This document shows positions 1 through 57,648 of a DNA stretch of 57,648 nucleotides, in pieces. The stretch is from Malacoraja senta. Its lineage: Eukaryota. How positions within the stretch are numbered: the stretch's first letter is position 1; each line of letters opens with the position of its first letter. The position numbers and the translations under genes are program-made. The notes beneath the pieces are model-generated. The model did not search any database, was not told the origin of the DNA, and saw only the letters and a program-made list of their open reading frames with translations. The DNA lies in the NCBI GenBank assembly GCA_038087875.1, contig JAXLNO010003753.1:1-57648 (forward strand), read 5' to 3'.

Positions 1-13
1 TTTCTTCAATCAA

Positions 14-105
14 CCCATTCTCTCCAAGAGATGCTGCCTGTCCCGCTGAGTTACTCCAGCATTTTTGTGTCCTTTTTGGTAAACCTCAGTATCTGCAGTT
101 CCTTG
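14..105 (+). repeat. Short dispersed repeat (Penelope-associated tail type) typical of cartilaginous fish
   Basis: The motif 'ctctcca-gagatgctgcctgtcccgctgagttactccagcatttt..gtgtc' recurs in both orientations at ~5385-5520, 5950-6070, 12405-12545, 21262-21432 (continuing 27400-27440), 40500-40570, 42165-42275, 42680-42890, 46070-46180 and 47285-47345. Confidence 0.75.
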
Positions 106-111
106 TTTTTG

Positions 112-236
112 AATCCATTCTGGTTAACCATCCCTGCACCTTCCCAAGTAGCCTCCACATCAGCCCTGTAATGGAGTGACCAGAACTGTATGCAATACTG
201 CAAATGCTACCTGACCAATGTCCCTTAAAGCTGCAC
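112..236 (-). mobile_element. Degraded CR1 LINE fragment
   Basis: Resembles the antisense CR1 copies elsewhere in the window (gaccagaactgtatgcaatact versus gaccaaaactgtacgcatact). Confidence 0.6.
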
Positions 237-239
237 ATA

Positions 240-466
240 TACTCCTCTCTCCCCCTCTCCCCACACCTTCCTCCCACTCGTACACAAATTCTCTCCACTC
301 CACCCTCTCGTGCCCCCTCCTCTCACTCCCTCTCTCGCTCCATCTCTCTCACACTCCCTCTCTCTCTCCCTCTCTCTCTCACACTCCCTCTCACACGCAC
401 ACACACACCCTCTCTTGCTCTCTCACACACACTTTCTCTCACACACTCACTCTCACGCACACACAC
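240..466. repeat. CT/CA simple repeat
   Basis: Visible (CT)n and (CA)n low-complexity tract. Confidence 0.95.
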
Positions 467-479
467 CAAATACCTCTGC

Positions 480-676
480 TTGGTTCGCAATAACCAACCT
501 GATCTCCCGGGGTTCAACACTTCAGCTCCCCCTCCCATTCTGAATCCTACCTTTCTGTCCTGGGCCTCCTCCATGGCCAGAGTGAGGCCCACCGTAAATT
601 GGAGGAGCAGCACCTCATATTTCGCTTGGGCATTTGCAACCCAGCAGTATGCACATTGACCTCTCCAAATTCAGGT
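480..676 (+). mobile_element. Penelope-like element, 3' end of the GIY-YIG endonuclease
   Basis: One frame reads AHRKLEEQHLIFRL, followed by a decayed LQP..M.IDLSKFR* end, matching the usual C-terminus of vertebrate Penelope ORFs. Confidence 0.75.
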
Positions 677-1123
677 AATACCTACCAAAGATCCTATAGA
701 TAGGCCACTCCTGCGAAATGCAATGGGCTGACGTGTAGTACGCAACGGAGCGGAACGTGGGCATTTTGTTCGTCCATTTCAGTAACCGGAACCTACCCGA
801 CTCGACTCGCAGTGTAATCAACATTGCGGGGGAACAGTTTGTGTGTGATATAGGGTTAGAGTCATAATTCTGTTAGTTCATAATTCTGTTAATTCTTGTT
901 AAAGAATAAAATGTTTATATAATTTTGACTGGGTAATTTTCTTTTTTAATGTTTTTTTAATCATTTCTTTTAAAATGGCTCATGTGCTGTGTTTGAGTTG
1001 ATTTTGTATTACACTTGCAGTCTGTAATTCATTCATCTAATCACACTGTTCACAACTGCAGTATTTGGCAAAATAATAGCAATATGAAGATTCCAGTTGC
1101 TCTAGCCCTGGAATGTTCCTTAA

Positions 1124-2169
1124 TGTAGGTATGTTACAAAACTTACCTTCAGTCGCGCTGTAATTCTGTCACTGGCCGTGTGCGCGATTTGGAGCCTTTA
1201 AGGGGGGGGGGGCAGGGTTAAAACGCGGTTTCTCCTCCCTTGTCCTGAATTATATTTCGTTGGAGTACAAGCGTTTGCTGAAAAATCGTTCCTTTGGGGC
1301 GTATTGTGAATTTTTAATTTTTATAAAATCGTCAATGTCAGCGCTGGAGTAATTTAAAAGCAGCTCCTGAAGCGTCAACGCCGATAACGGGGACGGATTT
1401 CACACACGGGACAGGTTAAACGAAAGTGGTTTCTTTAAATGTATAAAATGTGCTTCTTAAGAAGCCTTTAATTCACATTTTTCATGCGAAACGGTGATTT
1501 TATTCCCGAACTAACGGCAGTATTTTTCATGCCAATACAGGGTTAAATTCACCGCAAATGAACGTTCCAAAAGATCGCGTTCCAGAAATCCTCACTCACA
1601 AGATGAATTAAATGGCCCATTAATTTACAGGTATTAAACATTCAATTCCTTCCATTTGGCCTGTAAATTCATGAAAATGAGATTTAAAAATTATGTTATA
1701 TTGTGAATTATTTGTGTGAATGTTATTTGGACACTTAGGCTATTTAAAAATGTTGATCTATTCTTAAGAAATTGATAGATGTTTAGATCTAGTAATTGAA
1801 TTTTGTAATTAGCTACAATTAGGTAACTAACTAATTATATGCTTTACTTTCATGTCTTCTAAGTAAGATTGTTTCATATTTGTTTCAGAATGCTTCAATC
1901 TATAATAATGAACATTTCTTTCAGTTATCTTAATTTTTAAGAAAGTTATGGGCTTTTAACTGTCCTCGATCACAGCTTTTGTGTTAAGTCAATGGAAAAG
2001 CAATAGGGAACAAGATGCTAATTTCCGAGTATGAAAATGGCCATAACTTCTTTAATACTGAAGATATGAAAGTGAATTAGGTGTCAAATTAAACTTCTTT
2101 TTGTGCTTTATCTGATGGGATAATTGCAGACTTTATTTTTAAAATCTCAAAATTTTGTAACATTGCTAC
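1124..2169. mobile_element. Non-autonomous DNA transposon flanked by TTAA (Kolobok-like, less likely piggyBac-like)
   Basis: TTAA at 1120-1123 and 2170-2173. Imperfect terminal inverted repeats: tGTAGgtATGTTACAAAA on the left and GTAGcaATGTTACAAAA on the right (reverse complement). No ORF. Confidence 0.6.
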
Positions 2170-3094
2170 TTAATGTTTTTGTGTCTATGGAGTTGTTTCT
2201 CAACAATAAAATGGGTCTGGTCTTCCCAACTAGCCAGAGAGTGGAATGAGATCTGTGTTATGGTGGGGTTATCTAATTTAAATATTTCACAAAATTAAAT
2301 TAGTTTTGAGCAAGATTTACAAATGATGTACAACTTAAGGATGGTTTTATTCAGCGAGCATACAACTGATTAGATTGTGCTGGAAATAAACACACATATA
2401 TGAATGTGATATAGATGTATATAATCATATAACACACACATTTACATTTTCTTCCAATTTTTATATCCAATGATGAACCTTATTTCAGACTATACAAGGG
2501 ACAACATTAAATAAAAAACATTGTAAATCTCCCCGCAACTTCACTCTGGTGTCTCGGCCTTGCTGATCAGGGCCAGACTCCCCGCACACTGGAAGGAACA
2601 TCTTTTCGCTTTTATTGTGATTTATTTCTTCTTTTTAACACTGAATATCTGATAACGACATTAGCAGCATATGGCACCAATGTTGCATCAACCCACTCAA
2701 TTTTTAAATAATTCATAATAGCAATCCATTAACATGGTTAACACTTTATTTCTGACATGCATAGTAAGATTTACCAGAACTCACATTATTCTGTGTGCAG
2801 GATATACAGGGTTGCAGTGTTCAGTATATCAGCTAACCAGTGAAAGTGATGTACAATTCAACGTATGTAACACAATGGTAGCCCTAGATGGGGTATGTGG
2901 GTATAGGGGGGGGTACGGGGGGATTCCCAACCCGCATGTCACAGGTGAACTCGGCCACCTCCCCTCTATATAGCGCAGGGTCTTGTAGTGGAACGTGGCC
3001 TGTAGTGGGGGGTGGGAGGTCACAGGTCAGTGGTCACTGTGTCCTTGTCAAATCAGGGCGGTCGGGAGCGGGATGTCCCTCTAAAACATAGACA

Positions 3095-3597
3095 CTAGGT
3101 GCAGGAGGAGGCCATTCATTATGCTCATGTCTGATCATCCCCAGTCAATAACCCGTGCCTGCCTTCTCCCCATATCCCTTGACTCCACTGGCCCCTAGAG
3201 ATCTATCTAACTCTTAAATCCATCTGTGATTTGGCCTCCACTGCCCTCTGTGGCAGGGAATTCCACAAATTCACAACACTGGGTGAAAAGTTTTTTTCTC
3301 ACCTCAGTCTTAAATGACCTCCCCTTTATTCTAAGACTGTGGCCCCTGGTTCTGGACTCGCCCAAAATTGGGAACATTTTTCCTGCATTCTAGCTTGTCC
3401 ATTCCTTTTATAATTTTATATGTTTCTATAAGATCCCCCCCTCATCCTTCTAAACTCTAGTGAATACAAGCCTAGTCTTTTCAATCTTTCCTCATATGAC
3501 AGACCCCCATCCCAAGGGATCAATCTCGTGAACCTACGCTGCACTGCCTCAATCACAAGGATGTCCTTCCTCAAAGTAGGAGACCAAAACTGTACAC
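3095..3597 (-). mobile_element. CR1 LINE 3' end
   Basis: ORF 3416-3613 reads VQFWSPTLRKDILVIEAVQRRFTRLIP...YSLEFRRMRG, the CR1 ORF2 C-terminus; the CR1 3' UTR follows. Confidence 0.9.
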
Positions 3598-4443
3598 TAT
3601 AGGGAGGTTTCACGGCAGTCGTACTGTTGCTACGCTACGCCAAATGGAGTACACGCGATGAACTGCAGGTAAGCACTGACCATTGTTTCCAGCGTAGCGG
3701 GCCCATTAAAACCCACCGAAATTGTCAATTTTTGCGCTGTAAATAATGATGGAAATCGGGTAAGTGTGAGAGACATTTATCCTACTTCAGAATTCCAAAA
3801 GTGAGGAGAAATGACGGTAGATAAAAGCGAGAGCTGAAGGGACAACAACAGCCAGAATGCTTGGCGAACAATGGCCTTGCTCACTGCATTTCATCAACTA
3901 AGGCATTATTTGTGTTTTTTCTTGATTCATTTGGCATCTAAAAAGTTTCAGAAGGGATAAATCTGGCTGTAAAAGATTAAAATCGCCCGTGGTTCTCAAG
4001 TGGGTTTTTACATACAAAAAGAAAAATGCCTCTGAAGCAAAATTTACAGCCAGATTTATCATTTCTGAGACTTTTTAGATACCAAAGGAATCAAGAAAAA
4101 ACACAAATAATGCCTTACTGTTGATGAAATGCAGTGAGCAAAAGCGATAATTCCCAATATTTTCAATCTCGATATCTGCACGGCCAATGTTCGCCAAGTA
4201 CTTTAGCTGTTGTTGTCCCTTCAGCTCTTGCTTCTCTTTACCTTCATTTCGCTTCACTTTTGGAATTCTGAAGTAGGATAGATGTCTCTCACGGTTACAC
4301 CGACATCCACAATTATTTACAGCGCAAGAATTCACCATTTTGGCGTTTTTTAACAGGTAGGAAAGTACGCGTTTTCATGTATTAACAACATATACCGGAA
4401 GCTGCGATGTCCTCCAGATGGATTGAGTGACTCCGTGCGTCAA
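3598..4443. mobile_element. DNA-transposon derivative with two convergent THAP-domain gene starts
   Basis: The minus-strand THAP ORF at 4075-4338 has a diverged, partly deleted plus-strand mirror copy at ~3720-3975. Both ends share a subterminal CACGG(C)AGTC-like motif. Confidence 0.6.
4075..4338 (-). pseudogene. THAP zinc-finger domain (transposase N-terminus), first exon only
   Basis: MVNSCAVNNC...SYFRIP...LANIGR...FCSLHF gives the C2CH THAP signature, with the conserved W replaced by Y. A GT donor (AACA|gtaagg) lies right after HFIN. Confidence 0.8.
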
Positions 4444-4444
4444 C

Positions 4445-4988
4445 ATAGAAAACAGAAACATAGAAAATAGGTGCAGGAGTAGGCCATTCGGCCCTTCGAG
4501 CCTGCACTGCCATTAAATATGATCATGGCTGATCATCGAAATCAGTATCACGTACCTGCTTTCTCTCCATACCCCCTGATCCCTTTAGCCACAAGGGCCA
4601 CTCTAACTCCCTCTTAAATATAGCCAATGAACTGGCCTCAACTACCTTCTGTGGCAGAGAATTCCACAGATTCACCACTCTGTGAAAAATGTTTTCCTCA
4701 TCTCGCCCTTTCCCCTTATCCTTAAACTGTGACCCTTGTTCTGGACTTCCCCAACAATGGGAATAATCTTCCTGCATCTAGCCTGTCCAACCACTTAAGA
4801 AATTTTGTAATTTCTATAAGATCCCCCTCAATCTTCTAAATTCTAGCGAGTACAAGCCGAGTCTATCCAGTCTTTCTTCATATGAAAGTCCTGCCGTCAC
4901 AGGAATCAGTGTGGTGAACCTTCTCTGTACTCCCTCTATGGCAAGAATGTCTTTCCTCAGATTAGGAGACCAAAACTGTACACAATAC
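4445..4988 (-). mobile_element. CR1 LINE, 3' part, interrupted at 4988
   Basis: (atagaaac) tail, CR1 3' UTR and ORF2 C-terminus (VQFWSPNLRKDILAIEGVQRRF). The sequence resumes at 7918. Confidence 0.9.
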
Positions 4989-7495
4989 CAGGGCTGCCAA
5001 CATTGGGTGAAAGTTGAGAGGTGAGAAATTGCGAGGGAGCGTAGCGACCGGGGGGGGAGGGGAGCTTTTGCATTTTTCAGCTTGAAATTGTGCAATCTGG
5101 TGCATACTGTAGCGAGTCTTTTAACTTGCATTTGAATGCACATTTATGCTTTTAAATTGGATTAGGTATGAATAAGGTTAGGCTAAATTACATCCTAATT
5201 ACATTCAACATTAGAGCCAGGCTCTGATCAACAGGTGCAGCACATGAATGACTGTATTCATATATGGAAATCAGATTATATTCAGGCTGTTATGTATATA
5301 TATAGAGAAAAACTCAGAGAAACAAAGCAAAAGTCGGACTTCCATCACTGTTCTGCCACAAATAAATCAATCAACCTTGTTCATGAAGGAACTGCAGATG
5401 CTGGAGAATCGAAAGTAAACAAATTGCTGGAGAAACTCAGCGGGTGCGGCAGCATCTATGGAGCGAAGGAAATAGGCAACATTTCGGGCCGAAACCCTTC
5501 TTCAGACGGTTTCAACTTTACCCTTTGAATATAGAAACAAGATGAAAATTATGCCACATTTTCAATCATATATGGTTCAATGAAATTAAGATATATATGT
5601 AAAGATATATACGGAAACATGCACTTCCGTCCACACCGACCAGCAATCTATCATACACCAATTCCATCCATCACGCCAGGGACAATTTACAGAAGCCAAT
5701 TAACCTTCAAAACTGCACTTCTTTTGGATATGGGAGAAATCGGAATATCCAGAGAAAACCCATGTGGTAGTAAGGCAGCAACTCTACCACTGCGCCACCG
5801 TGCCACCTCATTAAATTATTTTTCTGTAATATATTTATTGTGGTGTCACATGAATAAAGATGAACATATGATTCTAATTTCTGCCCTTAGTTGGATAACA
5901 CACATGTCCAGTCATTGTGTTTTATGGCTGGTTTTCAATCTCTTCAGGCTGAAGATCTCGACTCGAAACATCACCCATTCTTTCTCTCCAGAGATGCTGC
6001 CTGTCCTGCTGAGTTTTTCTAGTTTTTTGTGTCTATCTTCAGTTTAAACCAGCATCTGCAATTCCTTCCTACACTATTTGTTAAGCAAAACAGGTCCTAT
6101 TGCCATTAATAATTTTGTGATCAGCGTGAGAGCATGAGAGTTTTGTGAAATGCGTGAGTCTCACGCTCAATGCATGAGAGTTGCCAGCCCTGCTAATAAT
6201 GCAAACATTTAATGCAAGTTCCAATTGTTTAGACAAAAATCACTTATTACTGCTTTATAACAGTTAAGTTACATTAAGACCATTTCAGGAATTATGGCAG
6301 TCAACAAAAAATCAACTAACAAATTAAAGCAAACTAAAAGAAAATAACATGTTCCCTTTCCTGACTCTACCTCATAAGTACTTTAACGCTGTTAACAGAG
6401 CAAAGGATATTTATCTCAAGAATCAAAATGGGGAAAGTGAGGGCAATTTTTGCATAAATGGTCATTCTAAGGCCATTCAGATCTGCATAGTCAGAGTTAT
6501 ACAACATGTACATGGCTGGCGCAATTTGTCCATAATGATCAAGTTGGCATTCTGCGTGCCCAGGGACTGGCTGCCGTTCCCAGATCAGCTCACGTCCCAG
6601 GGACTGGCTGCAGTTCTCAGGTCGGCTCGCCTGCCCTGACCCCGTGAAAACGAATTGGAAAACCCCCCGCGTTTTTTCGGGTTACGGGCCGGATTTGGCC
6701 CGTGTGCCGTAGGTTGCCGAACCCTGTCCTAGATGTTTGGCCTCATTGTGGTCCCCCCCCCCCCCCATGTTTTACAACCAATTCACCTGGTTAGTTCTAT
6801 CTCCGGCTGCTTCATGTAGTCAGCGGCTGCACATCCAACCAAGAGAGAAGAGAAGAGAAGAGATGCGACGTCACTCACAGCCGCCAAATGACGCGCTTCC
6901 CCAGACTGCACAGATCACTGTGATGTGGCGCAAAAGAGACAAACTGTGCAGGGACGGAAGACAGCGTGAGGATTCTGTCATCAGCGTGAGCATTGGCTGA
7001 AATGCGTGACTCTCGTGCTCAAAGCGTGAGAGTTGGCAGCCCTGTCTAAGGCCGGGATGCACAGACACACAGGGAGACACATACACAAAGGAAGACACAC
7101 ACATACACACACACACACACACACACAGGGAGACAGACAGACACACACAGGGAGACAGACAGACACACACACGGGGAGACACACACACACACACAGGGAG
7201 ACACAGAGACACGCACACACAGGGAGACACACACAAGGAGACACACACAAGGAGACACACACAGAGAGGCACACATACACACACAAGGAGACACACACAG
7301 GGAGACAGACACACAAGCACACACAGACACACACCTTTTCTTCCCCCTCCCTCCATCCTCCCCTTCCTCCCTCTTGCCCCCATCCTTCCCTCTGTCCTCC
7401 CCTCCCTCTTTCTCCCCTTTCTCCTTTCCTTCCTTCATCCCCTTTCTACATTCCCTCCCCTTGTCTCTCTTTGCCTCCATCCCTCCCTTTTTTTC

Positions 7496-7530
<35 letters not shown>

Positions 7531-7917
7531 CCCTCCCTCTCTCTCCCCGGCCACCCAATGGAGAGTCTGGCGGGCACGGTGTAGCGTGGATTGACGGCGC
7601 TGGTGCTGCCGTGTGAGTTGAAGGGCAGGAGGGAGGGAGGGAACGAGGCTGCAGCGGCGGCCGGCAGCGCAGCGCTCACAGCCGGCACATAGAGGCGCTG
7701 ACACCCGGCGGCTGCACATTCAACCAAGAGAGAAGAGACGCGACGTCACTCACAGCCGACAACCGACGTGCTTCCCCTGATCCCTGGCACGCGGCGCAAA
7801 GGGACAAACTGCGCAGGGACTGAACTCAGCGTGAGGACTCGGTCATGAGCATGAGGGCGTGAGAATTTGCTCCAGGGCGTGATTCTCACGCTGAAAGCGT
7901 GAGAGTTGGCAGCCCTG
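4989..7917. mobile_element. Composite TIR element (CAGGGCTGCCAAC termini; hAT- or P-type) inserted in CR1
   Basis: 13-bp TIR cagggctgccaac (4989) and gttggcagccctg (ending 7917). 7-bp direct repeat acaatac at 4982-4988 and 7918-7924. The CR1 reads through once the insert is removed. Confidence 0.8.
7060..7550. repeat. CA/GA-rich compound microsatellite followed by a CT-rich tract
   Basis: Visible low complexity; source of several spurious ORFs. Confidence 0.95.
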
Positions 7918-8407
7918 ACAATACTCCAGGTGTGGTCTCACCAAGGCCCTGTACAACTGCAGTAGAACCTCCCTGTTCCTATACTCAAATGCGTTGCCTA
8001 TACTCACCTGCATGCCTACTTTCAATGACTGGTGTACCATGACACCCAGGTCTCGTTGCATCTCCCCTTTTCCTAATCGGCCACCATTCAGATAAAAGTC
8101 TACTTTCCTGTTCTTGCCACCAAAGTGGATAACCTCACATTTATCCACATTATACTGCATCTGCCATGCATTTGCCCACTCACCCAACCTATCCAAGTCA
8201 CCTTGCAGCCTCCTAGCATCCTCCTCACAGCTAACACTGCCCCCCAGCTTCGTGTCATCCGCAAACTTGGAGATGTTGCATTCAATTCCCTCGTCCAAAT
8301 CGTTAATATATATTGTAAATAGCTGGGAACCCAGCACTGAGCCTTGCGGTACCCCACTAGTTACTGCCTGCCATTCTGAAAAGGACCCGTTTACTCCTAC
8401 TCTTTGA
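7918..8407 (-). mobile_element. CR1 LINE continuation (RT C-terminal half)
   Basis: ORF 7843-8337 reads LGSQLFTIYINDLDEGIECNISKFADDTKLGG, including the RT FADD motif. Confidence 0.9.
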
Positions 8408-8409
8408 CA

Positions 8410-8840
8410 TGTCTTGGCAGAAAAAACAGATCATTTTTCCAAGACATGCACACCATTCATTGATTTATTACAAGGATAGCATGGCTCAACACAACTTTGG
8501 ATTTAAATCTAATTACGGGTTGGGTGAGGTGGGTGGGGAGGGACGAAAGGCAGGTATACAAACAATTTTCTTTCTCTTTTTCTTTTTGTCCTTTTGTTTT
8601 TTTCTATTCCTCTCTTCTTTCTTTATTTTATCCACTCTTTGGCTACACTTTGCTAGTCTAGGGGTTCTATCTTTGTACATTTCACTTTTTCTCTTTCCTG
8701 CTTTTTCTCCTTTCTTTTCTTCCAACTAAAGCTAAAAAGTTAAAATTGAACCTGTACCATAAATGTGTTATTTTATAAGCCGTTGGTTCTATTTTTGTTC
8801 ATTTGCTTTGAATAAATAAAAAATAAAAAATAAAAAAAAC
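8410..8840 (+). mobile_element. Probable LINE (L1-like) 3' UTR remnant with A-rich tail
   Basis: T-rich tract ending in aataaataaaaaataaaaaataaaaaaaac; same architecture as the L1 3' UTR at 37290-37743. Confidence 0.4.
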
Positions 8841-9029
8841 TATTTTACGTAATCAGACATCAACTTATTTTACTTAAACTCACGTGATTGTTAGTCATTT
8901 AGCAGCACTTAATTAAATCATTTATCCAGTAAACAAGATACAAAACAAGGTACTTATTTCCATTTTAGCATCTTTGTATTCTTAATAAATAAATCTGTAT
9001 CTTTGTACTCAACCTATAAATTGGTATGT

Positions 9030-10560
9030 AACATAGAAACATAGAAAATAGGTGCAGGAGTAGGCCATTCGGCCCTTCGAGCCAGCCATTCAATATGATC
9101 ATAGCTGATCATCCAACTCAGTATCCTGTACCTGCCTTCTCTCCATACCCCCTGATCCCTTTAGCCACAAGGGCCACATCTAACTCCCTCTTAAATATAG
9201 CCAATGAACTGGCCTCAACTACCTTCTGTGGCAGAGAATTCCGCAGATTCACCACTCTGTGTGAAAAATGTTTTTCTCATCTCGGTCCTAAAAGATTTCC
9301 CCCTTATCCTTAAACTGTGACCCCTTGTCCTGGACTTCCCCAACATCGGGAACAATCTACCTGCATCTAGCCTGTCCAACCCCTTAAGAATTTTGTAAGT
9401 TTCTATAAGATCCCCCCTCAATCTTCTAAATTCTAGTGGGTACAAGCCGAGTCTATCCAGTCTTTCTTCATATGAAAGTCCTGACATCCCAGGAATCAGT
9501 CTGGTGAACCTTCTCTGTATGGCAAGAATGTATTTCCTCAGAATTGGAGACCAAAACTGTACGCATACTCCAGGTGTGGTCTCACCAAGACCCTGTACAA
9601 CTGCAGTAGACACTCCCTGCTACTATACTCAAATCCTTTTGCTATGAATGCTAACATACCATTCGCTTTCTTCACTGCTTGCTGCACCTGCATGCCTACT
9701 TTCAATGACTGGTGTACCATGACACCAAGGTCTCATTGCATCTCGCCTTTTCCTAATCGGCCACCATTCAGATAATAGTCTACTTTCCTGTTTTTGCCAC
9801 CAAAGTGGATAACCTCACATTTATCCACATTATACTGCATCTGCCATGCATTTGCCCACTTACCCAGCCTATCCAAGTCACCTTTCAGCCTCCTAGCATC
9901 CTCCTCACATCTAACACTGCCCCCCAGCTTCGTGTCATCCGCAAACTTGGAGATGTTGCATTCAATTCCCTCATCCAAATCAATAATATATATTGTAAAT
10001 AGCTGGGGTCCCAGCAGTGAGCCTTGCGGTACCCCACTAGTCACTGCCTGCCATTCTGAAAAGGACCCGTTTACTCCTACTCTTTGCTTCCTGTTTCCCA
10101 GCCAGTTCTCCATCCACATCAATACTGAACCCCGAATAGCGTGTGCTTTAAGTTTGTATACTAATCTCTTATGAGGGACCTTGTCAAAAGCCTTCTGAAA
10201 GTCCAGATATAACACATCCAATGGTTCTCCCTTATCCACTCTACTAGTTACATCCTCGAAAAATTCTGTAAGATTCGTCAGACATGATTTACCTTCCGTA
10301 AATCCACGCTGACATTGTCCAATAATTTCACCACTTTCCAAATGTGCTGCTGTCCCATCTTTAATAACTAGCAGTTTCCGCACTACTGATGTTAGACTAA
10401 CTGGTCTGTAATTCCCCGTTTTCTCTCCCCCTCCCTTTTTAAAAAGTGGGGTTACGTTTGCTACCCTCCAATCCACAGGAACTACTCCAGAATCTAAAGA
10501 GTTTTGAAAAATTATCACTAATGCATCCACTATTTCTGCTTGCAGCTCTTGTTGTGTCTG
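9030..10560 (-). mobile_element. 5'-truncated CR1 LINE with RT
   Basis: ORF 9733-10566 contains NYRPVSLTS, YLDFQKAFDKV, GVPQGSLLGP and KFADD. It is followed by the C-terminal ORF2 region, 3' UTR and (atagaaac) tail. Confidence 0.95.
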
Positions 10561-10626
10561 CAGCAATTTAATTCAGTCTAAAGAATTCCTTAAAGTTTAT
10601 TGAAAGTTATAGAAATCATACATTTA

Positions 10627-10985
10627 GGACGACAGATGGCGCAATGGGCTAAGTGTTCGGCTGGCAACCGGAAGGTAGCCGGTTCGAATCCCGCTTGGAG
10701 TGCATACTGTCGTTGTGTCCTTGGGCAAGACACTTCACCCACATTTGCCTGCGTGTGAATGTGTGTGTGAATGTGTGTGAATGTGTGTGATTGGTGGTGG
10801 TCGGAGGGGCCGTAGGCGCAGATTAGCAGCCACGCTTCCGTCAGTCTGCCCCAGGGCAGCTGTGGCTACAGAAGTAGCTTACCACCACCGAGTGTGACTG
10901 AGGAGTGAATGAATAATGCGATGTAAAGCGCCTTGAGTATTAGAAAGGCGCTATATAAATCCAATCCATTATTATTATTATTATT
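10627..10985 (+). mobile_element. Full-length tRNA-derived SINE (V-SINE type, L2-like tail)
   Basis: A box tggcgcaatgg, B box ggttcgaatcc, V-domain-like gtgtccttgggcaagacact, tail gtaaagcgcc..aaggcgctatataaat plus (att)n. 9-bp TSD atacattta at 10618-10626 and 10986-10994. Confidence 0.9.
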
Positions 10986-11023
10986 ATACATTTAATTTAA
11001 TATCGAGTAGATGTAAGGAGGAA

Positions 11024-11761
11024 TGAAAAAGTTACTTTTATAACAACTAAACAGGTTCGCTTCTTAATAAACAGACACCACACAAACTGTTTGGTAGACC
11101 AGTTCAAAACTTTACTTAACATCGGCCGATGGAAGGGAGCGAGAATTCCAGCTAAGTGACCAATGTAGACACTCGACTGTCCTCGGTCCCCTTCTCTGAA
11201 CAACAGAATTACATTGTCTTAAATAGTTTTTTTTTGTCCCCTTAGCACATTCCACAGACATTAGTCATGGTCAGAGGTACAGGAAAATGTTTCCACAGAA
11301 TGCATCACATCAAAGGCCTTTTGTTTACATGGTACAAGATATACTAAAAACATTGGCCATTTGTTTTAGGTCATTTTATCTTCAAAGAGATCACCCTAGC
11401 TCTTTCGCTGCTTCCTCTCTGTCACTTGGTTCCTCATAAACATAGGCCATTTGGTTCATGGCATCTTACTTCAAAGATGTGACTAGCTGTTTCTCTCTTC
11501 CTTTATCGCCTCCTCCCCCATAAACATTGGCCATTTGTTTTATGGCATCTTACTTCAAAGATGTGACTAGCTGTTTCTTTCTCTGTCACTTCCTCACTTG
11601 GGAGACAAATGTTATAGTATTTATTATCTCAATACCCCAAAACCCGAGGCAACTTAACTTGCCTTTCTGTATTATTCTACTGGAGAAAAGCCTGATTTGA
11701 GACTAAATATAAGCTGTAAGCTTTTCTTATATTTTTAACATAATTCAGCTTTATCATTCCA
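11024..11761 (-). mobile_element. ERV family A LTR, copy 1 (3' LTR)
   Basis: Homologous to 15953-16684 and 18337-19068. TG...CA termini on the minus strand; purine-rich PPT-like sequence at 11762-11771. Confidence 0.85.
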
Positions 11762-14700
11762 TCCTTTTATCAAAATCTTGATAATAACTACAGTCCTTGC
11801 CGAGTACATACAAAAGACCATAAGCATCTCATCAGGCAAATTATCTCACTGTCTGTAGTCAGGGTATCTTTGCTGCACTTGTCATGTTTGACTCCAATCT
11901 TGTTTAAAAGGAGGTGTGTACCATCCTTTAAATGTGGGTTAGTCCGCAAGTTTGCCATTCTGAAGAAAGTCCAGTCCATGTGGGCCACCCCAGAATAAAA
12001 GGAGGGTCAATAGCCCATTGTCCTTTCTTGTTTCCACAAACTGTTCACAGTCAATCAAATGTATCCAACGACGATGATCTTCAATCTTCACAGCAGTTTA
12101 TGTTGTTGATAGCACTTGGTTGTTCCTTTCAACACAATCTCAATTTCTTCTTGTCCCAGCACATGGTCATTTTGTAGCCTTTATGGACTCGTCCCTGTGC
12201 TCACTGATTTTCAGCCCAGCTCCTCTAACCTGGGAATGCAGATCTGGCAAGACCTGGGTTAATTGCTGTCCATACATAATTAGTTAATTGCCCGGGGCCT
12301 GTAGGTGGCTTCCCCCCACTCTCCAGGGGGTGGGCACAGCAGCCTTTCCTGAATCAATAAAAAAGTTGTAAATCCTGTTTCTCTAGCTGCAGTTGAATAA
12401 CCCCAATCTACTCTGAAGAAGGGCTTCGGCCCGAAATGATGCCTATTTCCTTCGCTCCATAGATGCTGCCTCATCCCCTGAGTTTCTCCAGCACTTTTGT
12501 CTACCTTTGATTTTCCAGCATCTGCAGTTCCTTCTTAAACACTTCTCTGTGAACTTATTCTTTAATCCGATTATATCTGAAGAGGCTCTCCCCACCTAAA
12601 TATTAAATTCTCCAAATATGTTCTCTTCCCCAATCTACTTATTTTCTCACCTTTTATCCCTCATTGTGAGTTCCCTTAAACCCCCTTTTGTAAGCCATAA
12701 GACAATTTTACATGTACATTCATTTCCCTTACACAGCACATGCTTCAACACCTTTGTTCGTCTGCAGACTGTAATCTTGCTTCATTTGCATTTTAAAGGA
12801 CAACCTCTGTTATCACATCAAAACAATCTTTCCCAAAAGAACTCACTCAGAATCAGTAATCAATAATACATTTTCTTTTTCTCTGTAATTTTGACATTTC
12901 CAATCTCATTTAACACTTTAATTGGGATGAGTCTCTTTTTGAACTCGGCTCAAAAGATTTATAACAACCAACACATTTTATCATTTGAGTATAGCTCCAC
13001 CCCCCATTCATGGCAGTGTCTTAAAGGAACACACCATAACCTGCCTGTTCATTTGCATTTTAAAGGACAAACTGTTCTTAAAGGGACTCACACCTTTGCT
13101 CATTGCTTCAAATTTCACACATTCCACATACAAAAAACATTGTTTTACAAGCAGTACATACACAAAGAAAATTGTTTTACCAGCAGTATATAATATTTCA
13201 TCTTCAAAGACGTCTCTTTGTAATTTACTTTCCCTTTTTCTGACAAGACTTCTGTTTACCAGAATCCTGGTTACCTAACCCTAATTGGACTTTGATCCAG
13301 ATCATGATTAGTCAGACTCCCCGTGACTTTTCAGTCTCCCTATCCTATCCTCATTTCTCCACCGAATTTGTCTTCATCCCCAATTTTTTTATAACATAGT
13401 TGCTTGTCAGAAAAAGGATTCCCCCAGGGTAATTTTGTTTTGCAATGCCCCATAGGCTCTTTCCACCATCCCAGATGCCTGTGGGTGATGTACACAGTGA
13501 AATTGCTGTCGGATATAAAAATGTGTACATATTTCCTTATGAATAGTGGCAATAAAATGGGGACCATTGTCCGCTTATGACTAAAATCACTAAGCAATAT
13601 TTATAACACTGGGCCCTTGGCATTTCAACAAAATCAATCTGTATGCATTCAAACGGTCGTGATGGCATTGGCGTCACCCCTGAGGGTATCTTAATTGGTT
13701 TGCCTCGATTACTTCGTTGGCAAATTTTACATTCAGAGGCCTGCTTCAGTGCCTCTTGCCGAATTTTCAGGTGCCACCACGTTTCCTTTGTCATCCTTAT
13801 CATTCCCTCCTTACCAGCATGGGTAAGTGAGTGAATATATGTTAGTAAAACAGGTAAAAATGCATCAGATACACCAACTTGTCCAAGCGGGGTGAGCCGA
13901 ATCAATGGCACAGCCCTCTTGTTTCCATAGTTGTTTTTATATGAGGCGTCCCTCTGTAATGTACATACCTCCCTCATGTTTGGCAGGACCGTTCTATTTG
14001 CTAGTATCTGTTTACCTGCTGTCACTAAGCATTTGTATGCATAGGCTGCTTGCTTGGATACACTATCGGCAAATGCATTGCCTTTTGTTATAGGGTCCCC
14101 AGCACCAGTGTGTGCAGCACATTTAATAATGGTCAGCTGTTCTGGTATCATCAATGCCTTAAGCAAATAACGCACAGAAAGGCATTCCCGTGCTCCCAAT
14201 CCTGGGGAGCTTTGTAAGGTCAGAACTTTAAGGTATAGGGATATTACTGACGGAGCTGTCACAGGTAAGTATGCCATCGCTACTGGTAGGACGTAGGGAG
14301 GCGGACATCTCCCAAGATTATCTAACTCCTCATCTTCACTACCAAACAGGGTCGTCGTGCCAGACATGAAGTCTCCTCCAGAGGATTTACCAGTACTGGG
14401 TTTATTTTTACTAACCATCACCTGTTTCTCACTTCCTGCCTGTCTCTTAATTATTTTCTCTTGTTCCTCCGTCCACTGGCATTCTAGTTGCAATACTTTC
14501 CATCCTTTCATAGTGCCATCCTTATTTCGTAACTCTATCCCTTGTTTACATGCAGTATCCATCCAACTTCGATCTCTACTCTCCTCATGCTTCTTCTCTG
14601 CTTCTGCTTTCCACGTTTTAATTCCCTTCTTCCATTTCTTTCCTGCCTTCCTTTCCCATATCAACATCTCTGCTTTTTTAATTGTCTCGACATTCCATGT

Positions 14701-14958
14701 GCCCCCTACTGGCACGGCTTCATTCCCCAACCGTTTGGTCAACTTGTAACTTAACATTCTAAATTTCGTATTATACTTAGGATTCAAATAACACATATGT
14801 TGGACGGGGGTTCCCCCCTCACTGTTATCCAGAGCATTCCCCATAGATAGATAGAGAGAAAGAGAAAGAGAACGCAGACTTCTTAATTCCGAATCGCTCC
14901 AAATATATCAACCAGGCCGACTCGCTACTCGAGACCCCAGTTTCTCAATTTGGCTGAC
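11762..14958 (-). mobile_element. ERV family A internal region (deleted; leader end, gag::pol fusion, AT-rich non-coding region)
   Basis: 14868-14958 is the reverse complement of the leader segment at ~17395-17480. Contains the retroviral ORF 13537-14844 and a short repeat inserted at ~12405-12545. Confidence 0.8.
13537..14844 (-). CDS. gag-pol: Open 435-aa retroviral gag(MA/late domain)::RNase H-integrase N-terminal fusion
   Basis: Starts MGN (potential myristoylation) and has a PPPY late domain. Continues in frame into IIKCAAHT...GNAFAD (RNase H C-terminus), HSLTH...CKIC (integrase HHCC) and QIDFVEMP (start of the integrase core). Confidence 0.8.
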   Translation of the reverse strand: MGNALDNSEGGTPVQHMCYLNPKYNTKFRMLSYKLTKRLGNEAVPVGGTWNVETIKKAEMLIWERKAGKKWKKGIKTWKAEAEKKHEESRDRSWMDTACKQGIELRNKDGTMKGWKVLQLECQWTEEQEKIIKRQAGSEKQVMVSKNKPSTGKSSGGDFMSGTTTLFGSEDEELDNLGRCPPPYVLPVAMAYLPVTAPSVISLYLKVLTLQSSPGLGARECLSVRYLLKALMIPEQLTIIKCAAHTGAGDPITKGNAFADSVSKQAAYAYKCLVTAGKQILANRTVLPNMREVCTLQRDASYKNNYGNKRAVPLIRLTPLGQVGVSDAFLPVLLTYIHSLTHAGKEGMIRMTKETWWHLKIRQEALKQASECKICQRSNRGKPIKIPSGVTPMPSRPFECIQIDFVEMPRAQCYKYCLVILVISGQWSPFYCHYS

Positions 14959-15952
14959 TAGGCTAGATGTGTTGCAGGCAAAGGCTTTGAGGCTTTGCTG
15001 TGGAGCCTTCAGGACTTCCCCAGTCCCTGCCCTGATTGTTGAAATGGGAGAAATGCCCTTATGGTTAAGGCGCATTAAGCTAGGGTTACATTACTGGGCT
15101 AAACTTTGTGGGTGTAATGATACCTTCCCAGCAAGGTGTTTGTTGCAAGTGGTTGATGATGGTAACAAATATAACACATTTTTTGTCATTATAAATCAGT
15201 GGGCTAGGAAGCTGGGTTTGGAACAAGGGGGTATTATAGAGCATACAATAAGGCTACCTGTGCCCTATTGGGTTCTTCCTGAACTGTTTATTGAGCTTGC
15301 TTTTCTTCAGGAAAAAGATAAGCGCGAGGTGACTCCAAGAATAGTGGAATATCTTAATTCAATCAGTGAGAGCAATTTGATTGTTTTTACAGATGGATCT
15401 AAAGATCCAGTTAGTGGGAGAGCTGGGTTTGGAGTGTATGTGGAGCAGCTTGGGTTGAAGATTGGCCGGCGCATTTCTGATGGAAGTTCTGTTCTCACGA
15501 CTGAATTAATGGCAATTCAATGGGCTCTATGGTGGATTGAGGAAGCCAGTTTTAGAGAAGTCATTATCTGTTCTGATTCTGCAGCTGCTCTTGAAACTTT
15601 AAGAGTAGGGAAATCTAAAGCTCGTCCTGACATTCTAAATGAAATCTTGAGTGTGTTTTCTAGAATTGGGTTTGCGTGTAACATCACTTTTTGCTGGGTT
15701 CCCGGGCATGCTGGGGTGAGGGGGAATGAGCAGGTGGACCTCATAGCAAACGAGAGTTTAAGAAGAGAAATAGATAACCATGTATTATTGGGGAGAGTGG
15801 AACTGAGAGAAATAATTAAAGAGGGCTTAACAAAATAATGGCAGAGAGGATGGGAAATGGAAGTCAGGGGTAGACACTACTTTTCTTTACAATCTGAAGT
15901 TAGGAAAATATGTTTCTGTACATCTCTGTCCCGTAGGGACTCAGTTAAACTG
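14959..15952 (+). mobile_element. Inverted duplicate of the RNase H part of the I/Nimb-type LINE
   Basis: ORF 14969-15838 has the same translation as the corresponding part of 19183-20148 (FTDGSKD, TELMAI, ICSDS, WVPGHAGVRGNEQVD). Confidence 0.9.
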
Positions 15953-16684
15953 TGTAAATGATAAAGCTGAATTATGTTAAAAATATAAGAAAAGCTTACA
16001 GCTTATATTTAGTCTCGAATCAGGCTTTTCTCCAGTAGAATAATACAGAAAGGCAAGTTAAGTTGCCTCAGGTTTCGGGGTATTGAGATAATGAATACTA
16101 TAACATTTGCCTCCCAAGTGACAGAGAGGAAGCAGAGAAGAAGCTATGATAAGCTATGAGATGTAAAATGCCTTGTACCAAATGTCCGATGTTTATGAGG
16201 GAGGAGGTGATGAGAGAGGAACCAGGGAAGTGGAAAGATAAGATGCCATAAACCAAATGGCCTATGTTTATGAGGGATCAAGTGACAGAGAGGAAACAGC
16301 GAAAGAGCTAGGGTGATCTCTTTGAAGATAAATTGACCTAAAACAAATGGCCAATGTTTTTAGTATATCTTGTACCATGTAAACAAAAGGCCTTTGATGT
16401 GATGCATTCTGTGGAAACCTTTTCCTGTACCTCTGACCATGACTAATGTCTGTGGAATGTGCTAAGGGGACAAACAAACCCTATTTAAGACAATGTAATT
16501 CTGTTGTTCAGAGAAGGGGACCGAGGACAGTCGAGTGTCTACATTGGTCACTTAGCTGGAATTCTCGCTCCCTTCCATCGGCCGATGTTAAGTAAAGTTT
16601 TGAACTGGTCTACCAAACAGTTTGTGTGGTGTCTGTTTATTAAGAAGCGAACCTGTTTAGTTGGTATAAAAAGTAACTTTTTCA
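15953..16684 (+). mobile_element. ERV family A LTR, copy 2 (5'-type)
   Basis: 732 bp, tgtaaatg...ttca, followed directly by a PBS; mirror image of 18337-19068. Confidence 0.9.
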
Positions 16685-16685
16685 T

Positions 16686-16702
16686 TGGCGTAGTTATGCA
16701 GG
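16686..16702 (+). promoter_or_regulatory. Primer binding site, tRNA-Ser-like (degenerate)
   Basis: tggcgtagttatgcagg versus the tRNA-Ser complement TGGCGTAGTCGGCAGG. Mirror copy at 18319-18335. Confidence 0.65.
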
Positions 16703-17632
16703 CCTCGCTGGGACCACATCAACGGCTGACTGTGCAAGAGGTTGCAGAGGTTGCCGGGATTGGAAGGGAGATAACTGAGCTCTATCGGCCCCCTTGTAAG
16801 ACCGACTCCCTAGAAACTCCCGGGAACGTCTGTGATCCTTCATCAGAGGTTGATCCAGGTTCCCTGCCGAGGTTCTTAGAAACAGACCAAGGTAAGACCA
16901 GTTGGGCTTTATAGGGTTTTTTTTTTTAAGAAGGGATTGTGTATGTAATTTTTAGACAGAATTGTGCATGTATTTTTAAGAAGGGCTTGTGTATATTGTT
17001 AAGAAGGACGTGAGTGGTTTCTCTTTCTCTCTCTCTCTGTCTATCTCTCTTTGTTTTCTTTTTTTTTCTTCTCTCTCTCTCTCTACTAAGGGCTCATCGG
17101 CCTCGTTGAGATATCCGTGATTTGTCGGGTTGAGATACGGGGGTTGAGGTGTGCGTCTGGCTTATTGAGACATCCGAAGAGTTGTCGGATTGAGACATAA
17201 GTGGCGTTGTATATTAAAGAGTAAGAAGTCTGCCAGGTTGAGAAACGGGGGTCTTGGTTAGCGGGTCTGCTTCGTTGAGACACATGGGGCTTTTTTTAGG
17301 TCTGCCAGGTTGAGAAACGGGGGTCTCGGTTAGTGAGTCGGCCTCGTTGAGACACTTGGGTCGTATATCAAAGAGGTTAAAAAATAAATAAAAAAGTCAG
17401 CCAAATTGAGAAACTGGGGTCTCGAGTAGCGAGTCGGCCTGGTTGATATATTTGGAACGATTCGGAATTAAGAAGTCTGCCAGGTTGAGAAACGGGGGTC
17501 TCGGTTAGCGGGTCTGCTTCGTTGAGACACATGGGGCTTATTTTAGGTCTGCCAGGTTGAGAAACGGGGGTCTCGGTTAGCGGGTCGGCTTCGTTGAGAC
17601 ACTTGGGTCGTATATCAAAGAGGTAAAAAAAA
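16703..17632 (+). mobile_element. ERV-A 5' leader with internal tandem units
   Basis: Repeated gtctgccaggttgagaaacgggggtct(c/t)ggttag units at ~17227, 17300, 17476 and 17547. Confidence 0.8.
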
Positions 17633-18335
17633 TTTTTTTTTTACCTCTTTGATATACGACCCAAGTGTCTCAACGAGGCCGACTCACTAACCGAGACCCC
17701 CGTTTCTCAACCTGGCAGACCTAAAAAAAAGCCCCATGTGTCTCAACGAAGCAGACCCGCTAACCAAGACCCCCGTTTCTCAACCTGGCAGACTTCTTAC
17801 TCTTTAATATACAACACCACTTATGTCTCAATCCGACAACTCTTCGGATGTCTCAATAAGCCAGACGCACACCTCAACCCCCGTATCTCAACCCGACAAA
17901 TCACGGATATCTCAACGAGGCCGATGAGCCCTTAGTAGAGAGAGAGAGAGAAGAAAAAAAAAGAAAACAAAGAGAGATAGACAGAGAGAGAGAGAAAGAG
18001 AAACCACTCACGTCCTTCTTAACAATATACACAAGCCCTTCTTAAAAATACATGCACAATTCTGTCTTAAAATTACATACACAATCCCTTCTTAAAAAAA
18101 AAAACCCTATAAAGCCCAACTGGTCTTACCTTGGTCTGTTTCTAAGAACCTCGGCAGGGAACCTGGATCAACCTCTGATGAAGGATCACAGACGTTCCCG
18201 GGAGTTTCTAGGGAGTCGGTCTTACAAGGGGGCCGATAGAGCTCAGTTATCTCCCTTCCAATCCCGGCAACCTCTGCAACCTCTTGCACAGTCAGCCGTT
18301 GATGTGGTCCCAGCGAGGCCTGCATAACTACGCCA
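17633..18335 (-). mobile_element. ERV-A PBS and leader (right arm of the inverted duplication)
   Basis: Reverse complement of ~16686-17380 with only isolated differences. Confidence 0.85.
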
Positions 18336-18336
18336 A

Positions 18337-19068
18337 TGAAAAAGTTACTTTTTATACCAACTAAACAGGTTCGCTTCTTAATAAACAGACACCACACAAA
18401 CTGTTTGGTAGACCAGTTCAAAACTTTACTTAACATCGGCCGATGGAAGGGAGCGAGAATTCCAGCTAAGTGACCAATGTAGACACTCGACTGTCCTCGG
18501 TCCCCTTCTCTGAACAACAGAATTACATTGTCTTAAATAGGGTTTGTTTGTCCCCTTAGCACATTCCACAGACATTAGTCATGGTCAGAGGTACAGGAAA
18601 AGGCTTCCACAGAATGCATCACATCAAAGGCCTTTTGTTTACATGGTACAAGATATACTAAAAACATTGGCCATTTGTTTTAGGTCAATTTATCTTCAAA
18701 GAGATCACCCTAGCTCTTTCGCTGTTTCCTCTCTGTCACTTGATCCCTCATAAACATAGGCCATTTGGTTTATGGCATCTTATCTTTCCACTTCCCTGGT
18801 TCCTCTCTCATCACCTCCTCCCTCATAAACATCGGACATTTGGTACAAGGCATTTTACATCTCATAGCTTATCATAGCTTCTTCTCTGCTTCCTCTCTGT
18901 CACTTGGGAGGCAAATGTTATAGTATTCATTATCTCAATACCCCGAAACCTGAGGCAACTTAACTTGCCTTTCTGTATTATTCTACTGGAGAAAAGCCTG
19001 ATTCGAGACTAAATATAAGCTGTAAGCTTTTCTTATATTTTTAACATAATTCAGCTTTATCATTTACA
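18337..19068 (-). mobile_element. ERV family A LTR, copy 3 (5' LTR)
   Basis: 732 bp, near-identical reverse complement of 15953-16684. Confidence 0.9.
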
Positions 19069-21262
19069 CAGTTTAACTGAGTCCCTACGGGACAGAGATG
19101 TACAGAAACATATTTTCCTAACTTCAGATTGTAAAGAAAAGTAGTGTCTACCCCTGACTTCCATTTCCCATCCTCTCTGCCATTATTTTGTTAAGCCCTC
19201 TTTAATTATTTCTCTCAGTTCCACTCTCCCCAATAATACATGGTTATCTATTTCTCTTCTTAAACTCTCGTTTGCTATGAGGTCCACCTGCTCATTCCCC
19301 CTCACCCCAGCATGCCCGGGAACCCAGCAAAAAGTGATGTTACACGCAAACCCAATTCTAGAAAACACACTCAAGATTTCATTTAGAATGTCAGGACGAG
19401 CTTTAGATTTCCCTACTCTTAAAGTTTCAAGAGCAGCTGCAGAATCAGAACAGATAATGACTTCTCTAAAACTGGCTTCCTCAATCCACCATAGAGCCCA
19501 TTGAATTGCCATTAATTCAGTCGTGAGAACAGAACTTCCATCAGAAATGCGCCGGCCAATCTTCAACCCAAGCTGCTCCACATACACTCCAAACCCAGCT
19601 CTCCCACTAACTGGATCTTTAGATCCATCTGTAAAAACAATCAAATTGCTCTCACTGATTGAATTAAGATATTCCACTATTCTTGGAGTCACCTCGCGCT
19701 TATCTTTTTCCTGAAGAAAAGCAAGCTCAATAAACAGTTCAGGAAGAACCCAATAGGGCACAGGTAGCCTTATTGTATGCTCTATAATACCCCCTTGTTC
19801 CAAACCTAGCTTCCTAGCCCACTGATTTATAATGACAAAAAATGTGTTATATTTGTTACCATCATCAACCACTTGCAACAAACACCTTGCTGGGAAGGTA
19901 TCATTACACCCACAAAGTTTAGCCCAGTAATGTAACCCTAGCTTAATGCGCCTTAACCATAAGGGCATTTCTCCCATTTCAACAATCAGGGCAGGGACTG
20001 GGGAAGTCCTGAAGGCTCCACAGCAAAGCCTCAAAGCCTTTGCCTGCAACACATCTAGCCTAGCCAGAACAGTTTTAGACGCAGACCCATACACAAAACA
20101 CCCATAGTCAAGAGAAGATCTGATCATGGCCTGATAAATTAGCAGCATTGTCTCCCTGTTGGCCCCCCACTCACACCCAACTCATAACATTCAGAACTTT
20201 TTCACACTTCAACACAATTTTACCTACATGCACAGCCCAAGTCATACGCTCTTCAAACCAAACACCCAAAAACTTAAAAACCTTTACCTTCTCCAATAGA
20301 GACCCATACATATACAGCCCTAACTTAGGTAACTTTCTTTTAAAACCAAATACCATATATTTAGTCTTAGAGGCAGAGATTTTAAAGCCCCATGTGTTCC
20401 CCCATTCCTCTACAGACACTAACACTCTTTGAATCTGTTTTAAAACAAACTCTACATTACAACCTCTTTTCCAGATGGCCCCGTCATCTGCAAACAAATA
20501 CAGACCAAATCCTCTCTCTAATTTACAAAATATGTTGTTTATCATGATATTAAATAAAACTGGACTGATAACACTTCCCTGCGGGGTTCCATTCTCTATT
20601 TCTACACTCTCTGATCTGACACTACCAACCATTACTTGTATTGTTCTATTCAATAAAAAATCCTTAATCCAGTTGAACATTCGTCCCCTGACTCCCAAGT
20701 CAAAATTTTTAATCATTAATCCCTCCTTCCACAAAGAATCATATGCCTTCTCAATATCAAGGAATACACTCACTACTGTTTCCTTGCTTCTAAATGCCCT
20801 TTTAATATCCTGATCCCAAACTGATACAGACTCCATTGTAGACCTTCCATTCCTAAAGCCATTCTGTACATCAACCAATAGTCCTCTGGTTTCTAAAAAA
20901 TATACTAGTCTGTTGGTTACCATCCTCTCCATAATTTTACAGAGCACTGCTGTGAGCGCTATAGGGCGATATGAACTAGGGTCAGATGCCTCTTTGCCCG
21001 GTTTTAAAATAGGGACCACGACTGCATGTTTCCATTCCTTTGGTAAATAACCCTCTGCCCACACAGTATTAAACAAAGCTAAGATTTCATCAAGTACATT
21101 ATCATCCAGATGTTTAAATAACTCATACGACAACCTATCTCTCCCCGGGGTGGTATTTGCCCCAGACATAATTGCATCCTTCAACTCTTTTATGGTAAAA
21201 AACAGATTAAAGGTATTATCATTTACTAAACTCCTCTCCAGCTTCCACTGATTAACTGCCAG
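19069..21262 (-). mobile_element. Non-LTR retrotransposon of the I/Nimb group (RT + RNase H), truncated and frameshifted
   Basis: ORF 20171-21292 has SYRPIALT, FLDIEKAYD, GTPQGSVISP and LFADD. ORF 19183-20148 has the RNase H motifs. There is a small deletion/frameshift near 20170, and the element is cut by the ERV LTR at 19068. Confidence 0.85.
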
Positions 21263-21432
21263 CAGATGCTGGTTTAAACAGAAGATAGGCACAAAAAGCT
21301 GGAGTAACTCAGCAGGTCAGGCAGCATCTCTGGAAAAAGGAACTACAGATGCTGGTTTATACCAAAGATAGACACAATAAGCTGGAGAACTCAGCCAGTC
21401 AGGCAACATTTCTGGAGAAAAGCAATAAGTGA

Positions 21433-21973
21433 TGTGAGAAAGGGGTTAATAGGTATAAGTTGATTTAGACAAGAACCCTTTGTATAGTAGGGAGTATAGT
21501 AGGGAGGATAGGGGGAGTGAAGAACGAGTACAGATGGTGACTTTTTCAAGGATGAGAACCGAGAAGATAGCAACAGCCCAGCCAAGAACTAGGGTAAGGG
21601 TCAGGAGAAACACTCAGTGCGCATAGGCAATGAACTTACATGAATATGTACACACACCCACTATGACAAGATGTCTCATTTAAATGCACATGCGATGCAT
21701 GATATGGGAGGTGTCTTTGACGTCGGGTGGACGTTCCAGGACGTTCTCGTGGGAATGTGGGCTTTATGTTATGATTGGAAGAAGCACAATGGGGAGGGAT
21801 GAGGGTGTGACAGTGATACCCATGAAATGTATAAAGATAGAAGTCATCCCGATCCTCGGTGTGCCTCTAGGGGACATCAGAGGAGAGGCACCTATTCTGC
21901 AGAATATGATTTGAATAAAAAGCTTCTTTGCTGACTTTGTCTCTAAAAGCGTTTGTGATTTTTGAATCTCACA
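21433..21973 (+). repeat. ERV-B 5' LTR
   Basis: TATA-like tataaa and AATAAA in order; 4 substitutions counted by eye against the 3' LTR. Confidence 0.95.
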
Positions 21974-21978
21974 ATTTT

Positions 21979-21996
21979 TGGGGGCTCGTCTCGGGA
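21979..21996 (+). promoter_or_regulatory. Primer binding site, tRNA-Pro
   Basis: tgggggctcgtctcggga versus canonical TGGGGGCTCGTCCGGGAT. Confidence 0.9.
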
Positions 21997-22319
21997 CCCC
22001 CACTCCGGCTGGCTGACGACGGTATACGGAAGAAAGGACGGTGCACCCCGTTGATTTCAGCGGTCCCAGACCCCTAGATTGTCGTCAGCGGTTTGGGCGA
22101 GTGGTATCCCTGAACAGAGACTCAGCAAAGAAGTGGGAGTAGTTGGAAATCCGATCGGGAGGAAGATCGGGGGGAAAATCGCGAGGGAGCCAAATCGAGT
22201 GATTCTTGTGCACAGGACCCGGGTAAGAAAACTGACTATTAAGTACTACTCGGGCGATTTATAGATCTGAGGTAAACAGATCGGGGGCAAACAGATCGGG
22301 GGGAAATTCCGATCGGGAG

Positions 22320-24520
22320 GATGGGCCATGAGAACGGAAAGCCCACCAGGGAGGGGAAGGGCGGTAAGCCCGACCCCAGCATTCTGCCTGATAGTCCGTT
22401 GGGGCGAATGCTGAGCCTCTGGTGGCAGGGAAATACCCAGGGAATTGGAAGACAAAAATGATTTGATTCTGTTATTTTGAGTTTTAATACATGTAAAAGA
22501 TGTTGCATTTATTTGAAGTAAGAATGGAACGAATGTGATTTGTGTGTAAAAACCAGTTTGGAATGAAAGAGGAAGTTTATATATGTGATAATTATTTTGT
22601 TTATTGTATTTGTAGACCACATTGTAAGAGTAAGTAAGTAAGTTTTATTAAAATCAAAAATGTTCACTGTAGGTAGGTGTATGTTCCTTTAAATAAATCA
22701 GGTCATGGTGAAAGGCGACGAACAGCTGTAAGATAATGATTAATTGTTTGTTGGCCTTAACCTAGAAGGGGAAGTTGTGAAACCAGCTTTTGTTTTTTCT
22801 GATGTTCTTTTAGATTTCTAGTCAGTAAAGATAATTTGGAGAATTGTTACTAGTGCTAGGAATTGGACATTTAAAATAGTGGTGAATATGGATTGAAATA
22901 ATTGGAAATAAGTTAATTGGTAAACATTCAAGTTTAGAAAGAAAGGAGAGAGAGGCAGTTAGAAGATAACAGAAGTAGAAAAACGACAGGCATGAAAGTA
23001 ATAAAGCAGGAGGAGTCAGTGGAAGATTTTTGCAAGGAGGCTAGAATATTTGAGAAGCAAGAAATTGAGTTTAGAATTAGAAAGAAGGCATACCAGAAAG
23101 GATTAAAGTTGGAAGCATTGGGATAAAGTGATGAGACTGCTTTAAAGAGAAAAGAGAAGGACAGACACGGATTATCCCTTGGGGCACCCATAAACTGAAA
23201 GGGCTAAAAAATACCTCACCCTATATCCCTGATGGGGGAGGAAATGGATTAGGGCTTTGGAGGAGGAGAACGTGGGACGATTATTGATCATGGAAGATTT
23301 GAAGGCACTGTTGGTAAAAGTGATAGGAAGCACTAAAGCGACAGAACTACTGAAGATGGATGGTATAAACTGATGCGAACAATGTAACAAGCAATGGCAT
23401 ACTGTTTGACACAGTCAGGCAGAGGGTATGGCAGACCCTCAGACCCCCAAGGAACAAGGGGAGATACAGAAGGAAAGGCAAATAGCCTATCTGGAAAACC
23501 AGCTGAAAAGGTGGAGAGTTGATTGATGAACATTATATTATGAACAACTGTGGTGGATGTCATTCTTCTTAAAGTCAAGCAGATTCAGCGAACAGTTGGT
23601 CTCTGCGGTCGAGAAATATCGCAAAGATAGGAAAAAGACTTGCAAACCAGCAGGAGGAGGTGTTGTCAATAAACAATGGACCTAAGTGAGTCCTATGACG
23701 GAACCAAGCAGGGCCAGAGAATTACATGCCAATAATGAATGTCTTTGGGGAACGTTTCCTCAAAAAGTCCTATCAGGAGTGAAATTAATCTGGATATAAG
23801 CCCTAACAGGACTGGGGTCCCCAAGAGAGAAAGGGATTTAAAGGAGGATTTGTTGGTATTGTTCCATAAGTAACAAGCGATGTAAGAGAGAGAGAGAGAT
23901 TTAAAAAAAAAATACTTCAGAATGTAGGACAGAGTATGATAACCTCAGGAAAAGGCAGGATATAGTTCAGACTAGATTAGGTATAAGCCCTGTAGTGTCG
24001 TTTATGATGAATAAGGTAATTAAGAGGTTTGGTAGACCTACAGAAACCGGCTTTGACAACGGATTGTTTTCATTTAGGGAGTAGCTAAGTTGGCGATAGA
24101 GACCCTTAGAGTAAAATACACATTTGGGTATGTAAGAATAAATGGAACATTGAAGGTTAATATAAATAAGATTTGTTTAATTACAAAGTTGAATTGGATC
24201 GATGCCCTGCCATTGGCACTGAAGAGATGTTGCATGCAAACTAACCGAGCAGGTGGCACAATGGAGAGGTCCCTACAAGAGACCGAGTTTGGAACAGTTA
24301 AAGATAGAATTTAAAAAGTATATGAAACAGTTAATTATGATATACAAGTCTATTTATGAACAGGAAAAGTAAAAGCTGTTGGAGGTGGACCAGGAGGAAG
24401 GACCCTTTAAACCTGAAGACAAGGTGTATGTATGAGTTTTCTAAACTACCGGCCGATGTTCAGGTAGAAGGTTGATATACCTGGTACCATTTCAATAATA
24501 CCTGAGGGCTGTCCCGCAGG
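22320..24520 (+). pseudogene. Highly degraded gag and integrase remnants of ERV-B
   Basis: MA-like PDSPLGRMLSLW (~22390); integrase core NGTLKVNINKICLITKLNWIDALPLAL (~24140-24220); integrase C-terminus PFKPEDKVYV...VQVEG.YTWYH (~24400-24490). Many stop codons. Confidence 0.7.
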
Positions 24521-24599
24521 TACGAATAGATAATAGCCCTGAGGTAAGTGAACAGGAGGACAAGAGATGTGAGAAAAGAGTAGAATTTGAACAAGAACG

Positions 24600-25525
24600 T
24601 TGTTTGACATCAGTGGTGGGCAAAATAATGGAAAGGATACTTAAGACAATATATAAGAATAGGGTAGGATTAGGAAGAATTAGCATGGATTTGTGATTGT
24701 GATGTTTGACTAATCTTGAATTTTTTGAAAAGGTTATTAGGGAAATTGATGAGGGTAAAGTGATGGATGTTGTCTAGATGAACTTCAGTAAGGCCTTTGA
24801 CAAGGTTCAATAAGGAAATAAGGTTGGTTAAGAAGGGTTAGTAAGGAATAGCAAGATGGAGTAAAAAGTGGCTGTATGGGAGATGTCAGAGAGCAATGGT
24901 GGATGGATGTTTGTCAGGTTGGAGGTCAGTGACTAGAAGGGTACCTCGGGGATGTGTGTTGGGTCCACTGTTGTTTGTCATGTGAATCAATAATCTGGAT
25001 GTTGGTGTGGTAAAATAGATTAATAAGTATGTAGATGATACTAAGATAGGTGGTGTTGTGAATAATGAAGTAGATTTTAAAAAGTGTACAGAGAGATTTA
25101 GGTCATTTGGAAGAATGGGTTGAAACATGACAGATAGGTTTAATGTTGATAAGTGTGAGATGATACATCTTGGCAGGACAAATCAAAATTGAATGTACAT
25201 GGTAAATGATTGTGAATTGAGGAATGAAGTTGAACAGGCGGATCTAGGAATAACTGTGCATGGTTCCCTGAAGGTGGAATTTCATGAAGATAGGATGGTA
25301 AAGAAAGATTTTGGTGTGTTGGCCTTTATAAATCAGAGCATTAAATTGTACAAGGTATTGGTGAGGTCAATTGTGGAGTATGGTGTATAATTTTGGTAGG
25401 CATAATTATAGGAAGGATGTCAACAAAATAGAGAGAGTACAGAGGAGATCAATTAGAATGTTGACTGGGTTTCAGCAACTAAGACACAGAGAAAGGTTGA
25501 ACAAGTTAGGTCTTTATTATTTAGG
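24600..25525 (+). mobile_element. CR1 RT fragment embedded inside ERV-B
   Basis: Decayed F.KAFDKV, G.P.G.VLGPLLFV and Y.DDTKIGGVV, and the IERVQRR..RML C-terminal region. No CR1 3' tail is visible. Confidence 0.8.
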
Positions 25526-25559
25526 AACGATAGAAGGGGTCCCAACAAATACAAGGGAA

Positions 25560-25917
25560 TGATGTATTCCTAAGGAACTATTTACTGGCAGTATCTCGTT
25601 CTATTACAGAATTAAGAACCAAGGGGCTGCTGGCACAGAGTCCCCATCTCGACTTTCCAATCCATTCTGTGAAAGCGGGGGACTGGGATCTTTTAACATC
25701 ATGGAAGGAAGAAAAGCTGCAACCTAAGTGGACTGGACCCTACCTGGTGTTACTAATCACCGAGACAGCAGTACGAACAAAAGAAAAAGGGTGGACACAC
25801 GCAAGCCGATTTAAGGGTCCTGTGGAGGCCCCACCAAACAATATCAGCCCGTGGACTGTGCGCAAAGGAGAGGAACCATTGACTTTAATATTTAACAAGA
25901 ACCCGCGGGAAAAATGA
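25560..25917 (+). pseudogene. pol: Second integrase C-terminus (3' end of pol)
   Basis: ELRTKGLLAQSPHLDFPIHSVKAGDW...PKWTGPYLVLLITETAVRTKEKGWTHASRFK, containing the GPY/F module. Confidence 0.85.
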
Positions 25918-26760
25918 AGATTTCGTGTTGGTGGGTCGTGTGTTGGGTGGTTACCCAACTATGTAAGCATACAGAGTGTTCAAATGCAGGAAAGTGGAAG
26001 GATGTGCAGATAGGGAGAATGAGCCTAAGGATTTGAAGATAATGATAGTAGCAGGAGAAACAGAATTAAGGCAATTATATGAGGAGGGAATACCTACAGG
26101 AGGGAAGGGAGCCAACACCTGGCTTGCCTGGATGATGTACATGGCCAGGAGTATGCAACACACCAATTGCTACGCCTGTGCCGGAGCTAAGCCTCAGCTG
26201 GTTCCAGAACCATTTCCCTTGAATTGGGATAGGACACCTGGGGCTATGTCATGTATACTACAGCTATTCACGAATCCCATCCTACCAAAGGATGCGACCT
26301 GCCAGAGTTATCATCACCTATTCCCGGCTAGCAACAACAATACAAAGGGCCGAAGGACAGCCCCTTCGACACACACATATATATAGATGCGATAGGGGTG
26401 CCAAGAGGGGTATTCGATGAATTCAAAGCCAGAAACCAGATAGCTGCGGGCTTTGAGTCCATACTCTTCTGGTGGTCCACACTTAATAAAAATGTGGACT
26501 GGATCAACTACCTATACTACAATCAACAACGCTTTATAAATTACACTCGAGATGCGGTTGAAGGATTAGCGGAACAACTGACAGATACCAGCCTAATGGC
26601 CTGGCAAAATCGCATGGCCTTAGACATGCTACTGGCTGAGAAGGGAGGGGTGTGTGTAATGTTTGGGGAACAATGTTGCACCTTCATCCCCAACAACACT
26701 GCTCCTGATGGGTCAGTGTCGAGAGCCCTAGCAGGTCTCACCTCCCTGTCTATCGAATGA
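25914..26760 (+). pseudogene. env: env remnant (frameshifted, SU internally deleted, TM truncated before the membrane anchor)
   Basis: Signal-like MKISCWWVVCWVV; SU NTWLAWM...NCYAC; TM YIDAIGVPRG...FKARNQIAAGFES, ISD QNRMALDMLLAEKGGVC and CX6CC (CVMFGEQCC); stop at 26758-26760. Confidence 0.9.
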
Positions 26761-26858
26761 GAGGAAGATAGGGAGAGGCGAGGATTCTGCTGCTAGCATT
26801 AGAGAAGGGGCAGATAGTCTAAATCAAAGATTGCAGTAGCAAAAGTAAAAGTGTGGAT

Positions 26859-27399
26859 TGTGAGAAAGGGGTTAATAGGTATAAGTTGATTTAGACAAGA
26901 ACCCTTTGTATAGTAGGGAGTATAGTAGGGAGGATAGGGGGAGTGAAGAACGAGTACAGATGGTGACTTTTTCAAGGATGAGAACCGAGAAGATAGCAAC
27001 AGCCCAGCCAAGAACTAGGGTAAGGGTCAGGAGAAACACTCAGTGCGCATAGGCAATGAACTTACATGAATATGTACACACACCCACTATGACAAGACGT
27101 CTCATTTAAATGCACAAGCGATGCATGATATGGGAGGTGTCTTTGACGTCGGGTGGACGTCCCAGGACGTTCTCGTGGGAATGTGGGCTTTATGTTATGA
27201 TTGGAAGAAGCACAATGGGGAGGGATGAGGGTGTGACAATGATACCCATGAAATGTATAAAGATAGAAGTCATCCCGATCCTCGGTGTGCCTCTAGGGGA
27301 CATCAGAGGAGAGGCACCTATTCTGCAGAATATGATTTGAATAAAAAGCTTCTTTGCTGACTTTGTCTCTAAAAGCGTTTGTGATTTTTGAATCTCACA
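26859..27399 (+). repeat. ERV-B 3' LTR
   Basis: 541-bp direct repeat of 21433-21973. Confidence 0.95.
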
Positions 27400-27678
27400 G
27401 TGATGTTTCGGAACGAGACCCTTTTTCAGACTGAGAGTCAGGGGAAAGGGAAATTATCTATAGATGGTGATAGAGAAATATAGAACAAATGAATGAAAGT
27501 TATACAACAAATCGATGCATTTTAAATCGATTACTCAGGAAGGATACAAGTCACATTTACCACTCTGACGGTGACACAAAAACATCTAGGCTTTGCAAGT
27601 AAGGCAATTTGTAATGGGATTATTCGTTTAATTAAAGCAAAAGTGTTTTGCATACTTCTGGCAGGAGTATTTTGTGGT

Positions 27679-29386
27679 ATTATCAGATGCTTGTAATCAT
27701 GGGAAATATTAATGCAGTTTGTCACCCTTGTTTGCATGCAATTCTACAGTAGTTTTTAATGTCCAATGTTCCAATGACAGTCTAGAGTTGTCTACGACTT
27801 GTGTCTGAGTCCTGTCATTGGTTGGAATGACCAGTACCTAAAACCAAGCATTCCACATCACCTCATCAGTGGAATCAATGCTACACTGCACGGTGTGCTA
27901 CCTTAGCAACGGAGCAGGAACAGTAACCCAGCTCTCACCTCTAGAATTCCATGTAAACTAAATGGTACAATTATATGGGGGATGTTGGGACAGAGACCGC
28001 TGCAGATGTACAAAGGCAATTTTTAACAATTGCAGAACAAGTTGGTTGAGTAGTCAGTTTAAAAAAGGAACACCGAACCTTTGGAACAGAGAAGCAAAGT
28101 ATAAAAGCAAGGTATGCTACGTTTTTACAAATCTCTTCTGCACAAGTCTGCATTAAACAGCAAGAATGGTATCAAGATGAAAGGTTTCACTTACATGAAA
28201 AATCCAAAGAAAGTGGGATTGTCGTGCTTAGAGAAGGTTAAAAGGAGAGTTCATAGATCAGTCAGGTACATACGGTTCTTGCCAAAGGCATAAAGGTTTC
28301 CAACCAAGGGATACTGATTTACTGAAAAAGAATCAAGGCAATACTTTTGATCTATTACGTGAAATAGCCAGGCATGTGTAAAGTATGCCTGGGAATCGCG
28401 AGACAATCCATTAATGACTTTGCTTGCCAGATTATAATTCATTCTTCATTACAGAAACTAAACAAGCATATGGCAAATTTGTTGTGCAGATCATCTAATT
28501 GAGGTATAGAAAAGTATTTATGGCACAGAATATAATTTTATATTCAGGAGGGAGGGACGGAATGCTGAGGCGCAACAAATTTGCCATATGCTTGTTTAGT
28601 TTCTGTAATGAAGAATGAATTATAATCTGGCAAGCAAAGTCATTAATGGATTGTCTCGCGATTCCCAGGCATACTTTACACATGCCTGGCTATTTCACGT
28701 AATAGATCAAAAGTATTGCCTTGATTCTTTTTCACTAAATCAGTATCCCTTGGTTGGAAACTTTTATGCCTTTGGCAAGAACCGTATGTACCTGACTGAT
28801 CTATGAACACTCCTTTTAACTTTCTCTAAGCACGACAATCCCACTTTCGTTGGATTTTTCATGTAAGTGAAACCTTTCATCTTGATACCATTCTTGCTGT
28901 TTAATGCAGTCGAGCAGACTTGTGCAGAAGAGATTTGTAAAAACGTAGCATACCTTGCTTTTATTCTTTGCTTCTCTGTTCCAAAGGCTCGGTGTTCCTT
29001 TTTTAAACTGACTACTCAACCAACTTGTTCTGCAATTGTTAAAAATTGCCTTTGTACATCTGCAGCGGTCTCTGTCCCAACATCCCCCATATAATTGTAC
29101 CATTTAGTTTACATGGAATTCTAGAGGTGAGAGCTGGGTTACTGTTCCTGCTCCATTGCTAAGGTAGCACACCGTGCAGTGTAGCATTGATTCCACTGAT
29201 GAGGTGATGTGGAATGCTTGGTTTTAGGTACTGGTCATTCCAACCAATGACAGGACTCAGACACAAGTCGTAGACAACTCTAGACTGTCATTGGAACATT
29301 GGACATTAAAAACGACTGTAGAATTGCATGTAAACATGGGTGACAAACTGCATTAATATTTCCCATGGTTACAAGCATCTGATAAT
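27679..29386. repeat. Long inverted repeat (fold-back) of unidentified sequence
   Basis: Arms ~27679-28487 and ~28570-29386 are reverse complements, with roughly a dozen substitutions and one 8-bp indel; spacer ~80 bp. Confidence 0.92.
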
Positions 29387-29532
29387 GTAGATCAGTGCAT
29401 GCTCCTTTAACATAGTGACCTCTCTAGCTCCGGTGACGGACCACGAACAGCTAGGGCACTATGTGTGTGTATGATTACAATGTCTGCAATAAACTAGTAG
29501 TGAAGACATCACGTGTCTGACAAGTCTTTACA
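29386..29532 (+). mobile_element. Gypsy element 5' LTR (147 bp)
   Basis: TGTAGA...TTTACA with an internal AATAAA, immediately followed by a PBS. Confidence 0.85.
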
Positions 29533-29562
29533 TGGTGTCAGAAGTGGGATTCGAACCCACGC
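29533..29562 (+). promoter_or_regulatory. PBS tRNA-Leu(CAA), extended to 30 nt
   Basis: tggtgtcagaagtgggattcgaacccacgc is the reverse complement of the vertebrate tRNA-Leu(CAA) 3' end including CCA and the T-arm (tRNA sequence from memory). Confidence 0.9.
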
Positions 29563-29569
29563 TTTGATA

Positions 29570-32438
29570 GCTGATCCCTCAGTGCGAGTTACTGTGAATG
29601 GGATGACCTTACCTGCAAAGGTCGACACGGGGGCGTTTGCCAATGTTATGTCATTAAGCCTCTTTGAGCAGATAAGATCTGGTGAGAAGGTTACTGCCGA
29701 CGACTCTCGTCTTCATGCCTATGGGGGGGGGGGTGCTCGTACCAGTCGGGAAGGCAACCCTTATCTGCACAGTTCTGAAGACCTCTCGGCCGCTCTCTTT
29801 CCTCCTGCTGGAATCTGAGAATGTTACTCTTTTGGGCGCCAGTGCGTGCCAGGACCTCGGTTTGGTTTCCTTCCACCGCGATATCCACCTGGTGCAGGGC
29901 CCCATGGACCCCATGAACGAGTACCCTGATCGTTTTGACGATGTATTGGGCAAACTACCCTTCAATTACGAATTCGATGTGGACCCGGGGGTTGTTCCGG
30001 TAATCCGCCCGGCTCACCGCGTCTCCTTTGCCATGAAGGACAGGGTGGAGTCGCCTCTGCGCCACATGGTGGCCGTGGGCATCATCAAGGAGGTGAGTGA
30101 TCCCACCCGGTGGGTCTCCACCGTGGTCGTTGCTGCTAAGAAGGACAAGAGTGAGATTCGGACCTGTATAAACCCCAAGGACCTGAACCCCAAGCGCCCG
30201 CACTACCCCATGCGAACGGTGGAGGACGTCGCTGCACAGGTTGGCCCAGCCACTGTCTTCTCTGTCCTCGATGCCAAGAGCTCTTTCTGGCAGATTCCAC
30301 TGGATGAACGTTCCTCCTTCCTGACCACTTTCGGTACACCTTTCGGCAGGTTCCGTTTCCTCCGCATGCCTTTCGGGATCAATTCTGCCAGCGAGGTTTT
30401 CCAGCGCACCATGGAGCAGCTATTTGCCAGTCTGCCGTGTGCTATCATCGTCGATGACATCTTAGTGTACGGGAGAGACGTCGCTGAGCACCACCTCCAC
30501 CTCCGCCTAGTCCTGGATAGGGCTCGTGAGATCAACCTCAAACTGAACCCCAAAAAGTGCCGTTTCCGCGTCCCGGAGGTCACATACGTGGGCCACGTTT
30601 TCACGGCTGAGGGTCTGAAACCAGACCCACAGAAGACAGCTGCGGTCTCTGGGATGCCAGCTCCGGTCGACGTGCCCAGCCTGCAGCGCTTCTTGGGCAT
30701 GGTGAACTACCTGGGGAAATTCATTCCCGACCTCAGCGAGCTGAGTGCGCCCCTGAGGGAACTGACCAAGAAGGACACTGCCTGGGTTTGGTACCCGCAG
30801 CATCAGGCAGCCTTCGATGCCCTGAAGTCCCGGCTGGTTTGCACCCCCACTCTCAAGTTCTTCGACTTAAAGCGCCCCATCGTCCTCACCTGCGATGCCT
30901 CGAATTTCGGTCTCGGTGCTGCCTGCCTGCCTGCAACTCTACGACCGCCTGCAACTACCTGTCTCCTACGCTTCCCGCACCATGACCCCTGCCGAACAAC
31001 GCTACGCTCAGATCGAGAAGGAGCTCCTTGCCGTGGTGTTTGCCTGCTCGAAGTTCAAGGACTACATTCTGGGTAACACCTTCACTATTGTGACCGACCA
31101 CCAGCCGCTGGTCACGATCTTGAACAAACCAATCCACGTTGCCTCTTCCCATTTGCAGCGTATGATGCTGCAGCTTCAGCGCTTCACGTTTCGAATCGTG
31201 TACCGAAAGGGCAAGGACATGTTTGTGGCCGACACGCTGTCCCGCGCACCGCTGGCGTCTACTGCCCGCCACCCGTACGAGTCGTCCGACCTAATGGTGC
31301 TAAACGTTAACTTTGTGCCTTCCGGCAGATGCAGTCCCTGATTCAGCACACTGCCATGATCCTGCCCTGCAACAGCTTGTAGACGTCATCCGCTCGGCTG
31401 GCCTGACCGTCACTCATCCTTGCTGGCTGGTGCTGCGCCCTACTTCCTAGTCCGGGATGAACTTGTGCTGCATGACGGCGTGGTGGTGAAGGGCCACAAG
31501 ATTGTGGTGCCTGCTGCGCTGCGGGACCACTATTCCAAACTGCCCACAGCAGCCATCCGGAGCCGATGCCACCTGTCCCGGCCCAGAGCCAATTTTATTG
31601 GCCCGGCATGGCACAGGACATCCGGGATATGGTCTCCGCCTGCTCAACCTGCAATACCCTCTCTCTCCCCCACCAGAAACGCCAGCCACTCCTGCAACAG
31701 CCTGCCCCCGACGGCGTGGATGGCGGTCGCTACTGACATATTTGAGTGGAGTGGCAACATTTCCTGGTCCTTGTAGACTCCTATTCCAGCTGGTTCGAGG
31801 TGGATCAGCTGCACTCCCTCACTTCTGCTGCTGTCATTGGGAAGCTGCGCCGCAACTTTGGGATCTTTGGCCCTCCTGTGACTTTGCAGTCTGACAACGG
31901 CGGCCAGTTCTCGAGTGCGGAGTTCCGCGCCTTCGCTGCCGCCTGGAACTTTCGCCACATCACCAGCAGCCCTGAGTACCCGCAGAGCAACGGCCTTGCT
32001 GAGCGCGCCGTCCGCAGTGCCAAGGAGCTGTTGGAGCAGTGTAGACTATCGCATTCGGATTTTTACCTGGCCCTACTGAATCTCCGCAATATTTCTCGTG
32101 ACCCTGCCCTAGGCTCGCCTGCTCAGCGGCTCATGTCCCGCACCACACGCCCTCCGATCCCTGTCTCCAGCGATCCTAGAGCCCGCGGTCCGCAGCCCTG
32201 CTGCTGTCCAGAAGCGCATTGCCCAGAAACAGACTATCCAGAAGCACTCCCACGACAAATCCTGCCGTCCCCTTCCGCGTCTCTTCCAGGGCCAGGTCGT
32301 CCGGATGCAGTCCTCCTCAGGACACTACCGGCTGGCTGTTGTCGTCGGCTCTGCAGACTCCCCGCGGTCTTACCTGGTTGACTACAGGGTGCCACCTACC
32401 GCCAGTCCCGCCAGCATTTGCTGCCGGTCAACGAGCGA
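29570..32438 (+). pseudogene. pol: Gypsy/Ty3 pol (PR-RT-RH-IN), frameshifted, gag absent, 3' truncated
   Basis: VDTGA protease; LDAKSSFWQI, RMPFGI and IVDDIL RT; CDAS and YAQIEKELLA RNase H; LQSDNGGQF and PQSNGLAERAVR integrase. A frameshift lies in the G run at ~29722. Confidence 0.92.
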
Positions 32439-32439
32439 G

Positions 32440-35400
32440 CACTTCAGCAATACTAGTCTAAAAATATGGACTTAGAAAACAGAAGCCGTCATTTGAATTT
32501 ACGAATTGTTGGTTTGCCGGAAGGCCAAGAAGGAGATAACGGTATAAAATATGCTTCTAAAATGATAAAGGAAACATTCAACATTGAGCACAATGAAAAC
32601 CTTCCGTTCCTGGATAACGCACACAGGATTGGGAAGAAATCCGGTAATAAACCGAGACACTTGATCATTCGGTTTCATTTTTTTCAAATGAAGAAGAATA
32701 TTCTCCAGGCAACAAAATATGAAGGATGTAAGTTTCGGTTTGTCCCTGATTATAGTTATGAGCTTTTGGAAATAAGAAAGACTTTTTATAATGTAATGTC
32801 TGATTTGTATAAGAAAAAACTGCGCCCAGCTCTATTATTTCCAGCTAGATTGCGTATTCGGCTTTTCAATGGTAACTTTCGATTTTTTAACAGTCCTCAA
32901 GACGCCTCCAGCTGCATCTGAAGAGCTACGACGAGGAAGGGGAGTAATTGATAGCTGATTAAGTTATAATTGGAGATTTACTGTTCCTATTTTGACAACA
33001 TTTCGTTTGGTAATGATTAAGAATTTAACTGGACAAGTTGTTTTTCTTTTATATATATTCTTTTAAGAATTTCTTTGTTAATTCGTGTTCCCCTGTCGTT
33101 AGACAAACTAAGAGAACGCAGTTCTTGTTTTTCATATTTTGACCTTGGATAATAATAAGCCGCATTCCATGCCAGTCTGTATTTTTTTCCCTTCTCTCTC
33201 AAAGAGATAATAACAAATGTGTTATGACATAGTGGTTAAATATTATTCTTTTTATGCTGAGCGCTGTTACTGGGAGAGATGGGATTGGGGAGATTAGGTA
33301 GTTTGCTGACTGTCTCTTGGTCAGTTTGGGGTTCTACAGGGGTGGGAGGGGGGAGGGGGGGGGGGGGGGGGGAGGGGTCTTTTGTTCCCTATTTAGTGAT
33401 CTCCATTTGTGCAAATTCTGAACTACAAAATTGGCTGAAATGTCGTCACTTCTGGCTCCGCCCTAGATTTTTCTTCTTCCAGTATTATGAACTTTTAGGC
33501 TTCAAGAAATTAACCCATTACATCCCACATGATTTTTTACAAGCAATATGGATAAAGTTACTAATTTCTTTTCATGGAATGTGAATGGCTTGAACCATCC
33601 CATTAAGAGGAATTTTTTTTTTAAAGTTCTTCACAGACTAAATGCTCAGATTATCTTTGTTCAGGAAACTCATGTAAGGCAAGATGACAAGTCACGATTT
33701 TTCAAGTTTTGGAGAGGACAGCAGTTTCATTCAAATTCACAGGCCAAGGTGAAAGGAGTCTCTATTTTTATTGACTCCTCAATTCCGTTTGTTCACCATG
33801 AAAGAATTTCTGATCCATATGGCAGATTCTTGGTGATTACCAGTGTCCTTTATAGGTAAAAAGTCATATGGTGAATGTCTATGCAGCAAATATTGATCAC
33901 CCTGAGTTTTTTAAACAGTTAATTGCATCCTTTCCTAATTTAAATGAACACTTTTTAATAATGGGTGGAGACTTCAATTGCTGTTTGAATCCCTCGATTG
34001 ATAGGTCTACATCTGATCATGTGCTTCCAAATAAATCAGCTAATTTTATTAATTCTTTTTTACTTGACTCGGGAATGTTAGAAATTTGGAGATTCTTACA
34101 CGCAAATGACAAAGAATTTTCATTTTTCTCTCATGTATATCATAGTTATTCTAGGATCGACTATTTTATACTAGATTCTCGGCTAGTTCCATTCGTCATT
34201 GCATGTGAGTATGATACAATTGCTATTTCTGATCATGCACCAGTGAAACTATTGATCAAACTACCTGATTCCAAGTTTAGTGCTAAACAATGGCGATTTA
34301 ATGCTACTTTGCTTCAAGACTTAAACTTTATTAAGTTTATGAAAGATCAGATTGCTTTTTACTTCTTGACAAACTCTAATGAAGAGATATCCAATGGTAT
34401 ACTTTGGGATGCTTTTAAGGCATATATTCGTGGACAAATTATTTCATACTCCGCGGGATTAAAAAAACAAACACAAAAAGAAATACGCACGTTGGCTGAC
34501 GAGATTAAAGAAATTGATAAAAAATATTCAAAAGCTAGTTTAGAGCTCTATAAGAATAGAGTTGAACTTCAATTGAGATATGATTTGTTATTAGTATCAC
34601 CGATTGAGAACCAGTTACTTAAAACCAAAAGTCAATTTTATATAAATGGTGAAAAATCTGGTAAATTACTTCCTAATCAATTGAAGCAGTGTTGGCCAAG
34701 CGTCAGATTACAAAAGTGTGTAAACGGGATGGTACAGTAACTGTAGACCATGACGAACTTAATAAATCCTTTCAGGAATTTTATACCTCCCTATACCAAT
34801 CAGATTTTCCTACTGATTCCAATATAATGCATGAGTTTTTAAAGAAACTGAACTTACCAAATTTACCATACAATGAGTCTCTGTTGTTAGATGAACCCAT
34901 CACGGAAGTAATACAGAAAGCAATTTTGTCAATGAATTCTGGTAAAGCTCCCGGTTTAGATGGGTTTACAGTAGAATTTTTAAAGCATTTCTCAAATTTA
35001 TTGTCTCCATGGCTATGCAAGGTATTTAAAGAAGCCTTTTTAAGGAATAGATTACCACAATCTTTTTATGAAGCATCTATTTCTTTAATTTAAAAAAAGA
35101 TAGACCCTACTGAAGTGACATCATATAGACCTATATCACTGTTAAAAGTAGATTTTAAAATTCTTTCCAAAATATTAGCTATGAGATTGGAAAAGATTTT
35201 ACCGCAAATTATCTCTGAAGATCAGACAGGTTTTATTAAAAATCGTTACTCATTCTTTAATGTTAGGAGATTAATAAATATTGTATATACAGCGTCTAAT
35301 AAAACCCCAGAAAGTGTCATCTCACTTGATGCCGAGAAGGCTATTGATAGAGTAGAATGGAATACTTATTCAAAATACTTGAAAAAGTTAAGATTGGTCC

Positions 35401-37743
35401 AAAATTTATCTCTTGGATCAAACTGATATATCTTAAACCTCAGGCTTCTGTATTTACTAATAATCAGAGATCCCCTTTTTTCAGGCTCTTTCAAGGTACT
35501 AGACAGGGCTGTCCCTTAAGTCCTTTACTATTTGATATTGCTTTGGAACCTTTAGCCACTGCTATTAGGGAATCCCCTAATATTTTTGGTATTGTCCGCG
35601 GGAATAAGACACATAAGCTATCTCTTTATGCAGATGATCTGTTATTATTTATTTCTATCCCTGAGAAATCTATTCCTGCAATAGTAGCATTACTTAATCA
35701 ATTCAGTAGTTTTTCTGGTTATAAACTAAATCTTAGTAAGAGTGAGCTTTCCCATTATATAATTTTGTTTCGAGTTATGGACAGTTTCCATTTAGATTGA
35801 CTACCGAAAGTTTTACTTATTTAGGTATTAAGATCACCAAGAAACACAAGGATTTATTTAAAGCTAATTTTATTCCTTTAATTGACCATATTAAACATCA
35901 GTTCACTAAATGGTCACCAATGTCCTTATCCTTAATTGGCCGAATCAATGCTATTAAAATGTTCATTTTACCTAAATTTCTGTATTTATTTCAGACGATA
36001 CCAATTTTTATTGCCAAATCTTTCTTTGATATTATAGACTCTAAAATTTCTTCATATATATGGCAGAATAAAAATGCCAGACTAGGTAAAAAATACCTAC
36101 AGAAATCAAAAAAAGTTGGTGGTTTGGCATTGCCGAACCTTAGACTATACTATTGGGCAGTCAATGTTCGTTATTTAACATTTTGGACAAAAGATTTAGA
36201 AGATACCCAATGCCCTGGATGGATAAACCTAGAACGTGATTCCTTACAAGGGCTATAATTGGCTTCTATTCTAGGGACCTCGTTACCTTTTACAATTACG
36301 AGATTGAATAAATATATGATGAACCCAATAATAAGACATACGTTCCGAATACGGTTTCAATTTCATAAGTTTTTTGGACTATCTGATTTTATCCAAATTT
36401 CTCTTCCAACCATCTAGTACTGATCAAGTTTTTTTGTTATGGAAGAGGAAGGGATTAGTAGCTTTTCGTGATTTGTTTTTGGAGTGTTGTTTTATGTCTT
36501 TCGAACAACTCTCCAATAAATATAACTTACCTAATTCACACTTTTTTAGATATTTACAAATTAGACAAAAGGAACTACCTCTTTTTCCGCTACCACATCA
36601 ACCCGAAATTTTGGATTTTTTTTTACAGTTGAACCCTTATCAGAAAGGATTAATAACGACTATTCATGAGTTGATTTTAAAATTACAAATAGATACATTT
36701 GATTAAATTAAGAATGACTGGGAAAGAGAACTCCAAATTTCTTTATCTATAGAGAAATGGGAGAGGATCCTTCAATTAGTTAATACCTCTTCAATGTGTG
36801 CAAGACACACTTTGATACAATTCAAGGTGGTTCACAGAGCTCATATGTCAAAAGATAAGTTAGCTCGTTTTTATGGTCATATAAATCCTACCTGTGACAG
36901 ATGTAACTCTGAAGTGGCATCACTGACCCATATGTTTTGGTCCTGCCCTCTTTTGGAAAAATATTGGAAATACATTTTTGATACTATTTCGGTAGTCTTA
37001 GGTATAGATTTACAACCTCATCCTATTACTGCAATTTTTGGGTTACCAATGTTAGATTCTATTCATTTGTCCCACTCCGCCCATCGGTTGATTGCTTTTA
37101 CCACATTAATTGCCAGAAGATTTATTTTCATTAAATGGAAAGATTCCAACCCTCCGACCACACTCCAGTGGTATTCTGAAACGATATCATGTTTAAATTT
37201 AGAAAAAATCAGAAGTGACATTGTTGAACCCTTGGTTAAATTTGATAAGACTTGGGGAAAATTTATTGAACACTTTCATACAACATAAATTGTTCCCTCT
37301 TTAACCATTATAAAACATATTTTACCTTCATAGAGTGGAACGGACTTGACGACAAACTGTTGAATTTCTCAGTTCAGATTCGGGTTTGCTCTGTTTTGTT
37401 TTAATTATTTATTTTATTTTATTATTATCCAATTTTTTTAATTTTTTTTTAGTTTAGGGGGGTTTTGTTTTTTGTTTTTCTTTTTGTCTTTTTATCTTTG
37501 CTTTTTTTTTACATTTATGTTTCCTTTTAAAGATTTAACTACATTTACATAAAGACCGAGAGGTCTATATTCATTGTGTATTTTGACACTGGTCTCATAT
37601 TAGGTTATTATTAATGTGTTTAATCCTGATCCCTATGTATCAATACCATTGTTATGTTTGTCATTATTCTTTTTGCTCTGTTTTTTATGTTTTATTTTTG
37701 TTTTTGTTTTTTGGAAAAAAAACAATAAAAAGATTTTAAAAGA
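32440..37743 (+). mobile_element. L1-clade LINE, nearly full length, disrupted
   Basis: ORF1 3' half 32466-32921 (LENRSRHLNLRIVGLPEG...AHRIG...PARLRI). ORF2 33548-37288 in pieces: WNVNGL and QETH endonuclease, GGDFN, SDH, YRPISLL, GTRQGCPLSP, LYADD, and C-terminal CDRC...HMFWSC. T-rich 3' UTR with AATAAA. Confidence 0.95.
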
Positions 37744-37756
37744 AAGGTACTGAATA

Positions 37757-38285
37757 AAAAAGTTGGGATGTTCTGCTACAGTTGTACAAGATGTTGGTGA
37801 GGTCACATTTGGAGTATTGTGTTAAGTTTTGGTCACTCCACTATCGGAAGGATGTCATTAACAGGGCCTGTGATTCAAGGAGAGGATGAGAATGCTTGGA
37901 CTTTAGTCCTTGGCACGCAAGAGGCTGAGGGGTGATCTTATAGAAGTTTATAAAATCAAGGAGCATAGATAGATTGAATGCACAGAATCTTTTAACCAGC
38001 CTTGTGTAATCAAGAACCAGAGGACTTAGGTTTAAGGTGAGAAGGAAACGAGTTACTCGGAACCAGAGGAAGTGGAAATATGGAAGAACATTCCAGGGGA
38101 AGGAGTTGAGGCAGGTATTAAAAAACATTTTAGAACACACTTGGACAGGTACATACTGTAGATAGGAAAGGTTCAGTGAGATATGGGTCAATTGCAGGAA
38201 AGTAGTAGTTTAAACATGGCATCTTGGTTGACATGGCCAAGTTGAGGCAAAGGGCCCATTTCCATGCCGTATGACTCTATGGCTC
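37757..38285 (+). mobile_element. Degraded CR1 3' fragment
   Basis: ctacagttgtacaagatgttggtgaggtcacatttggagtattgtg matches the CR1 ORF2 C-terminus. Confidence 0.75.
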
Positions 38286-38845
38286 CGTGGGCTTGAAAAG
38301 CCAATTCTTTTCCGTTTCACTGCTAAATGATAGTTAATCACCCTCACTAATAGTGACCACAATGGCAGACCCATGACCATGACTGGTTTACAGTGATAAT
38401 AAGCTAACCATTGCCTCAGTTCAAATATGCATGTCGTTGATGTTCAATGACTAAATTGTTGCTGCATTCTTAGTTTTGGCAAGGTGAGAAATGGCTTGGT
38501 TCTGATCTGGGTGCTGGAGCTGTTAGACATCTTGATACCATGAAAGCAGAACCTCCGTTTCAGGAAATATACTTGCTGAATGGTGTCTCAGACCAGCAAT
38601 GCCAGGGAACATTGTATTTTGAAGAGGAAATATTACACAACCAAGGCCAAGTGCTCGAGAAAGCTGCACGTCTGTTATTTCAATGAAAACTCTGCTCTTC
38701 ATCCATCTTGTCATTTTGATCACCCAATTTAGTTTATAATATTGTATAACATTTGCAATCAATTCTCACAGTTTATGACATTTACAGCTGGCGTGAAGAT
38801 GCATCAGTCAATACCTTCTGTCTTCCAATTTAGTTTATTTAATAG

Positions 38846-39020
38846 AAAGATAGAAACATAAAAAAATAGGTGCAGGAATAGGCTATTCGGCCCTTTGAGC
38901 CAGCACCGCCATTCAATACAATCATGGCTGATCATCCAAAATTAGTACTCCGATCTGGCTTTTTCCCCATATCCCTTGACTCCCTTAGCCCTAAGAGCTA
39001 AATCTAACTCTCTCTTGAAA
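38846..39020 (-). mobile_element. CR1 3' UTR/tail fragment
   Basis: atagaaacat..taggtgcagga..ggc(t)attcggccctt, as in the other CR1 tails. Confidence 0.8.
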
Positions 39021-39034
39021 ACAGTGATACAGTG

Positions 39035-39320
39035 TGTAAACAGGCCATTTGTGCCACCAAATCCATACTAACCAGCAATCACCCATTCATAATAGATTTC
39101 CCATCCACCCCTACACTATCAGGGTGACTTACCGAGGATGATTACCTGCACACCTGCTCATCTTTGGGATATGGGAGGAAACCGGAGCTCCCTGAGGAAG
39201 CCCACATAGTCACAAGAGAATGTACAAACTCCACGTAGACAGTACCCGAGGTCCAGATTGAACCTGGGTCTCTGGCGTTGTGAGACAGCAGTTCTACCAG
39301 CTGCACTACCATGCTGCATT
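39035..39320 (-). mobile_element. tRNA-derived SINE (HE1/V-SINE-like), antisense
   Basis: Reverse complement of the SINE family seen at 41045, 41430, 46315 and 48335. Confidence 0.7.
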
Positions 39321-39479
39321 ACGTACAAACTCTAAATCCTGCACTGACTTTCCCTTCCACTTGTTATATTCAACACAATAACTCCTTTACACAGGAGGAA
39401 AGTGAACTGCAATTGTCAAGTCTTCTAATGTTTTTGCAGATTCCCTGCTTGAAAGGGATTTGATTTGTCTACAACGAAA

Positions 39480-40300
39480 TGATGAACTGGATTCACTCAG
39501 ACCAAACACTTCTTTTCCACCTTTTATTTTGGCAGATTAGTCTTTAGCAGTTTTTAGCAGTTTTAGTCTTTACCAGGTGAAAAACCTTTAGACACAAAGG
39601 CAAAAAATATACACATTACTGTAACCAAATATAAATAACAGAAAATTACATGTTCTAACATTCCAACTCATAGCAGCCATTTTGTTTTTAAAAATAATTT
39701 TCACATTTCATTAAATGAAAAATACAGATAATGCCCATTACTGTTACCAATTTCTTTAGCTTAATATCATATGAATCTTTACTGTTTTTTAACACATTTT
39801 ATCATATTTTTTAAAATGCAATTATTTAAACTAACACACACATATTTCACACTTTCTCAATCAACACGTTAGCCAGACAAGTTTCTCAGATATTAAAGGG
39901 TTAAACAGAGTCTCTGGGGCTGCAGTTTTTGGCTCAGTTCATTTAGAGTTCAGTCCTTACCGGCTGCCAATCGGGTCTGTAGAAAATCAGTCCTGCTTGC
40001 CTTTTCTGGCTATCACGGCAGTCTCTTCCGGACAGTTCTTTTGATTTGCTGTTCAAGTTTTGCTGCCCGCAAGTCTCTTCTGTCCTTTTTTTTGGCTTCT
40101 GGTGCTGTCTGCCCTTTTGAAAGCCCCGGGCAGACCTCGGCAGGCTGGGGTTCCGCCCACTTTAATCACTGTCTTGTGATTTCAATTTGCCATATCTCTG
40201 CACCTGTTCTTTCATTTCAGTTTGACTTGACAGCAATTCATCACCAGAATATATCTTACAACATTGTGATCACAGGCAAGAAACCAGTGATATAGATGAC
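39480..40300 (-). mobile_element. Possible old ERV internal remnant (gag C-terminal-like plus AT-rich region)
   Basis: Minus frame reads WAEPQPAEVC...EAKKKDRRDLRAAKLEQQ, resembling a fish ERV capsid C-terminus; the flanking AT-rich sequence resembles the ERV-A internal region. Recalled similarity only. Confidence 0.3.
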
Positions 40301-41044
40301 TGAATTTACACTAAAACCCTGATCATCCAGCTCTCTTGGGATTTGGGAAATGGTAGATTTTAATGACTGCTGCATGTTACTCCAAACATACTTTAATTCA
40401 ACTAATTTAAGCACTTGTTGAGCAAGTCAGTGGTTGAGGTGCATCTTTACACTACTATCAGACTTAAGCGGAGGAATACCCATTGTAATTTGCCTGAAGA
40501 GTCTCGAACCAGATTGTCACCTATCCATGGTCTCCAGGGATGTTGCCTGACCTGCTGAGTTACTCTAGCACTGTCCCTCACAGTCTTTCCCAATCATATA
40601 AATCAAAAATAGTCAACATCTTTCTACATCATAAAGAGTCATGGAAATATGCAGCATACAAACATGGCCTTTGTCCCACTGACCTGCACCAACCATTCAT
40701 GTACACTAATCCTACATTTGTCCCACATTCTCGTCAGCTCTCCCCACATTGTATCATGCACAATCTAGGGGACAACTAACCTACCAAACAATGTTTTGGG
40801 GATGTGGGAGGAAACCAGAGCACCTGGGGAAACCCACATGGTTACAGGAACAACATGCAAACTCTACAGATACAACAGCCGATGTCGGTATTTAATTCAG
40901 GTCTCTGGCTCTGTGCTGTCCTGTTTCACATTGTAGTCCACCTGTCATGTTGTTGCTCATTCATTCGGCTTTCCACCTTGAACCATTTCTCCCACTACTC
41001 ACATTCCCACTTAGTTTTGAGTTTTCCAGCAACAGCGGCCTTGG

Positions 41045-41345
41045 TGGCAGCTACTGTGTGCAGCGGTAGAGTTGCTGCCTTACAGTGCTTGCAGCACCGG
41101 AGACCCGGGTTCGATCCCGACTACTGATGCTGTCTTTACAGAGTTTGTACGTTCTCCCCATGACCGCGTGGGTTTTCTCCAAGATCTAAGGTTTCCACCT
41201 ACACTCCAAAGACGTACAGGTATGTAGGTTAATTGGCTTGGTGTGCGTGTATAGGATAGTGTTAATGTGCGGGGATCGCTGGTCAGCGCAGACTCGGTGG
41301 GCCAAAGGACCTGTTTCGTCACTGTATCTCTAAATTAAACTAAAC
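41045..41345 (+). mobile_element. tRNA-derived SINE (HE1/V-SINE-like)
   Basis: gcagcggtagagttgctgcc..gacccgggttcgatcc (A and B boxes), gagtttgtacgttctcc core, (taaac) tail. Confidence 0.85.
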
Positions 41346-41429
41346 AAAACTAGTAAATGTTAAACTGCAACCAATCTGCCTCATAGCTGACTTGGATCAT
41401 GAACAGTGTGAGCCCCCAACAGAGCAGCA

Positions 41430-41740
41430 CAGTGTCACAACTCGTAGAGCTGCTGCCTCACAGCGACACAGACCCGGGTTCAATTTTGACCTTGAGTGCC
41501 ATCTATGTGGAGTTTGCACGTTCTCCGTGTAACCTCATTGGATCCCTCCAGGGGCTCCGGTTTCCTCACACATCCTAAGATTTGTCAGTTTATAGTTTAA
41601 TTGGCCACTGTAAATTGCCCCTAGTGGGTGGGTGACTGGATGAGAAGGTGCAATGAGATAGAATTCATGAGAACAGGTGGTTGGTGATTGGCATGGACAC
41701 GGTGGGCCGAAAGGACTGCCCCCATGCTGTACTTTTTAAT
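41430..41740 (+). mobile_element. tRNA-derived SINE, more diverged copy
   Basis: gtagagctgctgcctcacagc..gacccgggttcaat..gagtttgcacgttctcc. Confidence 0.75.
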
Positions 41741-41986
41741 GACTCATTGATATTTCTAGGATTTGGGGCAGTGAATCCATAATGTATAACATTTTTTTAC
41801 ACTGAATTCACAATTTTTAAATATCTGATTATCAGAAACATTTAACAACAGCACAAAGGCTAGTTGACAGTGGTGACTGTCGAGGCATTTCAGGTGTAGC
41901 TGCTGCCTTATCCTACTTGAGATCGATCATTTCTTCAAGCCCAATACCTTTACTAGCAACAGTGCATCACAATTTTTCCATCTTAC

Positions 41987-42094
41987 CTCTCCTCTTTTTT
42001 CTCCACCAAACAATTACTGCCAAGACAATAGCCAGCAATATCAGCACACACACGGCAATAAGGCCTATGTGCCTGTCTTTCTTCCTATTTCCTT
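41987..42094 (-). CDS. Connecting peptide/transmembrane exon of an MHC class I-like gene
   Basis: 108 bp, acceptor tcttatttttcag and donor G|gtaaga, phase 1/1 matching the C1 exon. Encodes (E)GNRKKDRHIGLIAVCVLILLAIVLAVIVWWRKKRR: a hydrophobic span plus basic stop-transfer residues. Confidence 0.88.
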
Positions 42095-43739
42095 CTGAAA
42101 AATAAGAATGCATAATTTTACAAATCAATTGTTAAGCTGTGCAGCTAAATAGATGGGCACTGTCTGAAGACTTCAGGGTGAAGAAGGGTCTCGACCCGAA
42201 ATGCCACCTATTCCTTTTCTCCAGAGATGTTACCTGACCGCTGAGTTACTCCAGCATTTTGTGTCTATCTTTGGCGCTTTTCAAGGTATATAAGATGATA
42301 TGGTGTTTTGAATCACGGAGTTCTGCAGCATGGCAAAGGGACAATATATGTTCTGTACAACTCTATGATCTATGGCACCATCACAGCCACAACTTAATTC
42401 AAGAAAGAAGGTGAATTGAAAGCAGAAAGCTTTAACTCTATATAAACTAACATTTGTTTTGGGGAAAATGCTGGATTCCTTTCAATAATGGCAGAACATT
42501 TAAGTAATAACTAAACAATAAAGTGCATTATCAGGGCATTAACAGGAAAATTGTAGAAATAAAGAGATGCAGATACTGATTTACACAAAAGCTTTAGTTT
42601 AGTTTATTGTCACATGTATTGAGGTACAGTGAAAAGCTTTTGTTTCATGCTAACCAGTCAGTGGAAAGAATATACATGATAGACACAAAATGCTGGAGTA
42701 ACTCAGCGGAACAGGCAGCATCTCTGGCGAACATGGATTCATCACCTATTCCTTTTCTCCAGAGATGCTGGCTGACCAGCTGAGTTATCCCAGCAATTTG
42801 TGTCCATCTTCGGTGTAAACCAGCATTTGCAGTTTCTTCTTACACATGGACAGGCGATGTTTCGTTTTGGGAACCTTCTTCAAACTTTGTTTGAGAAATT
42901 GATTAGAATTCTTTGAAAATGCAACAGGCACCCGTAGACAATGTATATTCAAGCAGCAGGTGTGAAAAGCCTAAAATTCAAAAACAAAATGATGGAAAAG
43001 CAGAATAGGTAACAAAATTGGAATGAGAAACAAAAGAAATACAATATATTGTAGAGATCCAAACGTCGTGAACAAATCAATGTTTTTTAAAGAAATACAG
43101 TTTTGGCCCACTCGCGTTTAGTAAGGACTTGAGCAAAGTTCCTGCCGTTGTTATCGGGCACACCAGTTGACTGGCGATTAACTCATCACCAACTCCCACC
43201 AAAACCCTGTCACTCACGTGATAGTCCCAGCTCCCCTGACGAGGGTTCTAGCAATAAGTGGCCTGACCACCAGATGTCGCCAGAATATCTGGATTTTCAT
43301 AAGATATCTGATCAAGTGATGCAAAGGCACATGGCTTATGACATTGGGGGTAATAATTAGCATGAATGGAAAAACAATTAAGAGCAAGCAGAGAGTTGTC
43401 TTAAAGGAGTGTTCAGGTTGGGAAACTGCAACTGCAGGTTGGGAATCATTGCAAGAAAGTGAACTACTTATCGTTGGTATTAAGAGCAGATGAAGGGACT
43501 GATGGCGCTGTAGCCTAGATTGCTGATGATACATAGATAGGTTGGAAATTAAGTTCTGGAGTATGTCAACAGTCTTCAGAGTGAAACATCAGATTCCTTA
43601 GTTGTGCATTGTTCGAGGGAATCTTCAAAAGTGAACATTTGTGTAGGTTCGTGCAGCATACCTGGAATCAAGCTAGTACGATCGCTGTTTGTCAGGCAGT
43701 TATATTTTTCGTTGCTGAATCTGTAACTTGCGTCCTGGA

Positions 43740-44470
43740 ACTTACTTCATTAGGTTTTGTTTTATTAATGCCAGATGTTTCAAAATACAGAGCAAAGGTT
43801 TGTTTTGTATGCTATCCAAACAAATTATAAAACTATACATAAATACAAACTCAAAAACAATAGATAGAGCAAAGAGGAGGATACAGAGTACAGAATATAG
43901 TTCTCAGCATTGTAACGCATCAGTTCCATGGACAATGTTCAATGTTCAATGAGGTTGAGGTGAATCGGGCTTTAAACCTACATTATGGAAGGACCCTTCC
44001 GAAGCCTGATAACAGGTGGAAAGGGGGTGTTCCTGAGTCTGGCAGTGCTTATTTTCAACTTTCTGTACCTATTGCCTGATGGGAGCAGGAAGGAGGAATG
44101 ACCGGGGTGGGATAAGTCTTGTTTTCCAAGGCAACCTGGTGTAGATTGGGTCAATAGTGGGAAGTCTGGGCTGTGTGATGATCTTTAACTCTTTGTATAT
44201 TCTTGCAGTCTTGGGCAGTGCAGTTCCCAAATCAAGATGTGATGCAACCCAACAACATGCTTTCTCGAGCGGCATCTATAGATGTTTGCTGGAGTCACCA
44301 GAGACATGATGAATATCCTCAGTCTCCTGAGGAAGTAGAGGTGTTGGTGTGCCTCCTTGGCTATGTGGCCAGTCCATGACCGAATATTGGATAAATTCAT
44401 GCCAAGGAACATGAAGCTCTCAATCATTTCCACTTCGGACCATTGATTTGGATTGGGGCATGTACTCCTC
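43740..44470 (-). mobile_element. Rex1/Babar-type LINE 3' part, degraded
   Basis: ORF 44185-44433 reads ESFMFLGMNLS..AHQHLYFLRRLR..NIYRC, typical of the Rex-Babar RT C-terminal region. Confidence 0.75.
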
Positions 44471-44783
44471 CAGTGCCTTGCTGTTAATCACATCAAGATT
44501 CATTTATTATTTAAACATACCTTTCATGGATATCAGTTCCACCACTGAGAACCCCAAATACTCCTTCCTTGTATATTAGTTATTTATTTACTTTTGATAA
44601 ATGTTCTGTTGACAAAGTCTTCTGCTCATGTGGAGAGTGGGTGCTGATTACGTGATTACTTAGAGCAACACCACTAAACAAAGAAAGTTTAAGCATCTTG
44701 GAATATGGGATGTATTCACGATGATTAAAATGGATACAACAGAAGATAATGATTATCTATGAAAGAATATTTAACGTTCTTAC

Positions 44784-45050
44784 CCCAGATGATGATCTTC
44801 CCACCGGGCAGGCTGCTGTGATCGACATGACAGGAATACTGTTTCCCATCATACGGATAATACTCAAGGACAGACCTTAGATGATATGTTCCATCGTTGT
44901 TGGGTATGACCCCAGAAGATTTGGTCTCAGAGACATGTTGACCATTCTGCAACCAGCTGACATTGATGGCCGGTGGGTAAAATCCAAACACAGTGCAGTA
45001 CAGGACTGAATGATCATCAGGGCGGGCAGCGAGAGATACCTCAGGGGAAA
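44784..45050 (-). CDS. Ig C1-set exon, MHC class I alpha3-type domain
   Basis: 267 bp, acceptor ccatcttactgtcttgtag and donor G|gtaaga, phase 1/1, open frame: (V)SPEVSLAARPDDHSVLYCTVFGFYPPAINVSWLQNGQHVSETKSSGVIPNNDGTYHLRSVLEYYPYDGKQYSCHVDHSSLPGGKIIIW. It has the C1 motifs C..GFYP..I.V.W and YSC.V.HSSL, and the class I-type PNxDGTY. Confidence 0.92.
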
Positions 45051-45169
45051 CTACAAGACAGTAAGATGGTTATTTTCATCTTCAGTAAAACTTGCACAGT
45101 CACCCACCACAAAATATTCTTCAGTCTACTACAACAACCAAGTTACTGTCCACATCTGCCCCATTTTGC

Positions 45170-45570
45170 CTCTTTTGTCCCATCAACCAACCATGTGGTT
45201 TAAAAGGGATTGTATGCTCCCTGTTAAGACAGTACACAAGAAAGTTTGAAAGTACGTACCATTAAATTCAGGAACAGCTTCTTCCCCGCTGTTATTGGAC
45301 TACTGAATGATTCTCATGTAAGATAAGATCTTGCCCTGAACTTCCAACCAATCTCATTGTGATCCTTGCAACTCTTTTTGATCTGCACTTTCTCTGTAAC
45401 TGTAATGCTATGATATTGTAACCCGATATTCTGCACTCTGAATATTTTTCTCTTTGCACGGATCTACTTGTGGATGGCTTGATTGCACATGTGTAGTATG
45501 ATCTGATTGGATAACACACAGACAAACTTTTGACTATATCTCAGTTCATGTGACAATAATAAACTAATAC
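45170..45570 (+). mobile_element. Rex1/Babar-type LINE 3' end
   Basis: ttcaggaacagcttcttccccgctgtt...gacaataataaactaatac is the characteristic 3' end. A similar tail island lies at 56827-56878. Confidence 0.65.
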
Positions 45571-46314
45571 CAACGGCAAATCTTTTCACTAGGGCACATT
45601 ATTGACAATAATAAATAATTGACAAGTTATGAAATGAGGGCCAATTGGGGAGGGGACAAGCTTAAAATTGGCCGTATTTTCACTCCTCTTCAATAAGAGA
45701 TAAAAGAGACCAGTCATTTGTTTACAAAATCTCTTTTTGCAGAGTGTGGTCATTCTCTGGCGCTCTTGACTCCGGAGATTTGTGAAGACAAACTCATTGG
45801 AAGTATTTAATGTGGCGGTAGTTAAACTTTTGAAAGACTGGAGAATTGAGTGCAATGAGGAACTGGCACCGAACAGGAGTTGATGCCTGAGGAACGTCAG
45901 CCATGGTCATATTGAATGGTGGGCATGTTAGAGGACCAAATGGCTTACTCGGAAACTTGATAACCGAGGAGAAAATCAGGCTTCTGAATGATCGTTCCAT
46001 AAGCTAGGGTTCTGTCCAATTGACCACTACCCCATTACAGACAGTGGACTTTGTTTATAGAACTATGTAGATGCTGGTTTAAACTGCAGATAGACACAAA
46101 ATACTAGAGTAACTCAACGGGTCAGGCAGCATCTCTGGAGAGAAGGAATGTGTCACGTTTCGTGTCGAAACCCTTATCTAATGGAACTGGTGTGCTACAT
46201 TGCTGAGAACTATATGCCACACTCTGTACCTTCCCCTTTGCTCTACCTACAGTACTTGAGTTGACTTGATCATATATATGTATGTTATCTCATCCAATTG
46301 GATAGCATGCAACT

Positions 46315-46592
46315 ACCTGGAAAGTTGCTGCCTTACAGTACCACAGACCAAAGTTCAATCCTGACAATGGGTGCTGTCTATATAGAGTTCATATATTCTC
46401 CCTGTGACCATGTGAGTTATCTCCGGGTGCTACAGTTCCATCACATTCAAAGACGTGCAGGTTTGTAAGTTTTTTGGCTTCTGTAAATTGTCCCTAGTGT
46501 GTAGGATAGAACTAATATTTGGGTGGTCGTTAGTCAGCACAGGTTCAGTGGGCCAAAAGGCCTATTTCCATGCTGTACCTCGAAACTAAACG
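46315..46592 (+). mobile_element. tRNA-derived SINE, 5' eroded
   Basis: Same core and tail as the 41045 SINE. Confidence 0.75.
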
Positions 46593-46681
46593 TGACAATA
46601 ATAAACCGAAACTTACCCCTGTGCCCATCTGTAGATTAGTGTCACTCATACTGTGGCTCCGCCCACAGGCTTATTAGACAG

Positions 46682-46712
<31 letters not shown>

Positions 46713-47559
46713 TCTCTCTCTGGTAGACTGGTAGTAAGCATGCTGAGAAGAAAGCACCTTGTGTTTCCTCTGCAAAGTTACTAATAACCACTATGTGTGA
46801 GTTTGATCATTCTTCCAACACTATCTCTTGTGTTGTTACGTCGCTGGAACTAAGTGGTAGCTGCGCTTAACTTTGTTGTAGCATAACTGTTTATGTTGAA
46901 CAATTCATGAAAAAAGTCTAAAAAGGATTAAAAAACAAGTGATTCCAGCATGTTGAAAGATAATTGGGACTGATGCGTAATGGGGTGGCACTGCGGCACA
47001 GTTCAGTGATGAGGGTTTGATCACAATCTTGAAACAGAAAAACTTAAACTGAGGCAGGCGCCTCTACTTCATCAATCCAGTGCTGTTATGGCACTGGGCC
47101 TTAACATGAGAAAATGAGAAATTGGGTATTTCCTTATGGCAAAATCAGACTTTTCAGAGACTTGGAAGCTGCAAGATAGTCCCTGGAATGTGGTGGATCT
47201 CTGCGTGCTGTTCCAGAAGTGGACGTATTGTACTTATGTACAGTATGACTTGACTGGAGAGAATGCAGAACAACCATTTCACTGCAGATAGACACAAAAA
47301 GCTGGAGTAACTCAGCGGGACAGGCAACATCTCTGGAGAGAAGGGACGGGGTGTCCAGCATCTGCTGTTCCATCCAAACCATTTCACTGCATCTCTGCAT
47401 GCATGAAACTAAACAGAGTTGTATAAAATGCAGACATACTGCAGTACTCAAGTAGGTCAGGCTGTCCTGATTTTGCAGGTGGATAACTTAACTGTAATTT
47501 AAAAAAACACAAAAACGTGCAGGTGTAACTCAATGGCTCAGGCAGCATCTGGAAGACAT

Positions 47560-48150
47560 GGTTATGTAATGTTTCAGCTTGGGATCTTGTTTCATACTTC
47601 TTGCATCTGTTCTTTCTGACTTCAACTTAACAGTTGAAATGACCAGTTCTTTTATCGACAGGGAATGCAACTTGTTGAATGTGGAATTGAGTTTGAAAGG
47701 CTGCAACATGTCCAGACAGAAGCTGAGTTGTTGGTCCTCAAGGTTACTTTCACCCTTGTTATCCTAGTGTAAGAGGTACAGATGGATGGATCATGGTGGG
47801 TGTTGAATGGAGAATTAGAGTGGCAGGAATTAGGAATCTTAGAAAGTCCCATGGATTGAATGCAGATTCTCCAGAAAGCAGCCATTCTATTTGTTTCATT
47901 GATGCAATGTGGAAGATTACGTCATGAAAACTAAATGCAGTAGATTTGACTGGAAGTGCTAGTGTTTCACGCTGTTTCACTTTGAAGAACTACCTGGGTC
48001 TATGGACAGTGGGAAGGGAAGAGGTAAATGGATAGATGTTGCATGCACCAAGACAGGAAAGTAGAGGAAAGTTGTGGGAATAGTAGACAGACCAGGGAGT
48101 GAAAAAGGGAATGACTACTTCAAGATATAGAATGGGGATTAGGGCAGGAG
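47560..48150 (-). mobile_element. Old Penelope-like GIY-YIG region
   Basis: Decayed PFTSSLPTVH.P..F.VKQR and NLEDQQLSF.L.MLQP, parallel to the Penelope C-terminus at 480-676. Confidence 0.55.
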
Positions 48151-48334
48151 GGGAGGGAGAAATGGATTGACTAATTGAATCAGATTTAAACTGGGAGTAA
48201 GTATTCAACATGGAGGCTGGAGGAGTGGAAAACATATCTCTGCCCTGTCCAATGGGAATATATAGAACATAGAACAGTACAAGAACAGGACTTTCAGCCT
48301 GCAATGTCCATGTGGAACAGGATACCAAGTTAAA

Positions 48335-48632
48335 CTAAGGCAACACAGAGGCACAGAGATAGAGTGGCTGTCTTACAGCGTTAGAGACCCGGGTTCGATC
48401 CTGACTAGAGTGCTGTCTGGACGGAGTCTGTACGTTCCCTCTGTCACCCTGTGGGTTTTCTCTGGGGGCTCCGGTTTCCTCCCAAATGCAAAAGACGTGC
48501 AGGTTTGTAGGTTAATTGGCTTCTGTAAATTGTCCCTAGCTTGTCGGACAGAAATAGTGAATGGGCAATTGCTGGTCAGTGCGGACTCAGTGGCCCAAAG
48601 TTCCTGTTTCCATACTCTATCTCTAAACTAAA
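48335..48632 (+). mobile_element. tRNA-derived SINE
   Basis: gagacccgggttcgatcctgact B box and the shared core. Confidence 0.85.
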
Positions 48633-48899
48633 CCAAAACTCATCTCCACTGCCTGCATGTGATCCATATCCTTGTATTCCCTGCATAACCACAAGCCTGT
48701 CCAAAACCTTCTTAAACACCATTATCATGTCCTCCTCTACCACCACTCCTGGTAGCGCATTCTAGGTATCAAGCTCTCTCTGCAAAAAAACACTTGACCT
48801 GCACAACTCGTGTAAATTTTGCCCTTCGAAGCTTAACGCTATGCTCTATAGAGATGTGTGAAAGAGATGCAATCCCATTAGGGGCTGTCAAATGTGGTC

Positions 48900-49235
48900 A
48901 AGAAAATCCATGGTTAACTAATATGAAAGACATCAATTGCATTTTCTCCCTGTCAAGCAGGGATGTAATGCTGAGGTTCTATAAGGCACCAGTCAAGCCA
49001 CATTTGGAGCATTGTGAGCAATTTTGGGCACCATATCTGAGGAAGGATGTGCTGGCTCTATAGAGGGTCCAGAGGAGGTGTACAAGAATGATCCCAGGAA
49101 TTAATGGATTAACATATGATGAGCATTTGATGGCAGTGGACTGGTACTCGCTGGATTTTAGAAGAATAAGGGGGGACCTCATTGAATCATACCAAATAGT
49201 GAAAAGCTTGGATAGAGTGGATGTGGAGAGGATCA
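48900..49235 (+). mobile_element. CR1 3' ORF2 fragment
   Basis: KPHLEHCEQFWAPYLRKDVLAL and YSLDFRRIRGDLIE. Confidence 0.8.
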
Positions 49236-49329
49236 ATTCTGGGGTCATTAACCCTCCCTTTACTCTCTTTCCCTTCAACTCCGTCATCGACTATCCCAAT
49301 GGCCATGAGGGGGGGGGTCCAAGAGGATG

Positions 49330-49590
49330 GGGTCCGTTGGAGACAGGAAAAGTGATCATCAATGGGGGCGAGGACTCCTTCCCGTGGAAGAATGGTGTGA
49401 GGCAGAGGCGAGGGAAGAAGAGCTCCAAATCGAGGCGGGCGCGGAACTCATTGAGGTGGGGACGGAGGGGGACAAAGGTGAGGCCTCTGCTGAGGACAGA
49501 CCGTTCGGTATCTGAGAGGGGGAGGTCAGGGGGGATGGTGAACACACGGCAGGGATGAGGGTTGGGGCCGGAGGAAGGCAGGTGGGTGGA
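49330..49590 (-). mobile_element. Penelope-like ORF N-terminal fragment
   Basis: VFTIPPDLPLSDTERSVLSRGLTFVPLRPHLNEFRAR matches the LS.GL.F.P motif of Penelope ORFs. Confidence 0.75.
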
Positions 49591-50348
49591 CTGAGGCGAT
49601 GGTGGCCGATTAGGAAAAGGGGAGATGCAACGAGACCTGGGTGTCATGGTACACCAGTCATTGAAAGTAGGCATGCAGGTGCAGCAGGCAGTGAAGAAAG
49701 CGAATGGTATGTTAGCATTCATAGCAAAAGGATTTGAGTATAGGAGCAGGGAGGTTCTACTGCAGTTGTACAGGATCTTGGTGAGACCACACCTGGAGTA
49801 TTGCGTACAGTTTTGTTCTCCTAATCTGAGGAAAGACATTCTTGCCATAGAGGGAGTACAGTGAAGGTTCACCAGACTGATTCCTGGGATGTCAGGACTT
49901 TCATATTAAGAAAGACTGGATAGACCCGGCTTGTACTCGCTAGAATTTAGAAGATTGAGGGGGATCTTATAGAAACTTACAAAATTCTTAAGGGGTTGGA
50001 CAGGCTAGATGCAGGAAGATTGTTCCCGATGTTGGGGAAGTCCAGAACAAGGGGTCACAGTTTATGGATAAGGGGGAAATCTTCTAGGACCGAGATGAGA
50101 AAAACAATTTTTACACAGAGAGTGGTGAATCTGTGGAATTCTCTGCCACAGAAGGTAGTTGAGGCCAGTTCATTGGCTATATTTAAGAGGGAATTAGATG
50201 TGGCCCTTGTGGCTAAAGGGATCAGGGGGTATGGAGAGAAGGCAGGTACAGGATACTGAGTTGGATGATCAGCCATGATCATATTGAATGGCGGTGCTGG
50301 CTCAAAGGGCCGAATGGCCTACTCCTGCACCTATTTTCTATGTTTCTA
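49590..50348 (+). mobile_element. 5'-truncated CR1 LINE with intact tail
   Basis: MQRDLGVMVHQSLKVGMQVQQAVKKANGML..., 3' UTR and (tctatgtt) tail. Confidence 0.92.
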
Positions 50349-50654
50349 TGTCCTCTCCACAACGAATATAAACCTCATCTGCATTTTAATCCCCCCCCAC
50401 AACACCAAAGCCTCTGGAATCGCAAACACAGCACCACCGATGGTAGGGTTTGTGACAACGCCACTATGTCAAAAGTTTAACACACCTTGGTGGAGCGGGC
50501 CGAGGCCCCTCTAGATCTCGAGGCCCTAAACTTAAGCTTGTCTGGCTCATATGTAAATCCGGCCCTGGTGGGAGGAAACCGGAGCGCCCGGAGAAAACCC
50601 ACGCAGGTCAAGGGGACAGAGAACGTGCAAACTCCGTACAGACAGCGCCCGTGG

Positions 50655-50830
50655 ATACTTCTCTATCCCTCTCTCTCACCCTTCTCTCTCTCGCTCTCCC
50701 TCTCTCCCTCTCTCCCTCTCCCTCTCTTCCCTCTCTCCCTCGCTCTCTCTTCCCTCTCCTCCCTCTCTCCCTCCCTCTCTCTCTCCCTCTCTCCCTCCTC
50801 CCCCCCTCCTTTTTCCTCTCCACCCCACCC
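50655..50830. repeat. CT-rich simple repeat (a second tract at 51412-51625)
   Basis: Visible low complexity. Confidence 0.95.
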
Positions 50831-51645
50831 TCAATGCACCAAAAAAACAACAAAAACATCCCGGAACCAACATTCAACGTTTCGCCCTCCACCCGGACGC
50901 CTGAGACCCGCCGTCCCGCTTTGCCTGCCCCGGTGCGCCGGTCCTAAAGCGTCCCCCTCCCGCCGGAATCGCCTCGGGAATGTAGCTGTGAAGAGCAGGT
51001 AAAGATAAAAGCGCTACCATGCAGCGGGGGAGCAGCAATGCAGCCAGTGATGCATGCATTCGCTATAATGCAGCAGGGGGAGCATGCACAGGCGCTGGCA
51101 GGCGGTTCCCCACACTTTATAACTCACGCTATATCCACACTTAATGTGGCGTTGCAGGCCGATTTCTGTCTCATTTCCAAACCATTTGCCCCCAAAACTC
51201 CCCCAAAGTCACCAAACCGACCTTGCGGGACAACGGGGTGGATACGGGGAGCCCAGAGCATCCGGAAAAGGCCCTTCGGCCCATTTCACTACTGTTAGCC
51301 CACACTTGGCATTGTCTCCATTGGACTTTTCTGAATTTGTAGTCAGCGGGGCAGTTCTCTGCATATCGCCAACTTACCGAGTCCATTCTGCCTTGCAACC
51401 ATGGCTGACCTATCTCCCCCTCTCTCTCCCCTGCTCTCTCTCCCCCTCTCTCCCCCGCTCTCTCTCTCCCCCTCTCACTCTCTCTCCCCCTCTCTTTATC
51501 CCTCTCTCACCCCTCTCTCCCCTCTCTCTCCCCCTCTGCCTCTCTCCCCCTCTCTGCGTCTCTCTCCCCTCCCTCGCTATCTCCCCCTCTCTGCCCATCT
51601 CTCTCTCCCTCTCCCTCCATCCCTGCTGAGACCACACCTGGAGTA

Positions 51646-51809
51646 TGTTTCATTATGTTCTTGGTCTATCTGGACGATACATAATGGACAATTAAAGCAG
51701 TCTTGCTTACTTGAACTTTATTGTCTTTGTGCAGCCATTATCCCAACTGGGCCGCGAGCCCGGTGTCACCTCTAAAACAGTCCCCCGTACAACAGTACTT
51801 AAATAAACA
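51646..51809 (-). mobile_element. Gypsy element 3' LTR (164 bp)
   Basis: TGTTT...AAACA inverted termini with a polypurine tract on the minus strand nearby (~51820-51841). Confidence 0.7.
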
Positions 51810-54800
51810 ATCCTATTGTTACCTTTCTTTTTCTTTTTTCAAGTTAGTCTCTTTCCCTTAGGTATTCTAGTGCAACAAACTTGTACCATATGCTCTGCTC
51901 ATTTACAACAGATCTAACAACATAAGCAATAATAAATCAACAGTTCAAAACATCCGTTTTCCAGCAAGTGCATCAACAACACATTTTCATTTCTTTCTTT
52001 TTTTTTTCATAGTCCATACTCTAATCACTGAGTATAGTCTGTCAGGTAGCGGGGTCTGACAACTTGTCGACCTGACCTGGTGACCGTGTCTTGGTTCTCT
52101 GCTGGGCCATCTGGCGGTATGGCCGCCTCAGTCACTGTTGGTGTGGTGTGTTTTGTGTTGGTGTGAGCGTGGTGAGATTGTGTCTGAGGTGGCGACGATT
52201 TCGTCTCAGAACACCTCCTGACTCTAACGCCACCTCATACGATCTATGGCTCACCTGTTGGACCACTCTCGCTGGTCTCCAGCCCTTGTGTGTGTCACAG
52301 GGCTGTACTCTCACACTGTCCTTTCTTTTCAGAGTGTCCATGTCTTTTGCTGTGCAGTTGTAGTACTTTTCCTGTCTCTGTCTGTTGTATTTCAGTCCCT
52401 GTTCGTCATGTGTCACCTCTGGCTTCAGCAGAGTGTCCTTTGTGGGAAGCAGGGTCCTGGTCCTCCTGCTTAGGAGTCTCTGTGCCGGCTTGTGTTGAAG
52501 CCCTGGCTCGGTGTGTTGCGATGATCCAGCATTGCCAAGTACGGATCCTGTCTCGCTGCTGCAGCCTTCAGCATCAGGCGCTTGGCTGTCTTACCGCTGA
52601 CTCCGCCTTCCCATTACTCTGCGGGTATCCCGGCGACGATGTCCTGTGTTCAAAGCCCACCTGGCTGAAGTGCTGAAACTCTTGTGATGCATACTGGGGT
52701 CCGTTATCCGAGATAACAATCTCAGGAATCCCCTGTCGGGCAAAGTGGGCCTTGAGTTTTTTGATCATTGTGTTGCTCTTAGTGTCAGGTAGATAATCGA
52801 CCTCCCAAAAGTTTGAATAATAATCTACTGTTATCAGATAGTCTTTATTGTGAAAGGAGAAAAGGTCCGTTCCTACCTTGGCCCAGGGTCTGCTGGCCAT
52901 GTCATGTGGATGTAGTGTCTCTCTTTGTTGCTTTGGGTCCACTGACCTACATATGTCACATTTGGCGATGAAGGTCTTGATCTCCTCGTTCATTCCAAGC
53001 CAGTATACACACTCCCTCGCTCGCCTCAGACATCCTTCTACTCCCAGGTGAGAGGAGTGGATCCTGTGAGTGATGTCCACCCTGAGTGCGTCAGGTATCA
53101 CGGCTCTGTCTCCTCGGAACACTATGCCATCTGGAAACTCAGTTCATCTTGGAAAGTGTGTAGTGCCTGATGTCACTTGGTAAGTCCTTTTTTCTCTTGG
53201 GCCACCCTGACAGTATTCTGTTTGCCACAATCTGTAACTTTGTGTCATCTTTTGTTGCAGCCCTGATGGCACTCAGCCTCTCTGCTGAAATGGGTAGGTA
53301 GCTGACCATGTTCACAGTCTCTATATCTGTCTCACTCTCTCCCTTAGTGCTCTCTGGTAAGTATGCTCTACTCAATGTGTCTGCAAGTAGCATGTCCCTG
53401 CCTGGAACATAGGTCACACTGATATCATACTGCTGCAGCCTGAGTAGCATTCTCTGCAGTCTCTTAGCTGCACTAAGTAATGGCTTTCTGTGTATATTTT
53501 CTAGAGGCTTGTGGTCGCTTTGTACTGTGACCTCTCTACCATAAGTATACTGATGGAACTTTTCCATCCCAAACACTATGGCTAAGCATTCTTTCTCTAT
53601 TTGGGCATAGCCCCTTTCAGTTGGTGTGAGTGCCCTACTACCAAATGCTACCGGTTTACCTTCTGTGTCAGGGCGGCCCCCAGTCCCGTGTCAGATGCAT
53701 CACACTGAAGTGTCAACTCCTTTTCCTTGTTGTAGTACTGTAGAACTGGTGCTTTAGCGATTTTGTCTTTCAGTCTTTGAAACGCCCCTTCTTGGATGTC
53801 TGTCCATTCCCACATGTTCTCCTTTCGCGTGAGTTGTCTCAGAATCTCAGAGTCATCTGAAAGGTGGTCATAGAACTTAGAAAGATAGTTGACCATCCCA
53901 ACTAATCTCTGTACCTCTTTCACGTCCGTTGGCCTTGGCATCTCTCTGATTGCCCGTACTTTCTCCGGGTCAACCCTCAGTCCCTCGGCCGTGAGCAGAT
54001 GACCTATGTTGGGTACCTCTTTTTGTCTGAGCTTGAATTTGTCCGCCTTCAGCTTGATGTTGCGCTCTCTGCACCTGGTTAGAAAGCGTCTGACTTTCTC
54101 GTCGTGGTCCTTTCCTGCCTCTTCTTGTGTTGCTCCTTCCCCTGTGATTAACACATCATCTGCTATGACGCAGACTCCTGGGAGGCCCTCCAGGGCCTGC
54201 ATGAGCTCTCTTTGGAACACTTCAGGTGCTGGGCTTATTCCCATCGGCATCCTTAGCCACGGAAGTGACCAAATGGGGTGGCGAATGTGGTAAGGAAGCT
54301 CGACTCTTCCTCTGCAGTATAATGTGGATAAATGTGAGGTTATCCACTTTGGTAGCAAAAACGGGAAGGCAGACTATTATCTAAATGGTGGCCGATTAGG
54401 AAATGGGGAGATGCAGCGAGACCTGGGTGTCATGGTACACCAGTCATTGAAAGTAGGCATGCAGGTGCAGCAGGCAGTGAAGAAAGCGAATGGTATGTTG
54501 GCCTTCATAGCAAGAGGATTTGAGTATAGAGCAGGGAGGTTCTACTGCAGTTGTACAGGGTCTTGGTGAGACCACACCTGGAGTATTGCGTACAGTTTTG
54601 GTCTCCAAATCTGAGAAGGACATTATAGCCATAGAGGGAGTGCAGAGAAGGTTCACCAGACTGATTCCTGGGATGTCAGGACTTTCATATGAAGAAAGAC
54701 TGGATAGACTTGGCTTATACTCGCTAGAATTTAGGAGATTGAGAGGGGATCTTATAGAAACGTACAAAATTCTTATGGGGTTGGACAGGCTAGATGCAGG

Positions 54801-55483
54801 AAGATTGTTCCCGATGTTGGGAAGTCCAGGACAAGGGGTCACAGCTTAAGGATAAGGGGGAAATCCTTTAAGACCGAGATGAGGAAAAACCTTTTCACAC
54901 AGAGAGTGGTGAATCTCTGGAACTCTCTGCCACAGAGGGTAGTTGAGGCCAGTTCATTGGCTATATTTAAGAGGGAATTAGATGTGGCCCTTGTGGCTAA
55001 AGGGATCAGGGGGTATGGAGAGAAGGCAGGTACGGGATACTGAGTTGGATGATCAGCCATGATCGTATTGAATGGCGGTGCAGGCTCGAAGGGCCGAATG
55101 GCCTACTCCTGCACCACCTATTTTCTATGTATCTATGTATCTATGTATCTAGTTTGACGTGCCAGAAGCCTTGCTTCACGTCGCAGACTGTGAATACTTT
55201 TGCCTTTGACATCTCCGGCAGGATGTCCTTTATAGTTGGGAGTGGATAGTGACTTCTTTTCAGTGCCCGATTCAGAGGTTTTGGGTCCTCAGCTTCTCAC
55301 ACTACTGCGACCATGCTACTGATCCAGTCAGTGCTGCGTTCCACTGGTGTGATTATCCCTCTTCTCTCTAGATCTTTGAGTTCCTCTTGTAGAGGTGTCA
55401 TCATAGCTACAGGCACTCTGCGCTTTGGCAGTTTCACTGGCGGTACTCTGTCATCTATCTCTATTCTATATTCACCCTCCATG
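51810..55483 (-). mobile_element. pol: Gypsy/Ty3 pol remnant (RT-RH-IN), interrupted by CR1 and 5' truncated
   Basis: RT N-terminus RVPVAM..WISSMV (55297-55483), DVKQGFWHVKL, RMPMGISPAPEVFQ, IADDVL, CDAS RNase H, SDHKPL, integrase HSSHLG..CDIC and ISDNGPQY. Confidence 0.92.
54314..55150 (+). mobile_element. CR1 LINE inserted in the Gypsy RT
   Basis: Removing it restores the Gypsy frame HVKL-EEESSFLTTF. It ends in a (tctatgta) tail. Confidence 0.92.
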
Positions 55484-55985
55484 TTTGTGTTGGCCTTCAT
55501 AACAAGAGGAGTTGAGTATAGGAGCAAAGAGGTCCTTCTGCAGTTGTACAGGGCCCTAGTAAGACCACACCTGGAGTATTGCGTACAGTTTTGGTCCCCT
55601 AATTTGAGGAAGGACATTCTTGCTATTGAGGGAGCCCAGCATAGGTTTACCAGGTTAATTCCCGGGATGGCGGGACTGACATATGCTGAGAGAATGGAGT
55701 GGCTGGGCTTGTACACTCGGGAGTTTAGAAGGATGAGAGGGGATCTCATTGAAACATATAAGATTATTAAGGGTTTGGACATGCTAGAGGCAGGAAACAA
55801 TATGTTCCCGATATTGGGAGGAGTCCAGAACCAGGGGCCATAGTTTAAGAATAAGGGCCATTTAGAACGGAGACGATGAAACACTTTTTTCTCAGAGAGT
55901 TGTGAGTCTGTGCAATTCTCTGCCTGAGAATTCTCAGGCAGGTGGAGGCCGGTTCTCTGGATGTTTTTTCAAGAGAGTTAGATAG
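55484..55985 (+). mobile_element. CR1 fragment, different subfamily
   Basis: LAFITRGVEYRSKEVLLQLYRALVRPHLEYCVQFWSP. Confidence 0.85.
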
Positions 55986-55989
55986 AGCT

Positions 55990-57590
55990 CTAAAAGAGGT
56001 AGAGAGAGAGAGAGACAGAGAGAGAGAGATAGATAGAGATATAGAGAGAGATAGACAGAGAGCGAGAGACAGAGACAGACAGGGATGGATAAATATGAGA
56101 GGCAGATAGAGAGACAGAGAGAGTGAGACAGAAAGTGAGAGAAAGACAGAAAGATAGAGATAGAGAGATGGAGAGAGGAAGGGACAGAGAGGGAGGGACA
56201 GAGAGTGAGACGGAGAGAGACGGAGAGAAAGACAGAGCGACAGAGAGACAGGCAGAGACAGACAGAGATAGAGAGAGACAGAGAGAGACAGAGAGAGGGG
56301 CAGAGAGAAAGAGGCACAGAGAGGGAGAGAGAAAGAAAGACAGAGAGAGAGAGAGAGAGAGAGGCACAGAGAGACAGAGAGAAACGGAGAGAGAGAAAGG
56401 GAGATAGAGAGACAGAGAGTGTGGGAGAAATAGAGAGAGACGGGTAGAGAGAGAGAGATACGGAGAGAGTGAGACAGAGAGAGACAGAGAGAGAGACAGA
56501 GAGATGGAGACAGAGAGAGAGGCAGAAANNNNNNNNNNNNNNNNNNNNNNNNNNNNNNNNNNNNNNNNNNNNNNNNNNNNNNNNNNNNNNNNNNNNNNNN
56601 NNNNNNNNNNNNNNNNNNNNNNNNNNNNNNNNNNNNNNNNNNNNNNNNNNNNNNNNNNNNNNNNNNNNNNNNNNNNNNNNNNNNNNNNNNNNNNNNNNNN
56701 NNNNNNNNNNNNNNNNNNNNNNNNNNNNNNNNNNNNNNNNNNNNNNNNNNNNNNNNNNNNNNNNNNNNNNNNNNNNNNNNNNNNNNNNNNNNNNNNNNNN
56801 NNNNNNNNNNNNNNNNNNNNNNNNNNGAATTTCATTGTCCTATCAGGGACACATGACAATAAACTCACTTAAACTTGANNNNNNNNNNNNNNNNNNNNNN
56901 NNNNNNNNNNNNNNNNNNNNNNNNNNNNNNNNNNNNNNNNNNNNNNNNNNNNNNNNNNNNNNNNNNNNNNNNNNNNNNNNNNNNNNNNNNNNNNNNNNNN
57001 NNNNNNNNNNNNNNNNNNNNNNNNNNNNNNNNNNNNNNNNNNNNNNNNNNNNNNNNNNNNNNNNNNNNNNNNNNNNNNNNNNNNNNNNNNNNNNNNNNNN
57101 NNNNNNNNNNNNNNNNNNNNNNNNNNNNNNNNNNNNTGTAACAGAGAGAGTGTGAGAGAGAGACACAGAGAGAGAGGCAGAAAGAGAGGGAGAAAGAGAC
57201 AGAGAAAGAGACAGTGAGAGAGAGAGAGGGACAGAGAGAGCGAGAAAGAAAGAGAAGAGGGAGANNNNNNNNNNNNNNNNNNNNNNNNNNNNNNNNNNNN
57301 NNNNNNNNNNNNNNNNNNNNNNNNNNNNNNNNNNNNNNNNNNNNNNNNNNNNNNNNNNNNNNNNNNNNNNNNNNNNNNNNNNNNNNNNNNNNNNNNNNNN
57401 NNNNNNNNNNNNNNNNNNNNNNNNNNNNNNNNNNNNNNNNNNNNNNNNNNNNNNNNNNNNNNNNNNNNNNNNNNNNNNNNNNNNNNNNNNNNNNNNNNNN
57501 NNNNNNNNNNNNNNNNNNNNNNNNNNNNNNNNNNNNNNNNNNNNNNNNNNNNNNNACAGAGATGGAGCGACGGAAAGAGAGAGAGACGGT
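55990..57590. repeat. GA-rich low-complexity region with three N gaps
   Basis: (GA)n/(GACA)n tracts; N runs at approximately 56529-56826, 56879-57136 and 57264-57555. Confidence 0.95.
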
Positions 57591-57648
57591 TCACCAGACT
57601 GATTCCTGGGATGGCAGGACTTTCATATGAAGAAAGACTGGATAGACT
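57591..57648 (+). mobile_element. CR1 fragment running off the window
   Basis: ggttcaccagactgattcctgggat..ggactttcatatgaagaaagactggatagact matches the CR1 copies at ~54650. Confidence 0.85.

Follow-up and report, generated by a model that had tools for sequence, protein, structure and literature searches.

Among the closest described systems is recKoRV, a recombinant of KoRV and PhER in which a competent class I endogenous retrovirus (ERV) contributes the LTR, the leader, the start of gag, the end of env and the 3' LTR, an older, degraded ERV forms the interior, and many copies occur in the genome (PMC6112702). ETn/MusD and the non-autonomous mysTR elements are non-coding, outnumber their helper and have kept only terminal homology (PMC10089650), and ERV-Hako has carried host DNA as non-coding cargo that spread with an ERV family (PMC11905727). 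Class I-like ERVs of cartilaginous hosts have been described, CmiERV among them, and the part of that account covered here describes no non-autonomous, recombinant or LINE-bearing family (PMC4422223). The locus reported here shares with these four sets of elements, as the portions of the accounts drawn on present them, the traits just named. In addition, retroviral RNA has a strand-specific nucleotide composition, the cause of which is debated in the part of the literature considered (PMC1224870), and HIV is described there as A-rich and C-poor (PMC3511177).

We analyzed a provirus in a stretch of DNA from Malacoraja senta (contig JAXLNO010003753.1, 57,648 nucleotides, the whole of which is referred to as the window). 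As in recKoRV, its ends come from one ERV and its interior from an older, different one. We consider it probable that the element is a non-coding recombinant ERV with ends from one lineage (H) and a core from another (Z) that contains a piece of a CR1 LINE, with H proteins likely packaging and copying it in trans, and that it has undergone a loss of C for which selection is, by a small margin, the likelier cause.

Results

The proviral LTRs begin with TG, end with CA and differ at 4 of 541 positions, and an intact GTGA target-site duplication adjoins both; re-measurement returned the values given in the preliminary description. The target lies within a short host repeat, whose other copies in the window carry a single such site. 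The description of the element as young holds in a relative sense only, since the absolute age is rate-dependent: an LTR divergence of 0.74% corresponds to about 1.7 My at a mammalian rate and, with the rate that the relevant part of PMC4422223 takes for sharks, to about 17 My. The primer-binding site matches the tRNA-Pro(TGG) genes of this genome except for one inserted base. The LTR itself is a join of two helper LTR types, one matching positions 1-279 at 74-87% and the other positions 186-541 at 93-95%.

As read from the sequence, the window element is a mosaic of three parts, namely H ends, a Z core and a CR1 piece (Table 1). It has no intact gag or pol, and its lesions are common to dispersed copies.

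Table 1. Features of the provirus and its target site, in positions of the window
Feature	Positions	Strand	Remarks
Left target-site duplication	21429..21432	+	GTGA; inside a short host repeat
5' LTR	21433..21973	+	541 nt; mosaic of helper LTR types
Leader	21978..22290	+	Lineage H (88%); splice-donor-like site at 22223; probably contains the packaging signal
Primer-binding site	21979..21997	+	tRNA-Pro; one-base insertion
Start of gag	22291..22481	+	Lineage H (94.6% DNA, 87.5% aa); followed by the 5' recombination joint
Deleted, decayed core	22482..24596	+	ERV lineage Z; without RT or RNase H; C 12.6%
gag remnant, within core	23105-23847	+	Lineage Z
Integrase core (23977-24248) and integrase C-terminal part, within core		+	Integrase core of lineage Z
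CR1 LINE RT fragment	24602..25522	+	Sense to the provirus; tail cut off; 11 in-register stops; C 7.6%
Integrase tail	25523..25917	+	Lineage H (87% DNA); open, 127 aa; MLVIN_C
env remnant	25914..26819	+	Lineage H (97% DNA); TLV_coat hit
Purine-rich tract	26840..26858	+	Precedes the 3' LTR
3' LTR	26859..27399	+	4 differences from the 5' LTR
Right target-site duplication	27400..27403	+	GTGA

The CR1 piece aligns from 24602 to 25522 with an abundant, young family of free elements, which we take to be CR1 from their RT and 3' end, and it matches RVT_1 with an E value of 1.9e-7 when stops are read as X. It is about 11-12% substituted relative to free CR1. The frame that contains the stops is open in one free copy, and the 3' UTR and tandem-repeat tail present in the free family and in the older Z form (see below) are absent from the window. 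These results confirm the earlier observation of a decayed, tailless CR1 RT fragment of about 0.9 kb. Free-CR1 contigs from public runs end at the same two breakpoints as the window piece.

To either side of the CR1 piece, the sequences have different sources. Compared with L077, a copy of lineage H with three open frames, the window shows no match between 22482 and 25518 except for a 31-aa integrase stretch, and a DNA profile built from nine helper interiors matches 22301-22482 only. Pfam searches of the three frames of 22440-24601, with stops read as X, returned nothing relevant, and the gag identity of the core was obtained solely from a search of representative proteins. The core frame, read in the same way, retrieved 39 proteins that were either gag-like, with zinc knuckles and no Gag_p30, or integrases; two were from the stingray Hemitrygon akajei. 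The gag and first integrase segments are indeed full of stops, as previously noted, but they are not the virus's own genes: they belong to lineage Z, and only 22291-22481 is gag of the end-donating lineage H. Beyond the CR1 piece, the integrase tail is joined at an imperfect microhomology, and env is broken, with four internal deletions relative to the helper and the membrane anchor missing.

A search with 28 bases of the 5' CR1 junction, allowing at most one mismatch, gave 288 matches in the genome and none for a control, i.e., a family of about 290 copies with duplicates counted; these counts contain segmental duplicates and perhaps haplotigs as well. Each of the 40 CR1-segment matches that were scored spans both junctions. 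When 40 loci were chosen by their integrase tail rather than by CR1, the 3' junction was found in all 40 and the 5' junction in 33. Among 51 loci examined, the CR1 piece is whole in 39 and partial in 11, and one was not recovered by the filter. The window differs from free CR1 by 105 substitutions; 90 of them are common to 90% or more of the 39 full segments, and one is private. The 11 stops are each found in 36-39 of the 39 copies, so the captured frame was not kept open, and fixed changes are spread over the three codon positions (31/37/24) as in non-coding decay. The segment, its breakpoints and its lesions are thus shared in the way the preliminary description had anticipated. The shared stops also set the element apart from retroviruses that transduce a captured gene in working form.

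Approximately 30 distinct flank pairs surround these copies, many with 4-bp duplications of their own, and LTR mismatches range from 0 (four copies) to 20/514, with several LTR types found on one core. Since stops and substitutions are shared by copies with distinct flanks, the decay predates the insertions, as had been proposed. The same evidence bears on the possibility that a single old provirus decayed in place, had its LTRs homogenized by gene conversion and was multiplied by segmental duplication. Duplicates do exist: L002-L005 and L007-L009 have shared flanks, the loci L061-L074 with the exception of L063 (13 of 14) resemble a single insertion within a unit that was itself repeated, and a tandem array is present in C7. 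However, the 288 junction matches are spread over many contigs, and gene conversion of one old copy, named earlier as part of what would overturn the reading, is excluded by the flank pairs together with the four copies whose LTRs are identical. Decay in place is refuted, and we assign it almost no credence, because the interior is broken in the same way between flanks that differ.

No RNA run was among those listed as containing the sequence. Among runs from other organisms, contigs bridge the 5' junction by at least 31 letters per side in one of four (X12, organism F) and nearly do so in the other three; in a separate comparison, no listed piece bridged it by that rule. This thin support hints that the family may be older than one species.

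One of the retrieved proteins led to the second ERV lineage, Z, in this genome, the Pol of which is 32% identical to that of H. Among 18 Z stretches fetched, L212 matches the window core up to 24596 and then continues straight on to env, i.e., it has the form of the empty site. L207-L209 and L211 share the window's 5' junction, which is followed by a tailed CR1 of 1.39 kb, after which the sequence of L212 resumes. The tail junction has 18 exact matches in the genome, so that at least 18 Z copies contain the whole CR1, with a different LTR. A pair of LTRs was found in 6 of 13 such loci; the pairs are 90.8-98.1% alike and are unlike those of the window and the helper. They are mostly followed by a primer site that differs from the window's and is presumably Ser-like. 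In what was listed of the 18 stretches, none of the Z copies is open in every frame. The insertion of CR1 into Z left no clear target duplication, and 5 extra bases are present at its 5' end, so that capture by template switching keeps some probability.

Because the window's 5' junction occurs in these older Z copies together with a complete tail, the CR1 tail was lost later. The interior had been regarded as the decayed genes of the virus itself; that view fails, since it is a second ERV lineage in which CR1 was already present with its tail. An alternative is that CR1 was captured directly into the present virus by a reverse transcriptase that switched templates onto a co-packaged CR1 RNA, which would be in keeping with the sense orientation, the imperfect 3' microhomology and the lack of an evident target duplication where CR1 first sat. 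However, the Z-type copies combine the same 5' junction with the full CR1 tail and resume Z at the empty site, and a 5' truncation together with a tail is the usual form of a CR1 insertion. We regard direct capture as quite improbable and favor insertion into Z.

Of the 26 helper-type loci, only L077 has all three frames open (gag 573, pol 1180 and env 667 aa), between LTRs that are 99.6% alike; the DNA identities to lineage H in Table 1 are those between this copy and the window. L077 has the class I traits Gag_p30, a TAG between gag and pol, and TLV_coat, and the best solved relatives of its RT are of the MLV/XMRV type. The locus itself has the features of a non-autonomous class I ERV, i.e., LTRs with a 4-bp duplication, a tRNA primer-binding site, broken gag and pol, and an open related lineage, but its LTR is not that of the helper along the whole length. 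Regarding the autonomous partner for which a search had been proposed, a lineage with a tRNA-Pro primer site and open gag, pol and env is therefore present, but none of the 26 helper-type loci has the window's whole LTR, nor was it found in a helper among the 29 loci aligned after an LTR search. Other copies of the cargo family bear helper-type LTRs.

Exchange between cargo and helper is visible in several places. In L099, this core runs into helper gag between identical LTRs, and in a tree of integrase tails, built after removal of 13 duplicate loci, CR1-bearing copies fall at three places; the env tree is poorly resolved. Co-packaging and template switching would be expected to leave such traces, and these recombinants suggest that H proteins likely package and copy the cargo RNA in trans. 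Thus, of the earlier proposal of a non-autonomous ERV mobilized in trans, the non-autonomy, the shared lesions and the open helper lineage are borne out, and the trans step is what we infer from them.

It is conceivable that the CR1 piece was kept for a use, whether as spacer, export element or decoy, or that an env-intact form complements env-broken helpers. The piece is whole in most loci (39/51), five CR1-bearing loci have kept an env frame of 666-667 aa, and several helper copies with a long pol have a broken env. Against this, part of the piece has been lost in 11/51 loci, its frame has the 11 shared stops, and env is deleted in most copies, and differently so. We therefore consider retention for use unlikely and treat CR1 as a passenger.

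To quantify strand bias, changes in 32 family copies were scored at sites where 80% of free CR1 copies agree. Fixed changes affect 41/103 C, 19/273 G, 14/276 A and 18/272 T, with C>A at 16 compared to G>T at 2. Private variants of the window family (14 C, 37 G) differ from the fixed ones in this respect (p 2e-5), and those shared by subsets of copies, at 6 C and 14 G, are without a C bias. The older Z copies, 12 of which were scored, have 28 C and 19 G among their shared changes and 36 C and 81 G among their private ones (p 8e-4). The Z backbone, polarized with one coding Z copy, gave a similar result on the branch leading to the window, where 38/149 C and 17/229 G were lost (C>A 17, G>T 1). 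The content of C is 19.8% in coding Z, 16.4% in L212, 15.1% in L211 and 12.6% in the window. Two older copies, L211 (p 0.23) and L221 (changes at 5/141 C and 7/399 G), showed little or no C bias. Two other CR1 copies at 93% and 29 free copies are near symmetric. Without filtering, free CR1 itself had an apparent excess of C changes (6% vs. 3.1%), due largely to sites peculiar to the reference copy; after the 80%-agreement filter, the values are 2.4% and 1.8%. Since chromosomal decay is strand-symmetric, the bias likely acts during RNA-based copying.

Neither motifs (CpG, WRC, CAG, DRACH-like) nor predicted pairing (p 0.053) yielded a firm explanation of the lost C; WRC showed a weak lean (19/41 lost C vs. 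17/63 kept). Each of the other three bases occurs as a replacement of C, at frequencies close to those among ordinary variants. Sites lost twice to different bases were found for C in 14 cases against 8.8 expected (p 0.012) and for G in 5 against 1.8. Four-fold sites of the helper are not C-poor (0.21-0.26).

Because C was replaced by each of the other bases and is retained at synonymous sites of the helper, selection for a C-poor cargo RNA is the cause that we slightly favor. A copying or damage bias is a close rival: with the same history, C in RNA or G in the minus strand may have been damaged or miscopied, or a deaminase may have acted on the sense strand. Such a bias would account for the sense-strand pattern of two segments, in which C>A strongly outnumbers G>T, and is in line with the weak WRC lean, and private variants, which are mostly post-insertion, would be symmetric under it too. 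However, the ordinary-variant proportions of the three replacement bases, the sites lost twice to different bases and the retention of C at helper synonymous sites all speak against it, and a simple deaminase gives C>T only. We rate mutation bias as a serious possibility that falls short of an even chance and, with due reserve, retain selection as the working explanation.

Discussion

These observations can be arranged into a history of five steps. A deleted derivative of Z, still free of CR1, would have come first, and a 5'-truncated, tailed CR1 of 1.39 kb would then have inserted into it, likely by target-primed integration. The CR1-bearing Z form may next have been amplified under Z-type LTRs, until a likely template switch with co-packaged H RNA provided the H leader and gag start along with the H integrase tail, env and LTR and removed about 410 nt of the 3' end of CR1, tail included. 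A second amplification would have followed, and LTR, integrase tail and env would have gone on being exchanged with H subfamilies. Throughout, CR1 would have been a passenger, and the cargo would have shed C from the RNA-sense strand along its replicating branches. The full proposition, that a LINE fragment rode two retroviral lineages as distant as their Pol identity of 32%, all the intermediates having been preserved, and that the cargo was selected to shed sense-strand C, its C content counting replication history, is tentative, and we put it just under an even chance.

If the history is correct, it shows a way for non-coding DNA to cross from one retroviral lineage to a distant one within a single germ line, with the steps seen as fossils. 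The CR1 family that served as donor is still common and has hardly changed, so the passenger can be used as a natural mutation-accumulation experiment, in which the changes of retroviral copying are parted from chromosomal ones. Whether the base-composition bias of retroviruses is due to mutation or selection thereby becomes testable on sequence without coding constraint. If true, selection of the cargo for a loss of C would be a force not found in the literature searched, and C content would track replication history.

In the open papers searched, we found no ERV family that amplifies a CR1 piece or changes helper with a LINE, and no report of sense-strand C loss in ERV cargo. The comparisons that follow refer to the portions of the cited accounts considered here. 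ETn/MusD and mysTR are class II elements with non-homologous interiors (PMC10089650), whereas here the donor of every interior block has been identified. The cargo of ERV-Hako is part of the SUSD6 3' UTR (PMC11905727), whereas the present cargo, a LINE RT fragment, has passed from one ERV lineage into another. The described cases of retroviral nucleotide bias concern coding genomes (PMC1224870; PMC3511177); here, the bias falls on non-coding cargo with a known donor, and synonymous sites of the helper retain C. Unlike recKoRV (PMC6112702), the present family contains a LINE piece, the forms that precede the insertion and the switch are still found in its genome, its ends have changed repeatedly by exchange, and a strand-specific loss of C can be measured. 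The class of mechanism is known; what is new is that the series of forms is preserved from one lineage to the other and that C was lost from the sense strand.

Neighbouring elements

To the left of the provirus, the window holds a remnant of an endogenous retrovirus (ERV) from another lineage, with matches to integrase and RNase H and with LTR-like repeats. This remnant contains an inverted duplication that is either an assembly artefact or a real fold-back. Frames for a non-LTR reverse transcriptase (RT) and RNase H adjoin the provirus on the same side, and nested inverted repeats directly adjoin it on the right (see table).

Coordinates of the elements in the window and of variant loci in the genome assembly (G000)
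Feature	Position	Strand	Details
ERV remnant	window 11022-20067	minus
Inverted duplication	window 14954-17387 / 17633-20067		2.4 kb, 99.7%
Non-LTR RT and RNase H frames	window 19183-21316	minus	381 and 332 aa
Nested inverted repeats	window 27679-29386		473 and 340 nt, 98-99%
L099, recombinant	G000:C5:82468950-82478949
L160, tandem array	G000:C7:26193279-26217216		period ~5.9 kb
L181, tRNA-length sequence	L181:1490-1575 (G000:C1:60526410)	reverse complement

Variant and related loci

The array at L160 consists of five family copies in tandem, and a truncated env frame of 394 aa was found in four of the five among the copies listed; the same frame length was seen again at many loci. This frame could give rise to a secreted Env. 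L099 is a recombinant whose LTRs are identical to each other and of the type of the helper, the ERV lineage supplying the provirus ends, and whose gag passes from non-coding core sequence back to helper sequence. At L181 and L182, the leader after a family LTR is replaced by a reverse-complement sequence of tRNA length, with unrelated DNA beyond it. ARAGORN found no gene in this sequence, which we take to be Gly-like at its 5' end and Pro-like at its 3' end and which is possibly an aberrant primer copy.

Loci L061-L074, except L063, hold what looks like a single older CR1-bearing insertion without a 3' LTR, which adjoins a long upstream frame (up to 764 aa) and was seemingly multiplied within a repeated unit, spread over many small contigs. 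At its four-fold sites, the free CR1 family (genomic copies outside the provirus family; L110-L139) is itself poor in C, with a value of 6.9% for one of the copies, and in this it differs from the helper ERV.

Follow-up and report, generated by a model that had tools for sequence, protein, structure and literature searches.

Probable copying of a leucine tRNA primer beyond m1A58 in an internally deleted Gypsy element and at hundreds of germline sites of Malacoraja senta

Errors of plus-strand transfer are known from early vector studies, as is cloned viral DNA carrying tRNA inserts. The closest described case is that of HIV-1, where 44 defective proviruses contain tRNA-Lys3 inserts that Hardy et al. 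(2025, PMC12657518) ascribe to aberrant second-strand transfer; in the accessible part of that paper the tRNA copy runs 7–54 nt past the primer site, and a change at position 58, found in 5 of the 44, is treated as a mutation and not as misreading of m1A. HIV-1 plus-strand strong-stop synthesis halts at m1A58, with minor stops at 54, 55 and 37 (PMC8599865, PMC13191261). Ty1 and Ty3 have bipartite primer sites, and their progeny mostly retain the element's own site (PMC5371799, PMC7472051); the first tRNA-tailed strong-stop DNA of Ty3 is regarded as a dead-end product (PMC5371799). The window analysed here, an entire 57.6-kb contig from the 1.94-Gb genome of M. senta, holds a Gypsy copy arranged like the HIV-1 proviruses: LTR, primer site, extra tRNA copy, then a deletion junction, the tRNA complement after the 5′ LTR being longer than 18 nt and itself forming that junction. 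The HIV-1 cases are somatic lentiviral proviruses with an 18-nt site, whereas here germline Gypsy elements are involved, at about 480 sites in one genome; compared with what the available text reports for HIV-1, the share of errors opposite A58 is far higher, there are marks at G37, and the parental site is short and in two parts.

The copy lies on the forward strand and opens with a 147-nt 5′ LTR with TG...CA ends (29386–29532), which lacks 64 nt of the 211-nt family LTR. Positions 29533–29562 are the antisense of the 3′-terminal 30 nt of a tRNA-Leu (CAA or CAG) in its mature form, comprising the complement of the CCA tail (29533–29535), the acceptor strand, the entire T-arm and the first bases of the variable region. 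The position opposite A58 (29551) carries the correct T. The final GC (29561–29562) belongs to tRNA and element alike, matching parent positions 1204–1205, so that 28 nt are tRNA-only. The tRNA match ends at 29563, where the tRNA genes go on into the variable arm, and the end of gag with a pol remnant (protease, RT, RNase H and integrase, split among several reading frames) occupies 29563–32436. Relative to the parent, the copy has lost positions 212–1203, that is, the leader and nearly all of gag (about 990 nt). The protease motif VTVNGMTLPAKVDTGA begins at 29588, and the protease region matched Pfam Asp_protease_2 with an E value of 2e-4, under Pfam's cut-off. A 5′-truncated L1-type element (32437–37300, right end approximate) stands in place of the 3′ end and 3′ LTR.

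The sequence-only reading had proposed a 30-nt match to tRNA-Leu(CAA) directly after the LTR and a jump from there to protease without gag. The match is present as described, through the whole T-arm, and tRNA-Leu is the right tRNA, but CAA and CAG are inseparable over 30 nt. Protease is indeed near; the last gag codons remain, and the leader is gone too. The microhomology sought near 29562 exists as the 2-nt GC. The match also holds beyond 18 nt against real tRNA-Leu genes: nt 4–30 show zero mismatches to the CAA gene L141, which contains a 31-nt intron, and to the CAG genes L101 and L102, and one base differs in the remaining five of the eight tRNA-Leu gene loci. In the shuffled window an 18-nt match with at most three mismatches is expected 0.04 times by chance. 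An Rfam scan of 27000–36000 found no tRNA and gave one hairpin match, on an inverted repeat.

We therefore read the window copy, with a probability of roughly 0.86, as a defective Gypsy element whose RT copied its tRNA-Leu primer past m1A58 and re-primed downstream, with deletion of leader and gag. The copying is placed in plus-strand synthesis because minus-strand switching onto the tRNA would leave the tRNA in the sense orientation, and the copy is antisense with CCA. Alternatively, a tRNA gene or tRNA-derived repeat might have donated the tRNA piece at the DNA level, through recombination or repair, which would suit a copy that has no target duplication and sits in a rearranged, repeat-rich contig. 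However, CCA is encoded in none of the eight tRNA-Leu gene loci examined, long copies elsewhere in the genome are spliced, all 30 sampled inserts start exactly at an LTR-like end (CA in 29, CG in 1) and target duplications are intact in most such copies, which makes a DNA-level origin extremely improbable.

Contigs L022 and L023 carry the identical junction, the identical 5′ flank and the same 64-nt gap in the 5′ LTR; they diverge from the window by 1.3–1.7%, and both keep the 3′ end and 3′ LTR. Since junction and flank recur in them, the junction is a single event that was duplicated later, and not a contig error. The insertion site is a multicopy host repeat (28490–29385), which also flanks L022 and L023, and the insertion point was vacant in 13 of 13 other fetched copies of this repeat. 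The LTR gap, at 29420, is flanked by short CTC repeats and, in all three duplicates, confined to the 5′ LTR; it could be a product of the same plus-strand synthesis. The event has no target duplication, because the 3′ flank of L022 and L023 is unrelated to the 5′ flank; together with the LTR gap and the lost 3′ end, this indicates that later rearrangement touched the window copy. The idea of a chimera, raised by a GGCTG flank common to L022/L023 and L195/L196, was ruled out, as the flanks diverge after 7 nt. None of the contigs of four public runs spanned the junction, which is uninformative either way; in runs X2 and X3 many contigs depart from the window sequence at 29562 and continue as tRNA. 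Microhomology of at least 2 nt, as at the window junction, is expected in 17% of cases under the null. With the correct base opposite A58 and a mere 2 nt of microhomology, the history of the window copy has to be read from the population.

The neighbourhood of the copy holds other repeats. A retrovirus-like element at 21433–27158 has two direct repeats of about 300 nt, 99% alike and 5.4 kb apart, and contains an env fragment at 26332–26760 (Pfam TLV_coat, E 2e-8). Positions 27679–29386 form an inverted repeat with arms of about 810 nt (98–99%) and an 82-nt spacer; its hairpin gave the MIR6140 hit. Each arm is a copy of a host repeat that is young and multicopy, for which the best 40 of 268 candidates were scored, all at about 99% and all on small contigs, some as inverted pairs about 7 kb apart.

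To identify the parent, we searched the genome with 29386–29800, scored the best 40 of 2931 candidates and fetched 20 regions. Three of those 40 align end to end, and the others only from 29561 onward. Full-length family copies measure 4.73 kb. They have 5-bp target duplications and LTRs of 211 nt, and a frame of about 390 codons bearing Cys/His clusters reads on into protease; a Pfam search of two full-length copies matched no gag family. Judged by sequence features, namely the pol order of protease, RT, RNase H and integrase, paired TG...CA LTRs and a primer site, the family can be classed as a Ty3/Gypsy LTR retrotransposon; in the Atlas its RT fell into generic RVT_1 clusters only. A Leu/Ser primer, a 5-bp duplication, a short LTR and a length of 4.5–5 kb are Mag-type traits, and they offer a lead towards a Mag-like placement. 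Mag-lineage Ty3/Gypsy elements tabulated for Culex (PMC3286476) are alike in their length of about 4.7 kb, LTR of about 210 nt, 5-bp duplication, tRNA-Leu primer and single frame for gag and pol; the accessible part of that paper mentions neither a two-part site nor read-through copies.

The primer site of the family consists of about 8 nt of tRNA match (16 copies, one of which, L038, is partly tRNA-like), and its short form occurs at 139 sites genome-wide. A 5-bp target duplication was found in 25 of 25 short-site copies with both LTRs, and the family has a purine tract. Could the long match instead be an ancestral primer site of the family, with gag lost from the window copy by an ordinary later deletion? 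The normal leader does contain a second tRNA-complementary box and some T-arm-like letters, six sites genome-wide join a long tRNA copy to the leader in register, and the window copy bears further post-insertion damage. Against this, the long match is absent from all 16 further family copies in which both 5′ LTR and leader are present, the leader is not kept at any of 38 long-match family junctions, and insert lengths and position-58 bases vary between copies. We regard an ancestral long site as highly improbable.

The read-through that we prefer for the window copy recurs throughout the genome. An LTR-type CA followed by an exact match to the 18 nt of tRNA was found at 1281 sites genome-wide, and 483 of these LTR-end sites extend to tRNA nt 27; the corresponding controls gave 0 in both cases. 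These counts contain segmental duplicates and are incompletely de-duplicated. Sixty sampled loci fell into 25 LTR-end clusters with differing junctions, which puts the number of LTR types at 25 or more, and in 30 sampled loci the jump came after 23–50 nt of tRNA, into varied places. The proposal that read-through and an aberrant second strand transfer explain the gag loss is supported, with the window copy as one of hundreds of such sites. Taken alone, the locus does not stand out within this large class, and the finding is the class itself.

We mapped the junctions of the window's own family in 99 loci, taken from 100 listed among 182 matches, and removed repeats before counting. Where at least 22 nt of tRNA were present, 0 of 38 mapped junctions rejoined the leader correctly, as against 7 of 29 with 16–21 nt; 19 further loci had a 13-nt match, mostly the normal site of a sister subfamily, and three had no parent hit. 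Landings were on the opposite strand in 14 of 67 cases, and 25 involved a second jump or a short insert. For the 35 ectopic junctions that were direct, the mean overlap was 2.8 nt, compared with 0.70 under a two-sided null, and 24 of the 35 had an overlap of at least 2 nt (17% under the null). A 5-bp target duplication was present in 24 of 27 read-through copies with both LTRs (10 more were unscorable), the window event being among the three without. The LTRs diverge by 1.0% in read-through copies and by 1.2% in normal ones. Normal target duplications and similar LTR divergence show these to be integrase products made alongside normal copies.

Some copies have unusual structures. L114, L255 and L256 fold back onto their own tRNA copy, L114 as a head-to-head LTR–tRNA palindrome. 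In L074, L076, L077, L081, L100 and L156 the 18-nt stop is followed by an identical 5–6 nt and then a second jump; the added nucleotides match the tRNA variable loop or a site in the RT gene (window 30375–30385) that shares GGGAT with the strong-stop end. In L093 and L229 the read-through copy landed directly in the 3′ LTR, leaving a 461-nt gene-less element with a target duplication, and this jump is a one-step route to a TRIM-like structure. Helenus TRIMs likewise have tRNA-derived sequence within an LTR retroelement (PMC10886601, as far as the available text goes), but there the tRNA-like part is inside the LTRs, promoter-like and inherited, whereas here an antisense copy of the primer lies outside the LTR and is a one-off.

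We then analysed the bases copied from the tRNA. A pattern that left nt 13–23 free gave 490 matches, of which the first 100 listed were counted by hand. Opposite A58 these had T in 59, A in 27, C in 12 and G in 2, i.e. the wrong base in 41 of 100, while eight other non-CpG positions of the same 100 had 8 changes in 800 (1%). Genome-wide, 179 sites in unrelated LTR types have a wrong base there. All eight tRNA-Leu gene loci found have A58; just three of them are CAA. RTs are known to leave a misincorporation signature at m1A (PMC4787781). Stops peaked at 18, 34–35 and 47–50 nt; one of the samples behind these peaks is biased towards long and mismatched copies by its mode of collection. Among the 39 non-gene copies extending as far as nt 49, about 34 terminate at nt 49–52, adjoining G37; five copies pass G37, all of them spliced, without the intron, and four of the five misread it. 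Isolated misreadings were seen at C34 in L046 and at G26 in L147, in single copies. In human or zebrafish tRNA, m1G37 (in Leu-CAA), m2,2G26 and modified C34 have been reported. The mature state of the template is seen in the CCA of the window copy and, in the population, in splicing and position-specific errors. Since A58 is misread, G37 is misread or stops synthesis, and the intron is absent, the template was likely a modified, spliced tRNA.

It is less probable that hypomodified tRNA was the sole source of read-through, with the A58 variation due to variant tRNA genes or later mutation. Unmodified tRNA could account for the correct base at 59 of the 100 listed sites, HIV-1 is known to show read-through once m1A58 is lost (PMC8599865, PMC13191261), and few tRNA genes were found, so unassembled tRNA-Leu genes with other bases may exist beside the three CAA loci. 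Yet three different wrong bases occur at one non-CpG position in many LTR types, at 41% compared with 1% nearby among the 100 listed sites, wrong A58 bases also occur in other organisms (18 of 51 redundant contigs), the eight gene loci are uniform, and G37 shows a like pattern; we find this explanation quite unlikely. The data instead point to bypass of m1A58 as a main read-through route, with the wrong base inserted in about 35–40%. The sequence-only reading had left it at an unmodified or bypassed A58: bypass is indicated in the population, while the window copy, with its correct T at 29551, cannot separate unmodified tRNA from correct bypass.

Further variation was observed at nt 36 from the tRNA 3′ end, just beyond the stop peak at 35: 72 copies had A in 32, T in 21, G in 15 and C in 4, so that 79% are unlike the three CAA loci; the gene loci found have G. 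This reflects either unassembled isodecoders or an unrecorded variable-loop modification. m3C47d is given for Leu-CAG and Ser only in the accessible parts of two reports (10.1101/2024.01.30.575011, PMC9072684). As other organisms have a fixed, different base at nt 36, unassembled isodecoders are as likely as m3C.

As described for HIV-1, synthesis mostly stopped after 18 nt (the read-through pattern is absent from about 800 of the 1281 sites), with a further stop at 37; in samples able to show it there is no 54/55 peak here, and a variable-arm peak occurs instead. The 18-nt norm assumed in the sequence-only reading thus holds for the stop, but not for the primer site of the family, which is about 8 nt plus a box. 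The pattern of an LTR end, a 7-nt site, 10–18 free nt and CGYCTCC was found at 1554 sites, compared with 3 in the control. This second box complements the tRNA variable arm, in its 3′ strand, and positions 48–50. Spacers between site and box are diverse (18 kinds in 29 loci), and the box is constant. Its two variable positions are those at which G–U pairing with the tRNA allows change, although they are equally well simple transitions; variants that would break pairing occurred at 5 and 8 sites. Co-folding gave a modest gain: in all 18 leaders, which come from related families, the real box scored above the average of its 40 shuffles, by about 1–7 kcal/mol, and 0–12 shuffles per leader were equal or better. 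A search for a family primed by another Leu tRNA, for a covariation comparison, found none (7 hits).

As in Ty1 and Ty3, a short 5′ site is thus combined with a second segment complementary to the same tRNA; the segment here differs from the published descriptions in its place, about 13–15 nt downstream, and in the part of the tRNA to which it is complementary, namely the long variable arm with positions 48–50. It might be argued that these elements ordinarily read through as far as the variable arm and that the box, like the primer over-extension sequence of lentiviruses, serves as a landing pad, since the main stop at tRNA nt 34–35 coincides with the end of the box. But in-register landings number 6 compared with 483 read-through sites, so that, in contrast to the lentiviral sequence as described, the box is rarely a landing site; in addition, parents retain divergent spacers that such a pathway would overwrite. 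We rejected the landing-pad role on the former ground and consider the pathway very unlikely.

Copying past m1A58 followed by ectopic re-priming, the reading we favour, can be set out as follows. At initiation the second box would pair with the variable arm of the tRNA. In plus-strand synthesis the element's RT would copy the leucine tRNA primer beyond the usual m1A58 stop, mismatches arising from m1A58 and m1G37. As in Ty1 and Ty3, the primer site passed on would normally be the parent's own short one, and the first tRNA-tailed strong-stop DNA would normally be a dead end. Its unpaired 3′ tail could not pair with the 8-nt site; microhomology may sometimes rescue it by letting it prime on the minus strand, or else on the opposite one, as the 14 of 67 opposite-strand landings suggest. 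That the site is about 8 nt plus a box, and not 18 nt, is the likely reason why tRNA-tailed DNA transfers go astray. In the window copy the tRNA-tailed end would have re-primed about 990 nt downstream on the 2-nt match, deleting leader and gag before integration; the mismatched duplex would then have been integrated, its resolution leaving the plus-strand version. What the published account of Ty3 treats as a dead end, the tRNA-tailed product, is found integrated here.

Other organisms carry the same fossils, as read-through matches were also found in metagenome contigs: 51, many of them redundant, with T in 33, A in 16 and C in 2 opposite A58; Gypsy pol homology lay downstream in 7 of 49 contigs. 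A generic pattern for other primers gave 20 hits compared with 7 in controls, of which 6 were worn Leu-CAA/CAG copies, 2 were clear copies of another Leu tRNA and the others were repeat-like or chance; since the pattern requires the site to abut the LTR, it does not show other primers to be spared. In the two clear copies, L268 and L276, an LTR-like end is followed by read-through of that other leucine tRNA, which in L268 enters the anticodon arm, and alternative primer use is possible in them. In the full-text literature searched, which includes few subscription journals and little older retrovirology, we found no report of germline Gypsy read-through copies, of modification imprints in such copies or of the variable-arm box. 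The same type of error is thus already known from HIV-1 proviruses, and the germline Gypsy scale, the modification imprint and the variable-arm box appear new relative to the literature searched.

The in vivo tightness of the m1A58 stop, and the question whether tRNA must be unmodified for read-through, have mostly been matters for in vitro and HIV-1 work; they now have a countable genomic record, in which roughly 480 of 1280 tRNA-derived junctions are read through and about a third of these misread position 58. Such copies are a major source of internally deleted LTR elements, usually ascribed to minus-strand switching or host recombination. They also call for caution in annotation, as the 18-nt sites used for such families are often primer copies and not the parental site. 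On balance we lean towards a wider picture, in which a widespread animal Gypsy group grips tRNA-Leu by its acceptor end and long variable arm, the short site leads to frequent microhomology rescue, and hundreds of germline tRNA-Leu cDNA reads have been fixed, whose errors and stops would form a datable map of modification (m1A58, m1G37, m2,2G26, modified C34 and an unrecorded variable-loop modification). The variable-arm box may also account for the preference of Mag-like elements for Leu and Ser tRNAs, both of which have long variable arms.
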